DNA of 64,000 bases. It comes from an uncultured bacterium (GTDB taxonomy: Bacteria > Acidobacteriota > Thermoanaerobaculia > Multivoradales > JAHZIX01). Made by a program: the position numbers and the translations under genes. Shown piece by piece: positions 1 to 64,000 of this stretch. Below the pieces are notes generated by a model that made no database searches, had not been told where the DNA came from, and worked only from the letters and a program-made list of their open reading frames with translations. The stretch covers positions 32,001 through 96,000 of the forward strand of contig CBDUPA010000010.1 in NCBI GenBank assembly GCA_965368975.1. The letters are read 5' to 3'. Numbering within the stretch: the stretch's first letter is position 1; each line of letters starts with the position of its first letter.

Positions 1-542
1 CCTTCTTCAACGGCGGCTCGGTGCGCATCAACGACAACATCCCGGCCGGAGGTGACATCCGCGGCGAGCACCTCGAGGGGATCTTCTACTTCGACGGCTC
101 CCTCGTCGCCTTCGACCTTACCGGTGCCCAGCTACTCAAGGTGCTGAACAACTCCGTCTCGCTGGCCGACAGCGGTGCCGGCCGCTTCCTGCAGGTCTCG
201 GGCCTGCGCTTCCGCTATCACCCGATCGCGACCACCGACGGCGAAGCGACCTTCGAGGTCGTCGAAGATTCCGTCGAGATCCTGGACCCAGCCACCGGCA
301 ACTACCGTCCGCTCGACCGCGATGCCAGCTACAGCACCACCACCAGCTACTACCTCTGGGACCGTGGTAGCGAGTCCGATGGCTACGACCTCTTCAGCCG
401 GCATGCTGGCGGCACCAGCCCGCCCTTGACCAACGGTGAACTCCAGGACATCGACTGGCGCGGCATCACGGAGACCTGGCTGGCCAAGCACGAACAGGTG
501 ACGGTCGACGTCGAGGATCGGATCGTGCGCCAAGAGCCTTGA
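1..542 (+). CDS. 5'-nucleotidase / 2',3'-cyclic phosphodiesterase family protein, C-terminal domain (5'-partial)
   Basis: Frame open from the window edge. FFNGGSVRIND...LTGAQLLKVLNNSVS...GRFLQVSGLRFRY...DGY matches the 5_nucleotid_C pattern. Confidence 0.85.
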   Translation, partial: FFNGGSVRINDNIPAGGDIRGEHLEGIFYFDGSLVAFDLTGAQLLKVLNNSVSLADSGAGRFLQVSGLRFRYHPIATTDGEATFEVVEDSVEILDPATGNYRPLDRDASYSTTTSYYLWDRGSESDGYDLFSRHAGGTSPPLTNGELQDIDWRGITETWLAKHEQVTVDVEDRIVRQEP

Positions 543-636
543 GGCCGAACCGACCGTCCGCGTCTCGAGCACGGGCACTCCGCCCTTGCGCTATGATGGA
601 AATATCAAGCAATATTTCAATCGCTGGGAGGTTGCT

Positions 637-1911
637 ATGGACATCTATCAGCAGATCTGGAACGCGGACCAAGACGGCAACGGCATTCGACCAGTGCTGC
701 GCGAGGCCGACGGGGACTCGGCACAAGGTTTCGTGGTGGTCGACGAGTTGGGTCAGGGCGAGAGCCACCGTCTCTTTCCCAAGGTCCACATCCCGGACGC
801 CAAACGCTCGACCTACGAACTCTGCCACTCCCTGTTCAACAACTATCGTCTGGACAAGACCAAGCGCGAGATCAAGACGCCAGAGGAAGACGCGGAGGTC
901 TTCGCGCTACTCGACGCCATCTTCGAAAGCCCACCCATGCAGGTGGCGCGCGAGTACGTCGAGGCTCAGACCGCCGAGACCTGGGACCAGCAGCGCTGGA
1001 CGTCAAGCCTGATCGACATCTGGTTCCGCCAGTTCGACATGGGTTCCGGCCGCGACCTCAGTGGCTTCGAACACATCATCATCGGCGAGCAAGACCACGG
1101 CAAGGTGAGCGGCTACCACTTCTGGTACAAGTACCACCTCGACGACTCCGCCGACTTCCTCGACCGGGACGACGTCTTCTTCGTCGGCCCGCGCTACGAT
1201 GGTCCCAACGCTGCCCACGGCCCGTTGACGGAACTCGGCGTCAACACGCCGGACGTCTCGACCCTCGCCTACCGCTGGGAAGCGTTCGACTACGACACCG
1301 AGCAACGCCGCCCCCTCTACAAGCCGATCGGCGGCTTCTGGAACGGCCTCAGCATCGAGGGCCTCCTCGCCCTCGGCACCGTCCGCTTCATCCCGGCGGC
1401 TCGCTCACCCAAGGAGGCGGCGATCAACGGTGTGCTCTACGGTCTCAAGCTCTACCGCAGCGACGATGGTCGCAGCCTGCGCACCTTCTATCCTCAGCTC
1501 CTGGGCGGCGCCCAACCCCAACCAGGCCCGCCCCCCCAACCCGGCCCCACGCCGAGCCCGCAACCCACGCCGAGCCCAGCAACCGGAGCAGTCGTTCGGA
1601 TCATCGCCGCGCTGGTCAACCCGGAAGGCCACGACGAGGGGCTCGAAACCGTCACCGTGATCAACGTCGCCCCCGAGGCCATCGACCTCGGTGGTTGGGC
1701 GATCCGCGACCGCAACGGCAACAGCTTCACCCTGCCAGCACGGCACCTCCCCGCCGGTGCCACCCACACCATCACCCTGCCGCGCAATACCGCCCAGTTG
1801 GGAAACCGAGGCGGCCGTATCGAGTTGCTCGACGCGGGCGGCCAAGTGGTGCACAAGGTCGAGTACTCGCGCGCCGACGCGGACCGCTCGGGCTGGACGC
1901 TGCTGTTCTGA
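637..1911 (+). CDS. XendoU/EndoU-family endoribonuclease fused via a Pro-rich linker to a lamin-tail domain
   Basis: SGFEHIIIGE, SGYHFW and YKPIGGFWNG supply the EndoU His-His-Lys motifs. A PQPGPPPQPGPTPSP linker precedes an LTD-like C-terminus (IIAALVNPEG.D...ETVTVIN...IDLGGW...LGNRGG.I.L). GGGAGG RBS precedes ATG 637. Confidence 0.8.
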   Translation: MDIYQQIWNADQDGNGIRPVLREADGDSAQGFVVVDELGQGESHRLFPKVHIPDAKRSTYELCHSLFNNYRLDKTKREIKTPEEDAEVFALLDAIFESPPMQVAREYVEAQTAETWDQQRWTSSLIDIWFRQFDMGSGRDLSGFEHIIIGEQDHGKVSGYHFWYKYHLDDSADFLDRDDVFFVGPRYDGPNAAHGPLTELGVNTPDVSTLAYRWEAFDYDTEQRRPLYKPIGGFWNGLSIEGLLALGTVRFIPAARSPKEAAINGVLYGLKLYRSDDGRSLRTFYPQLLGGAQPQPGPPPQPGPTPSPQPTPSPATGAVVRIIAALVNPEGHDEGLETVTVINVAPEAIDLGGWAIRDRNGNSFTLPARHLPAGATHTITLPRNTAQLGNRGGRIELLDAGGQVVHKVEYSRADADRSGWTLLF

Positions 1912-2111
1912 GGCGTGTTCTGAGGTTCCTCTACAGGCAACGTACTTTGTCCCTGTGCCCTCTCCGCCCATTAGCCTTGAAAATCGGTCATCTCCTGATC
2001 GATTTTCAAGGACAACGCTGATCAAGGAACCGTCCTCCCGGACGTAAGTGGACCTACTCCTCCTCACTTGCCGCGTTTACCCAATGAACGGACAAGAACA
2101 TGGAGGAACAA

Positions 2112-2915
2112 ATGGCAATTCAGAACCGGATCCTGTCCTGCTTGGTAGTCGCCCTTTTCATCTGCACATCAGTGCTGACCGCGCAGGAGGTTCTGACCAA
2201 TGAGAGCGTGTTGAACCTCCACAAGGCAGGCTTGCCGGCAGAGATCATCGCCGCCAAGGTCAAGCAAGCCAAGGAGGTCGCTTTCGCGCTGGATACGGAG
2301 AATTTGGTGGCACTCCAGGAAGCTGGTTTGCCGTCCGAGGTGATTACAGCCATGCTGGAGCGGACCACTGAGGTCAGCGCTGGCTCCAGCCCGCTCTCCG
2401 CCCATCTCACAAGCGATGACCTAGGAATCAGTGTTCTGCGGACAAGTATCGTCACCGCAGAAGGGAATAGGAAGCTGAGATTGGAGCGCGGCCAATTCTC
2501 GCTTGCCGGGTTCATCTACTACATGCGGTTCATGAACTACGCTGGCCTTCGTGCCAACGTCCGGACTCAAGACACTCGCCCCATCTTGCATGTCGAATCC
2601 AGTAACTCGTTGGACGAGAATCGCTACTCCCTGGTCAAGCTAGATGTCGACGAAGATGACAATGTACGTTCGTTGAAGGTATCTCAGGGCCTCAAGTCAA
2701 CTCTCGGCACCAGTACCGTCGGACGTATGAAACCGGATGAGGACTGGGTAGTTCCATGGGACGTCAAGCAGATTGAGGACAACACCTGGGCGGTGCAACC
2801 GACAGAACATCTAGAACCCGGCGAATATGGGCTGTATATCCAAGTTGGTGCCAACGCACAGAGCGGAGGCCTCTTCGGATTCGGAGTCGACGCAGGCCCC
2901 GGCTCGGAACCGTAA
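2112..2915 (+). CDS. Hypothetical secreted protein
   Basis: GGAGG RBS and a signal-peptide-like N-terminus. LTNESVLNLHKAGL...LQEAGLPSEVITAM is a helical module; LEPGEYG lies near the C-terminus. Composition is visibly less GC-rich than the flanks. Confidence 0.7.
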   Translation: MAIQNRILSCLVVALFICTSVLTAQEVLTNESVLNLHKAGLPAEIIAAKVKQAKEVAFALDTENLVALQEAGLPSEVITAMLERTTEVSAGSSPLSAHLTSDDLGISVLRTSIVTAEGNRKLRLERGQFSLAGFIYYMRFMNYAGLRANVRTQDTRPILHVESSNSLDENRYSLVKLDVDEDDNVRSLKVSQGLKSTLGTSTVGRMKPDEDWVVPWDVKQIEDNTWAVQPTEHLEPGEYGLYIQVGANAQSGGLFGFGVDAGPGSEP

Positions 2916-2972
2916 ACCGTCCTCAGACGGCAGGAAGGGCAGACAGAAGCACCGCTGGGCAGCAGCCGGTCG

Positions 2973-4718
<1,746 letters not shown>

Positions 4719-5992
4719 AGGTCTCCTCCGCTGAGGTTGATTCGGCGGTCGTGCTCTCCGAGATTCGAACTCGTGCTCGCTGGTGGTCGAGAGCTTCGAT
4801 TGACGAACCCTCACGGGGTTCGCACCAGCGCGGCAGGAAGATGTCGAAGCGCGTGCCGTGACCGGGCGCACTCTCGACCCGCAACGCGCCGCCAAGATCC
4901 TCGACCAGGTTCTTGACCACCGCCAGACCGAGCCCGGCACCGCGCCGCGCACCGCTCTTGCGGGTGGTGAAAAACGGGTGAAAGATCTGCCGCAGGGTCT
5001 CGGCGTCCATGCCCGGACCGTCGTCGGTGACGGACAGACGCAGATAGCTGCCGGCCGCCAGTAACGTGCCACTGAGGTCCTCCGGCAGAGCGCTCTCGAC
5101 GATGGCAGTCTCCACCTGCACACAGCCTCCCTGCTCGGCCAAGGCGTGGCAGGCGTTGGTGATCAAGTTGAGCACGATCTGGTGTAACTGCACCGGCGCT
5201 GTCAGCACCCGGTCTTCGTCGCCGCTGAGATGCGGCTCGATGTGCACGCCAGCCGGCAACGGTGGCAACAAAAGGCCGACGACCTCTTGGACAACGGCGT
5301 GCAATTCCTCTGGCCGACGAGCCTGGGCCTCCTGCCGCGTGAAAGCAAGCACGCGCTCGACCAGGCCTCGGGCACGCTTGGAGGCCACCAGGACCTGCTC
5401 CAGATCTTGAGCCGCTCGTGAAGCGGCATCCAGTTCGGTCAGCGCCGCGTTGGTGAACCCAGCGATGGCTGTCAGGATGTTGCTGAAGTCGTGCGCGATG
5501 CCGCCTGCCAAGAGGCCGAGTGCGTCGTTCTTCTGGGCTTGCAGCAATTGACGTTCGAGTTGCTTCTGTGCCTCGCCGAGACGGCGCTGCGCCTGTAGCT
5601 CACGCCAGCGCTGGGCAGTCCGTTCGAGGATCGGCACCAGGTGTTCGAGCACCGACGCACTCTTGGTCAGGTAGTCGAGAGCACCTGCACGCATCGCTTC
5701 GACGGCAGCGCTCTCGTCACCGTGCGCGGTGAGGACGATGACCGCGTAGCGAGTCTTCTCCAGCGGCTCCACGAGATCCAGACCGCGACCATCAGGCAGA
5801 ACCAGATCGAGCAGGACGAGGTCCGGTACCTCCCGCTGCACAGCGGCATGAGCCGCCCGAACCGTCTCGACCTGTTCGACCTGGAAGCGATCTTCAGCAC
5901 GCCGCAGCCGCAGGCGCAGCAGGCGTGCGAAGGCGCTGTCGTCTTCGACGATCAGGAGACGCAGCGGTGTCTTGGAAACGCCGGCCACGACC

Positions 5993-8900
5993 TCACTCCA
6001 TGCCCTCGGAGACATCGCCGTCAGGGCTCCATCGGGGCAAAGAACGTCCCGGTGTCCAGGGCGCGCCGACAGCTTCGAGTTCCGCTTCGAGCGCTACCAG
6101 ATCGACATCGATCAGCTGCCGCAGGTCGGGCAGCAGGTCGGCAAAGGCTTCGGCAGCGATGCGGTAGTTCTCGCGGTGGGTGCCAGTGGGATCAGCGCTG
6201 GAGGTCCAATGACCGTCGACGATCTCGCCAACGCGCTGTGTGATCGCCGGCGGCGCCAGCTCCTGGAAGCGCGGTCGCACCGGGTCGCCGACCAGCTCGA
6301 CCATCAGATCCTGCAACCGGTGCTCCAGAGCTCGGGCTCTGTGCTCCAAGTCGGGGCCCGCCGTGGGCGTCTCCAGCGCCGCGCGGCGCACGTAGGTCAA
6401 GCGCTCAGCGGCAGCGTTGGCCGCCCGCACGCTGCCCAGCACAGCACGCTGCAGGCGTGCGGTCTGGCGCTGAAAGTCGAGCAGCGCATCCCGGTCGGCG
6501 GTCTCTAGCGTCACGTTGCCCAGCGGCTCGGCGCTGAAGCTCTCGGGGCCAGCCAGGGGCCTGAGCGCGTCGTCCGCCCACAGCTGCACGTCGACACTGT
6601 AGGTGCCCGGCACCACCATCGGCCCGATGTGCGGCGAACTCCACCAGCCCGGGTCGAAGGCGGCGAGCCGCGTCGGGCGCGAATTCGGATAGCGTAAGTC
6701 CCAGGTCACGCGCTGGACTCCCGCGCTTGCCGGCGCGGTGAGGCGGCGGACGACCTCGCCGTCGGCGTCGCGGATAGTGAACAGCAAGCGTGGGTCTTCT
6801 TCGCGCAGCTCGGCACTCAGGTCATCCCAGCTCGGGTAGCTGACGGTGCCGCCTTCCTCTTCGATTTCCTTCTCGCGCTCGCGGCGGGCATCGCGGCGCG
6901 TCTTGGGAGCTTCCTTCAGATAGTAGGTGAAGACGGCGCCGTGCGGCGGGTTCTCGCCCAGGTAGTAGCTGTGACCACGGAAGCCTGCCCCGGCCAGGCC
7001 GACCGGCGCCGACGGATTGTACAAGCGCACCGGCTTGACCGGGAACAGCATCGCCTCTTGCTCCAGCGTGTCGGCGCTGATCTTGCGCAGCGGCGTGTAG
7101 TCGTCGAGGATGTAGAAACCGCGGCCGAAGGTACCGAGCACCAGATCGACTTCGCGTTCCTGGATTGCCAGGTCGCGCACGGCGATGGTCGGCACGCCGC
7201 CGGTCAGCTCGATCCACCGGCTGCCGCCGTCGACCGTGAAGTAGGCACCGAACTCGGTGCCGGCGAAGAGTAGCTCGGGGCGAACCGGATCCTGCACCAC
7301 GGCATAGACCGAACCGCGCTCCGGTAGGTCCCCGGCCATCGACGTCCAGGTAGCACCGTAGTCGCGACTGATCAGCAGGTAGGGCTTGAAGTCACCGCGC
7401 TTGTGGTTGTTGAAAGCGGCGAAGACGACGCCGTCCTCGTGCGATGAGGGCTCCAGGCGGTTGACGTAGGTGCCCTCCGGCACGCCCGGAAATGTGTTGA
7501 ACTCGGCCCAGGTCGCGCCGCCGTCACGGCTGACCTGCACCAGGCCATCGTCGGTGCCGGCATAGAGCAAGCCCTCGACGCGCGGCGACTCGGCGAGCGC
7601 CACGATGTTGCCGTAAGGCGAGGTCGAGCGGTTCTTGGACACCGCGTCGATGCTCCACACCTTACCCATCACTTCCAGCTGATTGCGGTCGAGCTGTCGC
7701 GTCAAGTCGGGACTGACCGGTGTCCAGCTCTGGCCACGGTCGTCGCTGCGGAAGATGCGCTGTGCAGCGTAGTAGAGACGCGTCTGGCTGTGCGGCGACA
7801 GCACCAGGGGCGAGTCCCAATTCCAGCGCAGCGGATCATCACCCGGCGCTGGCTGCGGCACGATGGAAAGGAACTCGCCGCTCTGCCGGTCGTAGCGCAC
7901 CAGACCACCGTACTGCGACTGGCTGTAGATGATGTCCGGGTTCTCCGGGTCGACACGCGGCTGGAAACCGTCGCCAATGACGGTGACGATCCAGTCCGAG
8001 TTGGGAATGCCGTGCGTGTCGAAGGTGCGCGACGGGCCGGAGAGGGCGAAGTTGTCCTGCGTGCCGCCGTGTACGTGGTAGATCGGCTCACGGTTGTCGA
8101 CCGCGATCTTGTAGAACTGGGTGACCGGCAGGTTGTAGATATAGTCCCAGGTGACGCCGCGGTCGAAGGTCTCGTACAGACCACCGTCATTGCCTTCCAG
8201 CATGTGGTCGCTGTCGGCCGGGTCGATCCACAGCGCGTGTGCGTCGACGTGGCGTGCTTCGTAGTTGGTCGCGGTGAAGGTGGTACCGCCGTCTTCGGTC
8301 AGATGCATCAGGGTATCGACGGCGTAGACGCGGTCGACATCGTGCGGATCGGCGATCAGTTCCTGGTAGTACTGGGGGCTGCCGCTCACATAGTCGCTGC
8401 GCTTCTGCCAGCTCTCGCCGCGATCCGTGGAGCGGAAGAAGCCGCCGGCCTCGTCCTGCGCCTCGACGATGGCATAGAGCACATCCGGGTCGGTCGATGC
8501 CATCGCCAGTCCGATGCGCCCCATGTCGACGCGCGGCAGACCATTGGTCAGCTCACGCCAGGTGGCACCGCCGTCGGTCGACTTGTGGATCCCGGACTCG
8601 GGGCCGCCGTTGATCAGCGTCCAGACGTGGCGGCGACGCTGGTAGGCCGCGGCGTAGAGCACGTCCGGGTCGCGCGGATCGAGCAACACATCGTTGATGC
8701 CGGTGTGCTCGCTGATCTCGAGCACGGCTTCCCAGGTTGTGCCACCGTCCCTGGTCTTGTAGAGACCCCGGTCGCCACCGGCCGACCACAAGGGGCCCTG
8801 CACCGCCACGTAGACGGTGTCTGAGTCCTCGGGATGCACCACGATACGACCGATGTGCTCGGAGGTCTCGAGTCCCACGTGCTGCCAGGTACGGCCAGCG

Positions 8901-9367
8901 TCCATCGACTTGTAGACGCCGTCGCCGTAACCCACCGAGCGCTGACTGTTGTTCTCACCAGTGCCCACCCAGACGATGTTGGGATTGCTTGGATCGAGGG
9001 TGATGCAGCCGATCGAGTAGGAGCCCTCATCGTCGAAGATCGGCGTCCAAGTAGTGCCAGCATTGACCGTCTTCCAGACGCTGCCGGAAGCCACCGCCAC
9101 GTACCAGATCTTGGAATCTTCGGGGTGCACCGCGATGTCCGAGATGCGGCCGGAGGTCAACGCCGGACCAATCGAGCGCAGCTGCAGGCCGGCGAACGTC
9201 GAGGCCTGCAACAGCGACGCGTCCGCCTTCTCCTCTGCCGCGCTCGCCTCGGCTCCGCGATCACGCGCGGGAGACGGAGACGCGTAGGCCAGATGTGAGC
9301 AGAGACCCGGCAGCAAGGCCGGAACCAGACACCATGCCACGAGGGCCCAAATTCGTCTCACGATCAC
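5993..9367 (-). CDS. Secreted BNR/Asp-box (Vps10/sortilin-like, GH74-like) beta-propeller protein
   Basis: Signal peptide, RSIGPALTSGRISDIAV and many S/TxDGGxTW Asp-box repeats. Confidence 0.88.
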   Translation of the reverse strand: MIVRRIWALVAWCLVPALLPGLCSHLAYASPSPARDRGAEASAAEEKADASLLQASTFAGLQLRSIGPALTSGRISDIAVHPEDSKIWYVAVASGSVWKTVNAGTTWTPIFDDEGSYSIGCITLDPSNPNIVWVGTGENNSQRSVGYGDGVYKSMDAGRTWQHVGLETSEHIGRIVVHPEDSDTVYVAVQGPLWSAGGDRGLYKTRDGGTTWEAVLEISEHTGINDVLLDPRDPDVLYAAAYQRRRHVWTLINGGPESGIHKSTDGGATWRELTNGLPRVDMGRIGLAMASTDPDVLYAIVEAQDEAGGFFRSTDRGESWQKRSDYVSGSPQYYQELIADPHDVDRVYAVDTLMHLTEDGGTTFTATNYEARHVDAHALWIDPADSDHMLEGNDGGLYETFDRGVTWDYIYNLPVTQFYKIAVDNREPIYHVHGGTQDNFALSGPSRTFDTHGIPNSDWIVTVIGDGFQPRVDPENPDIIYSQSQYGGLVRYDRQSGEFLSIVPQPAPGDDPLRWNWDSPLVLSPHSQTRLYYAAQRIFRSDDRGQSWTPVSPDLTRQLDRNQLEVMGKVWSIDAVSKNRSTSPYGNIVALAESPRVEGLLYAGTDDGLVQVSRDGGATWAEFNTFPGVPEGTYVNRLEPSSHEDGVVFAAFNNHKRGDFKPYLLISRDYGATWTSMAGDLPERGSVYAVVQDPVRPELLFAGTEFGAYFTVDGGSRWIELTGGVPTIAVRDLAIQEREVDLVLGTFGRGFYILDDYTPLRKISADTLEQEAMLFPVKPVRLYNPSAPVGLAGAGFRGHSYYLGENPPHGAVFTYYLKEAPKTRRDARREREKEIEEEGGTVSYPSWDDLSAELREEDPRLLFTIRDADGEVVRRLTAPASAGVQRVTWDLRYPNSRPTRLAAFDPGWWSSPHIGPMVVPGTYSVDVQLWADDALRPLAGPESFSAEPLGNVTLETADRDALLDFQRQTARLQRAVLGSVRAANAAAERLTYVRRAALETPTAGPDLEHRARALEHRLQDLMVELVGDPVRPRFQELAPPAITQRVGEIVDGHWTSSADPTGTHRENYRIAAEAFADLLPDLRQLIDVDLVALEAELEAVGAPWTPGRSLPRWSPDGDVSEGME

Positions 9368-9398
9368 TCCTCCTCGTACTCGAGTTAGCGAACTTATT

Positions 9399-11804
9399 TC
9401 AGTCTGTCACAGGCACTTCGGCCTTGACCAGAGTACTGGCCTCGCTGGCCAGGGGAGCCTCGGCCAGCGAAGCAGCCGGCAGCCGGACCAGTTCCAGACC
9501 ACGGTAGTAGTGGTTCAGGATGTCGCGGTACCCGTGACCGCGCACCGCCATGCCGTACGCTCCAACCTGACACAGGCCAACACCGTGCCCCCAACCGCGG
9601 CCGCGGAACAACCAGCCGGGCTGGCCCCCCTCGGGCGTCAGGCGGGTGGCGGTGAACAGTGTCTCCGGCAGGTCGAGCGTCCAACGGACGGCCAGGCCTT
9701 CGACCTCCTGCTCGACTTGTTGCTGACCACGACGCCCCTCGAGGCGCAGGCGGGCGACGCGGCCGGAAGGACCACGCTCGACGATCTCGAAGCTCTGGAA
9801 GCCGATACCGGGGTACCGCTTGTGTACGGAGGCGGCGAGTTGGGCATCGGTGCGAAAGCGACGCCACAGGCTGCGCTTGCTGCGCCGATCAAAGGCGACA
9901 CCACGCGGCTCCAGGCGCTGCACCAGTGCCAGCAAGCGGTCGCCGCGGTAGTACAGGTGCAGATGGTCTCCCGGGACCAGCGCCAACTCGGCGGCGGTGG
10001 TCGGCGAGGCAGACGGACCAGCATTACCTGTGTCGTCATCCTCATCGCTGCGCACACGCCGGTAGGCTGGCACGGCAGCCGACAAGTCGAGAGTCTCTTC
10101 GCTGCCGTCACGGTGCAGCCGCAGGCGCCAAGCTGGTTCAGCGGAACTGTGATTCTCGTCGGAACGGGCTTCCAGCGCCAGGAAGGTCACCTCGTCTCGG
10201 CGCACCACATACAGCATCTCGGCCAGGCGGTAGAGCAGCAGTTCGACCTCGTCGTCGCTGAGTGCGGCGTCGAGCGAGCCGCTGAGCAGACCACTCTGCA
10301 CCAAGCTGGCGGCCTGGCGCAGCTCGTCGGGTCCCCAGTCAGGCGGCGGGTCGTGCAGCAAGTAGGGCACGTCTTGGGGCGAGACGAAGAGTCGAGCGTC
10401 CAGGGCAAGGTCGAAGAGCGAGGCGACGAAGCGCTGGACTTCGCGCCGTTCGAGCGACGCCAGGTGATCGTCGGGCAGGGGCAAGCCGGCGAGTCGCGCC
10501 AGCTGGCGCAGGCGCGTCTCGAGCCGTGCCTCGACTGTACTCTCAGGTGTGCCTGCGAGCGTGTCTCCGGGAGGTAGGGGCAGCAGATCTCGAGTCAGGC
10601 CATGCGGGAAGGCCGTGCCGGCCGGCAAGCTGGTGCGCAGATTCTGTACGCCGGCTTCCAGGCAGGCGACACCGCGCAGGTATGGGTCGCGCGTATTGGG
10701 GAAAACGATCTCGACATCCTCGGTGTGACCACCACAGGTGGCGGTATACATGGCGTTGGCGTACTGGGCATTGGCGTACTGGGCGTTGGCGTACTGGGCA
10801 TCACCGCTCCAGATCAGCACCTCGCCGGAAGTCTCGCTGATGGCCCGATCGCTCAGCGGGTGCTCGGCCTCCAGGCCACCGTAGACCTGACAACGGGGCG
10901 TGGCGCAAATGTCGTAGCCCTCTGCGTCGAACTCGCCGAGATGGCGCAGCGTGTAGGTGCGAGCGGCGATCGCCTGTGCCTTGAGGGCCTCCAGCTCGGG
11001 GTAGAGGATCGGCCCCATCTCCTTGGGTACCACTCCGCGCAAGTAGTCGTCGAGTGTGAGCTCGTTGACCAGGTTGAGCGTGCCGCGGTTGTTGAGGAAG
11101 ACCGCCAGCCGCCCGCGGTAGCGCTTGCCTTGGTGCCGGATGCCGCGCCGGCTCGCCGCAGATTCCGCGTCTTGCACACCACTGTCGAGACGCAACCAGC
11201 GTCCCGGTACCGTCCACTCTTCGCTCCCCCGCCGCACCCGCAGGGCGGGCTCGGTGAGGCCACCTCCCTCGGTGGCCACCCACACTTCAGCGTAGCCCAG
11301 CGTCGCCAGCTCGGACTTGAAGGCGTCCGCCTCGGCGCGCTGGGCAAAGCCACCAACCCGCACGCGAAACAGCCCCGTCTCGGGATCGAAGCGTGCATCC
11401 GCCGGCTGGCTCAATTGCTGCTGCAACTGCCGCGCTTGCGCCGACGCCTGGTCCGGATCGCGCAGCGCCGCGACTTGCAGACGGAAGGTCCCTGGATCCG
11501 CCGCCCCGGCCGCCGGTTCGATCACCATGGCGGCGGCTAGCGGCACCGGCCCGTCGGGCAACAGCAGGCGGAGGCCGCCATCGCAGCACGGCAGCGTCAA
11601 GCGTTCGAGGTCGCTGGCCAGGCCGACGCGGACGATCTCGGGAATGTGCAGCCCACGCATGTCCACCGACTCCCCGGCTACAACCTCTGCCGACGACACG
11701 GCGGCTTCGGCCAAGGGCGGGTCGGGGACGGGTAAGGCCTCCTGAGCCAGCGCAGGTGCTGCCAGCAAAGAGCCGAGGATCAGAAGGTTGAAGGCTCGCT
11801 TCAT
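9399..11804 (-). CDS. SpoIID/LytB domain peptidoglycan hydrolase with SPOR domain
   Basis: SPOR-like segment (FRLQVAAL...FRVRVGGF). SpoIID motifs YLRGVVPKEM, EALKAQAIAARTY, CQVYGG and GRGWGHGVGLCQVGA. Confidence 0.9.
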   Translation of the reverse strand: MKRAFNLLILGSLLAAPALAQEALPVPDPPLAEAAVSSAEVVAGESVDMRGLHIPEIVRVGLASDLERLTLPCCDGGLRLLLPDGPVPLAAAMVIEPAAGAADPGTFRLQVAALRDPDQASAQARQLQQQLSQPADARFDPETGLFRVRVGGFAQRAEADAFKSELATLGYAEVWVATEGGGLTEPALRVRRGSEEWTVPGRWLRLDSGVQDAESAASRRGIRHQGKRYRGRLAVFLNNRGTLNLVNELTLDDYLRGVVPKEMGPILYPELEALKAQAIAARTYTLRHLGEFDAEGYDICATPRCQVYGGLEAEHPLSDRAISETSGEVLIWSGDAQYANAQYANAQYANAMYTATCGGHTEDVEIVFPNTRDPYLRGVACLEAGVQNLRTSLPAGTAFPHGLTRDLLPLPPGDTLAGTPESTVEARLETRLRQLARLAGLPLPDDHLASLERREVQRFVASLFDLALDARLFVSPQDVPYLLHDPPPDWGPDELRQAASLVQSGLLSGSLDAALSDDEVELLLYRLAEMLYVVRRDEVTFLALEARSDENHSSAEPAWRLRLHRDGSEETLDLSAAVPAYRRVRSDEDDDTGNAGPSASPTTAAELALVPGDHLHLYYRGDRLLALVQRLEPRGVAFDRRSKRSLWRRFRTDAQLAASVHKRYPGIGFQSFEIVERGPSGRVARLRLEGRRGQQQVEQEVEGLAVRWTLDLPETLFTATRLTPEGGQPGWLFRGRGWGHGVGLCQVGAYGMAVRGHGYRDILNHYYRGLELVRLPAASLAEAPLASEASTLVKAEVPVTD
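10753..10800. repeat. 15-bp in-frame tandem repeat x3 (AQYAN)3 within the SpoIID gene
   Basis: gcgttggcgtactgg / gcattggcgtactgg / gcgttggcgtactgg / gca. Confidence 0.9.
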
Positions 11805-12637
11805 ACCCGCAACTGCTGCATCTCGATCTCGCGCCGGTAATCGCCGGCGGCATCGAGCACGATCGGCCGGGCCATCTCACAGATGCGGCTCACCAGAGGG
11901 GCCGGGATCCGACGCTCCAAGGGTTCCGGACCGGAAGGCGGCGGGGGCGTCGGGTTGAAGCGATCCTGGCGCGGCGGCACCGGCTCCGAGGCTGGCGGAT
12001 CGAGCACGTAGTTGGTGGTGAAGAGGGTCGGCAGGCGTTCCCGATAGCGCGTATTGATCAGGCGGTAGAGGATCGTCTGCACCCAGCTGGTCGGCTTCTC
12101 GGCGCCGAGTTCGTCGATCACCAGCAGCGGCGCGCGCAGGATCGGCTCCAGGATCTGAGCCGCCGACTGCGGAGCGTCTGGGCCAAAGCTGGACTGCAAC
12201 TCGTAGAGCAGGTTGGTGAAGTCGACGAAGCGGCCGCCGATGCGCACTTCGCGGATCAGTTGACCGAGCACTGCAACGGCCAGGTGCGTCTTGCCGACGC
12301 CGGGCGGGCCGATGAAGATCAACCCCTTCTCCGTCGTCGAGAGTTCGTCGCTGTCTCGTTGTCGCGTCTGGAGAAAGCTATCGATGTAGCGCTGGCAATC
12401 GCGCTTGGCCGCCAGCAACTGCTCGGCCGCCTCGGAGCGAGGATCGCTGACGCTGAAACTGTCGAGCGTGCAACTGCGGTAGCGCTCAGGGATCTCGGCA
12501 CGTTCCAGCAAGCGTGCAGGCAACTGGCGCTTGCGGCAATCACACTGACGGGCGATGCGCGTCTGACGGCCTTGATCGTCGGCCTCCCAGGAGACAATCC
12601 AGCCGCTGCCATCGCAGTGGGGGCAAGGTTCGGGCAT
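11801..12637 (-). CDS. DnaC/IstB-like AAA+ ATPase (probable helicase loader)
   Basis: N-terminal CPHC...CDC zinc motif, IPERY, Walker A GPPGVGKT, Walker B LLVIDELG, INTRY and FTTN. Confidence 0.85.
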   Translation of the reverse strand: MPEPCPHCDGSGWIVSWEADDQGRQTRIARQCDCRKRQLPARLLERAEIPERYRSCTLDSFSVSDPRSEAAEQLLAAKRDCQRYIDSFLQTRQRDSDELSTTEKGLIFIGPPGVGKTHLAVAVLGQLIREVRIGGRFVDFTNLLYELQSSFGPDAPQSAAQILEPILRAPLLVIDELGAEKPTSWVQTILYRLINTRYRERLPTLFTTNYVLDPPASEPVPPRQDRFNPTPPPPSGPEPLERRIPAPLVSRICEMARPIVLDAAGDYRREIEMQQLRV

Positions 12638-12696
12638 ACCCGGATGCTAGCAGACTTGAGACCGGAATCCGGACGGGTTGGATCGCCGCGAAAGCC

Positions 12697-13101
12697 TCAC
12701 TCCTTCTTCGCCTTGACCAGCGCTCCGCTCTCGACCTTGACCAGCGCGTGGCGCCGATCGACGCCGGCCCGGCGGTCGATCACCTCCTGGCGCACGACAG
12801 TCAGCAGGCGATCCATCTCCTGGCGCATCTCGTCCATCTGCTCGCGCATGTTGAGAATCACTTCGACCCCCGCGAGATTGACGCCGAGATCGCGCGTCAG
12901 CGTCAGAATCACCTCCAGACGACGGATCGATTCATCGTCGTAGAGACGAGTGTTGCCGGCGCTGCGCACCGGCTCCAACAGACCTTCGCGCTCGTAGAGT
13001 CGCAGGGTCTGCGGATGGATCTCGAAGCGTTCGGCGACGGCGCTGATCATCAGGTAGCGTCGTCGGTCTTCTCGTTCAGTGACTCGCTTGCGTCGTGCCA
13101 A
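12697..13101 (-). CDS. hspR: HspR, MerR-family heat-shock repressor
   Basis: YLMISAVAERFEIHPQTLRLYEREGLL.P.RS.GNTRLY and DLGVNLAGVEVIL. Lies directly downstream of dnaK. Confidence 0.88.
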   Translation of the reverse strand: MARRKRVTEREDRRRYLMISAVAERFEIHPQTLRLYEREGLLEPVRSAGNTRLYDDESIRRLEVILTLTRDLGVNLAGVEVILNMREQMDEMRQEMDRLLTVVRQEVIDRRAGVDRRHALVKVESGALVKAKKE

Positions 13102-13164
13102 GGTTCCGGCCTCCCTCTGCTGGTTCCGTCTGCTGCGCTCGTTTCGGGGAACGGATCAGAGTGT

Positions 13165-13211
13165 AAGACAAACGGGCCGGGCGGACCACCTAGCGGTCAC
13201 GACCCGGCCCG
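13165..13211 (-). terminator. Hairpin / probable intrinsic terminator after dnaK
   Basis: Stem cgggccggg (13173-13181) pairs with cccggcccg (13203-13211). It is followed by tttgtctt on the minus strand. Confidence 0.55.
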
Positions 13212-13240
13212 AATGCTCTACCGTGGGTGAGGAGAGAAGA

Positions 13241-15154
<1,914 letters not shown>

Positions 15155-15243
15155 TGTGTAGCTCCTCCTTGGTCGTAGTCTGTTCGGTCCCGGTGGTGAC
15201 GTTCCGCGCTCGCGAATCGCCTGTTGCGGGAGCCACGACCACG

Positions 15244-15310
15244 ATTGTAGAGATATTAGTGCTCAGCTGTCAACCCCCAAATTTCAAGACTTGATACAGA
15301 TAGACTAAGA
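15244..15310 (-). promoter_or_regulatory. Sigma70-type dnaK promoter with degenerate HAIR-like (HspR) operators
   Basis: Minus strand TTGACA (15273-15268), 18 nt, TACAAT (15249-15244). CTTGATA-N7-ACTAAGA at 15290-15310 resembles the HAIR consensus CTTGAGT-N7-ACTCAAG. Confidence 0.7.
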
Positions 15311-15389
15311 TAATGACGAAGACGCCATGAGACAAAGAGGTAAGATCTGCGATTACAGACAGATCGCCCGGCCCGCGCAAGCGGCCAGG

Positions 15390-16868
15390 CTAGTCCAGGA
15401 GGACGAGTGGCGCTTCTTCGGCCGCCGCCTTGGCGGAGAAGAACTCGGGATCCAGGATGAAGTTACCGGTGATCGCTTCGGTAGTGCCAAGCCGCGTCAA
15501 CTCGCTACCGCCACGTTGAGGTGCCAGACGGTAGCGACCGTCACCCGCCTGGTAGCCGAGCAGGTTCCCGCCCGGATCCCGCAGTTCGGCAGCCGGCAGC
15601 AACCCACCCTCGATCAGCGCACCGAGATCGTCAGGCAACTGGCCGGTGAACAGGACCTGCGTCTTGAGCGCACGGTCGATCTTGAAGTAGGCAATCTTGC
15701 GCTGCTGCTTGCTGAACACTTCCCGCTGGGCTTCCTGCCAGGGGAACGGCAAGCTGAGGGCCAACGGCTGCAACCACAACAGACCGACGACCCAAAGTGC
15801 CGCCAGGCAGGCGATACCGCGCGACAACCAGTGCGGCAGCATGCTGGAATCGAGCAGTGGGGCGGGCATCGCACCCATGTCGCTATCGGCGTCGGCAGCA
15901 CCGAGTCCATCCAGTTCGATCTCGGCGACGCCATCGAAGCTGCTGGCGGCAGGGGCAGCCACGGGCGCAGCCGCCGCGGCGGTACCCGGACTCGCCGTCG
16001 ACGATTGAGCCGTCGACAACTGGACCGACGACAACTGGGCCGGCGATGGAGCCGACGCCGAGGGGGCGGCCCGGCGCACCTGGACCAACCCTTGACTCTG
16101 CAGCAACTGCAGCGTCTGCAGCGTCTCGTCCTCGTCGAGGCCGCTGCCAATAATGACCGCCGCCACCGTCGCACGGCCATCGATCTGCTGGAGTACCTTC
16201 TGGTGTACCGCTGACAGCCCGCTGACGGCCGCGTTGTCGGCCGGGCACCGCTCGAACACCGACGAAAGCCGCGGCAACGAAGCGGCCGGCGCACGCTCCT
16301 GCATCGGCGGCGGTGTCAGGCCGAGATCATCTAGGTCTGGAATCGGCCCGGTATGCTGCGGCGGCACTGGAGAGGGGGGAGCCGGAGTGGTTGGTGCAGC
16401 AACCGGTCCGGCGTCGAGCAGGATGGACTGTACCGAGAGAGGCTCGAAGCCTTCTTCGAAGGACACCTCGTCGTTGGAGTAGAACTTGAAATCTCCCTGA
16501 TCCCAGTGCAAGAGCCCGACCAGCAGATCCGTATACTGCTGGCGCAAGCCAGCCAGCAGCTGTGCCCGCTGCGTGTGCCCGCCGTCAATCAGCAAATCTT
16601 GCAGGCGACTGCCGGTTGAAGCCTGCTCCTGTAGCAGGTCGTCGACCACCTTCTGGGCCACCGAGCCCTGGTCCACCAAGATACGAGCCAGACGCTCCTC
16701 ACTAGTATGGTGCAAGGAGTCCGCGCCCACGACCTTGCCCTTGAGGAACGACACGGCAATGATATCGTCCTCGCCCTGGACCGTCAGAATGCCGGTCTTC
16801 TGCTGCTGCGCGATCAGTTGCAGGATCTCGGGAAGCTGGAAGACGTTGAGATTACCTTCTACGGTCAT
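15390..16868 (-). CDS. DUF4388 (PatA-N-like) domain membrane protein
   Basis: MTVEGNLNVFQLPEILQLIAQQQKTGILTV...LLHWDQGDFKF, then a Pro/Ala-rich linker, a winged-helix-like segment and one TM helix. Confidence 0.8.
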   Translation of the reverse strand: MTVEGNLNVFQLPEILQLIAQQQKTGILTVQGEDDIIAVSFLKGKVVGADSLHHTSEERLARILVDQGSVAQKVVDDLLQEQASTGSRLQDLLIDGGHTQRAQLLAGLRQQYTDLLVGLLHWDQGDFKFYSNDEVSFEEGFEPLSVQSILLDAGPVAAPTTPAPPSPVPPQHTGPIPDLDDLGLTPPPMQERAPAASLPRLSSVFERCPADNAAVSGLSAVHQKVLQQIDGRATVAAVIIGSGLDEDETLQTLQLLQSQGLVQVRRAAPSASAPSPAQLSSVQLSTAQSSTASPGTAAAAAPVAAPAASSFDGVAEIELDGLGAADADSDMGAMPAPLLDSSMLPHWLSRGIACLAALWVVGLLWLQPLALSLPFPWQEAQREVFSKQQRKIAYFKIDRALKTQVLFTGQLPDDLGALIEGGLLPAAELRDPGGNLLGYQAGDGRYRLAPQRGGSELTRLGTTEAITGNFILDPEFFSAKAAAEEAPLVLLD

Positions 16869-17001
16869 GTCGTGAAACCTTCACATCTGTGGCTGTAACG
16901 CGAAGCCGGTAGCGCGAAAAACGGCGCGGTACGCTCCACAGTCCCCGCCTGTGCACTCCCAGTCTTTGCGCTGACACTCGCTCCAGCGAGAATCTGCGCA
17001 C

Positions 17002-18840
17002 TCATTCCGAGCGCTCCAGAAGCAGGCGTACGAGTAGGACGACGAGTAGACCCAGGGCCATGATCAGCTGCAAGAGAAGCCCGCCCGGGCTGAACTCGAT
17101 CGGCATGCGGTAGCCCCAGGCAGCACTGAAGGGCAGCAGCAACAGGAAGACCACCGGCGCCAGGGCGGCAAAGGCGGCAAAGCCGCTTCCCGTGCCAAGC
17201 GATTTCCAGCCCGGTACCAGCACCCGCCCGAGCGCCGAGCCCGCCTCATCTGCAGCCGCGGCCGGCCGGCCCTTTCTGGACGAAGCCGTCTTGGCCGAAG
17301 ACTTGGACGGTGGCGCCTGCGCCGTACCCGCCACCATCTGCAACGCGTAGGCACCGAGCAACATACCCAGCACCGCGAAGACGGACAGGCTCTGGCGCAC
17401 CACCCGCCGCAAGGTCGAGGTCACTTCCGTCTGGCCTCCCTCCTGCTGTGCCAGTGCCAAGCGCTGACGCAGCTCCGGGATTCGGCGGAAACCACCATCG
17501 AGCGGATGTACGCGGCGATCCTGGCGCTCGACCCAGCGGCCGACCGCGGCAGGTGCGAGCCGCTGCGCTTCGGCCAGGGCACGGCTCGATTCATCGAATT
17601 CGTAGTTGGCTCCGTACGCCTGGCTCAGGTTGAAGAAAGCCTGCGCACTGCCGGCATCGAGCGACGTCGCGCGCAAGAACCGCTCCTGGGCACCGCCGTA
17701 GTCTTCCTGGTTGAAGTAGTAGATGCCCATGTTGACCCACAGTGACGAATCGTCGACCTTGCTGTCTTCGCGGATCAGCTGCTGGTAGAGCGTGCGTGCC
17801 TGCTCCCACTGGCCGAAACGGCGGTGCAAGTCGGCGACGAGATGGTCGACATCCAGGTCGCTCGGCAGCGTGTTGCGCAACGCCCGCAGGTCGGCGAACA
17901 GGTGCCCTGACAGGCGATCATTGCTCAAGTCGTCGAGCACGCGCATGGGTGGCGACAGCATGCCGGACAGGGTCCGCTCCTGCTGCCCGAGTACCCAGGG
18001 CGAGAGGCTCAGCAGCAACCAGCCGAACGCCAGTACCAGCCGTTCGCTCTTGGTGATCGACCCCCAGAGGAACATCGTCCACAGCATGAGCAGCCAGAGC
18101 AACCCTGCTGGCAAGAACAGGGGAGCCCCCAGCAGCAGCACGGCCAGCGCCAGGGCGGCCGGCGGCGGCATCCAGCGACGGAAGAGGGTCGCCAAGCCGC
18201 GCAAAACGTCCCCGCCGCGGCGAGCGATCAGCAGCAACAGGAAGATCATGCAACTGACCACCACGACCAGGATGGCGAGCAACGAGGCATTGTAGAGCAG
18301 CAGGGTCCGAGCGACCGGTTGGCGCCACAAGCCAACGTAGCCTTCGACCAGGTGCTGCAGCATACCGACGTACTTGCCCTGCAGTCGATCGATCGTGGCC
18401 CGCGCAAAAGCCGTCTCGGGCTGCACCGGGTCCATGAGCTCCGCCGCGTCGAGAGCCCAGGCAGCGCGCGCGAAATCACCGTCCTCGCGCGCGGCCCGCT
18501 GGGCGGCGGCCAGCATCGCGCGCTGCACGTCCGGCAAACGTCGCATTTCCAGATCCTCGACCGTTTGGCGCAGCTGGGCGGCAAATTGGTCGGCATCCTG
18601 CTGCTCGTCTTGATAGAACGAGCCCTGCCAAGCTAGAAACAAGTCTGGCACTTGCTCCAGCTGGCGCTGTACCTCGGGGGTCAACTCCAGACCGGTAATC
18701 CCAGGCGATGACGTCTGCGCCGAGGCGGGCGACGTCATCAGGGGTGCCACCAAGCACAGCAACCCCACCACCAGCCAGCGCAAACTCCGGTGCAGCGGCT
18801 GTGAGCCTCGACATTGCAACTTCCGCTTCTCCACTCTCAC
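17002..18840 (-). CDS. TPR-containing multi-pass membrane protein
   Basis: Signal-like N-terminus and several TM segments. TPR-like helices WVNMGIYYF and AFFNLSQAY. Confidence 0.75.
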   Translation of the reverse strand: MRVEKRKLQCRGSQPLHRSLRWLVVGLLCLVAPLMTSPASAQTSSPGITGLELTPEVQRQLEQVPDLFLAWQGSFYQDEQQDADQFAAQLRQTVEDLEMRRLPDVQRAMLAAAQRAAREDGDFARAAWALDAAELMDPVQPETAFARATIDRLQGKYVGMLQHLVEGYVGLWRQPVARTLLLYNASLLAILVVVVSCMIFLLLLIARRGGDVLRGLATLFRRWMPPPAALALAVLLLGAPLFLPAGLLWLLMLWTMFLWGSITKSERLVLAFGWLLLSLSPWVLGQQERTLSGMLSPPMRVLDDLSNDRLSGHLFADLRALRNTLPSDLDVDHLVADLHRRFGQWEQARTLYQQLIREDSKVDDSSLWVNMGIYYFNQEDYGGAQERFLRATSLDAGSAQAFFNLSQAYGANYEFDESSRALAEAQRLAPAAVGRWVERQDRRVHPLDGGFRRIPELRQRLALAQQEGGQTEVTSTLRRVVRQSLSVFAVLGMLLGAYALQMVAGTAQAPPSKSSAKTASSRKGRPAAAADEAGSALGRVLVPGWKSLGTGSGFAAFAALAPVVFLLLLPFSAAWGYRMPIEFSPGGLLLQLIMALGLLVVLLVRLLLERSE

Positions 18841-19046
18841 CCTCGCTTCTGTACGTAGAGCATGCGCAGCTGGTAGAGCACGTTCTCGAGATAGGCCGGT
18901 TCGCGGGCACTGAGGTTACCAGTAGTCTTGCGTCGCAGGACGACTGCATCTCCAAGGCGCTGCTCCAAGAAGCTGCATTCCGCTCGCAGTTCCCCCTCCG
19001 GCGTGAACATACGCTTGTCGGTCACCTTGAGACGCTTTGCACTCAC
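18837..19046 (-). pseudogene. Shortened (internally deleted) DUF1844-family gene
   Basis: N-terminal KVTDKRMFTPEGELR is joined almost directly to the C-terminal LRRKTTGNLSAREPAYLENVLYQLRMLYV motif. The stop overlaps the GTG of the next gene. Confidence 0.55.
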
Positions 19047-19163
19047 TGACACAATCTCCCCGTCGCCTGAGCTGGTACGGTTGGAGCTAGCACGGCTGGC
19101 AGCGGCAATCGTAGCAGGCACAAATCCACCAGAGCAAGGAAACACCGAGCGGAGGAAGCCACC

Positions 19164-20024
19164 ATGATCCAAGCCCCCGAGCCCCCTGCCTCCGACGCTC
19201 CCGACCTGGCGCCGCTGGCCGAACTGGTACGCTTGCTACGCGGCCCCGGTGGCTGCGCCTGGGACCGGAAGCAGACTCTCGGCGACGTCCGAGGTTACTT
19301 GCTCGAGGAAGCCCACGAGGTCGCCGACGCCCTCGACCGGCGCGATTGGGGCGCACTGGAGGAAGAACTCGGCGACTTGCTGTTCCACGTCGTCTTCACC
19401 GCCTCCGTGGCCGCCGAGGACGGGCACTTCGACCTCGCCCGCGTCATCCACCGCATCCATACCAAGATGGTCGATCGCCATCCGCACGTCTTCGAGGTCG
19501 AACAAGCCGGTACCCTGCACACCGCCGACGAGGTCAGCCGCGCCTGGGAAGAGCGTAAGCTGCAGCAAGAGAAGAAGGATCGCCCCCTGCTCGACGGCGT
19601 CGCCCGCTCGGTGCCAGCCCTGCTCGCCAGCTATCGCATGACCCAGAAGGCCGCCGGCGTCGGCTTCGACTGGGACGAGCCGGCCGAGGTACTCGACAAG
19701 GTCGAGGAAGAACTCGGCGAGCTGCGTGCCGAGATGCCGAGTGCAGCCACCAAGCCTAACGGCCCACCGGGCCCCGACCTACGCGATGGCCTGCGTGCTG
19801 AATTGGGCGACCTCCTCTTCACCGTCGCCAATCTAGCCCGCAAACTCGACATCGACCCGGAAGCCGCGCTGGCCGAGACGAATCTCAAGTTCCGACGCCG
19901 CTTCGGCCACGTCGAGACGCGGCTCAAGGAGCAAGATCGACGGCTGGATCAGGCGTCGCTGGACGAGATGGACGCGCTGTGGAACGAGGCCAAGGCACAG
20001 GAAGCACCAGAATCGCTCAGATGA
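19164..20024 (+). CDS. mazG: Nucleoside triphosphate pyrophosphohydrolase MazG
   Basis: LRGPGGCAWDRKQT, LLEEAHEV, EELGDLLF, RHPHVF, GFDW, ELGDLLFTVANLAR and KFRRRF. Confidence 0.95.
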   Translation: MIQAPEPPASDAPDLAPLAELVRLLRGPGGCAWDRKQTLGDVRGYLLEEAHEVADALDRRDWGALEEELGDLLFHVVFTASVAAEDGHFDLARVIHRIHTKMVDRHPHVFEVEQAGTLHTADEVSRAWEERKLQQEKKDRPLLDGVARSVPALLASYRMTQKAAGVGFDWDEPAEVLDKVEEELGELRAEMPSAATKPNGPPGPDLRDGLRAELGDLLFTVANLARKLDIDPEAALAETNLKFRRRFGHVETRLKEQDRRLDQASLDEMDALWNEAKAQEAPESLR

Positions 20025-20202
20025 GTAGCCGCCCTTGGTAGCTCCCCCTGGGGGCTATACAGCTGAATTCCCTGCAAGAGCACCCCAGGACAATTGAGGG
20101 ATCTCTTTAGGGAATATCACCAGCCTGGCTTACAATCATAACGGACTACTCAAGAACCACTCTTACCAGCAAGAATTCGGCAAGAAGGAATTAAGCAAGG
20201 AC

Positions 20203-20400
20203 ATGCGAAAGATCAGATCGAACAGTCAGAAACTAGAGTTCCCAGAAACTACCCTCAGTCTTCTCGAGAGTGCAGTCGGAGGAGCCAACACTGGTGAATG
20301 TCCAGCGCCAGGTAGTGGCAGCGATGGCCCTGAAAAGCCTACGACGCCAGAAACAATCCAGCCCAGCCGAGAGATCCCAAGAATCATCATAGGCAACTAA
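20203..20400 (+). CDS. Small peptide with double-glycine leader (candidate RiPP/bacteriocin-like precursor)
   Basis: AAGG RBS and an upstream TACAAT (20131-20136). Leader MRKIRSNSQKLEFPETTLSLLESAVGG. The ORF fills an otherwise empty lower-GC gap. Confidence 0.55.
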   Translation: MRKIRSNSQKLEFPETTLSLLESAVGGANTGECPAPGSGSDGPEKPTTPETIQPSREIPRIIIGN

Positions 20401-20578
20401 GGATGCATCGACTGCAAGAGTACACCCTGAGCAGACGCGAGAGATCTCAGGTCACCCTGGTGCAGCCAGCCGCCTCACATCCAAATGGACTCGTCAAGTG
20501 ACCCAAGATTCTAGAGGGAAGGCTCTCAGACAGAGCCCAGCTGGCAGCTGCATCAGCTGAGCGAAGGTTCATCTCGCC

Positions 20579-21277
20579 TCAGTGGATAACGTCCTCCACC
20601 AGAGGCTGTACGTACTCGAAGACGTTCTCCGCCACGATCTCTTGCCCTTCGGCGGTCGGGTGAATCCCATCGGGCTGGTTGAGACGGCGCACACCGCCGA
20701 CATCTTCGAGTAGGAAGGGCATCAGTTCGACATCGAGATCCTGGGCGATCTGCGGGTAGAGGTCGGCGAAGCGCTCGGTGTAGTCAGGGCCGTAGTTGGG
20801 CGGGATCTGCATGCCGAGCAGCAGCACGCGGGCGCCGGTGGCATGACCGCGTTCGATGATGGCGCGCAGGTTTGACTCGGTGGCGGCGAGATCTTGCCCG
20901 CGCAGCGCGTCATTGCCACCCAGGCCGACGACCAGGATGTCGGGTTGCTGCTGGAGCACCCAATCGACGCGACTCAGGCCACCGGCACTGGTGTCGCCGC
21001 TGACACCGGCATTGACGACTTCAACGTCGAAACCTTCGTCGAGCAACGTCGTCTCCACCAGAGCCGGAAAGGCTTGCTCTTCGGCCAGACCGTAGCCCGC
21101 GGTGAGGCTGTCGCCCAGGAAGACGATGCGCACGGCGGCGGTTTCAGCGTCTACAGCCTGCGGGGCATCGACGGCCGCGGTGTCGGGTGCTGTCGTCGGT
21201 GCCCCGGATTCGGTACCATCACCGCCACAGCCGGCGAGAAGAAGGAAGAACAAGCAAGGCATCCAGATATTTCTCAT
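20579..21277 (-). CDS. GDSL/SGNH arylesterase lipoprotein (TesA-like)
   Basis: Lipobox LAGC, FLGDSLTAGYG, NAGVSGDT, GGNDALRG and DGIHP. Confidence 0.93.
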   Translation of the reverse strand: MRNIWMPCLFFLLLAGCGGDGTESGAPTTAPDTAAVDAPQAVDAETAAVRIVFLGDSLTAGYGLAEEQAFPALVETTLLDEGFDVEVVNAGVSGDTSAGGLSRVDWVLQQQPDILVVGLGGNDALRGQDLAATESNLRAIIERGHATGARVLLLGMQIPPNYGPDYTERFADLYPQIAQDLDVELMPFLLEDVGGVRRLNQPDGIHPTAEGQEIVAENVFEYVQPLVEDVIH

Positions 21278-21294
21278 AGGCGAATCATAACCTC

Positions 21295-22032
21295 ATGAAT
21301 GACACCCCCCGCCTCGACACCCCGCGCCTCGAATTGCCTCTCCTAGAATTGAAGAAGCTGACCCGCCGCCTACGCTCCGGCGACCGTGAGCTGACGGTGC
21401 TCGACAGCGTCGACCTGCGCATCGAAGCCGGCGAGTTCATCGCCGTGCTCGGTCCGTCCGGCAGCGGAAAATCGACGCTGCTGGCTTTGATGGCTGGCCT
21501 CGACCGGCCGAGCGACGGCGAGGTACGGCTCGATGGCGAGGCGATCCAAGATCTGAGCGAGGACCGTCTGGCACTGCTGCGTCGACGCAAGATCGGCTTC
21601 GTCTTCCAGAGCTTCCAGCTGCTCGGCAACCTGACGGCGCGCGAGAACGTGCTCTTGCCGCTGGAGCTCGCCGGCGAACCGGACGCGCTCGAGCGGGCGA
21701 ATGCATTGCTGGCACAGGTGGGCCTGGGCGAGCGCGGGCACCACTACCCGACCCAGCTCTCTGGTGGTGAGCAGCAGCGCGTAGCCCTGGCGCGGGCCTT
21801 CGCCTGCCGGCCTCCCTTGTTGCTGGCCGATGAGCCCACCGGCAATCTGGACAGCGCCACCGGCACCCAGGTGCTCGACGTCCTCACCGCTTTGCATCGG
21901 GACGGCGGCACGACGCTGGTGCTGGTGACCCACGACCCGGCCGTGGCGGCGCGCGCCGATCGAAGTATTCATCTGCGCGATGGCGCGCTCGTGCGAGATG
22001 AACGCCGCTCCACGACGGAGCCGTCAGCGTGA
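21295..22032 (+). CDS. ABC transporter ATP-binding protein (YbbA/LolD-like)
   Basis: GPSGSGKST, LSGGEQQRV and ADEPTGNLD. Divergent from the tesA-like gene, as in the tesA-ybbAP arrangement. Confidence 0.93.
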   Translation: MNDTPRLDTPRLELPLLELKKLTRRLRSGDRELTVLDSVDLRIEAGEFIAVLGPSGSGKSTLLALMAGLDRPSDGEVRLDGEAIQDLSEDRLALLRRRKIGFVFQSFQLLGNLTARENVLLPLELAGEPDALERANALLAQVGLGERGHHYPTQLSGGEQQRVALARAFACRPPLLLADEPTGNLDSATGTQVLDVLTALHRDGGTTLVLVTHDPAVAARADRSIHLRDGALVRDERRSTTEPSA

Positions 22033-24773
22033 AGGTGTCCCTCTACCTCCGCACCGCCTGGCGCGAGTCGCGCGGCGCGCGCGGTCGCATGCTCTTCTTC
22101 GTCGCATGCTTGGCGGTGGGCGTGGCGGCGGTGGTGGCGGTCGCGTCACTGGCGTCGAGCCTGGACACCGCCGTGCGCGCGGAAGCGCGCCAGCTGCTCG
22201 CCGCCGACCTCAAGATCCGCGGTAACCAACCGCTCCCCGAGACGCTGCAGCGGGACCTGACGACCCTCGCTGGCGACGCTGGGATCGAGGCCGTCGGCGT
22301 CGAGCGCACCAATCTCAAGGAACTAGTGACCGTGGTCGCACGCTGGGCTCCGGAGCGGCCAGAAGGTGAGCCGCCTACCGGCGTCCCAGCTGCGAGCCAG
22401 CTGTCGGAGCTCAAGGTCGTCGATGGCACCTATCCCTTCTACGGCACGCTCGACCTCCAGCCGGCCCAACCACTGACCGACCTGCTGCTGCCCGACACCA
22501 CCGTCGTCGCCGCCGACCTGCTGCCGCGCCTGGGGGTCGATATCGGGGACTCGCTGAGCATTGGCGGCGAGAAGTTTCGCATCGCCGGGGTCGTGCTCTC
22601 CGAGCCGGATCGCGTTACCTTCACCTTGACGCTCGGCCCGCGCATCTTCCTGTCCACCGAGGGACTGGCTCGTACCAACCTCGAGACTTATGGTAGCCGC
22701 GTTCGCTACAGCGCCTTGATCCGCCTTCCCGACGGCACCACGCCACCGCAACTGCGAGCACTGGCCGCGGACTTGAACCAGCGCTTGGGCGGGCCAGAAA
22801 GGACTGAGCAGCAGGACGGACCCGACAGGCCAAACGACACAGACGAAACGACCGACTCGGCCCAGGACGACGATGTGCCCCAGGGCGTCTTCCGCGTCGA
22901 GACCTACGTCGAAGCACAGCCGAGCTTGCGTCAGGGGCTACGCCGCGTCGAACGCTACCTCGGCTTGGTAGCGCTGCTGTCGCTGCTGATCGGCGGTGTC
23001 GGCGTCGCGCAGACGGTGCGCGCCTGGCTGGCCGGGCGCCTGGACGCGGTGGCCATCCTCAAGTGCCTTGGGCTGCGGCCGCGCGAGGTCTTTGCGCTCT
23101 ATCTCGGGCAGGCGGCGGTGCTCGGCCTGGCCGGGAGTCTGGCCGGTATGCTGCTCGGCGCCCTAGTGCCGGCGGTGATTCCCTATGTCCTGGGAGATCT
23201 GATCGACGCCGACGCGATCAACCCCTGGCAGCCAGCCGCCCTGCTGCGGGGCCTGGTGCTCGGTCTCGGAGTCGCCCTGCTGTTCAGCCTGCCACCGCTG
23301 GCCGCGGTGCTGCGCGTGCCGCCGGTGCGCGTGCTCCGGCGCGCGGCCGAGCCGTTGCCGCCGGCACGGCAGACCGAGCGCCTCACCGCCGGTGCCCTGC
23401 TACTCGGCGTGCTGCTGATGGCCGTGCTCCAGGCCGGCGGCTGGACACTCGAAGCCTGGCAGTTGGGCGCTGCCTTCACCGCCGGCCTGACCCTCGTGAC
23501 GCTCCTCTTGCTGCTCGCTGCCCGCGGCGTGCAGACCGCCGTCGCCCGCCTGCCGCGGGAGCGCCTGGGCACCACCCGCGACGGCTCACGCGCCCGTCTC
23601 TACCTCCGCCAAGGACTGGCGGCGCTGGCCCGCCCAGGTGCCGGCACCAGCGGCGCCATGGTCGCCCTCGGCCTCGGCGTCCTGGTGGTGTTGTCGATGA
23701 GCCTGGTCCAGGGCCACCTGGCCAGGCAACTCGACGCCGAACTGCCGGCCGAAGCCCCCAGCGTCTTCCTGGTCGACATCCAGCCCGACCAGTGGAATGG
23801 CGTGCAGCAGCGGCTGGCCTCCAGCCAGGCCGAGGACATCGACTCGGTGCCAGTGGTCACCGCCCGCCTGGCCGCGATCGACGGCCGGCGCATCCGCGAG
23901 CTCCTGCGCTCGTCCGACCCGGAAGACCGCAGTCGGCGCTGGGCCTTGACGCGCGAGCAGCGACTGACCTGGCTCGACCGCTTGCCGGACGACAACCGCC
24001 TGGTCGAACAAACATCGCCGGACGCCACCCTGGACGCACCTTGGCAGCTGCCGGACGTGCTCGAAGCGACCGTCGACACCGGCTTCGCCGAGAACCTCCG
24101 CATCGGCCTCGGCTCGACGCTCACCTTCGACGTCCAGGGTGTCGAGTTGACGCTCACCGTCTCCAGTCTGCGCGAGATCCGCTGGGAGAGCTTCGGCCTC
24201 AACTTCTTCCTGGTCGCCGAGCCGGCAGCTCTCGAAGCCGCCCCCCACTTCCGTATCGCCACCGCGCAGGTGGCAGCCGAGGCCGAGCAGGGCCTGCAGG
24301 ACAACCTGGCAGCCGCCTTCCCGAACGTCACGGTGCTGCGCGTGCGCGCCATCCTCGAGAAGGTCATCGGCGTGCTCGAGCGACTGGGACTGGGTGTGCG
24401 CTTTCTCGGCGCCTTCACCATCCTGGCCGGCCTCGCCATCCTGGCCGGAGCCGTGAGCGCCGGCGCCGCCCGCCGCGGCCGCGAAGTCGCCCTGCTCAAG
24501 ACGCTGGGCACGACGCGCGCTGGCGTCGCGGCGATGTTCGCCGTCGAGTACACGTTGATCGGGCTGGTCGCCGGCCTGATCGGGGCCGCCGGTGGTGGCG
24601 TACTCTCGTGGGCGGTGCTCGAGTACGCCATGGACATCGACTACGAGTTCCAGCTGACGCCCTTCCTGAGCACCCTCGTCGGCATCACCGCCCTGACGCT
24701 GATCGCCGGCCTGGCCGCGAGCTGGAACGCCTTGCAACGGCGTCCGATCGACGTGCTGCGACAGGCGGAGTGA
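22029..24773 (+). CDS. ABC transporter permease (YbbP/FtsX-like)
   Basis: Duplicated FtsX-type TM blocks (AILKCLG, ALLKTLG) plus YPFYG and FLVDIQPDQ motifs. Confidence 0.9.
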   Translation: MKVSLYLRTAWRESRGARGRMLFFVACLAVGVAAVVAVASLASSLDTAVRAEARQLLAADLKIRGNQPLPETLQRDLTTLAGDAGIEAVGVERTNLKELVTVVARWAPERPEGEPPTGVPAASQLSELKVVDGTYPFYGTLDLQPAQPLTDLLLPDTTVVAADLLPRLGVDIGDSLSIGGEKFRIAGVVLSEPDRVTFTLTLGPRIFLSTEGLARTNLETYGSRVRYSALIRLPDGTTPPQLRALAADLNQRLGGPERTEQQDGPDRPNDTDETTDSAQDDDVPQGVFRVETYVEAQPSLRQGLRRVERYLGLVALLSLLIGGVGVAQTVRAWLAGRLDAVAILKCLGLRPREVFALYLGQAAVLGLAGSLAGMLLGALVPAVIPYVLGDLIDADAINPWQPAALLRGLVLGLGVALLFSLPPLAAVLRVPPVRVLRRAAEPLPPARQTERLTAGALLLGVLLMAVLQAGGWTLEAWQLGAAFTAGLTLVTLLLLLAARGVQTAVARLPRERLGTTRDGSRARLYLRQGLAALARPGAGTSGAMVALGLGVLVVLSMSLVQGHLARQLDAELPAEAPSVFLVDIQPDQWNGVQQRLASSQAEDIDSVPVVTARLAAIDGRRIRELLRSSDPEDRSRRWALTREQRLTWLDRLPDDNRLVEQTSPDATLDAPWQLPDVLEATVDTGFAENLRIGLGSTLTFDVQGVELTLTVSSLREIRWESFGLNFFLVAEPAALEAAPHFRIATAQVAAEAEQGLQDNLAAAFPNVTVLRVRAILEKVIGVLERLGLGVRFLGAFTILAGLAILAGAVSAGAARRGREVALLKTLGTTRAGVAAMFAVEYTLIGLVAGLIGAAGGGVLSWAVLEYAMDIDYEFQLTPFLSTLVGITALTLIAGLAASWNALQRRPIDVLRQAE

Positions 24774-24959
24774 GCCGCTCTCGATCGAGACTTCTGCGCG
24801 GCTTGCGCCCCTGGGCAAGTCCAGCGCCAGGTGGTATCGTCAGACAGTGGTGGAGTCAAACTCGCCCGCTCTCATTCCCTACCCCAATCCCTATCCAGAT
24901 GGCGCCTCAGGTGACGCACCCAGATGCCGACTCACCCGCAAGAAAGGCTTGATCTATCC

Positions 24960-26432
24960 ATGGACCAGGAGCCGAAGCTTCCTCGCCACGCTCTGACCTT
25001 CGACGACGTCCTCCTGCTACCCGGACGCTCGGAGGTCCACCCCAACCTCGTCGACCTGCAGACCCAGCTGTGCCGCGGCATCAGCATGAACATCCCGCTG
25101 CTGAGCGCCGCCATGGACACCGTCACCGAGTCGCGTCTGGCCATCGCGCTGGCACAAGCCGGCGGCATCGGTGTCATTCACAAGAACTTCTCCATCTCGC
25201 GCCAGAAGGAAGAAGTCGATCGCGTCAAGCGCTCGGAAGCCGGCATGATCGTCGACCCGGTGACCATGCGGCCGTACCAGAAGATTCGCGAAGCGCTCGA
25301 CATGATGGCGCACTACAAGATCTCGGGCGTTCCCGTGACCGACGACGACGGCCATCTCGTCGGCATCCTGACCAACCGCGATCTGCGCTTCGAGGAGAAC
25401 GTCGAGCGTCGCATCGACGAGTTGATGACCAAGGACAAGCTGGTCACTGTGCCCCAGGGCACCACGCTCGAGCAGGCCAAGGCGAAGCTGCACGAGCACC
25501 GCATCGAGAAGCTCCTGGTGGTCGACGACGAAGGGGCGCTCAAGGGCCTGATCACGGTCAAGGACATCCAGAAAGCCACCGAGTTCCCCAAAGCCTGCAA
25601 GGACGAACTCGGCCGCCTGCGCGTCGCCGCAGCCATCGGCGCCAGCGGTGATTTCGTCGAGCGCGCGCAAGCGCTGGTCGAGGCCAAGGTCGACCTGCTG
25701 GTCCTCGACTCGTCGCACGCCCACAGTCGCGGCGTCCTGGACGCCACCGAGAAGGTCCGACGCATCCTGCCGGACACCCGCTTGATGGTGGGCAACGTCG
25801 CGACGGCCCGAGGCGTACGCGACCTGATCTCTCTCGACGTCGACGCGATCAAGGTCGGCATCGGTCCCGGCAGCATTTGCACCACCCGCGTCGTCACCGG
25901 CGTCGGTGTGCCGCAGATCACCGCGGTCAGTGATTGCGCGCGCGTCGCTGCCGAACACGGCGTGCCGGTGGTCGCCGACGGTGGCATCAAGTTCACTGGT
26001 GACGTCACCAAGGCCATCGCCGCCGGCGCCCACAGCGTCATGATCGGTTCACTGTTCGCCGGCACCGAGGAAAGCCCTGGCGAAACCATCCTCTACCAGG
26101 GCCGCACCTTCAAAGCCTACCGCGGCATGGGCTCACTCTCCGCCATGGCCCAGGGCAGCGCCGATCGCTACTTCCAGGAAGACGGGGCTCTGAGCAAGAT
26201 GGTGCCAGAAGGCATTGAGGGCATGGTGCCGTACAAGGGCAGCGTCCACAAGATGCTCGATCAGCTCACCGGTGGCCTGCGCTCCGGCATGGGCCTGTCC
26301 GGTTGCGCGACGATCGACGAGTTGCGCACCAGGGCCGAGTTCATCCGCATCTCCGCCGCGGGTCTGAAGGAGAGCCACGCGCACGACGTGGTGATCACCA
26401 AGGAAGCGCCAAACTACTGGGTCGAGCGCTAA
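24960..26432 (+). CDS. guaB: IMP dehydrogenase
   Basis: [17 protein letters not shown], a CBS pair, [17 protein letters not shown] and VPEGIEG. Confidence 0.98.
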
Positions 26433-26453
26433 GCTCACCGGAGCGCGCCAGCG

Positions 26454-29400
26454 TCAGAGCATCGCCTCCGCCGCCTTGCGCTCCAGCAGTCCGTAGCCAT
26501 CGGTATCGGCCAGCTGCCGCATCTGGGACAGCGTGTCTTCGGCGGCGCGCCGGCGGTCTAGGGAGACCTGGATGCGGCCCTTGACCAGGCGTGCTTCGAG
26601 CTCCGGCAGGCGCAGGCCAAGTTCAGCGGTGCGGCGCAGCACGCCTTCCAGGTCGGAAAGAGCCGAGTCGGCACTGCCCATGGCGGCTTTGACTTCGGCG
26701 CGCACGACCGCGACACGCAAGCAGATCTCAACCGTCTCGCTGTTCTTGCACAGGCGATCGGCTTCGTCGATCGCTTGCCAGGCGGCGCTCAGGCGGCGCT
26801 CGCGGCGCTGGATGGCGGCGACCACGGAAAGGGCTCGGGAGAGGCGGTCGGTGGCCCGCTCCTGGCGGAACTCGATGACCGCCTGTTCGGCTCGCTGCAG
26901 GGCCTCGCGGCCACGGCCTTCCTCATTCAGCAACTCGGCCAGAGCCAGCTGTGCAGCGGCAGCCTCGCCGGCTTCGCCGAGTTCCCGGCGCATGTCCAAC
27001 ACCTGCTCGTAGGTCTGACGGGCGCCGATCAGGTCGCCCTCGAGCACCATCAGTTCGGCTTCGCCGGCCAGGGCCGAGGCGGTCAGGCTGCGGTTGCTCA
27101 TCTCGCGACTGATTTCGAGCGCAGCCTGGTAGTTGCGCCGCGCCTCGCGCAGCGCACCGCGCGCTTGCAAGACGCGGCCGAGGTTGATCAGGGCCGACGC
27201 CTCGCCCAGACGCTGGTCGATGTCACGCCACTGTTCGAGCGCCTGCCGGTGCCCCTCCTCAGCGGCGACCAGGTCACCACGCTTGCGGTCGATGGCGGCC
27301 AGGTTGTCGAGGGCGGAGGCTTGCGCCGGTAGGTTGAGCGTCTCGGAGTAGAGCTCCAGGGCACGCACGAACTCGGCGCGCGCTCCCGCCAGATCACCGC
27401 GCTGCACCTGCATCACCGCCAGATTACTGCGCGCGTAGGCTTCGCCGGTTTCGTTGCCGGTCTCCTCACACAAGGCCAGCGCCTCACGGTACAGCTCCTC
27501 GGCCAGACGCAGATCGCCCTGCTGCTTGCGGATCAGCGCCAGGTTGTTGAGGACGAGCGCACCGTTGGCCCGGTCGCCGAGGCGCTCGAAGACAGCACGG
27601 GCGCGCGTGTAGTTCTCGAGCGCCGCCTCCAGGTCGCCCTGATCGCGCAGCAGGTTCCCCAAGTGGGTCAGGCCACGCGCGGCACCGGCTTCGTTGCCGG
27701 CCTCCTGGTAGAGGTCGATCGCCTCGCGACACAATGCGTAGGCTTGCTGCGGGTCCTCGAGTACACGCAGGGCAGCAGCCTGGGTGATCAAGGCGGCGGC
27801 GCGAACCTGACGGGCTTGCTGTGCTTCGGCCTTGGCGGCGGCGCGCTCGGCGGCACGCCGCTGGAGGTCGTAGTCGGCCAGGCGGGCGGCTGCCTCGGCC
27901 TCGGCGAGGTCGATGCGCGGGTCCTGGCCCACCGGTGCTGGCAACCGCTGCAGCATCTGAGCGGTGTGTAGACTCTCACCCGCCTCGCCAGCGGCCAGCT
28001 GTGCGGCGGCCAGCTGAAGACCGTATTCGAGTTCGTCAGGGAAGCTCTCCCACAGCTTCTGGTACAGCTCACGCGCAAGCTGCCACTTGCCGGCAGTTTC
28101 GTGGTAGCGCGCTTCGACCCACAGGCGCTCTTCTTCGGGCAGGCCCTCGGACAGCCGGTACGCACGGGCGGCGGCTGTCTGGGCTTCGTGGGTGTAGCCG
28201 AGCAGCATCCAAGCACTGGCCAGGGCATCGTGTGCCAAGGCATTGTCGGGCTCGGCGCGGGTCACTTGCTGCAGCAAATCGCGAGCGGCGGCCGCCTGGC
28301 CTTGCTGCAGCGCAGCCAACCCCTGAGCGTAGACGCGGGCAACACGATCGTCGCGCGGCAGCAGCGAGCCGGGCATGCCGGCTTGCGACAACTCACCGGC
28401 GGAGGAACCGATGGTCTCTAGCACATGATGGGCCAGTTGGACCGCCATCGGTCGCAGGTTGTCGAGTTGTGCGCTTTCGGTGAAGGTGCCAACTGTCGTC
28501 TTCTCGCGGGTGCTCTGCAGGTTGAGGTTGAGCCGCACCTGCTCGGCACCCTCTTGGAGAAAGGCTCCAACGACCACGTAGTCGGCACCGGTCAGCAGGC
28601 GCACCTGCTCGAGAGCCGGCACCGGCAGGCCGGCGGAAGGTTCGAGCGCCAGATCTCGGCGCGCACGGGCGACCAGAGCACCGGGCACGACGCGCAGGTC
28701 GGTGCCGGCTTCGAGACCGTCCTTGAGCAGCTCGGTGAACGTCGACGACAGCCACTCGACATCCTGGGCCGGCGTCTTGAAACCGAGCACCGCCACAGAG
28801 GTCCGCGGCTCGACGGCGAGCAGCGAGACGTTGCCCAGCGTCGCTTCGCGCTGTCTCCACTCTTTGTACCGCTGGAAGCCGAAGATGCCGATGACCGCGA
28901 TCACCAGGACCATCACGGCGACCAGGGTCCACTCGCGCCGCCTGTCCTGACGTTCGTGCGTCTCGGAAGCGCCGACATAGGAGTCGCGACCACCGGTACC
29001 CGAAAGGCCAGCCGCGGCCAGGAGTTCTGGCGGCACTTCACCGGTACTCGGCGGTACGAAAACGGACCCGGCCATCGACGACGTCATGGCGGAGGGGTTG
29101 GCGTCGCCGGTATCTTCCAGGGCTTCCAGGACAGCCTGCGCCGACTGGTAGCGATCCTCGGGCTTGCGCGCCAGGCAGCGCAGGATCACGCGCTCCCAGC
29201 GTTCTTCGAGCAGCGGCGCGAATTCGCGCGGTGACGGTGGTGGTTCTCGTAGCCGCTTGACAGCGGTCGAGATGACGCTCTCCCCGGTGAACGGCAAGCG
29301 GCCAGTGACCATCTCGAACATCACGACGCCCAGGGCGTAGAGGTCGGCCGCTTGCGTCACCTCGGCACCCTCGACCTGCTCGGGTGCCATGTAAGCCGGT

Positions 29401-30653
29401 GTCCCGATGACGCCATCGGTGACGGTCACCGCCTTGAAGGCGTCAGCATTCGTGCTCATGCGCGCCAGGCCGAAGTCCGTGATCACGGCACGCGGCTCGT
29501 CGCCGTCGGTCGCCGGTACCAGCATAACGTTGCGGCTCTTGAAGTCGCGGTGGATGACACCGGCCCGGTGGGCCGCCTGCAGCGCCTCGGCAATCTGGCG
29601 CAGGATTGGCAGTGCCGACTCGGTCGACATGGCACCGTGGCGGTCGAGGTGGTCGGCCAGGGTCGGGCCTTCGAGCAGCTCCATGGTCAGGTAGATGACC
29701 GGCGAACGCCCAGCAAGGAGGTGGTGGGACACATCGTAGATGCGGCAAACGTTGGCGTGGGTCACCTTGCGCGCCAGGTGGATCTCGCGCTTGAATCGGT
29801 CGATGGCAGCAGCGTCCTGAGCCACGTCCTGACGCACGGTCTTGACCGCCACTCGCTCACGCAATTCCAAATCCTCGGCGGCGTAGACGTCGCCCATGCC
29901 GCCCTGAGCGATGAACTTGACGATGCGGTAGCGCTCACTGAGCACGTCACCGCCGCGGAACATCGCCTCGCTCGGCAGAGCCGGCCCGCGAGTTCCAGAA
30001 GCATGATCACCAGCAGTACCACGACCTCCAGGGCCGTCCAGAACGGTCGGATGGGTGTCCGCGATGCCACGCCCACCACCGCCGTGCGAGATCGGACTCG
30101 TGCTACCGGGACGAGCCGTGCCGCCCGGGCGCGCCGTGCTGTCGGCCCCGCGTGGCCGAGCGTGGATCGACGGCTGGCTGCCGGAGTCTGGCGCCAGAGT
30201 CGCCGTATAGCTGTCGTTCTTGGGCGCCTCCCGGGGGCGCTTGGGCGGCGTGATGGTGATGCTGGAACCATCGCGACCTGAAGCCGTAGCCGGAGGCGGT
30301 GTGATTCGCGTCGGGGTCTTCGCGGCTGTTGGCTTGGCAGCTGCGGCGCCAGGAGGCTGGATGCGCGGGGCACTGGCAGGAGCCTTGGCCGCAGGCGCGG
30401 GCGAGCTTGGTGCGCTCGGCGCCGGAGCTTGCGGCGCCAGAGCTTGCGGCGCCGGAGCCTGCGGTGCCGGAGCTGGCGGCACGGTGCCCGCTGACGGCGG
30501 CGACGCTCGGCGGCGCACCACGAACGCCTGCTGGCAGGAACTACAGCGCACACGAACGCGCTCACTGTCACCCGGCGGCAGAGCGAACTGCAGCCGCGTC
30601 TGGCAATGTGGGCACGTGACGGCGATGCGTTGGGCTGAGTTGGCGTCCGACAT
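26454..30653 (-). CDS. Zinc-ribbon (MJ0042-like) membrane Ser/Thr protein kinase with extracytoplasmic TPR array
   Basis: CPHC...CSSC, a Pro/Ala linker, then GGMGDVY, VAVK, HRDFKSRN, DFG and APE. One TM helix, a SVAVLGF (TolB-N-like) domain and many TPRs follow. Confidence 0.9.
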   Translation of the reverse strand: MSDANSAQRIAVTCPHCQTRLQFALPPGDSERVRVRCSSCQQAFVVRRRASPPSAGTVPPAPAPQAPAPQALAPQAPAPSAPSSPAPAAKAPASAPRIQPPGAAAAKPTAAKTPTRITPPPATASGRDGSSITITPPKRPREAPKNDSYTATLAPDSGSQPSIHARPRGADSTARPGGTARPGSTSPISHGGGGRGIADTHPTVLDGPGGRGTAGDHASGTRGPALPSEAMFRGGDVLSERYRIVKFIAQGGMGDVYAAEDLELRERVAVKTVRQDVAQDAAAIDRFKREIHLARKVTHANVCRIYDVSHHLLAGRSPVIYLTMELLEGPTLADHLDRHGAMSTESALPILRQIAEALQAAHRAGVIHRDFKSRNVMLVPATDGDEPRAVITDFGLARMSTNADAFKAVTVTDGVIGTPAYMAPEQVEGAEVTQAADLYALGVVMFEMVTGRLPFTGESVISTAVKRLREPPPSPREFAPLLEERWERVILRCLARKPEDRYQSAQAVLEALEDTGDANPSAMTSSMAGSVFVPPSTGEVPPELLAAAGLSGTGGRDSYVGASETHERQDRRREWTLVAVMVLVIAVIGIFGFQRYKEWRQREATLGNVSLLAVEPRTSVAVLGFKTPAQDVEWLSSTFTELLKDGLEAGTDLRVVPGALVARARRDLALEPSAGLPVPALEQVRLLTGADYVVVGAFLQEGAEQVRLNLNLQSTREKTTVGTFTESAQLDNLRPMAVQLAHHVLETIGSSAGELSQAGMPGSLLPRDDRVARVYAQGLAALQQGQAAAARDLLQQVTRAEPDNALAHDALASAWMLLGYTHEAQTAAARAYRLSEGLPEEERLWVEARYHETAGKWQLARELYQKLWESFPDELEYGLQLAAAQLAAGEAGESLHTAQMLQRLPAPVGQDPRIDLAEAEAAARLADYDLQRRAAERAAAKAEAQQARQVRAAALITQAAALRVLEDPQQAYALCREAIDLYQEAGNEAGAARGLTHLGNLLRDQGDLEAALENYTRARAVFERLGDRANGALVLNNLALIRKQQGDLRLAEELYREALALCEETGNETGEAYARSNLAVMQVQRGDLAGARAEFVRALELYSETLNLPAQASALDNLAAIDRKRGDLVAAEEGHRQALEQWRDIDQRLGEASALINLGRVLQARGALREARRNYQAALEISREMSNRSLTASALAGEAELMVLEGDLIGARQTYEQVLDMRRELGEAGEAAAAQLALAELLNEEGRGREALQRAEQAVIEFRQERATDRLSRALSVVAAIQRRERRLSAAWQAIDEADRLCKNSETVEICLRVAVVRAEVKAAMGSADSALSDLEGVLRRTAELGLRLPELEARLVKGRIQVSLDRRRAAEDTLSQMRQLADTDGYGLLERKAAEAML

Positions 30654-30688
30654 GGTTCCTGTGCGAGAGTCCTCTCCGGGAGAGCTAG

Positions 30689-30768
30689 CGATCGGTCGTA
30701 CTGTTGACCGGCCGTAGTGTCGACCGGTCGTGGTGTTGACCGGCCGTAGTGTCGACCGGTCGTGGTAA
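30689..30768. repeat. Intergenic 16-bp tandem repeat x5 with alternating units and palindromic core
   Basis: cgatcggtcgtactgt / tgaccggccgtagtgt / cgaccggtcgtggtgt / tgaccggccgtagtgt / cgaccggtcgtggtaa. Confidence 0.9.
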
Positions 30769-30853
30769 TACCCGGCCTCATTCTTGGCCCAGCCGTGTTT
30801 GTAGGCGGAGTCAGACGATCAGTCTATCAGCTGCCGGTGTGCTTCCCTCGGCA

Positions 30854-33787
30854 TCAGGGTGCGGACCTTGGCAAGGGGCGGCGCAGCGCGGCGGCCGCGC
30901 GATCGGCCAGTGTCGCGTAGCCACGGTTACGGGCATCCTGCTGCAGGCCGCTCAGGCGTGCGCGCCCCGCAGCCGGCGTGCTCCCGAGAAGCTCGACTTC
31001 CCCTTGCGCCAAGCGCACCTCCAGTTCATCACCGATCCGTCGCTGCTCGAGCAACTCCTGCTGCAGGCGCTCCAGCTCGGCCAGCGCGAACGGAGCCCGC
31101 CCCTCGGCGGCGCTCAGACGGGCATCGGTCAAGGCCAGGTCTAGCTCGGGTGTGAGTTCCAGACCATTGCCCAACGGCAGGGCGGCCGGCTTCCTGGCGA
31201 CGCTGCCGCTGGCCGCCGCTGGCAAGGGTGCCGGCACCAGGGCGCGGGCAGCCTCGAGGGCCTGCCGGGCCGCGTCGGTATTTCCCTGGTAGAGCTGGCT
31301 GTGCGCCAGCAGGGCGTAGACTCGGGCCTGCAAGCGGTCGTCCTGAACAGCACCGTCAGCGAACGGCCCGAGCAGTTGCTGCAGGGAAGCTTCCGCCGCC
31401 GGCCAGCGGCCTCGGTCTGTGTCGAGCCGTACCAGAGTGAGGCGGCAGCGCACGTCTCCGCGCGTGTCGCCGAGCTGCCGATAGATCTCGAGCGCCCCAC
31501 GCAACAGGTCCGTGGCCGCGCCGGCATCGCCCTGCAGCCGTGCGAGCAGTGCCAGATGCTCCAGGCCACCGGCGCGCACGCGCAACAGGCGCGATACCGC
31601 GGTGCCTTCGGTACGTTGGCGCACTTGCTGGTAGAGATCCGCGGCCTGCTGCAGCCGCTCGCGTGCCGCCACCGCCTCGGCAACCGCCAGCAGCGTTTCC
31701 AGCTCCGCTGGCCGATCCTGTAGCTCCTGGTAGAGTTCCAAGGCCTGGCGTAGCGCCCGCTCGGTCTCGGCCAGCTCGCCGGCCGCCTGGAAGAGAAACG
31801 CCCGCTCCACGTGCGCGCCCGCCTGGCCATCACGATCATCGGCCTCGCGGAAGATCTCAACCGCCAAACGGAAGTCTTCCGCCGCCTCCAGCTGACGACC
31901 AAGACGTGACAGCAAGCGGCCACGGTGCAGGTAGACCTGCGCCTGTGCATCGCGGTCACCGAGGCGACGCAAGGTCATCAAGGCGCTCTGGTAGTGCTGC
32001 TCGGCTTCGTCAAAGCGCTGCAGGGCATAGCCGGCCACCGCCAGCGCGTGGTGCGCCTGAGCGGCCCCGGCATCGTCGTCGACGCGTCGCAGCAGGTCGA
32101 GCGCGGCTTCGGCAGCCGCCAGTGCAGCAGCGGCGTCCTGCTCTGCGAGCAATGCCTGGCTCTCCTGTAGGCGCGCCAGCCCCCAGAAGGTCAAGGCCCC
32201 CAACTCTTCCGCGCGGCGAGCCGCACGGCGGGCGGCCTGCAACCGGTCGCCCGAAGCGCCGCGCAGCGCCGCAACCTCGGCGGTCGCCAGTTCGATGCGT
32301 GGATCACCGCGCACGGGCTCGGGCAAGGTACGCAAACGCGTCAAGACGGCCGCGGCGCTGCCGGCCCGGCCCGCTTCGACGTGCAACCGTAGCAGTGCCA
32401 ATCCGGGCTCCGGTGCATCGGCGTCCAGTCGCCAGAGCTCCTCCTGCACCTGCACTGCCGGCGGCGAAGGCTCGGCGGCGCTGCCGCGAGCGCCCTGCAG
32501 ACGGCGAAAGTGTGCTTCGGCGGGCCAACGAAGAGGCTCTGGAAGGTCGGCGGTCAATTGCCAGGCGCGCTGCGCCGCGTCGAGCGCGCGGTCACGGTAG
32601 CCGAGTTCGGACAACACTGCCGACCAACGCAGTGTCGCAGCCGCACGGTCGGCCTCGTCGGTCGCGGACTGGCGCAGGAAGACCTCGGCTGAGCGCAGGT
32701 CGAGCAGCAGCTGCCGGTCGAGCCCCTGGCTGTAGAGACGTAGCCCCGCCACCGTCCTCGGCCATAGGCCATCGACGGGCCAGACTGCGGGCCTCTCGAT
32801 CAAGGGCAGGGCCGGCTCGCCGCCGTCCTGGCGCAGGCGCCGCTGTAGCTCGCCATAGAGTTCCCAGCTGCCTGCAGCCACTGTGGCCGCCAACTCGGTG
32901 ATCGGCACCGCCTCGAACTCCGTGTCGGCCAGCAAGCTCCCATCGGTGGGGTCGAGCACGGCAAGCCGAAAGTCCACCGCCAGCGGCTGCGGTAGGCGAT
33001 AGGTCCCGAGCGCGATCAGGTTGGCCCCCAGACGGTGGGCGATCGGCACCAGCGGAGGTCGCGCCAGGTCGGTCAGCGCCAGATCTCGGCGCATGCGCGC
33101 GATCTCGGTTCCGGGAATCAGGCGCAGTGGTGGCAGAGCGTCGAGATCGTCACCAAACATGCCAGCCAGCGCCGCGGCCAACCAGTCGGCGTCCGAGTCG
33201 CCGGAACGATTCTCGAAGCCGACCAGCGCCAGGCTCGGCCGCCCCGCGACCACCGGCACGCGCGGCCGATAGGCGACGACGCCCGCGGCAACGTCGTCTC
33301 CGCTGCCTCCGGCGGAGCGCAACCCAAGCCCATCGAGCGCCCATCCCGGTAGCTGGAAGCCGAAGAGTCTTCCGTCCGGCGTGGCGAGCTGCAGACCGCT
33401 GTAGAGCAAGGCACCGAGGGTCAAGACCGCGGTCGCTAGCAGCAGCCAAGATTGCCGACGGCGGTGGCGGGGCCGGCGGCCACGACGGTCCGCCCCCGCA
33501 AGGCCGCCGCGCCGTGCAACCGTTCCTGGCTCGGGCGGTCGCACCAGCTGGCGCTGCGACGCGAGATCGACCGCGGGTGCCTCGACAGGCGGCGTGGCAG
33601 GCCTGGGAAAGCTAGCTCGGGGAACCGCCAGGTCCGGCTCCGGAGGAGCGTTCGGGACGGCCCGGAAGATCGCGTCGCAACCGGCGCAGCGCAGCCGCAC
33701 CGCCGCCGCGCCCGCACCTTCATCGGCAGACCGGTGAAAGTGCAGGTGGACGTGACAGTGAGGACAGCGAACTTCGAGCGCGTGCAC
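30854..33787 (-). CDS. Zinc-ribbon membrane TPR protein lacking a kinase domain
   Basis: CPHC...CAGC, one TM helix, an SLALVGFENRSGD..W domain and a TPR array. No HRD/DFG motifs are present. Confidence 0.8.
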   Translation of the reverse strand: MHALEVRCPHCHVHLHFHRSADEGAGAAAVRLRCAGCDAIFRAVPNAPPEPDLAVPRASFPRPATPPVEAPAVDLASQRQLVRPPEPGTVARRGGLAGADRRGRRPRHRRRQSWLLLATAVLTLGALLYSGLQLATPDGRLFGFQLPGWALDGLGLRSAGGSGDDVAAGVVAYRPRVPVVAGRPSLALVGFENRSGDSDADWLAAALAGMFGDDLDALPPLRLIPGTEIARMRRDLALTDLARPPLVPIAHRLGANLIALGTYRLPQPLAVDFRLAVLDPTDGSLLADTEFEAVPITELAATVAAGSWELYGELQRRLRQDGGEPALPLIERPAVWPVDGLWPRTVAGLRLYSQGLDRQLLLDLRSAEVFLRQSATDEADRAAATLRWSAVLSELGYRDRALDAAQRAWQLTADLPEPLRWPAEAHFRRLQGARGSAAEPSPPAVQVQEELWRLDADAPEPGLALLRLHVEAGRAGSAAAVLTRLRTLPEPVRGDPRIELATAEVAALRGASGDRLQAARRAARRAEELGALTFWGLARLQESQALLAEQDAAAALAAAEAALDLLRRVDDDAGAAQAHHALAVAGYALQRFDEAEQHYQSALMTLRRLGDRDAQAQVYLHRGRLLSRLGRQLEAAEDFRLAVEIFREADDRDGQAGAHVERAFLFQAAGELAETERALRQALELYQELQDRPAELETLLAVAEAVAARERLQQAADLYQQVRQRTEGTAVSRLLRVRAGGLEHLALLARLQGDAGAATDLLRGALEIYRQLGDTRGDVRCRLTLVRLDTDRGRWPAAEASLQQLLGPFADGAVQDDRLQARVYALLAHSQLYQGNTDAARQALEAARALVPAPLPAAASGSVARKPAALPLGNGLELTPELDLALTDARLSAAEGRAPFALAELERLQQELLEQRRIGDELEVRLAQGEVELLGSTPAAGRARLSGLQQDARNRGYATLADRAAAALRRPLPRSAP

Positions 33788-33794
33788 GCTTACC

Positions 33795-35651
33795 TCATGC
33801 GTCAGACGGCGGCGGTGCCAGTGGCGGGGTCAGAGGCGGGCGTCGGCGATGGAAGTCGGTCACCTTCTGGTACGCCTGCGCCAAGGCCAGGACCGAGGTC
33901 TCGTCGAACAAGCGGCCCATGAAGGTGATCGAGGTCGGTGTGCCGTCGTCGCGGAAGCCGTTGGGCACCACGACGGCCGGGTGGCCGGTCAAGTTGGTCA
34001 TCAGCAGGTGGTCGCCACCGAAGCTGGGCACGATGTAGGCATCCAGGTCGCTCAGGCGCCTCTCCCATTCGCGCATCACAAGCGTCCTCACGCGGTTGGC
34101 GTTGAGGTACTCGACCGCCGGGATAGTGCGCGCCTGGCGAAAGAAATTGGGCCAGGCAAACTCCTCTTGCCGCACTAGCTGGTCGTCCAGGCCTTCGCGC
34201 GTGAAGGCATCGAAGGCGGCGGCCGCTTCGGCACTCAAGATGATGCCGAGGGCGTCCAGCGGCAGCTCGTCGGGCAGCTCCAAGGGCTGTAGCTCGACGC
34301 CCAGCCCGCGCAGCACTTCCAGCGTCTCGAGATCGTGGCGCATCCAGACCGCGTCGTCCTCCTCGCCCGGTTCGCGCTCGAACAACGCTGGCAGGTAGCC
34401 GACGCGCAGCTGCTCCAGAGGGCGCGGCGGCGGCCAGTCAAATGGACGGTCGACCACCATCGGGTCGCCATCATCGACGTTGGTACCGTGCAACTGGGCG
34501 AAGACCAGCGCACAGTCGTCGACGCTACGGCAGATCGGCCCCAGCTTGTCCATCGACCAGGAGAGGGTCATGGCCCCGTCGCGGCTGACACGGCCGAAGC
34601 TCGGGCGCAGGCCGCTGGCGCCACAGCGCGTCGACGGCGAGACGATCGAGCCCCAGGTCTCACTCCCCAGGCTGAAGCCGACCAGGCCGGCTGCGGTCGC
34701 CGAGGCCGACCCCGCCGACGAGCCCGACGAACCTTGCTCGAGATTCCACGGGTTGCGCGTCTTGCCCCCAAACCAGACGTCGCCCCAGGCCAGGGCACCG
34801 AGCGTCAGCTTGCCAAGCAAGACAGCGCCCGCCGCATCCATGCGCCGCACCGCCATGGCGTCGTGCTCGATGCGCTGCTCGCGGTAGGGCTGGGCACCCC
34901 ACGTGGTCGGGTAACCGGCGACCGAGAGCAGGTCCTTGGCGCCCCAGGGAATGCCGTGCAACGGACCGCGCCAGCGGCCGGCGCGGATCTCGGCATCGGC
35001 CGCGCGTGCCTGCTCGAGTGCACGCTCCGGCATCAGTGTCACGACGCAGTGCAGCAGTGGGTCGAACCGCTCCAGCCGTCGCAGGTACAGCTCGGTCAGC
35101 TCAACCGATGTCACCTGCTGCCGGCGGACCAGCGACGCCAGCTCGCGCACGTTGAGGAAGGCCAGCTCGTCGTCGCTCTCCGGACGCTCGACACCGTCGT
35201 CCTTGGGCAAGCTGGCGGCCTTGCTCGGCCCAGGGGCCCCGAGCGCACCCGGCGCCGGCAGTCCATCCGCCATCGACGGCACCGACGTCCAGGGCCGGAA
35301 ATGCAGAGCCGGCGGCACCGAGTTCGAAAGCTTCACCGCCCGCAGCTTCTGGTAGGACTCGTACTGCTGCCGGACACCGTTCATCATCATCTCCAGCTCA
35401 CTGTCCGTGAACTCGAGACCGGCAACCCGCGCCGCCACCCGCACCTGTTCCTCCGTCACCTGAGCCGCCGCCTCTTCGACCTGCGCCCACAACACCTCGC
35501 CGAACAGCGGCGACGCTAGCCCCAGGGCACTCAGCCCAGCGAGGAAACGACGGCGGTCGACGCTGGCGGCTTGCTGGCGCTCGTCGCCCTTGTCAGGGGT
35601 CGGGGTCTCGGGCAGCGGGGTGTCGGCGTCAAAACGGGAACTACGGCTCAT
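33795..35651 (-). CDS. Amidase-signature family protein with Tat-like signal
   Basis: RRRFL twin-arginine motif, GPLHGIPWGAKD, GSSGSSAGS and GSETWGSIVSP. Start placed at MSRSSRF after a GGAG RBS. Confidence 0.9.
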   Translation of the reverse strand: MSRSSRFDADTPLPETPTPDKGDERQQAASVDRRRFLAGLSALGLASPLFGEVLWAQVEEAAAQVTEEQVRVAARVAGLEFTDSELEMMMNGVRQQYESYQKLRAVKLSNSVPPALHFRPWTSVPSMADGLPAPGALGAPGPSKAASLPKDDGVERPESDDELAFLNVRELASLVRRQQVTSVELTELYLRRLERFDPLLHCVVTLMPERALEQARAADAEIRAGRWRGPLHGIPWGAKDLLSVAGYPTTWGAQPYREQRIEHDAMAVRRMDAAGAVLLGKLTLGALAWGDVWFGGKTRNPWNLEQGSSGSSAGSASATAAGLVGFSLGSETWGSIVSPSTRCGASGLRPSFGRVSRDGAMTLSWSMDKLGPICRSVDDCALVFAQLHGTNVDDGDPMVVDRPFDWPPPRPLEQLRVGYLPALFEREPGEEDDAVWMRHDLETLEVLRGLGVELQPLELPDELPLDALGIILSAEAAAAFDAFTREGLDDQLVRQEEFAWPNFFRQARTIPAVEYLNANRVRTLVMREWERRLSDLDAYIVPSFGGDHLLMTNLTGHPAVVVPNGFRDDGTPTSITFMGRLFDETSVLALAQAYQKVTDFHRRRPPLTPPLAPPPSDA

Positions 35652-35910
35652 GGTATCTCCTTGAAGAACGGTCTCCCAAAGCCCAAGGCATCGGAGGTCG
35701 AAGCGACGCGTCCTATTGTATGTCTCCTGACCTCCATGGCGGCTCTGAAACATTTTCCCACCCTCGTGCGTCCTAGGGACTGAAGGCGCACGACACAGCC
35801 GGCACCCACACTCGCGCCGCTGGCCGCCGCCCTCCCGAACAAAGCAACAAGCACAACACAACGGCCCCGAGCTGGACAGGTGGTCCGAGCCGGGCACGAG
35901 GAGAGATCCC

Positions 35911-36531
35911 ATGTTCGAGAACCACGCACATATCCGTCAGAACAACCGTCGTTCCACCAACTTCTTTGCTATCACCTTCCTGGCACTCCTCGTTGTTGTC
36001 GCCAGCGCTCTGCCGGCCGCGGCAACCGACGACCTGTGGCTGCACGTAACCATCCGGGAAGCCGAAGAGGGCAACGTCACAGTCAACCTCCCCCTGAGCT
36101 TCGTCGAGGCCGCTATACCGCTGATCCCCGAGGAAGAGTTCCAGGACGGCAAGATCGTCATCGAAGACGCCGAGTTCTCGGCCGAGGACCTGCGCGGCCT
36201 TCTCGACGCGGTGCGCGACAGCCCGGACATGACCTTCGTCACTGTGCAGGCCGACGACGGCGATGTCCAGGTCTCGAAGTCGGGTGCCTATCTGCTGGTG
36301 CGGGCCTCGGAGCCGGGTAGCGGTGAAGACGCCGCGCCGACCGATGTCGACGTCAAAGTGCCGCTACGCGTCGTCGAGGCCCTGCTCGAAGGCACCGCCG
36401 ACAACGAGATCAACCTGCTCGCCGGACTGCGCGCGCTGGCCGACGAGGGCGAGGGAGAGCTGGCGACCATCACCGAGGGACAGTCCAAGATCCGCGTGTG
36501 GGTCGACCGCAACCCCGAGATCGCCCGCTGA
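35911..36531 (+). CDS. Hypothetical secreted protein
   Basis: GAGGAG RBS, signal peptide (ALPAAA) and an internally repeated VxVxxPLxxVEA motif. Confidence 0.75.
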   Translation: MFENHAHIRQNNRRSTNFFAITFLALLVVVASALPAAATDDLWLHVTIREAEEGNVTVNLPLSFVEAAIPLIPEEEFQDGKIVIEDAEFSAEDLRGLLDAVRDSPDMTFVTVQADDGDVQVSKSGAYLLVRASEPGSGEDAAPTDVDVKVPLRVVEALLEGTADNEINLLAGLRALADEGEGELATITEGQSKIRVWVDRNPEIAR

Positions 36532-36552
36532 GTCCAACTTCGACCGTCACCA

Positions 36553-36595
36553 CGATGGGGCTGCCGGCAAGAGCCGCGCAGCTCCATCGCGTTTT
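36553..36595 (+). terminator. Probable intrinsic terminator
   Basis: Long stem cgatggggctgc...gcagctccatcg followed by cgtttt. Confidence 0.6.
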
Positions 36596-36665
36596 GGAGT
36601 CGAGCTGATGGAACATCGCGCGCCGCGGCGTCGTAAGCCTTAGTGAACCAACGGAGGACCGAACG

Positions 36666-37124
36666 ATGAGAAAAGTCTTGAGAGTCATTTTGATCATGGT
36701 CGGCGTTTTCGCCTTCCTTCTGGTCGGCACCGGCGTGGCGCTGGCGGCGACCGTGCTGCACTCCGGCCTGGTCGTGGTGAAGGTCCACGACAAGGGCCCC
36801 GACGGAGTCCACTTCACGATTCCGGTTCCCGCCAGCCTGCTACAAGCCGGCATGTCGATCGCCGTCCAGAATACGGACGAAGCCGAAATGCAGCGCGTGC
36901 GTGCACAGCTCGCCCCCTGGCGACCCGCCCTCTCCGAATCGCTGGACCAGTTGCGCGACGTCGACGACTTCACCATGGTAAACGTCGATGGCCCCGACGA
37001 GCACGTGAGCATCCGCAAGCACGGCAACGCCTGGATTGTCGACGTGCGCAGCTCAGAAGCCGACGTCTACATCTCGATGCCGCTCGGCCTGCTGGAGTCG
37101 GCACTCGAAGCTTTCGGCGGCTGA
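36666..37124 (+). CDS. Hypothetical membrane-anchored protein, distantly similar to the upstream gene
   Basis: GGAGG RBS, N-terminal hydrophobic helix, and TIPVPASLL / ISMPLGLLE motifs. Confidence 0.7.
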   Translation: MRKVLRVILIMVGVFAFLLVGTGVALAATVLHSGLVVVKVHDKGPDGVHFTIPVPASLLQAGMSIAVQNTDEAEMQRVRAQLAPWRPALSESLDQLRDVDDFTMVNVDGPDEHVSIRKHGNAWIVDVRSSEADVYISMPLGLLESALEAFGG

Positions 37125-37143
37125 ACGTCACCGAAGACGGCGC

Positions 37144-38412
37144 TCACTCGTCGATCATCGCCGCAATCTGGCGCCCGATCGCGATCGAAGCGGTGGCTCC
37201 GGGCGAAGGTGCGTTGAGCACGTGCACCATGCGCTGGGCGCGCACGATGTGGAAGTCGTCCAGCAGCCTGCCCTGGGAATCCAGCGCCTGCGCCCGGACT
37301 CCGGCACCCCCAGGCTCGACGTCGTCGTCTTCGAGTTCCGGAATCAGCCGGCGCAGCGCGCGCACGAAGGCCGCACGGCTGAGCGAGCGGTACACCTCGC
37401 CGCAGCCGATCACCGCGTGACGCGCGGCCAGGCGCCAGAAGCCGAAGTAGCTCAACGTTTCGAGGCTATCGCGCAGATTGACCTGACCCCAGCTGTAGCC
37501 ATCGCGCGCCAATGCCAGCACCGCGTTCGGCCCCGCCTCTACCTGTCCATCGAAAACGGTGCGCGTGAAGTGCACACCGAGGAACGGGAAGCGCGGGTCG
37601 GGAACCGGGTAGATCAGATTCTTGACCAGGTGGCGGCGGTCCGGACGCAGGTCATAGTACTCGCCGCGGAAGGGCACGATGCGGGCCCCCGGATCGACAC
37701 CGGCGAGACGCGCCAGGCGATCACTCCAGGCACCGGCACAGTTGATCAACAAGCCGCAGCGCACGGCACCGCGCGAGGTTTCGAGCACGAGATCACCGCC
37801 ACCAGGCTGCTCGCCCTGAGCTGACTCGCCGCCCGCGGCGTCGCGCCTTATCTTGGTGACCCGCCAACCGGTGCGCACCTCACCTTCGCCCTCCTCGATC
37901 CGACGAGCATAGGTGCGGGCGACCTCGGGATAGTCGACGATTCCGGTGTCTGGCACATACAGACCGTCCATGCCCGCCACATGCGGCTCGTATTGCTGCA
38001 ACTCGGCAGCGGACAGTCGGCGCAGGCCCACCAGACCGTTGGCTCGACCGCGGCGCTCCAATTCGTCGAGACGCGGCACTTCTTCTTCGGACAAGGCCAC
38101 GACCAGCTTGCCACAGCGTTCGTGACGGATCTCGTGCTCGGCACAGAACCGGTAGAGGTCTTCACGCCCTTCGGTACACGTCTGCGCCTTGAGCGATCCC
38201 GGCTCGTAGTACAGGCCTGAGTGGATGACACCACTGTTGTTGCCGCTCTGGTGGGCCGCCAGCCGATCTTCCCCTTCGAGCAAGACCAAGCGCCGCCGCG
38301 CTCCACCCTGCCCGGACCGCGTCCCCCACGGAGGCGGCGCTGCTAGCGCCATGGCCGTCGCCAGCCCCACGAGGCCCCCCCCAACGACTGCGATGTCGAA
38401 CCGCTCACTCAT
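37144..38412 (-). CDS. lhgO: L-2-hydroxyglutarate oxidase
   Basis: GGGLVGLATA, HQSGNNSGVIHSGLYY.PGSLKA, FRGEYY, YPVPDPRFPFLGVH and NAPSPGATAS. Confidence 0.93.
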   Translation of the reverse strand: MSERFDIAVVGGGLVGLATAMALAAPPPWGTRSGQGGARRRLVLLEGEDRLAAHQSGNNSGVIHSGLYYEPGSLKAQTCTEGREDLYRFCAEHEIRHERCGKLVVALSEEEVPRLDELERRGRANGLVGLRRLSAAELQQYEPHVAGMDGLYVPDTGIVDYPEVARTYARRIEEGEGEVRTGWRVTKIRRDAAGGESAQGEQPGGGDLVLETSRGAVRCGLLINCAGAWSDRLARLAGVDPGARIVPFRGEYYDLRPDRRHLVKNLIYPVPDPRFPFLGVHFTRTVFDGQVEAGPNAVLALARDGYSWGQVNLRDSLETLSYFGFWRLAARHAVIGCGEVYRSLSRAAFVRALRRLIPELEDDDVEPGGAGVRAQALDSQGRLLDDFHIVRAQRMVHVLNAPSPGATASIAIGRQIAAMIDE

Positions 38413-38460
38413 GACAACACGCTCTCTTTCCTTCGCGAATCCAAGCACTCGCCTGCAGGT

Positions 38461-40914
38461 TCACTCGTCGCGCAGCGCCACCACCGGGTCCACCCGCGTA
38501 GCCCGGCGCGCCGGAATCCAGAGCGCACACAGCGCCGAGGCGACCAGCACCAGCAGCGCGATTACCAGCAGCGCCGGCTCGAACGGCGCCACCTGATAGA
38601 GCTGCACCTGCATCGCACGGCTGAGCCAGAAGGCCATCGGCAGGCCGAGCAGCAAGCCTGTCAGCACCCAGCGTAATCCCTGCCCGAGCACCAGGCCGTG
38701 GACGCGACCATGATCGGCTCCAAGGGCCATGCGCAGACCGATCTCGCGCCGCCGCTGACGCACCAGGTAAGCCAACACGCCATAGACACCGAGCACGGAA
38801 ACAATCAGCGCGACCCCGGCGAACAGCGCCATCACGGCACCCAGGAAGCGATCGTCTTCGGCCTGCGCGGCGATGCGCGCGCGCATGGTCGAGAGGTTGT
38901 AGCTGGGTACGTCGGGATCGAGACGACGCACCGTCTCCTGCACTGCCCGCCGCTGCGCCCGTGGGTCCTCCGCGCGCACCATGAGCGTCGGGCTGGCGGG
39001 CGGAGACTGGTACAGCGGTACGTAGATGTCGAGCCCGGGCCCCGATTGCAGGACGTCCTTGAGCTGGCGCGCCATCACCGTCTCGACGACGCCGACCACC
39101 GTCATCCAGCGCGGCTCGTCCGTCTCCAGCTGCCCAAAGCGCAAGCGCTTGCCGATCACGTCCCCGTCGTTCGGCCAGGCGCGCGCAGCCATGTCGCGGC
39201 TGACGATCGCGACAGACGGCGCATCGAGATCGTCGGAGGGCAAGAAACCACGGCCGCGCAGCACGTCGATGCCGAGCGTGCGGAAATAGGCCGGTGTCAC
39301 CCGCTGGTAATAGGTCCGGACCGGTCTCGGGTCCGGCATCGCCAGGTGGTCCTCGATCACCAGGGAGTTCGCCGACCGCGCATCCGGCGGCGCCAGGCCA
39401 CCGATCCAGGCCGCCGAGTCGACACCCGGCAAGCCCGCGACCTCCGCCTCGAGCTGCCGCAGGTAGGCGAGCAGTTGCTCCCGCTCCTGGTAGCGCGGAT
39501 GCGTCAGGTCGACGTTCAGCGACAACAGCCGGTCGGCGTCGTACCCCGGATCACCGTTCTGCAAATTCTGGAAGCTGCGCACCATCAGACCGGCACCGTA
39601 GAGCAGCGCCAGGGCAAGAGCCAACTCGACCACCACGATGGTCACCAGTGGTCGTGCCCCCGCTCCGACCAGTCGTCCCTCGCCGGACCGCAAGACGTGC
39701 TGCACGTTGCGCAAGGCCGGTAGACGCAGCAACGGCGTCAAACCACAAGCCAGGCCAGCCAGCAGGCCGAGCAGCAAGCAGCCCACGACTACCGGCACAT
39801 CAGCGAAGTCGAGATCGAAGGTACGCGGCGGGATGTCGCTGAGGCCGATCAGCCATTTGCTGGCCAGCAGGCCAGTGAGGAGCCCAACGAAGCTGCCGAT
39901 CAGGCCCAGCATCATTCCTTCGAGCAGCCAGAGCCGAGCCAGCGACCCGGCACCACCTCCCAGGGCCAGGCGCATCGCCATCTCGCGATCCCGACCGGCC
40001 GCTCGAGTGAGTAGCAGTCCAGCAACGTTGACGGCACACAGCAGCAACAATAGGACCGCGGCCAGTAGGCCGACGTGCAGCCGATCGACGATGTGCTGAA
40101 AGAACGCCGTCTGGAGCGTCAGCATCCAGACGCGGAAACCATCATTGGTGTCGGGATAACGCTCGTCGAGCGCGACGGTCACACGCTCCATATCTGCCCG
40201 AGCCTCGCTGTCCGTCACGCCCGGCTTCAGCCTCGCAAGGGTCTGCAGCCGGCGCACGAAGCGCAGTTGCAGATTGTCTCGAATGATCGCCGAGTAGGCG
40301 GAGATCGGCACCCACAAGTGCACCGGGTCCCACCACATGCCGCGAAACGACGCCTCGACGACGCCAACAATAGTGAATGACTGGTTGTTGAGACTGATGA
40401 CTCGGCCCACGATGTCCGGATCACCGCCGAAACGTTGCTGCCAGAGTTCGTGGCTGATCATCACCACCGGAACACTGGCCAACATCTGGTCTTCGGCCTC
40501 TTCGAACGTCCTCCCGACCGCGGTTTCAATGCCCAGCAGAGGAAAGAGGTTCCAGCTCACCAGCTCGCAGTTCAGATGCTCGGCTCGATCGCCACCGGTC
40601 AGAACCACCGAGTACAGCATCGAGCTGACGGCCATGTCTTCGAAGACCCGATTCTCGCGTCGCCAATCCTCGAAGTCCGGGTACGACACCGCACTGCGAT
40701 GGGTGCCCAACTCCGGCTGCGCGGAGACGACATAGCGAAGCCGCTCTGCGTCCTGATAGGGCAAGGGCCGCAGCAGCGTCGCGTAGTAGACGCTGAAGAC
40801 CATCACGACGGCACCCAGGCCCAAGCCCAAGATCAACAGCACCGGCACCAATACCCCCGGCTGCCGAAGCATGCCACGCACCACTACACCGAGCTGTTGC
40901 CAAAGATTCCTCAC
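38461..40914 (-). CDS. ADOP-family (duplicated MacB/FtsX) ABC permease
   Basis: LLRPLPY, WQQRFGGDP.IVGR, RLKPGV, REMAMRLALG and REIGLRMALGA...PARRATRVDPVVALR. Start placed at GTG 40914 after AGGAG. Confidence 0.92.
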   Translation of the reverse strand: MRNLWQQLGVVVRGMLRQPGVLVPVLLILGLGLGAVVMVFSVYYATLLRPLPYQDAERLRYVVSAQPELGTHRSAVSYPDFEDWRRENRVFEDMAVSSMLYSVVLTGGDRAEHLNCELVSWNLFPLLGIETAVGRTFEEAEDQMLASVPVVMISHELWQQRFGGDPDIVGRVISLNNQSFTIVGVVEASFRGMWWDPVHLWVPISAYSAIIRDNLQLRFVRRLQTLARLKPGVTDSEARADMERVTVALDERYPDTNDGFRVWMLTLQTAFFQHIVDRLHVGLLAAVLLLLLCAVNVAGLLLTRAAGRDREMAMRLALGGGAGSLARLWLLEGMMLGLIGSFVGLLTGLLASKWLIGLSDIPPRTFDLDFADVPVVVGCLLLGLLAGLACGLTPLLRLPALRNVQHVLRSGEGRLVGAGARPLVTIVVVELALALALLYGAGLMVRSFQNLQNGDPGYDADRLLSLNVDLTHPRYQEREQLLAYLRQLEAEVAGLPGVDSAAWIGGLAPPDARSANSLVIEDHLAMPDPRPVRTYYQRVTPAYFRTLGIDVLRGRGFLPSDDLDAPSVAIVSRDMAARAWPNDGDVIGKRLRFGQLETDEPRWMTVVGVVETVMARQLKDVLQSGPGLDIYVPLYQSPPASPTLMVRAEDPRAQRRAVQETVRRLDPDVPSYNLSTMRARIAAQAEDDRFLGAVMALFAGVALIVSVLGVYGVLAYLVRQRRREIGLRMALGADHGRVHGLVLGQGLRWVLTGLLLGLPMAFWLSRAMQVQLYQVAPFEPALLVIALLVLVASALCALWIPARRATRVDPVVALRDE

Positions 40915-41107
40915 GCACACTCCTACTGCAGGTCTATAGGTGACCGATTCTAAAAGTGGCCCCCTGGAATTGCAATGAGGCACTCGCACTCGTTGGCACT
41001 CACGACCTGAGTACCGACCAGGGCAACACCGGGATGCCGGGCAGAAGCAATGGAGCATACGAATGCTCACGCAGATGAAGCGAAATTAATGCGCAATGAC
41101 GAATAGG

Positions 41108-41142
41108 AAAGACAAAGAAAAATGCACCCGCTCAGGGTGCAT
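41108..41142 (-). terminator. Intrinsic terminator after the carrier-protein gene
   Basis: Perfect 8-bp stem atgcaccc/gggtgcat (41122-41142) followed by ttttctttgtcttt on the minus strand. Confidence 0.75.
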
Positions 41143-41182
41143 CGAAAAGAGAGAACGCGCCGCGCCGTGGGGGCGTGGCGAT

Positions 41183-41707
41183 TCAGTCCAAGGAAAGAAC
41201 CGAAGGCCGCTCGGCGGTCCCTTCCAAACTGCCCTCGGTCACCAATTGGTCAGCACGCGCCACGATGCGCGCCAGATCGTCAGAGGTCAACTCTGCCTCG
41301 GGGAAGTCCTCGGGCCGCAAGACACGCCGCGCTTCGGTCGCGGTTGCAGGCACCGACGCCACTTCTGGCTCGACCGGCTCGGCAAGCTGCGCCAGAGCCG
41401 CGATCGTCGGGTGCTCGAAGAGCTGACGCGAGGTCAGCGCCAAGCCCTGCTGGTGCGCCTTGGCCACGATCCGCACGCTCAGGATCGAGTCCCCACCGAG
41501 GTCGAAGAAGTTATCGTGAATCCCCACGCGCTCTGCCCCGAGCACGTCCTGCCAGATAGCCGCCAAGCGTGCCTCTTCTGGCGTCCTCGGTTCCGCTGAC
41601 TCAACCTCCAACCACGAGAGATCCATGCTCTCGTCCTGCAAGCACAAGGCCAGCAGCTTGCGCTTGGCTGGCGAGAGGCCGTCGATGCGATGCAGGAGTC
41701 CGTCCAT
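41183..41707 (-). CDS. Stand-alone peptidyl carrier protein with NRPS docking-like termini
   Basis: PRTPEEARLAAIWQDVLG..RVGIHDNFFDLGGDSILS...LFEHPTIAALA is a PP-binding domain. N-terminal LSPAKRKLL and C-terminal PEDFPEAELTSDDL flank it. RBS AAAGGTGA. Confidence 0.85.
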   Translation of the reverse strand: MDGLLHRIDGLSPAKRKLLALCLQDESMDLSWLEVESAEPRTPEEARLAAIWQDVLGAERVGIHDNFFDLGGDSILSVRIVAKAHQQGLALTSRQLFEHPTIAALAQLAEPVEPEVASVPATATEARRVLRPEDFPEAELTSDDLARIVARADQLVTEGSLEGTAERPSVLSLD

Positions 41708-42153
41708 GATGTCACCTTTCATCAGATCACATAGAGTGCTGGTATCTATCCATCCATCCATCCCACCGGCGGAGCTGCACGCTCCGGCAAGGGCCGGCGT
41801 CAATGGGAAGTTCAACTCCACCCGGCATGCTGTTCATTTGATTGTAGAAGCTGCGGTGCGCCTGTCGACCGAACTGACTGGCGTGTGCCCGCTTCTGTTG
41901 ATTAACACTGTCCGCAAGGCAGTAAACCGGGACAACAATCTACACGAAGTACTTCGCGAAAGCCCACGGTAAACGCACTTCAAGCAAAATATCAGTGGAG
42001 CAGGCTCAAATAGAACACGGAAAGGCGCCTAGCCCCCAGGGAGTGAGTATGCTACACTCACAAAGCATGGTACCTGAGCTGTACCAGCTAAGAAACTCGG
42101 AAAGCGGGTCTCTCACAGGAAATTCGAACCAGACCCGGAAGGAAGGACACAGA

Positions 42154-44838
42154 ATGCACCCCGAAGATCACGACTCCAAACTGCTCTCTTCCGCCGACGA
42201 CAACACCAACGACAACGACAACACAGCGGCCGAAAGCACTGCAGAGACTGCTATCGAAGAGCCAAGCACCGCTGCTCCGATCCACGCAACCATGACCCTG
42301 CCAGTGCTTCCGATGCGCCAGAGCGTGCTCTTCCCGCACGCCACCTCGCCGACCGCGGTCGGCCGAGCCGGCAGCTTGCGAGCGGTCGAGAAGGCACTCA
42401 AGACTTCAGAGAAGCTGATCTTCGTCGTCAGCCAGCGCCAACCCTCGGAGCAGGTCGCGCCGGAAGACCTCTACACCATAGGCACAGTGGCCCGCATCGA
42501 CCAGATCCAGCGCGGCTTGGCTGGCGTGCAGTTACTGCTGCGCGGCCTGCACCGCGGTATCGCGGTCCGCATCCGCAAGGAGGGCGATCAGCTCGAAGCC
42601 GTCCTGCGCCCGGCCGAGGAAATGCAACCGCTCGACGCCCAGGACTCAACCTACCTGGCCCTCACGCGCGAGCTGCAGCAGCGCGCCGCGGAGCTGGGCC
42701 AGAAGTCCGGTCTGCCACGCGAAGCAGTGCAACAGGTGCTCTCCGGGCTCCAGGAGCCCGGCCCCCTGAGCGACGTCATCGCCGGGTACCTGGACATCTC
42801 GACCAGCGAAGCCCAGGAACTGCTCGAGACCCTGTCGATCGAGGAGCGCATGCGGCGCGTGCTCGTCCACGTGCAGCGGCAGATCGCCGTCCTCAGCGCC
42901 CAGGAAGAGATCAAGGACAAGGTGCAGGCTGAACTGGGCGATCGCCAGCGCGAAATCGTCCTGCGCGAGCAGATGAAGGCGATCCAGAAGGAACTCGGCG
43001 GCGAGGACGACGGCGAAGACCTAGAAGAACTGCGCGTCAAGCTCGACGAACTGGATCTCTCCGACGAAGTGCGCAAAGAGGTCGACCGCGAGTTCCGCCG
43101 GTTGTCGCGCCTGGGCCGCGAATCGATGGAATCACAGGTAGTGCGCAACTACCTCGAGACCATCACCGAGCTTCCCTGGTCCGAGCGTAGCGACGAACAG
43201 CTCGACCTGCAGCACGCTCAGGACGTCCTGGACCGCGATCACTACGGCCTCGAGGAGGTCAAGGATCGCGTCCTCGAGTTCCTCGCCGTCCACCAGTTGC
43301 GCCAACGCCGTGAAGAAGCCGCACACGCAGAAGAATCGGCGCAAGCGGAGAAGACAGCACAGGCGGAGAAGGCAGTGCCGACGGACACACAAGCCACCGA
43401 CACCCAAACCTCCCCCAACCTGCGAGCCAGCAAGCGCAGTCCGATCCTGCTGTTCGCTGGCCCTCCCGGCGTCGGCAAGACGTCAGTGGCACGCTCGATC
43501 GCCGACGCCATGAGCCGCAAGTACGTGCGTATCTCGCTGGGCGGCGCCCGCGACGAAGCGGACATCCGCGGTCATCGTCGCACCTACGTCGGCGCCATGC
43601 CGGGACGCATCATCCAGGGCATGAAGCAGGCCGGCACTCGCAACCCCGTCTTCCTGCTGGACGAGATCGACAAGCTCGGCGCCTCCTTCCACGGCGACCC
43701 CTCGGCCGCCCTGCTCGAGGTGCTCGACCCGGCACAGAACAACGCCTTCGTCGACCACTATCTGGGCGTCCCCTTCGACCTTAGCGAGGTCATGTTCATC
43801 GCTACCGCCAACGTCCTCCAGAGCATTCCGGCGCCGCTGCTCGACCGCATGGAAGTGGTCGACTTCAGCGGCTACACGGAAGCCGAGAAATTGGCCATCG
43901 CCCGCCAGTACCTGCTACCACGGCAGCTCGAAGAAAACGGCCTGGACGCACAGCAGCTGACGGTCGACGACAGCGGCCTGGGCCAGATCATCACGTCCTA
44001 CACGCGCGAGGCTGGCGTCCGGCAGCTCGAGCGTCAGCTCGGCAAGCTGTGCCGCAAGGTGGCGCGCAAGGTAGCCGGCAGCGGTACGCAGACCGACAGC
44101 GAGACAGACGCGAGCCCGCAGACCTTCACCATTGGCGGCGACAACGTCACCGACCTGCTCGGCCGCCCGCGGATCTACCCGGAGCAAGCGGCGCGCAAGG
44201 ACCAGGTGGGCGTCGCCACGGGCATGTACTACACCGCCGCTGGTGGCGACATCATTTTTGTCGAGGCCACCGCGATGCCCGGCAAAGGACGCCTGCGGCT
44301 CACCGGCCAGCTCGGAGAGGTGATGCAGGAGTCCGGTCACGCAGCCTGGGCCTATGCGCGAACTCACGCCGATGCCCTGCACATCGACCATGACGACCTG
44401 GCCAACATCGATGTGCACATCCACTGCCCAGCGGGCGCCGTGCCCAAGGACGGACCGTCGGCCGGCGTCGCCATGGCCAGCGCCCTGATCTCCCGGCTGT
44501 CCGGGCGCGCTGCGCGTCATGACGTCGCCATGACCGGCGAGATCACCCTCACCGGCCGCGTGCTGCCGATCGGCGGCGTCAAGGAGAAGGTACTCGGCGG
44601 CGTGCGCGCCGGCATCCACACCTTCCTGCTCCCCAAAGCCAATGGGCCAGACCTGGAAGATCTGCCCGAAGACGTGCGCGCCAAGGTCCGGATTCACTTG
44701 GTCGAGCACCTGGGCGAAGCGCTGGCCATCACGCTGCGCGACGCCAGTTACCGCGAAGGTCGCCTGCTGTTCGACAACGAACGACCGGAAGATGTGGTCC
44801 CCCTGGTGCCCTCGATCCCGTCGCAGCTGTCACACTGA
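42154..44838 (+). CDS. lon: ATP-dependent protease La (Lon)
   Basis: Lon N domain (LPVLPMR..VLFP), DHYGLEEVKDRVLE, GPPGVGKTS, RGHRRTYVGAMPGR, PKDGPSAG and IGGVKEK. Confidence 0.97.
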   Translation: MHPEDHDSKLLSSADDNTNDNDNTAAESTAETAIEEPSTAAPIHATMTLPVLPMRQSVLFPHATSPTAVGRAGSLRAVEKALKTSEKLIFVVSQRQPSEQVAPEDLYTIGTVARIDQIQRGLAGVQLLLRGLHRGIAVRIRKEGDQLEAVLRPAEEMQPLDAQDSTYLALTRELQQRAAELGQKSGLPREAVQQVLSGLQEPGPLSDVIAGYLDISTSEAQELLETLSIEERMRRVLVHVQRQIAVLSAQEEIKDKVQAELGDRQREIVLREQMKAIQKELGGEDDGEDLEELRVKLDELDLSDEVRKEVDREFRRLSRLGRESMESQVVRNYLETITELPWSERSDEQLDLQHAQDVLDRDHYGLEEVKDRVLEFLAVHQLRQRREEAAHAEESAQAEKTAQAEKAVPTDTQATDTQTSPNLRASKRSPILLFAGPPGVGKTSVARSIADAMSRKYVRISLGGARDEADIRGHRRTYVGAMPGRIIQGMKQAGTRNPVFLLDEIDKLGASFHGDPSAALLEVLDPAQNNAFVDHYLGVPFDLSEVMFIATANVLQSIPAPLLDRMEVVDFSGYTEAEKLAIARQYLLPRQLEENGLDAQQLTVDDSGLGQIITSYTREAGVRQLERQLGKLCRKVARKVAGSGTQTDSETDASPQTFTIGGDNVTDLLGRPRIYPEQAARKDQVGVATGMYYTAAGGDIIFVEATAMPGKGRLRLTGQLGEVMQESGHAAWAYARTHADALHIDHDDLANIDVHIHCPAGAVPKDGPSAGVAMASALISRLSGRAARHDVAMTGEITLTGRVLPIGGVKEKVLGGVRAGIHTFLLPKANGPDLEDLPEDVRAKVRIHLVEHLGEALAITLRDASYREGRLLFDNERPEDVVPLVPSIPSQLSH

Positions 44839-44916
44839 GACCCAAGCGGCACAACTTGAACTGACGGGCACGGGCGAGGAGCCCGATCACGGGCTCCATC
44901 TGCAGCGTCAACACTG

Positions 44917-47900
44917 ATGCTGTACACTGGGGCGCCTAGAGATCGGACTTCTATGCCCTGCCCTTTATACTGGTTGTGCCGCTCCCCATCGCGCTTCGCG
45001 TTCTTGGGTTTCCTCCTGCTGCTGCTGGCCTCACCCACAGCTGCCTTGGAACCCGACCGCCAGGTCACGCAGTACATCCACGACACCTGGCCCGTCACCG
45101 CGGATCTACACAGCGCCGGCCCGATCGAGATTCGCGCGTTGGCCCAGACAGGGGACGGCTTCCTGTGGCTGGGCACCTCGGCCGGCTTGGTCCAGTTCGA
45201 CGGTGTCCGGTTCCAGAGCGTCGACTTCGAGGACGTGCGCTTCGAGCGAACCGCCGAGGGCCACCCAGACGCCTGGGAAATCTATAGCCTGCTCACCGAC
45301 GCCCGCGGCACCCTGTGGATCGGGCATCAGCTCGGCCTGGCCTCACTGACCCCCGACGACCCCAGCCGGCAGCCGCAACGCCACCGCATCCCGAGTCGGC
45401 AGGTGCTGAGTCTGACGCAAAGCGGCCCGGACAGCCTGTGGCTGGGGACACGGCGCAACGGCGCCTCCAAGTACACTCCGCAGCTCGATTCCCTCCGCGA
45501 ATCGGCGGCAGGCGACCACTCGAGCGCCGCCGAGGGCGTGCTGGAACATAGCCTCCTGGAGCCCGTCAGCGTGCCAGCATTGGTCGAGGATCCACGGCGC
45601 CAGCGCCTGTGGCTCGGTACGACCAACGGCCTGACGGAGATCGACTGGAGCCAGCCTGAACCGTCGGTCGTCCGCACCTGGGGCCTCGACGACGGCCTGA
45701 CCACCCCGCAGGTTCAAGCACTCTGCCGTGGCGCCGACGGCAGCTTGTGGATCGGCACACGAACCGGACTGCACCGCCTGCTGCGCGAGAACCTGGAACC
45801 GATCCCCGAATTCGCCGGCACCAGCGTCACGGCAATGTATCGTGACCGCAGCAACGACCTGTGGGTCGGTACCGAGGACCAGGGCGTGTGGCTACTGCGT
45901 ACCGGCACTTGGCAGCAGTTGCCGCTCCCGAGCCGTCTCGATCCAACCACCTCCCCCCGCGTCTCCAGCTTCCTCCAGGACAGCGACGGCAGCCTGTGGA
46001 TCGGCACCGCGGACGCCCAACTGCACCAACTCAAGGACGGCCAGTACCGCAGTTTCGGACCAAGCGAAGGCATGAGCACTATCGGCGCTCGCCACGTCGC
46101 CGAGGACCGCACCAGTGGTGACATCTGGGTGACCACCAATGATGCTCGCCTCAATCTCATCCGGCGACAAAAGGTAGTGCCACTGCCACCGCCTCTGAAG
46201 CGTGCGCTGGAAGACCCGAACAATAACCAGCAGCTGAGCGCACTCTACCAAGCGCCTGACGGACCTCTGTGGATGGGTACACGCGATGGCGTCCTGTGGC
46301 GCTACGAGAACGGTGACCTGACCTCGATCCAGCTCCCTAGCACGGCCTATGGCGAGAAGGCCTGGGCACACACCATCGCACAAGACGCTGACGGCAACCT
46401 CTGGGTCGGCACGCTGCAGGACGGCCTCTTCAGGCTACGCCCGGATGGAACCGGTCATCAGCACTTCACCATCGCCAATACCGAGCACCTACCGCACAAC
46501 ACCATCCGCGTGTTGTTCCTGGACTTCTACCGACGGCTCTGGATCACCACCCTCGACGGTGTCACCTACTATCGTGACGGCCGCTTCGCCAGTCCCAACG
46601 ATCCTCTGCTCGAGCGCCTGCCTCGATTCGTCCACTCCTTCTATGAAGACAGCCAGCACACCCTCTGGATGGGCACCGAGGGTGGCCTCTACTGGCTCCA
46701 CCAGGGCCAGGTCGACTATCTCGATTACAGCCGCGGCCTGTACAACGACATCATCTACGCCATCGCGGCCGACGAGTATGGCCAACTCTGGTTCGGAACC
46801 CAAGCCGGAATCTTTTACATCCAGCAACCTGAGCTCAAGGCCTTGATGAACGGGGAGCAGCAGACCGTCACCTCGATCCCGCTGGCCAACCAGCAAGAAA
46901 TCGAGTGCTATGGCCCCCGTCCCAACATCGGTACCGCGGCACGCGACGGATCGATTTACTTCGCCACCACCAGTTCCCTGGTGCAGATCGATCCAGCCAA
47001 AGTTTCGCCGCCGGCACCACCGCCGATCATCATCGAGTCGATCATCGCCGACGGCGAGGAGCTCCCCCACCAGGAGACCATCCTCCTGTACGCCGGCGTG
47101 CGCAAGCTGGAGATCTTCTTCACCTCTCCTTACCTCAAAGAGCCCGGCCGACTGATCTTCAGCTACAGGATGCAAGGACTGCCACAAGGCGCGACCATCG
47201 CCACCGAACGCAAGGCAGTCTTCACCAACCTGACTCCCGGAGACTACCGCTTCGACGTCTGGGCCGAGCAACTCGACGGCGCCGACACCCCTATCACCTC
47301 GTGGCGGCTGCGCATCGAACCACCCTACTACCAGCGCCCGCCGGTGCAGGCCCTGGCTCTGCTGCTGCTACTGGTTGTCGGCCGCGGCATCTACCGCCTG
47401 CGTCTACAGCAGCTGCTGAGCCGCAACCAGGACCTCGAAGACACGATCGCCGAGCGCACCGCCGAGGTCATCGAGCAACGCGAACAACTGCGCCTGCACA
47501 ACCGGCAACTGGCACACGCCAACCAAGAACTGCAGCACGCCAACGAGCAGCTACAAGACCTCAACCGGCAGAAGGCGGACTTCTTGGCCATCGCTGCCCA
47601 CGACCTGCGCACACCCCTGGTCAACCTCAAAGGCTTCGCCAGCGAGACAGGCCTGCTGCTCGGACGACTTTTCGAGGTCGCCGCACCGGTTCTCGAAGAG
47701 CACGCGCCACACAGCCGCGAGCAGCTGCAAGAACTCCTGCACGAGGAGGCGCGAGAATCGCTCGAGTACATCCACAGCTCGACCGACCGCATGGACGCAT
47801 TGATCAAGGGCATCCTGATGCTGTCGCGCCTCGGGCGGCGCCAGCTGCAACTGGAGAGTGTCGACCTGCAGGAGCTGGCACGCCAGGTCCTGGGCAATCT

Positions 47901-48321
47901 GAGCTACGAGGTCGTGCGCAAGAAAGTGCGCGTCAACGTCGGCTCGCTGCCCAGCGTGACCGCCGATCTGTCCGCGATGGAACAGACGCTGGAAAACTTG
48001 CTGCGCAACGCTGTCAGCTATCTCGACCCGAGCCGTACCGGCGAGGTCGACATCCGCTCCGAACGGCACGCCGACGAAGTACGCGTCCACATCCGTGACA
48101 ATGGCCGCGGTATCGCCCCCAACCAACGCGACAAGGTATTCAAGATCTTTGGCCGCGCGGGGCGCAACGACGACGTGCCCGGTGAAGGCATCGGCCTCGC
48201 CTCTGTGCGCACCCTGATCGAACGTCACGGCGGGCGGATCTGGTTCGAGTCCGAGGTCGGAGTCGGTACCACCTTCACCTTCAGCCTCCCCGATCCCCCC
48301 GTCCGTGCGGTGACGAGCTGA
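44917..48321 (+). CDS. Sensor histidine kinase with Reg_prop beta-propeller and Y_Y_Y-like periplasmic region
   Basis: Repeated D.DG.LW.GT blades, FTNLTPGDYRF, a TM helix and coiled coil, AAHDLRTPL, NAVSY, DNGRGI and GEGIGL. Alternative start at 44953. Confidence 0.92.
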   Translation: MLYTGAPRDRTSMPCPLYWLCRSPSRFAFLGFLLLLLASPTAALEPDRQVTQYIHDTWPVTADLHSAGPIEIRALAQTGDGFLWLGTSAGLVQFDGVRFQSVDFEDVRFERTAEGHPDAWEIYSLLTDARGTLWIGHQLGLASLTPDDPSRQPQRHRIPSRQVLSLTQSGPDSLWLGTRRNGASKYTPQLDSLRESAAGDHSSAAEGVLEHSLLEPVSVPALVEDPRRQRLWLGTTNGLTEIDWSQPEPSVVRTWGLDDGLTTPQVQALCRGADGSLWIGTRTGLHRLLRENLEPIPEFAGTSVTAMYRDRSNDLWVGTEDQGVWLLRTGTWQQLPLPSRLDPTTSPRVSSFLQDSDGSLWIGTADAQLHQLKDGQYRSFGPSEGMSTIGARHVAEDRTSGDIWVTTNDARLNLIRRQKVVPLPPPLKRALEDPNNNQQLSALYQAPDGPLWMGTRDGVLWRYENGDLTSIQLPSTAYGEKAWAHTIAQDADGNLWVGTLQDGLFRLRPDGTGHQHFTIANTEHLPHNTIRVLFLDFYRRLWITTLDGVTYYRDGRFASPNDPLLERLPRFVHSFYEDSQHTLWMGTEGGLYWLHQGQVDYLDYSRGLYNDIIYAIAADEYGQLWFGTQAGIFYIQQPELKALMNGEQQTVTSIPLANQQEIECYGPRPNIGTAARDGSIYFATTSSLVQIDPAKVSPPAPPPIIIESIIADGEELPHQETILLYAGVRKLEIFFTSPYLKEPGRLIFSYRMQGLPQGATIATERKAVFTNLTPGDYRFDVWAEQLDGADTPITSWRLRIEPPYYQRPPVQALALLLLLVVGRGIYRLRLQQLLSRNQDLEDTIAERTAEVIEQREQLRLHNRQLAHANQELQHANEQLQDLNRQKADFLAIAAHDLRTPLVNLKGFASETGLLLGRLFEVAAPVLEEHAPHSREQLQELLHEEARESLEYIHSSTDRMDALIKGILMLSRLGRRQLQLESVDLQELARQVLGNLSYEVVRKKVRVNVGSLPSVTADLSAMEQTLENLLRNAVSYLDPSRTGEVDIRSERHADEVRVHIRDNGRGIAPNQRDKVFKIFGRAGRNDDVPGEGIGLASVRTLIERHGGRIWFESEVGVGTTFTFSLPDPPVRAVTS

Positions 48322-50718
48322 ATGAGACACCAGAGCCGATGCCCCCTGCGCACCTTGCTGCTGCCGACTTTGGTAGTCCTGCTGACTGCCTCGGTGTCCG
48401 GTCCTCTGTGGGCCCTTGACCCCGAGACGCCGCTGAGCGAGCTCCAGATCGACACCTGGACTCCCCAGGAGGGCCTGCCCAACAGCTCTGTGCCTGCGAT
48501 CGCCCAGGACACGCCGGGGTATATGTGGATCGGTACCGAACAGGGGCTCACCCGCTTCGACGGCCTCAACTTCCACACCCTGACCACCAAAGACAGTCGC
48601 GCACTACCCAGCAACACCATTTCGGCCATCACGCCGAGTCCGGACGGCAGCCTGTGGATTGGAACCCGCTACGGTCTGGCTCTGCTGCAGCAAGGCCGCC
48701 TGCTGGCGCCGCGCAACACCATGCTGCAGACCCCAATCAACGAAATCGAGCTGGACCTCGATCAGCAGCGGCTGTGGATCGCGTCCCTCAGCGGCCTGGC
48801 GGAGTACGACACAGAGACACAGACCGTCACCCGTCGCTACGAGCGTATAGAGAAGCTGCACGAGTTGACCGGACACCAGGAGCAACGCAGCACGACGCTG
48901 GCCGTGTTGCCCGACGACGACATTCATGCCCTGCTCATGGACGACGACGGCAGCCTGTGGCTGGGAACCAACAACTCCGGCCTCTTGTTGCTGCGTGACA
49001 GCAGAATCACCATCATTCCCACCGAACCCTCGAACAATCGCCCGTTGCTGATTCTCTCCTTGCAGCGACATCCGGTCCACGGCCTGCTGGCCGGCACGGT
49101 CGGGCAGGGTGTCTGGCAGCTGCGCGACGGCAACCTGGTTCGCTTCGAGCCGACTCTCGATACGCTGCTGATCGCCTTCGAAATGCTGACCGACCGCGAC
49201 GAGAACCTGTGGATAGCGGGCTACAACCAGATTGCGCGTGTGACCCGCGAGGGTCTCGCCGAAGTCATCGCCCCCCCCGTAGGACAGGCTGTCTACGCCC
49301 TGGCCGAAGACCTGCGTGGCGACATCTGGTACGGCACGACCGAAGGCGGCCTCAGCCGCGTGCGCGACCCACGCCGACGCCAGGGCCCGAGCACCCAGGG
49401 TGCCGAAGCACCGCTACCTCGGCTGGAACAGATCCTGGTCAACCGGGCAGAGATCTCCGCGGATGCCCTCAAGAGCCCCGTGTCCGGCAACATCGACCTG
49501 GCTTTCCGCTTCAGCATCTTGGCCCTGCGCGACCAAGAACAGCTGCGTGTCGGCTGCCGCCTGCAAGGGCTCGAAGACGAATGGCGTGCCCTGGGACCTC
49601 GCCGCGGTGTCGACTACACCAACGTACCACCAGGCTCCTACACGTTCGAGATCGCCGTCCGGCGCCAGGGCGAAGACGACGAAGTGACGCTCAGCCACGC
49701 CTTCCTCATCCCACGGCCGATCTACCGGACTTGGCCCTTCTACCTCGCGCTGCTCGCTTTCGCTGCCTTCCTCAGTCGTACCTTCTACCGCTTGCGGGTA
49801 CGGCGCGTCTTGCAGCGCAAGCGGCGTCTCGAGGCCAAGGTCGAGGCTCGGAAGAACGAGATCCTGAACCAGACGAAGCGTCTGGCCGACCTGCAAGAAC
49901 AGCGCGAGCAAGCGCACCTGCAGCTGCGCCAAGCCAACCGTGAACTCAAGACCTTGAACCGTGAGAAGACCGACTTCCTGGCGATCGCCACTCACGACCT
50001 GCGCACTCCACTGCTCAACGCCAAAGGCTTCGCCGGTGAGCTGCGGGTCGCCCTCGACGAGGTGCGCGCCGTGCTGCAGCCCGCGCTGGAGAACCTGTCC
50101 GAGCGGGATCGCCAGGAGATCGAGGCGATCCTCGACCAAGAGCTGCCCGAAACCATGGGCTTCATCGACTCGGCCGCCGACAGCATGACCCGGCTGATCG
50201 ATCCCATCCTCAAGCTGTCCCGCTTCAGCCGCTGCGAGTTGACCTTCTTGGAACTCGACCTCGACACGCTGGCAAGAAGTGTCAAACTCGCCCTCGAGCC
50301 TCTACTCGAAGAATCCAAGGCGCGCTTGGTACTCGAGCCGCTACCAACCATCCAGGCGGACCCGGCGGCCTTGGAAGAAGTTCTACGCCAGATGTTGCGC
50401 AACGCCCTGCACTACCTCGACCCCCACCGTCCCGGCGAAGTCCGCGTCTACGGTGACCGCGGCAAAGACACCACGACAATTCACGTGCGCGACAATGGCG
50501 TCGGCATCTCCGCCGAGCAAGAAGCCAAGGTCTTTCGCCTCTTCGGCCGCGGCGGCCAGACCAGCGCTCCCGGTCGCGGCATGGGCCTGGCCTATGTGCG
50601 CACACTGATCCAGCGCCACGGTGGCCACGTCTGGTACGTGTCGCAGCCCAAGCGCGGTACCACCTTCAGCTTCAGCATCCCCAATCAACCCCTCAAGCCC
50701 GAAGAGCATCTCATCTAA
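48322..50718 (+). CDS. Second, shorter beta-propeller/Y_Y_Y sensor histidine kinase
   Basis: GLPNSSV.AIAQD..GYMWIGT, YTNVPPGSYTF, a TM helix, ATHDLRTPL, DNGVGI and GRGMGL. Starts immediately after the paralog's stop. Confidence 0.92.
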   Translation: MRHQSRCPLRTLLLPTLVVLLTASVSGPLWALDPETPLSELQIDTWTPQEGLPNSSVPAIAQDTPGYMWIGTEQGLTRFDGLNFHTLTTKDSRALPSNTISAITPSPDGSLWIGTRYGLALLQQGRLLAPRNTMLQTPINEIELDLDQQRLWIASLSGLAEYDTETQTVTRRYERIEKLHELTGHQEQRSTTLAVLPDDDIHALLMDDDGSLWLGTNNSGLLLLRDSRITIIPTEPSNNRPLLILSLQRHPVHGLLAGTVGQGVWQLRDGNLVRFEPTLDTLLIAFEMLTDRDENLWIAGYNQIARVTREGLAEVIAPPVGQAVYALAEDLRGDIWYGTTEGGLSRVRDPRRRQGPSTQGAEAPLPRLEQILVNRAEISADALKSPVSGNIDLAFRFSILALRDQEQLRVGCRLQGLEDEWRALGPRRGVDYTNVPPGSYTFEIAVRRQGEDDEVTLSHAFLIPRPIYRTWPFYLALLAFAAFLSRTFYRLRVRRVLQRKRRLEAKVEARKNEILNQTKRLADLQEQREQAHLQLRQANRELKTLNREKTDFLAIATHDLRTPLLNAKGFAGELRVALDEVRAVLQPALENLSERDRQEIEAILDQELPETMGFIDSAADSMTRLIDPILKLSRFSRCELTFLELDLDTLARSVKLALEPLLEESKARLVLEPLPTIQADPAALEEVLRQMLRNALHYLDPHRPGEVRVYGDRGKDTTTIHVRDNGVGISAEQEAKVFRLFGRGGQTSAPGRGMGLAYVRTLIQRHGGHVWYVSQPKRGTTFSFSIPNQPLKPEEHLI

Positions 50719-51048
50719 ACCTGATCCGCTCGATCAAAAAAATAGACACAACACTTTACCGCAAGCGGCTAGTACTCATCCGGCAAACCGCAATCCGACC
50801 TTCCCGCCCGCCACCCTCCTCGCTTCATGGCCAAAAAATTACCCCACCTAATACTTAAGAATAAAACCTGCTTCAAACTTATATATAATTTTACACATGA
50901 ATAATCAGCCTGCTGAAGGCATATATATATCATGGCTCTTGGCAAGCCAGGGCGTATTGAAATAAACCGGCTTCCGTGCCCCTCTAATCTCTTTCAACAG
51001 ATCAATCCGCCCATCACGCCAGAACTGAAGGAAAATCCCAAAAAATCC

Positions 51049-51078
51049 TTGACATCAATAAATGAGGCGAAGGATAAT
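51049..51078 (+). promoter_or_regulatory. Sigma70-type promoter of the borosin locus
   Basis: TTGACA (51049-51054), 18 nt, GATAAT (51073-51078), with A-tracts just upstream in an AT-rich intergenic region. Confidence 0.65.
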
Positions 51079-51186
51079 CACGTATTGGCCACGGAGGAGG
51101 GACCTGGCCCAGACGCAATTCGGGGACCTAGTTCATCAAACCGCTGTCGATCTTGAGGAGGATCGACACACAGAGGAGGTGTACCC

Positions 51187-51423
51187 ATGTCTGCTACCCT
51201 GACTCATTTTCTGATCGAAGTCGGAGAAAACCCTCACAAGATGATCGAGCTGCAGCGTAACCCAGAAGAAATTCTGCGCGCTGCCGGCCTGCCGGCCGAC
51301 GCGGCCGACGCCGTGCTCCACCGTGATGCTGAACGCATCACGCATCTGCTGTCCGGCGAGGCCGAAGTCCTGCCGGCGATCTTCCAGATCACCACCGCCC
51401 TGGAGGATCTGCACGCTAGCTGA
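51187..51423 (+). CDS. Split-borosin precursor peptide (SonA-like borosin-binding domain plus core)
   Basis: GAGGAGG RBS. LTHFLIEVGENP..M...QRNPEEILRAAGL......AVLHRD.E.I..L matches the BBD/LigA-like helical pattern of SonA. The hydrophobic tail is EVLPAIFQITTALEDLHAS. Confidence 0.85.
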   Translation: MSATLTHFLIEVGENPHKMIELQRNPEEILRAAGLPADAADAVLHRDAERITHLLSGEAEVLPAIFQITTALEDLHAS

Positions 51424-51511
51424 AGCTCGTCGCCTGCTGCTCTCCTGAGCCCAACCGTCCCCGATCCGGGCTCTTTGAGCGGCTGAGCCGCGAACCGAAG
51501 CGAACTCGACG

Positions 51512-51554
51512 CTCCGGGCTTGGCGATCAAAGCCGGGCCCGGAGTTTCGTGTTT
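51512..51554 (+). terminator. Terminator-like hairpin between borosin precursor and methyltransferase
   Basis: 13-bp stem ctccgggcttggc / gccgggcccggag (two G-U pairs) followed by tttcgtgttt. Confidence 0.65.
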
Positions 51555-51618
51555 CTGGACGTACGATTCCCAGAATCTTTCGTGCGGCCACGTGCCGCAC
51601 CAGTAGGAGTCCCAGGGC

Positions 51619-52476
51619 GTGAGTGAAGACAACGGCAAGTCGGCAAGAGTTCAAACAGCAGGAAGTTTGTGTGTGGTCGGTACCGGCATACGTTCGGTCG
51701 GGCAGACCACGATTGAAACCAGAAACCTGATCGAGCAGGCCCGCGTTCTCATGTATCTCGTGGCCGATCCGATCACCGAAGCGTGGATCCGCAAGCTCAA
51801 TCCGCGCGCCGAATCGCTGGCGGACAGTTATCTCGACGGCCGGCGGCGCATCGAGACATACCGCGAGATCGTCGAGAGGATGCTGACACGCGTGCGCGAA
51901 GGCCACGATGTCTGTGCCGTGTTCTATGGCCATCCGGGCGTCTTCGTCTATCCGTCGCACGCCGCCATCCGGCAGGCACGCGAAGAAGGCTTCCAGGCTT
52001 TCATGCTGCCCGGCGTCTCCGCCGAGGACTGCCTGTTCGCCGACCTGGGCGTCGATCCTGGCGATCAGGGCTGCCAGAGCTTCGAAGCCACCGATTTCGT
52101 GCTGCGGCAGCGCCGCTTCGATCCCACCAGTCACCTCGTGATCTGGCAGATCGGCGTTCTCGGCAAGGTCTCCCACACGGCTGCCGAACGCCGCCGCCAG
52201 GGAAGCCTCGACGTGCTGGTCGACAGCCTCAGCCCGCACTATGACGACGACCACCCGGTCACCGTCTACGAGGCGCCGCAGTATGCCGTCTGCGCACCGG
52301 TGATCCACACGATGCCCCTGCGGGAGCTGCGCGACTCCGAGGTATCGGTGCTGTCAACCCTCTACGTATCACCGCTACCCGCGCGGCCCAACGATCCGGT
52401 CGTCTTGGAGCGGCTGGGACTACGACCGATGGAACCATCGACACCAGTCGAGACATCGACCCAGCCCGAAGCCTGA
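51619..52476 (+). CDS. Borosin peptide-backbone alpha-N-methyltransferase (OphMA/SonM-like)
   Basis: GSLCVVGTGI, LVADP, SY.DG..RIETY, FYGHPGVF, PGVSAEDCLFADLGVDPG..GCQSFEATDF, LVIWQIG and STLYV.P are borosin methyltransferase signature motifs. AGGAG RBS. Confidence 0.93.
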   Translation: MSEDNGKSARVQTAGSLCVVGTGIRSVGQTTIETRNLIEQARVLMYLVADPITEAWIRKLNPRAESLADSYLDGRRRIETYREIVERMLTRVREGHDVCAVFYGHPGVFVYPSHAAIRQAREEGFQAFMLPGVSAEDCLFADLGVDPGDQGCQSFEATDFVLRQRRFDPTSHLVIWQIGVLGKVSHTAAERRRQGSLDVLVDSLSPHYDDDHPVTVYEAPQYAVCAPVIHTMPLRELRDSEVSVLSTLYVSPLPARPNDPVVLERLGLRPMEPSTPVETSTQPEA

Positions 52477-52534
52477 ACAAGGCGTCCTTGGCCAGTGGTC
52501 GACGGCGGACGCCAAGGTCGACGACCAGACGACT

Positions 52535-53854
52535 TCAAGCCGCCAAGATTTCGCGCAGGATGGCGATGTTGTCGCGGTGGCCGGTGAGGCGGGCGGTAAC
52601 TCTACCGCGCACGGGGAAACCGAGCAGGTAGAGATCGCCCACGATGTCCAGGATCTTGTGGCGCACGAACTCGTCCGGGAAGCGGAGCTCGGTGTTGATG
52701 ACGTTGTCTTCGCCCACCAGGATGAAGTTATCGAGCCGGCCGCCGGAGCCGAGGCCCAGCTCGTTGAGCATCTTGACGTCCTTCATGAAACCGAAGGTGC
52801 GGGCCGGCGCGATCTCGCGCAGATAAGTATCGAAATCGCTCAGTTCAAAAGCGAAGAACTGGTCGCCGATCGGCGACGGATACCGCAGCTGGTAGGAGAC
52901 CGCGAAGCCATCGTACGGTTCGAGGGTCAGGCCTTTCTCGCCGTCGCCGCCGACATGGTAGGGACGATCGACCACCAGTTCGCGCCGCGGCGCTGCCTGG
53001 TCGACGACTCCGACCTCTTCCAGCTTGCGGCAGAACTCCAGCGCCGAGCCATCGAGAACGGGGATCTCGCCGTGCACCTTGATCAGTAGGTTGGTAACGC
53101 CGGCCGCGTGCAGGGCAGACAGCAAGTGCTCGACGGTGCGAATGCTCTCCCCACCGCGGCTCAACGTGGTCGCGTAGTCGGTCTCGGCGACTTCGTCGAC
53201 ATGAGCAGGAATGAGGGTGCCGCTGGGAATCGTCAGCATGTGGATGCCGCTGTCGGGCGGCAGCGGCTGCAGCACCATGCCGGTACGCGTGCCCGAGTGC
53301 AGCCCGAGGCCGTAGATCACCGTGTTCTCGCGCAGCGTCCGCTGCGGCAGCTCGCCAACACGTACCTGGGGCAGGCTGCGTGGCGCCTGCAACTTCGGCT
53401 GCAGCGTCTTCCAGGTCCCGGTATCGAGTGCTGTCGCCTCCAGCTCAGCCGCATCCTCATCGACTGCTGGCAGTTCGCCGGACGCGTCCCGCAACGTATC
53501 TTCGACGGCACCGACGATGCGCTCGTAGGACAGCGGCTTCTCGATGTAGTCGATGGCCCCGAGCTTGAGTGCACGCACCGCGGTCGACGTGGTGCCGTGC
53601 CCCGAGATCATGATCACGAGGGCCTCGGGATCGAGCTGGCGCAGGGCACGCAGCGTTTCGAGGCCATCGCGATCGGGAAGCCAGATATCCAGGAAGACGA
53701 GACAGGGCCGATGCTCGCGGTAGAGCTCGATCGCCTCTTCTCCACTGGCAGTGGTGAGAGCTCGGTAGCCCTCGTCTTCGAGGATCTGTGAGACGGTGGT
53801 CAGAATACCCGGCTGGTCGTCAACGATCAGGATTTGCTTACTCTCGGCGCTCAT
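52535..53854 (-). CDS. lpxC: Receiver domain fused to UDP-3-O-acyl-GlcNAc deacetylase LpxC
   Basis: REC: ILIVDD, FLDIWLP, ISGHG, IEKP. LpxC: QRTL, GLGLHSG, TVEHLLSAL, EIPVLDGSA, IAPARTFGF, RFPDEFVRHKILD..GDL and GH. Confidence 0.92.
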   Translation of the reverse strand: MSAESKQILIVDDQPGILTTVSQILEDEGYRALTTASGEEAIELYREHRPCLVFLDIWLPDRDGLETLRALRQLDPEALVIMISGHGTTSTAVRALKLGAIDYIEKPLSYERIVGAVEDTLRDASGELPAVDEDAAELEATALDTGTWKTLQPKLQAPRSLPQVRVGELPQRTLRENTVIYGLGLHSGTRTGMVLQPLPPDSGIHMLTIPSGTLIPAHVDEVAETDYATTLSRGGESIRTVEHLLSALHAAGVTNLLIKVHGEIPVLDGSALEFCRKLEEVGVVDQAAPRRELVVDRPYHVGGDGEKGLTLEPYDGFAVSYQLRYPSPIGDQFFAFELSDFDTYLREIAPARTFGFMKDVKMLNELGLGSGGRLDNFILVGEDNVINTELRFPDEFVRHKILDIVGDLYLLGFPVRGRVTARLTGHRDNIAILREILAA

Positions 53855-53920
53855 AGAGCGGAGAATATCATCCAGCCGCGCTGAAACCGCGCTCCGGCTC
53901 GGCAGGCTGTCACGGCGTCT

Positions 53921-56900
53921 CTAGGCTGCCCGTGGTGTCTCCCGGGGCTCCATCAGTTCGGCAGCTTCCTGACTGATGCGGTCGACCTGACGGCTGGTCA
54001 AGTAGCCGTAGAGCGCGGGAATGACGAACAGCGTCAGCACGCTGCCGAGCACCAGGCCGCCGATCACGGCGATGCCCATCGACACTCGACTCTCAGAGCC
54101 GGCACCGAGCGCCAGAGCCAACGGCAGGATGCCCAGGATGGTCGACAGGCTAGTCATCAGCACCGGCCGGAAGCGGGCCACCGCGGCGTGCTCCACAGCC
54201 GCCAGGGGGTCGCCCTGCTGTTCGCTGTCGGGCGACGTCTTGCGCTGGTTGGCGAACTCGACGATCAAGATGCCGTTCTTGGTCACCAGACCGAGCAGCA
54301 TGATCAGACCGATCTGACTGAACACGTTGAGCGTCTCGCCGAACCACCACAGCGCCACCAGGCCGCCGCACAGAGCCAGCGGCACCGTGAACATGATCAC
54401 CAGTGGATCGCGAAAACTCTCGAACTGCGCGCACAGGACCAGGTACACGAGCAGCAAGGCGAGCCAGAAGACGAAGCCGAGCCCGGAAGCGCTCTCGACG
54501 AAGTCGCGCGACGTCCCGTCCAAGGAGGTCGAGAAGCTGTCGTCGAGCACCTGAGCGGCGACCTCGTCCATGGCTACGATGCCCTCCGCGATGGTGACAC
54601 CGGGCGCCAAGCCAGACGAGACACTGGCTGACACGTAGCGATTGAAGCGGAACAGCTGCGGCGGGCTGACCGTTTCCTCGACCCGCACCAGGTTGTCCAG
54701 CTGCACCAGCCGGCCATCGGCGGAACGTACGTAGAGCGAGCGCAGGTCGAGCGGTTCGTTGCGGAACTCTCGGGTCAACTGACCGATGACTTGATACTGC
54801 TTGCCATCGAGAATGAAGAAACCGAAGCGCTGTCCGGTCAGGCCAGTGGCCAGCGTCTGCGCGATGTCACGCGCCGAGATTCCGAGATCGCGGGCCCGCT
54901 CGCGGTCGATCTCGACCCGCAGCTCTGGCTTGTTGAACTTGAGGTTGGAACTGACGCCGTTGAGGCGTGGGTCCTGGTTCGCTGCGCGCAGAAACTCCGG
55001 CAGCACCTCGCGCAGGCGCGCAAAGTTGGGTGCCTGAATCACGTACTCGATCGGCTGTCCCCGTCGCCGACCACCGATCGACTGTGACTGTGACACGGAA
55101 ACGCGGGCGCCGGACAGTTCCTTGACGCTCTCGCTCAGCTCGTCGGCGATCTGCTGTTGACTGCGTGCGCGCTCCTCCGGCGCCACCAGGCGCAGACGCA
55201 AGAAGCCGGTGTTGACCGAGCTGGACGAGCCGAAGCCCGGCGACGTGACCGAGATCAGCGCCTGAACTTCGGGCACCGCCTCCTGGACATGCGCGATCAG
55301 GTCGTTCATGTAGCGGTCCATGTACTCGAACGATGCGCCTTCCTGCGCCGTCACGTTGAGGCGCAGCCCGCTGCGATCTTCGAGCGGCGCCAGCTCACGC
55401 GGCAGGCTCTCGATAGTCACCCAGATCGCACCGCAGGTCGCCAGTACGATCGGGATGGCCACCCAGCGCTGCCGCAGGAAACCCCGTAGCAGGCCGCGGT
55501 AGCCGCGCGTCAGGCCGGCGAAGAACGGTTCGGTCAGGTTGTAGAACCAGGAATGCCCCTGCTTGCGGTGCAGCAGGCGGGTGCTGAGCATTGGCGTCAA
55601 GGTCAGCGCCACGAAGGACGAGATGATCACCGCACCAGCGATGGTGACACCGAACTCGCGGAACAGCCGTCCGGTCTGACCACCCAGGAAGAGAATGGGC
55701 AGGAAGACGGACACCAGGACGACCGTCGTCGCCACCACGGCGAAGAAAATTTCACGCGTCCCTTCGAGACCGGCCTTCACCGGCCGCATGCCACCCTCGA
55801 TCTTGGCGTAGATGTTCTCCAACACCACGATCGCGTCGTCGACCACCAAACCGATGGCCAGGACCACGCCGAGCAGGGTCAGCACGTTGATCGAGAAGCC
55901 CGCCAGGTAGAGGACGAAAAAGACGCCGATCAGCGACACCGGCATCACGATGACCGGGATCACCGTCGTGCGCACGTCGCGCAGGAAGAGGAAGATGATC
56001 ATCACCACCAGGCTGAAGGCAACAGCGATGGTCTGCTGGACTTCGGTCACCGACTGGCGGATGTACTGGCTGGTGTCGAAACCGAGGCCGAGCGTGATGT
56101 CGGCGGGCAGGTCCTTCTCGATCTGCGCCACGCGGCGGAAGAACTCGTCGACGATTTCGATCTCGTTGGCCCCAGCCTGCGGTCGCAGCACGACGCCGAC
56201 CATCGGTACACCGTCGCGCTTGAGCACGGTGCGGAGGTTCTCCGGCCCCAGCTCGGCGCGCCCAACATCCTCCAGGCGCACCACCCGACCGCCGTCTTCC
56301 TTCAGCACCAGGTGACTAAAATCTTCGACTGTGCTCAGCCGCGACAAGGTACGTACCGTCAACTCGACGGCGTCACCCTCAATGCGCCCGGCCGGTAGTT
56401 CGACGTTCTCGCGCTGCAGCGCGGAGCGCACTTCCACCGTCGTCAAACCGTAGGCGGCGAGCTTCTTGGGATCCAACCACAGGCGCATCGCCGGCCGCTT
56501 GGAGCCCCAGATATCGACCTGACTGACGCCCTCGATCGTTTGCAGCCGCTCCTTGAAGTCGTTCTCGGCAATGGCGGTCAACTCGAGCAGGCTGCGCTCT
56601 TCGGAGCGGATGTTGAGGAAGACGATCGGCGACCCATCGGCATCGTCCTTGGACACCGACGGAGGATCCGCGTCCGGCGGCAGATTGCGCACCGCCCGCG
56701 ACACCCGGTCGCGCACGTCGTTGGCGGCGGTTTCCAGATCGACGTCGACCTCGAACTCGATCCGCAAGGTCGAGCGGCCCTCGCGACTGGTCGAGGTCAG
56801 GCTCCGGATACCTGGTACCGAGTTGACCTCTTCTTCCAGCGGCTCGGTGATCTGCGATTCGATGACATCAGCGTTGGCGCCCGTGTAGTTGGTGCGCACA

Positions 56901-57037
56901 CTGACCACCGGCGAGTCGACGTTGGGGAACTCGCGCACCCCCAGAAACGAGAAGGCGATCAAGCCGAACAGCGTGATCACCAGGGACATCACGATGGCCA
57001 GTACCGGCCGCCGGATACTCGTCGCGTAGAGACTCAT
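53921..57037 (-). CDS. RND efflux transporter permease (AcrB/MexB family)
   Basis: IRRPVLA, INVLTLLGVVLAIGLVVDDAIVVLENI, GLVTKNGILIVEFA and RFRPVLMTS. Confidence 0.96.
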   Translation of the reverse strand: MSLYATSIRRPVLAIVMSLVITLFGLIAFSFLGVREFPNVDSPVVSVRTNYTGANADVIESQITEPLEEEVNSVPGIRSLTSTSREGRSTLRIEFEVDVDLETAANDVRDRVSRAVRNLPPDADPPSVSKDDADGSPIVFLNIRSEERSLLELTAIAENDFKERLQTIEGVSQVDIWGSKRPAMRLWLDPKKLAAYGLTTVEVRSALQRENVELPAGRIEGDAVELTVRTLSRLSTVEDFSHLVLKEDGGRVVRLEDVGRAELGPENLRTVLKRDGVPMVGVVLRPQAGANEIEIVDEFFRRVAQIEKDLPADITLGLGFDTSQYIRQSVTEVQQTIAVAFSLVVMIIFLFLRDVRTTVIPVIVMPVSLIGVFFVLYLAGFSINVLTLLGVVLAIGLVVDDAIVVLENIYAKIEGGMRPVKAGLEGTREIFFAVVATTVVLVSVFLPILFLGGQTGRLFREFGVTIAGAVIISSFVALTLTPMLSTRLLHRKQGHSWFYNLTEPFFAGLTRGYRGLLRGFLRQRWVAIPIVLATCGAIWVTIESLPRELAPLEDRSGLRLNVTAQEGASFEYMDRYMNDLIAHVQEAVPEVQALISVTSPGFGSSSSVNTGFLRLRLVAPEERARSQQQIADELSESVKELSGARVSVSQSQSIGGRRRGQPIEYVIQAPNFARLREVLPEFLRAANQDPRLNGVSSNLKFNKPELRVEIDRERARDLGISARDIAQTLATGLTGQRFGFFILDGKQYQVIGQLTREFRNEPLDLRSLYVRSADGRLVQLDNLVRVEETVSPPQLFRFNRYVSASVSSGLAPGVTIAEGIVAMDEVAAQVLDDSFSTSLDGTSRDFVESASGLGFVFWLALLLVYLVLCAQFESFRDPLVIMFTVPLALCGGLVALWWFGETLNVFSQIGLIMLLGLVTKNGILIVEFANQRKTSPDSEQQGDPLAAVEHAAVARFRPVLMTSLSTILGILPLALALGAGSESRVSMGIAVIGGLVLGSVLTLFVIPALYGYLTSRQVDRISQEAAELMEPRETPRAA

Positions 57038-58200
57038 TGCAGGCCTCCGACGGTCACGGCCATGCTTTCCTGCACCGGCACCGTCAAGGTCTCCGGGTCC
57101 ACGATCCGCGCCTCTACCTGGCTGCCGTCCGACACCTGTTGCAGTCCCGAGACAATGACCCGCTCCCCCGCCGCGACGCCTTCCAAGACTTCCACCGCTG
57201 CCTGCGTGCGCATTCCCATGCGCACCGTCCGCTGTTCGGCGACTCCGTCCTTCTCGACGAAGACCACCGTTTCGGCCAGGCCCGGCACCAGCGCGGTCGA
57301 CGGTACCGTCAAGGCCTCCGCCACCGTTTCCAGCACCAGGTCGACGCGGGCGAAGGCACCGGGCATCAGCTGCCCTTGAGGATTGGGCGCGCGGGCACGG
57401 ATGCGCAGCGTCCGCGTCGCTGGATCAATGCGCGGCTCGACAGCGTACACACTGCCGTCGAAGGTCCCGTCGAGACCGTCGACGGTGAAACGAATGCGGT
57501 CCCCCCGTTCGACCCGCCCAGCATGGCGCTCCGGCACGGAGAAGTCGAGCTTCAGCAGGTCGAGACTCTGCAGACTGGCGATGCCAATCGAGGGGCTGAC
57601 ATAACTGCCCTCGCTCACCGAGCGCAAACCGATCACGCCGTCGAACGGCGCGCGCAACTCGGTCTGGTCGATGCGCGCCTCGATCAGCGCGATCTCGGCC
57701 TCCAGCACTCGCAGATTGTTGGCGGCTTCGTCATAGAGCTCCTGCGAGATGCTGTCCTCGGCCAGGAGCGTACGCGCCCGCCCCTCGCGCGTCACGGCAA
57801 GATCACGGCGCAGGCGCGCCTGCTGCAGCTGCGCCTGCAACTCGTGGTCGCGGATCTTGATCAGTAGCTCCCCGGCCCGCACGCGCGCTCCCTCGTCGAA
57901 GTGGATGGTCTCGACGACGCCGTTGACCTCGCTGCGCAGGTCCACTTGCTCGTCGGCACGCAGCTCGCCGGTCACCACCAGCACCTGCTGCAGTGGCCCG
58001 ACGGTCACCTCGACCACCTCCACCACCAGCACCGGAGTCCTACTGGCCGCCTCCGCCGCCGGCGTGCTGAGCGTCCCCAGTGCCTGCACCCGGGAGGGCG
58101 CGGGGTCTTGGCGACCACTCATGCGCGGCCAGCCCAGCAGGGCACCAACAGTCGCGACAGCGAGAATCACCGCAAAGAGAAGGACGGTCTTCTTGTTCAT
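57034..58200 (-). CDS. RND efflux periplasmic adaptor subunit (MFP)
   Basis: N-terminal TM helix, F.EG..V..GELL, LRAPFDGVIG, IDPATRTL and LMPGAF. Confidence 0.93.
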   Translation of the reverse strand: MNKKTVLLFAVILAVATVGALLGWPRMSGRQDPAPSRVQALGTLSTPAAEAASRTPVLVVEVVEVTVGPLQQVLVVTGELRADEQVDLRSEVNGVVETIHFDEGARVRAGELLIKIRDHELQAQLQQARLRRDLAVTREGRARTLLAEDSISQELYDEAANNLRVLEAEIALIEARIDQTELRAPFDGVIGLRSVSEGSYVSPSIGIASLQSLDLLKLDFSVPERHAGRVERGDRIRFTVDGLDGTFDGSVYAVEPRIDPATRTLRIRARAPNPQGQLMPGAFARVDLVLETVAEALTVPSTALVPGLAETVVFVEKDGVAEQRTVRMGMRTQAAVEVLEGVAAGERVIVSGLQQVSDGSQVEARIVDPETLTVPVQESMAVTVGGLQ

Positions 58201-58615
58201 CGGAACTCCAGGAGTGAGAGAGGAGGAGAGCACGCAGGACAGCCACGGTGCCGCGGCCGAAGTCTACTACGAACATCGGAGGAAGGGGTTGCGGCCAAGT
58301 CACGAGCTCTGTGCCAGGGCGCACTTCGCTGTAATGAATCCACGGGATCCGCGTACTTGGAGTGTGAGGTGCCGGGCATGGATCGTGCTCCCTAGGGAGC
58401 TGGCTGCGGGGCCACCGAGCCCATGCCCGGCGCCTCCGTTTCTACCATGAGATTCGGCGAACCGTGGCGACTCGGATGTGCCCTCCGTGGAGGTGACACC
58501 TTCGAGGCTCCCGCGCGAGCCCACGAGCCGCTTGCCGCTCACAGAGGCAAGAAAGACTGGTATTCTTGATAGTGACTCAACATTGGCTTGCAACAAGCCG
58601 GAGGAGGCCCCTGCC

Positions 58616-60154
58616 ATGCGCCCCTCCAACTCCGTCAGGTTTTCCGAACACTTCCACGTCCAACCCGAACACAGTGACGATTGGTTCGACCCGATCCTCA
58701 CCCTCGACACCCCCCTCTTCGTCGACCCACTGCTGCTGCTCCGGGAGTCGAACACCGCGAGCGACAACTTGCTGCGCGGAGCCCACGACGACGTGCTGGA
58801 CTTCACGGCCGCCGTCCACTCGTTGATCGAGGAAGCCAGGCACGACGAGGCCGAGTCGCACCAGCTCGGCGCTCTCGGCAAGCAGGCCGAGCAAGCAATC
58901 CGGCTCCTGCGCCTGCCCGATCCCAAAGAAACCTGTCTCGGCTTCACCGGCTCGGGCACCGAAGGTACCCCTCTCGGCCCGCCGCTGGCCGAGGACACCG
59001 CGCTCGCCATCTGGGACACCCAGAACACCTGGGACCAGAGCAACGGCCAGGGCAGCGGGCAGCCTTCGCAGCTGCCGCACCTCGAGGCCATCTCACTGCT
59101 CGAACTGGGCCTTGGCGCCGACTTCATCAGTGACATCACGGTCTCGCTGCTGCGCGGGCGTCTGGCCACCTACACGCTGGACGTCTGCCGCCGCCACGAC
59201 ATCCCGGTGCGCAAGAGCTACTTCGAGCACGGCCATTTCGATCCCACGAGCCGCAGCTGGCAGCCCCGGACTTTCCAGCTCCCCTGGAATCCCTTCAACC
59301 GGCACCCCGTGTTGTTGGTCCCCAAGGACCTGCTGCGCGACCAACCGAGGATCAACCCCGCCGACTTCTCGGCTTGGGTGCACGAGCACGAAGCTCACAC
59401 CTTGGAGACCTTCTTTGCTCCGCGCACCGTGCCGGCGAAGCTGACCAAGCCGGAAACCATCGACCTCATCCACTTCCAGCCGACCTTGTTGCGCCGCTAC
59501 GTGGCGCACGTCGAAGCGGCCAGTAACAGCACTCGACCCTACGATCTGCAGCGGGACCCGGCGGGAGTGTACGGCTGGTATGAAGCCACCGGGCGGTACC
59601 TACAGACGCACCCGGTCGACCTGCGGCGCCCAGCGCTGGCGGTCGTCCTGAGCCGCCTGCACGAGCACTTCCGGCGCTTCATCGAAGACGATGGGGGGCA
59701 CCGCCTGCTGTGGAACCCTGGTAAGCAACGACCTCACAGCGAGCAGGTGTCCCGTCGTGTCTACCTGGGCTTGGTCCGCCATGCCTGCGCCGCCCAGGGG
59801 ATGACCATTCACAACGAGGCCAAGTTGGGCAGCGGCATCGTCGACTTCGACTTCAGCCCCGGAGCACTCCCCGCCGAACTCGATCGGGGCCTATTGCTGG
59901 CCAAACACGCACGCAACACTCGCTTCTGGAGTGGTTTGAGCCGCAAGCCGGTGCCCAAGGCGTGGCTACGCGAAGTACAGCACGGCACCTTCGTGGTCAT
60001 GCTGTTCAACGACAAGGACCTGGCGCGCCTGCCATGGATCACCGACCAGGTGCAGCAGCTGGCGTGGCAATTGCCGTACGACATCGAGATCGTACCGATC
60101 GACGGCCGCGGATCGACACCGGCGGCATGTGCCGAGAGCGCTACCGTGCACTGA
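58616..60154 (+). CDS. Hypothetical protein with a degenerate PD-(D/E)XK-like C-terminal domain
   Basis: GGAGGAGG RBS. N-terminal motifs DTPLFVDP, ETCLG, GLGADFISDI and VLLVPK. C-terminal NE...G.GIVDF.FS...LLLAKHARN and IEIVPIDG. Confidence 0.6.
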   Translation: MRPSNSVRFSEHFHVQPEHSDDWFDPILTLDTPLFVDPLLLLRESNTASDNLLRGAHDDVLDFTAAVHSLIEEARHDEAESHQLGALGKQAEQAIRLLRLPDPKETCLGFTGSGTEGTPLGPPLAEDTALAIWDTQNTWDQSNGQGSGQPSQLPHLEAISLLELGLGADFISDITVSLLRGRLATYTLDVCRRHDIPVRKSYFEHGHFDPTSRSWQPRTFQLPWNPFNRHPVLLVPKDLLRDQPRINPADFSAWVHEHEAHTLETFFAPRTVPAKLTKPETIDLIHFQPTLLRRYVAHVEAASNSTRPYDLQRDPAGVYGWYEATGRYLQTHPVDLRRPALAVVLSRLHEHFRRFIEDDGGHRLLWNPGKQRPHSEQVSRRVYLGLVRHACAAQGMTIHNEAKLGSGIVDFDFSPGALPAELDRGLLLAKHARNTRFWSGLSRKPVPKAWLREVQHGTFVVMLFNDKDLARLPWITDQVQQLAWQLPYDIEIVPIDGRGSTPAACAESATVH

Positions 60155-60195
60155 CCGATCCACGGACTATCCAGGCCCCGGCGTCAGGGCTCGAT

Positions 60196-61071
<876 letters not shown>

Positions 61072-61083
61072 GGTTTGGTTTTT

Positions 61084-61138
61084 AGCTGGGCTGGGTGGTT
61101 GGGCTGGGATGGTTGGGCTGGGATAGTTGGGCTGGAAT
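61084..61138. repeat. Intergenic G-rich ~14-bp tandem repeat x4
   Basis: agctgggctgggt / ggttgggctgggat / ggttgggctgggat / agttgggctggaat. Confidence 0.85.
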
Positions 61139-61149
61139 GATCGGGCACG

Positions 61150-61878
61150 TCAGGAGACGGGAATGGCCAGCAGGCCGGTGGTCTTTTCCTTGAGGGTCCG
61201 CAGTTCGTCGGCGATCGCCAGGGTGGTGCGCGCAGCGGTTGCCGCCTGCTCCTGGGTTTCCGGCGTGGTGCAGTGCTGCTCCAGGTAGCGACGGGCCCAG
61301 TTGTGGTGATGGATTTCTTCGGGATGGATGCTCAGCTCGTAGAGCTCGGCCGTCTCGCGATCTCCGACTGCCAGACAGAAATTGATGAACTGCCGGTTGC
61401 GCACCCGCGCGATGGCTTCCCGCGCGAACGGACCGCCCGCGACCCGCTCGACGGTGCCGCGCAGCCCCTTGAGGTAGTGGTAGAGCGGCGAGTAGCCCTC
61501 GTCGGCCAGCGGATCGAAGCTGTCGATGTCGAAGCCGAGTTCGCGCAGGCGGTTGCTGATCAAGTGGTAGTGCTTCATCTCGTCGCTGCACTGATCGGCG
61601 AGCAGCCGCTTGGCGTCCAGGTCCGGGGTCGACGGCAACCAGAAGGCCGCCAGTTCGCTGGCTTCCAGCTCGCTCTTCAGTGCCAGCTGCAGCAGGGTCG
61701 CGACTTCGACCTTGCCTTCGGATTCAGCCTCCAGCGCCTCGAGCTCTCCCAGGCCAGCGAACAGCTGATCCATTTCCGCCACCAGACGGTCGACGAAGGC
61801 CTTGCTGTCGGCAGTGACGGCAGGCTTCCTCGCACCGGGCTGGTTGTAGTCGGGCTTGTCGTCAACGGGCTGGCTCAC
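61150..61878 (-). CDS. Ferritin-like (diiron-carboxylate) domain protein
   Basis: All-helical, with E...DEMKHY and E...EEIHH paired E/ExxH motifs. Confidence 0.75.
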   Translation of the reverse strand: MSQPVDDKPDYNQPGARKPAVTADSKAFVDRLVAEMDQLFAGLGELEALEAESEGKVEVATLLQLALKSELEASELAAFWLPSTPDLDAKRLLADQCSDEMKHYHLISNRLRELGFDIDSFDPLADEGYSPLYHYLKGLRGTVERVAGGPFAREAIARVRNRQFINFCLAVGDRETAELYELSIHPEEIHHHNWARRYLEQHCTTPETQEQAATAARTTLAIADELRTLKEKTTGLLAIPVS

Positions 61879-61943
61879 GGGGGGACTCCTCTTTGCTGCG
61901 GTCTACTGGGCTCATTGACCAGTCTACCAGGTCGAACCGAGAC

Positions 61944-63281
61944 TCAGCGGCCCGCCAGGTCACGGATCCCCTGCTCGACGCGTCGCACCAGTTCGGGCAG
62001 AGCTTCGGCGCGCACCGAGCAGTGGGCCAGCCGGACGTAGCGGCGAGCCAGCGACACGACGCCGGTGTCGTGGTGCTCTAGCAAGTGGCGGCGCACGGCA
62101 TCGGCATCGAGGTCGAGGGACGGTGGCAATTCGGTGAGCGCGAAGCAGCCCGAGTTGAACGGCAGAACTTGCAGCAGCTCAGGATCGACGCCGGCCAGCG
62201 CGTCGCGCAACACGCGGTAGCGCTCGGCCAACACCTGGCGCACGGCCTCGACCTCGTCGGTCATGGTGTCCCCTCGCAAGGCCTGCAGCAACAAGACCTG
62301 GCTGGCAGCCACAGGCGAACCAATAGTGGCGCGCGACAATCCGGCCACCTTGCTGCCCAGGGCTTCGGCTGCGGGCGAATCCGGCTCGAACGGGAAGGTG
62401 AGGAAGCCGACGCGGCCGCCGAAGAAGGAAAACTCCTTGGTGGCACCGTCGACCTTCACTGGCACCAGTTGCTCGTGCACACCGGCCAACTCCCAGAACA
62501 TCGACGCACGTGGAATCTCCTCCTCGTACACCAGGCCGGCATAAGCGTCGTCACAGATGACCAGCAGTGGCCTCTGATCGGCGACGCGCAGCAGCGATGC
62601 TTTCACTTCGGCCCGCTCCTGCACCGTCAGCGAATAGCCACCGGGATTCGACGGCAGGTTGAGCAGTGCCAGGGCGGGCTCACCTTCTGGCAAGTGTGCT
62701 GCCTCGAGAGCTTGTTCGATGGCGGTCGGGTTGTAGCGGTAGCTGCCGTTGGACTCGCGCGTATACCCCGGCGCACCGACCAGCTTGGCCCCGGTCCGAG
62801 TGTCGAAGACCTGGCGGTAATTGCCCCAGAAGGGCAGCGGCAGTGCCAGAGTGCGGCCTTCACCGGCGAATAGGTCGGCCACTACGGATAGCCCGTGCGC
62901 CAGACCAACGGTGACGATCGGCAAACTCGACGCCGGCAGGTTCTCCCCCAACTCCGCGGCCGCCTGCCCACGCTGCCAGGCCCGCCAGCGATCCCGCACT
63001 TCGCGCAGACCAGGTACCGGCGAATACAGGAACGCACTATGAAAGTCGGCGTCGGGCAAAGCCTCGAGGCAACGCGCCATCGACGGCAGCGGCAGCGCTT
63101 TGCCGGCACCGTCGGTAATCTGCCCGATCGTGCCGTTGTACGTCTTGCCGCGGGCCTCGGCGGCCTGCACCGGGATGTCGGGCGGCAGGGCGCAGCGCCG
63201 ACCCAACGGTGACAGCAGTTGGGCAGCGGTAGGTGCGTGATCTTCCAAGGCTCGATTGGTTTGCTCTACGACTTCGGACAT
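61944..63281 (-). CDS. PLP-dependent aminotransferase class I/II
   Basis: YNGTIG, LNLPSNPGGY, CDDAYAG, DGATKE....GGRVGF and PFNSGCF. Confidence 0.9.
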   Translation of the reverse strand: MSEVVEQTNRALEDHAPTAAQLLSPLGRRCALPPDIPVQAAEARGKTYNGTIGQITDGAGKALPLPSMARCLEALPDADFHSAFLYSPVPGLREVRDRWRAWQRGQAAAELGENLPASSLPIVTVGLAHGLSVVADLFAGEGRTLALPLPFWGNYRQVFDTRTGAKLVGAPGYTRESNGSYRYNPTAIEQALEAAHLPEGEPALALLNLPSNPGGYSLTVQERAEVKASLLRVADQRPLLVICDDAYAGLVYEEEIPRASMFWELAGVHEQLVPVKVDGATKEFSFFGGRVGFLTFPFEPDSPAAEALGSKVAGLSRATIGSPVAASQVLLLQALRGDTMTDEVEAVRQVLAERYRVLRDALAGVDPELLQVLPFNSGCFALTELPPSLDLDADAVRRHLLEHHDTGVVSLARRYVRLAHCSVRAEALPELVRRVEQGIRDLAGR

Positions 63282-63361
63282 GGTGTAACGAGCTTCCTCG
63301 GTTGGGTTTCTGCGCTGGTGCGCGGAGAATGGTGGCATTGGGCAGTAGAATCAGCGGCGAC

Positions 63362-64000
63362 ATGCTAGCACCGATCGACACCCTGCTGGCGGCCCTGACC
63401 TCGTTTGGCGCCCCGTTCGACCTGCCGTTCGATCCAAGCCACATCGAACTGCCCGCCGACCACCAGCTGCCAGCGCTGTACCTGGGGCTGGGCGCCGTAC
63501 TGCTGCTCGTCGGACGCCGCTTGTTCTGGCTGTCGTTGGGCCTGGCCGGCTTCGTGGCTGGCCTGGTAGCGATGAGCCACGTCGAGCTGCCACCGTCGTC
63601 GCCGATCTGGACGCCCTGGGCCGTAGCTGCCGTCTTTGGCTTGCTGGGTGTGCTGCTGGCCATCTTCGTGCAGCGCGTGGTGGTCGGCGCGGTCGGCTTC
63701 GTGGCTGGTGGCCTTGGCGCCTTGTGGCTGGCCGCGACCTTCGCCTGGCCGGTCGAAACCTGGGGGACCAGCTGGGGCGTGGGAGGCTGGGGTTGGCTGC
63801 TCGTCTTCTGCGTCGGCGGCGGCGTCATGGCGGCGCTCGCCGGGTACCTGTTCGAGGCCGCCCTGATCGTCCTGTCGGCGCTCGCCGGTTCCGCGCTGAT
63901 CGTCACCGTGACCCGCCTCGATGCTCAGGTCGACCTGGTGCTCTTCCCGGCGCTGGCGCTTCTCGGCATGCTGATACAGACCGGCACGTTCGGCAGGCGC
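63362..64000 (+). CDS. DUF4203/TMEM198-like membrane protein (3'-partial)
   Basis: Open frame from ATG 63362 to the window end. LGLGAVLLLVGRRLFWLSLGLAGFVAG begins a series of Gly-rich TM helices. Confidence 0.7.
   Translation, partial: MLAPIDTLLAALTSFGAPFDLPFDPSHIELPADHQLPALYLGLGAVLLLVGRRLFWLSLGLAGFVAGLVAMSHVELPPSSPIWTPWAVAAVFGLLGVLLAIFVQRVVVGAVGFVAGGLGALWLAATFAWPVETWGTSWGVGGWGWLLVFCVGGGVMAALAGYLFEAALIVLSALAGSALIVTVTRLDAQVDLVLFPALALLGMLIQTGTFGRR

Follow-up and report, generated by a model that had tools for sequence, protein, structure and literature searches.

The window, the whole 64-kb stretch of DNA analysed here, contains a minimal two-gene locus that we read as a type IV split borosin RiPP system, in which a small precursor would dock on a separate methyltransferase, be N-methylated in its tail and be released as a peptide; taken jointly, we put the probability of this whole reading at about 0.87. 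The locus, from an uncultured Thermoanaerobaculia-like acidobacterium, is an ordinary case of a peptide pathway that is widespread in bacteria. The two open reading frames of 78 and 285 amino acids described in the initial annotation are both present, and the ORF listing gives an ATG start for the precursor (51187..51423, + strand) and a GTG start for the enzyme (51619..52476, + strand). They are co-directional with a gap of 195 nt, and the window holds a single ORF with a borosin-binding domain (BBD) and a single borosin enzyme gene. The split, type IV-like reading proposed in that annotation stands in each of its checkable parts: the enzyme, its catalytic set, the SonA-type precursor and the conserved pairing of the genes. 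The features of the locus are as follows.

50719..51186, + strand: AT-rich leader of 468 nt (GC 0.47 vs 0.65 for the window)
51049..51078, + strand: sigma-70-type promoter-like site, TTGACA-18 nt-GATAAT, 11/12 matches, ~110 nt 5′ of the precursor ATG
51187..51423, + strand: precursor gene; BBD at about residues 1–57, then linker and core (residues 58–78); GAGGAGG ribosome-binding site 7 nt upstream
51358..51420, + strand: putative linker and core EAEVLPAIFQITTALEDLHAS, residues 58–78, assigned by register to SonA
51376..51390, + strand: hydrophobic block AIFQI (A64–I68), predicted backbone N-methylation site
51511..51555, + strand: GC-rich hairpin with a 14-bp stem and 7-nt loop, then UUUCGUGUUUC, between the precursor and enzyme genes
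51619..52476, + strand: borosin-type peptide alpha-N-methyltransferase, 285 aa; AGGAG 9 nt upstream of the GTG

The larger protein is a stand-alone enzyme without a fused BBD, core or other domain. Its best phmmer matches in the PDB are dbOphMA (E = 2.2e-61), OphMA (3e-61), SonM (6.5e-58) and MroMA (1.8e-57), and the cobalt-precorrin-4 methylase CbiF scores 1.9e-3, about 58 orders of magnitude weaker in E-value than the borosin enzymes. Alignment with SonM (263 aa) covers residues 15–271, and the last ~14 residues form an unconserved tail. There is a single Pfam domain, TP_methylase (PF00590; 1.8e-20, residues 17–218), the top NCBIfam model is YabN (48.8 bits; cut-off 525), and the precorrin NCBIfam models all fall far under their own cut-offs. 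No MazG domain was found in the enzyme by family search; a MazG gene elsewhere in the window (19164–20024) encodes a separate protein, 31 kb from the enzyme. Clustering with tetrapyrrole or MazG-N methylases had been named as the outcome that would overturn the borosin assignment, and this objection fails because the enzyme falls among the borosin N-methyltransferases, apart from the tetrapyrrole and YabN enzymes.

The catalytic residues are all present. The enzyme contains FYGHPGVF at residues 102–109 and SAEDCLFADLG at residues 134–144, and YGHP and DCLFAD are the motifs of the antiSMASH BorosinMT rule (bioRxiv 10.1101/2021.12.24.474128); it also has DSY (Y71) and RIETY (R77, Y81). In an alignment of 25 enzyme sequences (A1), Y71, R77, Y81 and Y103 are invariant in 25/25, with Y103-G-H-P, E136-D-C-L-F-A-D142, E156, W176 and Q177 also invariant. 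The register places SonM Y58, R67, Y71, Y93 and F99 (SonM's own numbering) on Y71, R77, Y81, Y103 and F109 of the window enzyme, so the YGHP motif and Tyr/Arg/Tyr residues first picked out by eye include the equivalents of SonM Y58/R67/Y71/Y93. The SonM lock residues F99, E146, W166 and Q167 correspond, with an offset of 10, to F109, E156, W176 and Q177, all invariant in A1. Scores against PDB chains of SonM mutants agree with this register: the window enzyme gives 197.9, 198.1 and 197.2 bits for Y58F, Y93F and R67A and 199.5 for wild type, and the A1 profile gives 288.3, 288.2 and 287.0 bits and 290.8 for wild type. Since each mutant chain scores under wild type, SonM Y58, Y93 and R67 align to conserved identical residues. 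There is kinetic evidence for the importance of the SonM active-site residues (PMC8429565), and the enzyme of the window very probably methylates backbone amides of its precursor. The SonM top-clamp residues E173, Q178 and F179 are not conserved, and in the same register fall on K183, A188 and A189; because these differ, the SonM mode of core recognition is not transferable, and any exact placing of the methyl groups is tentative.

Judged by its sequence, the 78-aa protein belongs to the SonA type of precursor and carries a borosin-binding domain. The only PDB matches at E < 0.01 are seven SonA sequences (6.1e-5 to 1.2e-4; residues 5–62), and the alignment originally made by eye over about 57 residues is borne out by the 58 that HMMER gives. 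The match is modest, with about 31% identity over the BBD by manual count on the HMMER alignment. A BBD profile of 67 locus-derived rows, from which the window protein was left out so that the search is not circular, finds this ORF alone among 1185 six-frame segments of the window (4e-14, residues 5–64), and no Pfam or NCBIfam model matches the precursor. A search with BBD/LigA domain HMMs had been suggested as a check, and here the LigA half did not work: Pfam LigA (PF07746) misses the window precursor at E ≤ 1, whereas the locus-derived profile detects it. LigA weakly matches 21 of 26 aligned relatives (best 1.6e-4), which reflects the known resemblance of the BBD to LigA, and we discarded it as a BBD detector. 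We also rejected the precursor as the LigA subunit of an extradiol dioxygenase, because it does not match the LigA model and none of the scanned window ORFs is a LigB.

The tail reported in the initial annotation, EAEVLPAIFQITTALEDLHAS, does correspond to residues 58–78 of the small ORF. By register it is equivalent to SonA D56–D71, the segment released as shewanellamide A, plus five extra C-terminal residues, and the methylated SonA residues L63 and I65 fall on I65 and Q67 respectively. In most of the 26 precursors a hydrophobic block occupies the same columns of the alignment, with constant spacing from the BBD; here the block is AIFQI (A64–I68), which is the most likely target of backbone N-methylation. 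The same annotation described the core as unlike that of SonA. The tail sequence does differ, but cores vary widely in the split borosin family, so a departure from SonA is expected, and this one has close relatives. The twin precursor P0001 is 95% identical, with the last 17 residues unchanged and its four substitutions all more N-terminal, and a few further relatives have a similar tail.

We propose that the first ~57 residues of the precursor would fold into a helical BBD that docks on the separate 285-aa enzyme, and that the C-terminal tail would then be threaded through the active site of this SAM-dependent enzyme and receive one or a few backbone N-methyls, most likely within AIFQI and in N-to-C order. 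Release of a short linear peptide of roughly residues 58–78 would probably fall to a protease whose gene is elsewhere in the genome.

The pairing of the two genes is conserved among related loci. An alignment-based scan of the genome collection gave 602 stretches, of which 586 were confirmed and the best 80 loci kept; a single-protein genome scan gave 59 pattern matches, none of them confirmed. A BBD ORF lies near the enzyme gene in 61 of the best 80 related loci (none was found in the other 19), and in 34 it is directly upstream on the same strand. Among the sequences found, the enzyme has a twin with 92% identity and the next is at 66%, and within the genome collection the closest enzymes, at no more than 59% identity, are in Acidobacteriota loci. 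Thermoanaerobaculia and other Acidobacteriota loci (L001, L016, L032 and others) are from the same organism class and likewise have the precursor upstream of the enzyme gene, although their tails are of other types, e.g. ...PPGC then four to five hydrophobic residues. A Ser/Thr kinase-TPR gene is nearby in 8 of 17 of these loci but not in the window.

The pair is probably its own transcription unit, with a promoter in the AT-rich leader. Within the leader are the promoter-like site and, at 50875–50892, a short AT palindrome, but promoter-like sites are not in excess in the interval 50600–52700 (1 vs a shuffle mean of 0.7), and the positional assignment of 51049..51078 as a promoter is tentative. 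An Rfam scan of 50500–52700 identified no family at threshold, with two sub-threshold chance matches (E = 0.74 and 0.8). The intergenic hairpin is strong (-37.2 kcal/mol, z = -5.97), and none of 200 shuffles folds as well; terminator-like sites number 1 vs 1.9 in shuffles and are not in excess. It is probably a partial terminator/attenuator or an mRNA-stabilising hairpin, and may raise precursor transcripts over enzyme transcripts.

Three other features were considered and set aside. An antisense ORF of 390 aa (51136..52308, - strand) overlaps the precursor and enzyme genes; it has no family match in a Pfam search and a third-position GC of 0.67 vs 0.77 in the enzyme frame, and on these grounds we take it to be a shadow ORF of a GC-rich genome. 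Horizontal transfer as a mobile cassette is unconvincing: a search for direct or inverted repeats flanking the pair gave only short two-copy matches, and the GC3 of the two genes (0.70 and 0.77) is slightly lower than that of the neighbours (0.81–0.85). An inverted repeat between the core-coding segment 51374–51392 and the enzyme WQ-motif codons at 52138–52156, complementary at 17/19 positions, is attributed to chance, at least this complementarity being reached by 12 of 60 dinucleotide shuffles.

[quoted passage not shown] There are also informative departures. The window tail is unrelated in sequence to that of SonA and exceeds it by five residues, the side-clamp loop that separates the first Tyr from the Arg has six residues rather than the nine in SonM, and the precursor gene is upstream of the enzyme gene, unlike in son. 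There is no GGDEF protein among the scanned window ORFs and no son-type cation-efflux neighbour, and the host is an acidobacterium rather than a gammaproteobacterium. The fungal type I fused enzymes OphMA and dbOphMA are the best-scoring solved relatives of the window enzyme, and their side-clamp region aligns without gaps and with a loop of equal length; in these the enzyme, BBD-like region and core form one autocatalytic polypeptide, whereas the window has two genes.

A different outcome is suggested by SamM1/SamA1/SamP of Shewanella amazonensis, which like the window pair is split and has a precursor with a BBD. In SamA1, the motif that is methylated is short and aromatic/hydrophobic and has an acidic tail after it, and the window tail is arranged similarly, with the hydrophobic/aromatic block (F66) and then E73 and D74; a single N-methyl in AIFQI could thus mark a peptidase cut, with release of an unmethylated, mildly acidic peptide (about TTALEDLHAS). 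However, the Sam cluster includes the gene for a pepsin-like peptidase, and its precursor tail is long and strongly anionic. The window shows neither feature: no PF00026 pepsin-like peptidase is present among 46 window ORF queries scanned, and the tail past the hydrophobic block is 10 residues with two acidic, unlike the long Glu/Asp-rich tail of SamA1. The block also registers with the methylated part of SonA that is kept in shewanellamide A. We consider this outcome unlikely, and for want of PF00026 and a long anionic tail we did not assign the locus to the SamA1/SamP type on the content of the 64-kb window, although a peptidase might be encoded distally, outside it.

Somewhat less likely still is that the window protein, P0001, P0127, P0131 and P0128 represent an uncharacterised small sub-family among the type IV precursors, marked by a 'P-x-hydrophobic-hydrophobic-Q' core, paired with a side clamp as short as that of OphMA and a top clamp that has diverged, and with methylation and maturation unlike both the shewanellamide and SamA1 routes. 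If so, methylation might include the polar Gln, followed by release by a non-pepsin protease, and this would be a new Acidobacteriota borosin scaffold.

Two sensor kinases are encoded upstream of the pair and a receiver-LpxC fusion downstream, and split borosin clusters most often have signalling genes, e.g. GGDEF, as neighbours (bioRxiv 10.1101/2021.12.24.474128). No conserved protease or exporter is beside the enzyme in 17 same-class loci, and the native role of the Shewanella system has been described as elusive. These observations are consistent with a methylated 78-aa protein that stays uncleaved and acts intact, for example as a regulatory or stress protein tied to the neighbouring two-component genes. 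We regard this as improbable, because kinase or receiver matches occur in only 3–4 of the best 80 related loci and are to generic domains, the receiver-LpxC and enzyme genes converge, the 468-nt leader with its own promoter-like site separates the kinases from the pair, and the single bacterial system followed to its product releases a peptide.

An RND pump is located 1.4 kb from the pair. The initial annotation noted neither a protease nor a dedicated transporter; the protease is indeed absent from the pair, as it is from the Shewanella son cluster, and the lack of a co-encoded protease is typical of type IV, but the pump was overlooked. Homologues of the window Lon, AcrB, MFP and ORF558 are present in none of the best 80 related loci, and the RND pump, sensor kinases and receiver-LpxC gene are not included as cluster members since this neighbourhood is not conserved with the enzyme.

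It is highly improbable that the locus is decaying or silent and no longer makes a modified peptide. The lineage is isolated, with one enzyme twin at 92% and the next at 66%, but both frames are intact with ribosome-binding sites, the catalytic and lock residues are all kept, and the 95% identity of the twin precursor with its last 17 residues unchanged fits purifying selection. That the enzyme is a tetrapyrrole/YabN-type methylase and the small ORF unrelated or LigA-type is effectively refuted by the distance to CbiF, the low YabN score, the absence of a MazG domain and the lack of LigA and LigB matches, even though Pfam gives only the generic TP_methylase, some database sources label enzyme relatives 'precorrin-3B methylase' or 'YabN', and annotations often call SonA-type proteins LigA domains.

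Peptides gain in protease resistance and membrane permeability from backbone N-methylation, and there is interest in discrete borosin methyltransferases as biocatalysts (PMC11751858, PMC10549244). Type IV is the commonest borosin architecture, with 746 of 947 non-redundant network sequences in a 2021 survey (bioRxiv 10.1101/2021.12.24.474128), and about 2,600 such clusters are already catalogued; the locus therefore leaves the understanding of borosins unchanged. We found no literature on borosins in Thermoanaerobaculia and only three papers that name both borosins and Acidobacteria, and the supplementary datasets of two bioRxiv surveys may list the locus or its twin. What is new is that an uncultured class with poor sampling has yielded a divergent pair of enzyme and precursor, with at most 66% enzyme identity beyond the twin among the sequences found, and the pair could be expressed to broaden the known substrate range.

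Both open reading frames of the split, type IV-like borosin locus proposed in the initial annotation are present exactly as described, each with a plausible ribosome binding site (RBS), and there is exactly one ORF with a borosin-binding domain (BBD) and one enzyme gene within the window. The pair and the features around it are as follows:

44917–50718, plus strand: tandem sensor histidine kinases (1134 and 798 aa; Reg_prop beta-propeller, Y_Y_Y), immediately upstream of the pair
51049–51078: promoter-like TTGACA-18-GATAAT, 11/12 matches, the one such site in the leader (468 nt, GC 0.47, between the upstream kinase gene and the pair)
51136–52308, minus strand: antisense ORF of 390 aa, overlapping both genes
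51187–51423, plus strand: precursor gene, 78 aa; ATG start, GAGGAGG RBS 7 nt before it
51511–51555: hairpin with a 14-bp GC-rich stem, then a U-rich run, between the precursor and enzyme genes
51619–52476, plus strand: enzyme gene, 285 aa; GTG start, AGGAG RBS 9 nt before it
52535–53854, minus strand: receiver-LpxC fusion, 439 aa (receiver at residues 8–117, full LpxC deacetylase at 171–437)

The precursor has the C-terminal end EAEVLPAIFQITTALEDLHAS, and the enzyme contains FYGHPGVF, SAEDCLFADLG, DSY and RIETY. The 390-aa antisense ORF matches no family, and its third-position GC (0.67) is below that of the enzyme frame (0.77); it is therefore treated as a shadow ORF of this 65% GC genome and not as a gene. 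Elsewhere in the window, a 699-aa ORF (13079–15178, plus strand) matches Pfam NAD-GH at 1.4e-206 and is likewise not a gene; it is an antisense shadow of dnaK, which lies opposite it at 13241–15154, minus strand (HSP70, 3.6e-266), and its codon-position GC is atypical (GC1 0.84, GC3 0.66).

The best 25 matches of the enzyme among all PDB sequences are all borosin N-methyltransferases, including the fungal fused dbOphMA (2.2e-61) and OphMA (3e-61), Shewanella oneidensis SonM (6.5e-58) and MroMA (1.8e-57), whereas the cobalt-precorrin-4 methylase entries that follow score 1.9e-3 and 2.7e-3. Pfam reports the generic TP_methylase alone (1.8e-20, residues 17–218). Of the NCBIfam models YabN scores highest (48.8 bits; cut-off 525), and the precorrin models are all far under their own cut-offs. 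The enzyme therefore groups with the borosin methyltransferases rather than with the tetrapyrrole or MazG-N methylases, and its original assignment stands.

Alignment of the enzyme with 24 homologues hand-picked from 120 listed matches shows that Y71, R77, Y81, Y103-G-H-P, E136-D-C-L-F-A-D142, E156, W176 and Q177, among others, are invariant. In SonM, the active site (Y58, R67, Y71, Y93) is supported by kinetics, and F99, E146, W166 and Q167 are described as lock residues (PMC8429565). The SonM segment F57-Y58-A-Q-N-G-E-V-K-N-R67-R-D-T-Y71 … L-Y93-G-H-P-G-V-F99 has its counterpart in S70-Y71-L-D-G-R-R-R77-I-E-T-Y81 … F-Y103-G-H-P-G-V-F109, so that Y71, R77 and Y81, the proposed Tyr/Arg/Tyr residues, lie opposite SonM Y58, R67 and Y71. 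SonM mutant chains in the PDB score below wild type against both the window enzyme (Y58F 197.9, Y93F 198.1 and R67A 197.2 vs 199.5 bits) and the profile of the 25-sequence alignment (288.3, 288.2 and 287.0 vs 290.8), a pattern expected only if each mutated residue is aligned to an identical conserved residue, and we conclude that it is. The loop from the first Tyr to the Arg, within the SonM side clamp (residues 58–68; PMC11751858), is three residues shorter than in SonM and equal in length to that of OphMA and dbOphMA, where the alignment is gap-free. By register, K183, A188 and A189 would correspond to E173, Q178 and F179 of the SonM top clamp, although the loop alignment is uncertain.

The enzyme belongs to a very large family: of 7888 candidates, 6329 proteins reach E ≤ 1e-10. 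The nearest relative among the matches listed, P0002, is 92% identical and the next 66%, and in a 113-sequence tree (the window enzyme, 80 related loci, and those of P0002–P0040 under 320 aa) the window enzyme and P0002 occupy a long branch. A genome scan for related loci with the single protein found nothing; an alignment-based scan gave 602 stretches, 586 of which were confirmed, and the best 80 loci (45–59% identity) were kept, 17 of them from Thermoanaerobaculia. The IMPDH encoded in the window points to that class as well: its identity to other sequences does not exceed 81%, and among its 120 listed matches the 10 with an organism name are all 'Thermoanaerobaculia bacterium'.

The precursor matches no Pfam or NCBIfam model, and its sole PDB matches at E < 0.01 are seven distinct sequences of SonA, the SonM precursor (6.1e-5 to 1.2e-4), aligned over residues 5–62 with ~31% identity by manual count. 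Among 1.84 billion representative proteins searched, 12 reach E ≤ 1e-3, and one of these, P0001, is a 95% identical twin with four differences, all N-terminal to the identical last 17 residues. We built a BBD profile by jackhmmer on every small ORF in the 80 loci, with the window row removed (67 rows left; some circularity is left, as rows were first recruited from the window protein). Against 1185 six-frame window segments it has exactly one match, the precursor ORF (4e-14, residues 5–64), in agreement with its proposed identity as a SonA-type BBD protein. SonA-type proteins are commonly annotated under Pfam LigA, which weakly matches 21 of 26 aligned precursors (best 1.6e-4) but misses the window precursor.

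The 26-precursor alignment combines the window precursor with 9 of the 12 representative matches (P0125, P0126 and P0130 were left out for length) and 16 of 66 BBD ORFs from the related loci. In most of these a short hydrophobic block starts at common columns ~7–9 residues past the BBD; in the window precursor it is A64–I68, AIFQI. SonA is reported to be methylated at L63, then I65 (PMC8429565, PMC10549244), and these map to I65 and Q67 when L55-S-G of the window precursor is set against L53-S-G of SonA. The first site is set by a bulky residue at SonA position 62 (Tyr, with Phe equally good; PMC11751858), and the methylated Phe of SamA1, the Shewanella amazonensis precursor, is described within a Phe-Phe motif; F66 is the sole aromatic residue of the window block. 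Given the block register, the SonA mapping and F66, methylation within AIFQIT is a reasonable prediction, with exact positions not predictable. The core was also considered distinct, which holds in that tails vary widely between related loci (…PPGC then hydrophobic residues, Trp/Ile-rich, (Pro-Asp-Pro)n, repeat cores), but the window core is not unique, because P-x-hydrophobic-hydrophobic-Q is common to its LPAIFQITTA and to three representative matches (P0127 LPLMVQLVSV, P0131 LPVFVQLGVA and P0128 RPIFVQSTVA).

Of the 80 loci, 61 contain a BBD ORF (66 ORFs in total) and 19 yielded none; comparison with homologous loci thus bears out the pairing. It is directly upstream on the same strand within 150 nt in 34 loci, whereas, of the 66 ORFs, 10 are directly upstream in the opposite orientation and 12 are > 1.5 kb downstream of the enzyme. 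The divergently transcribed ORFs (L024, L023, L020, L056, L062, L021, L047, L065, L029 and others) have tails of the '...AIKV/IKTK' type. In L004–L009, L012, L014, L018, L019, L025, L028 and L030 (cyanobacterial, with one locus from Anaerolineae) BBD precursors lie 1.1–3.1 kb downstream, and their tails run from a hydrophobic motif into Pro-Asp-Pro repeats, resembling the SamA1 anionic tail. Unusual precursors (L046 1047–1484, which is P0126; L058 5294–5986; L070 5426–5989; L023 9270–10022) include one ORF with a tandem double BBD-plus-core unit and several with long multi-repeat cores, such as QTIWAAQPQS or PQYVV repeats. Several Thermoanaerobaculia loci (L032, L038, L016, L055, L075) have tandem methyltransferase genes or domains; L075 5962–7551 has two TP_methylase stretches in one ORF, resembling the duplicated-domain type IX architecture.

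The hairpin at 51511–51555 is stable, with a predicted energy of −37.2 kcal/mol (z = −5.97; 0 of 200 shuffles fold equally well). Promoter-like (1 vs 0.7) and terminator-like (1 vs 1.9) sites are not above shuffles, so that promoter and terminator functions for 51049–51078 and 51511–51555 are tentative. No Rfam family is present in the pair region. A 19-nt inverted repeat (51374–51392 and 52138–52156, 17/19 complementary), which pairs PAIFQIT codons of the precursor with VIWQIGV codons of the enzyme, is equaled in 12 of 60 dinucleotide shuffles and is most likely due to chance.

Upstream of the pair are Lon and the two propeller-type kinases, the first stop codon of which abuts the second start codon. 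Downstream is the receiver-LpxC gene, convergent with the methyltransferase gene (58 nt between stop codons) and suggesting phosphorylation control of lipid A synthesis, then an RND pump (AcrB and membrane-fusion protein). Lon, AcrB and membrane-fusion proteins are beside related enzymes in 0 of the 80 loci; a kinase or receiver domain occurs there in 3–4. Separately, 8 of the 17 Thermoanaerobaculia loci (L016, L020, L022, L031, L033, L041, L054, L065; some may be orthologous and not independent cases) encode a Ser/Thr protein kinase no more than 3.5 kb from the methyltransferase gene, with TPR repeats in seven and the eighth ORF cut by a contig end; the nearest comparable window gene is at 26454–30653, ~20 kb from the pair.

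Two outcomes are documented for such systems: release of a methylated 16-residue peptide, shewanellamide A (PMC10549244), and, for SamA1, methylation that flags a site for a pepsin-like peptidase, releasing an unmethylated anionic tail. We favor a shewanellamide-like outcome here, with the SamA1-like route as the main rival. No pepsin-like peptidase was found among 46 window ORF queries, and no recurrent peptidase or transporter among 89 neighboring ORFs of the 17 Thermoanaerobaculia loci (an M23 peptidase, a MacB-type permease and an MFS transporter each occur once); the son cluster is likewise described without a protease (PMC10549244).

Borosins of type IV pair a discrete enzyme with a BBD-carrying precursor. 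This architecture is described as the simplest of the borosins and the most frequent, with 746 of the 947 non-redundant sequences in a network analysis (bioRxiv 10.1101/2021.12.24.474128), and a RODEO survey of 2699 enzymes, 3064 precursors and 2596 clusters suggests that it is the ancestral form (bioRxiv 10.1101/2024.01.09.574750). At the sequence level the window locus is type IV in every respect, as first proposed. The locus is real, correctly interpreted and a routine addition to a well-catalogued RiPP class, with minor unusual points in its under-sampled host class, isolated enzyme lineage, small core sub-family and very stable intergenic hairpin.
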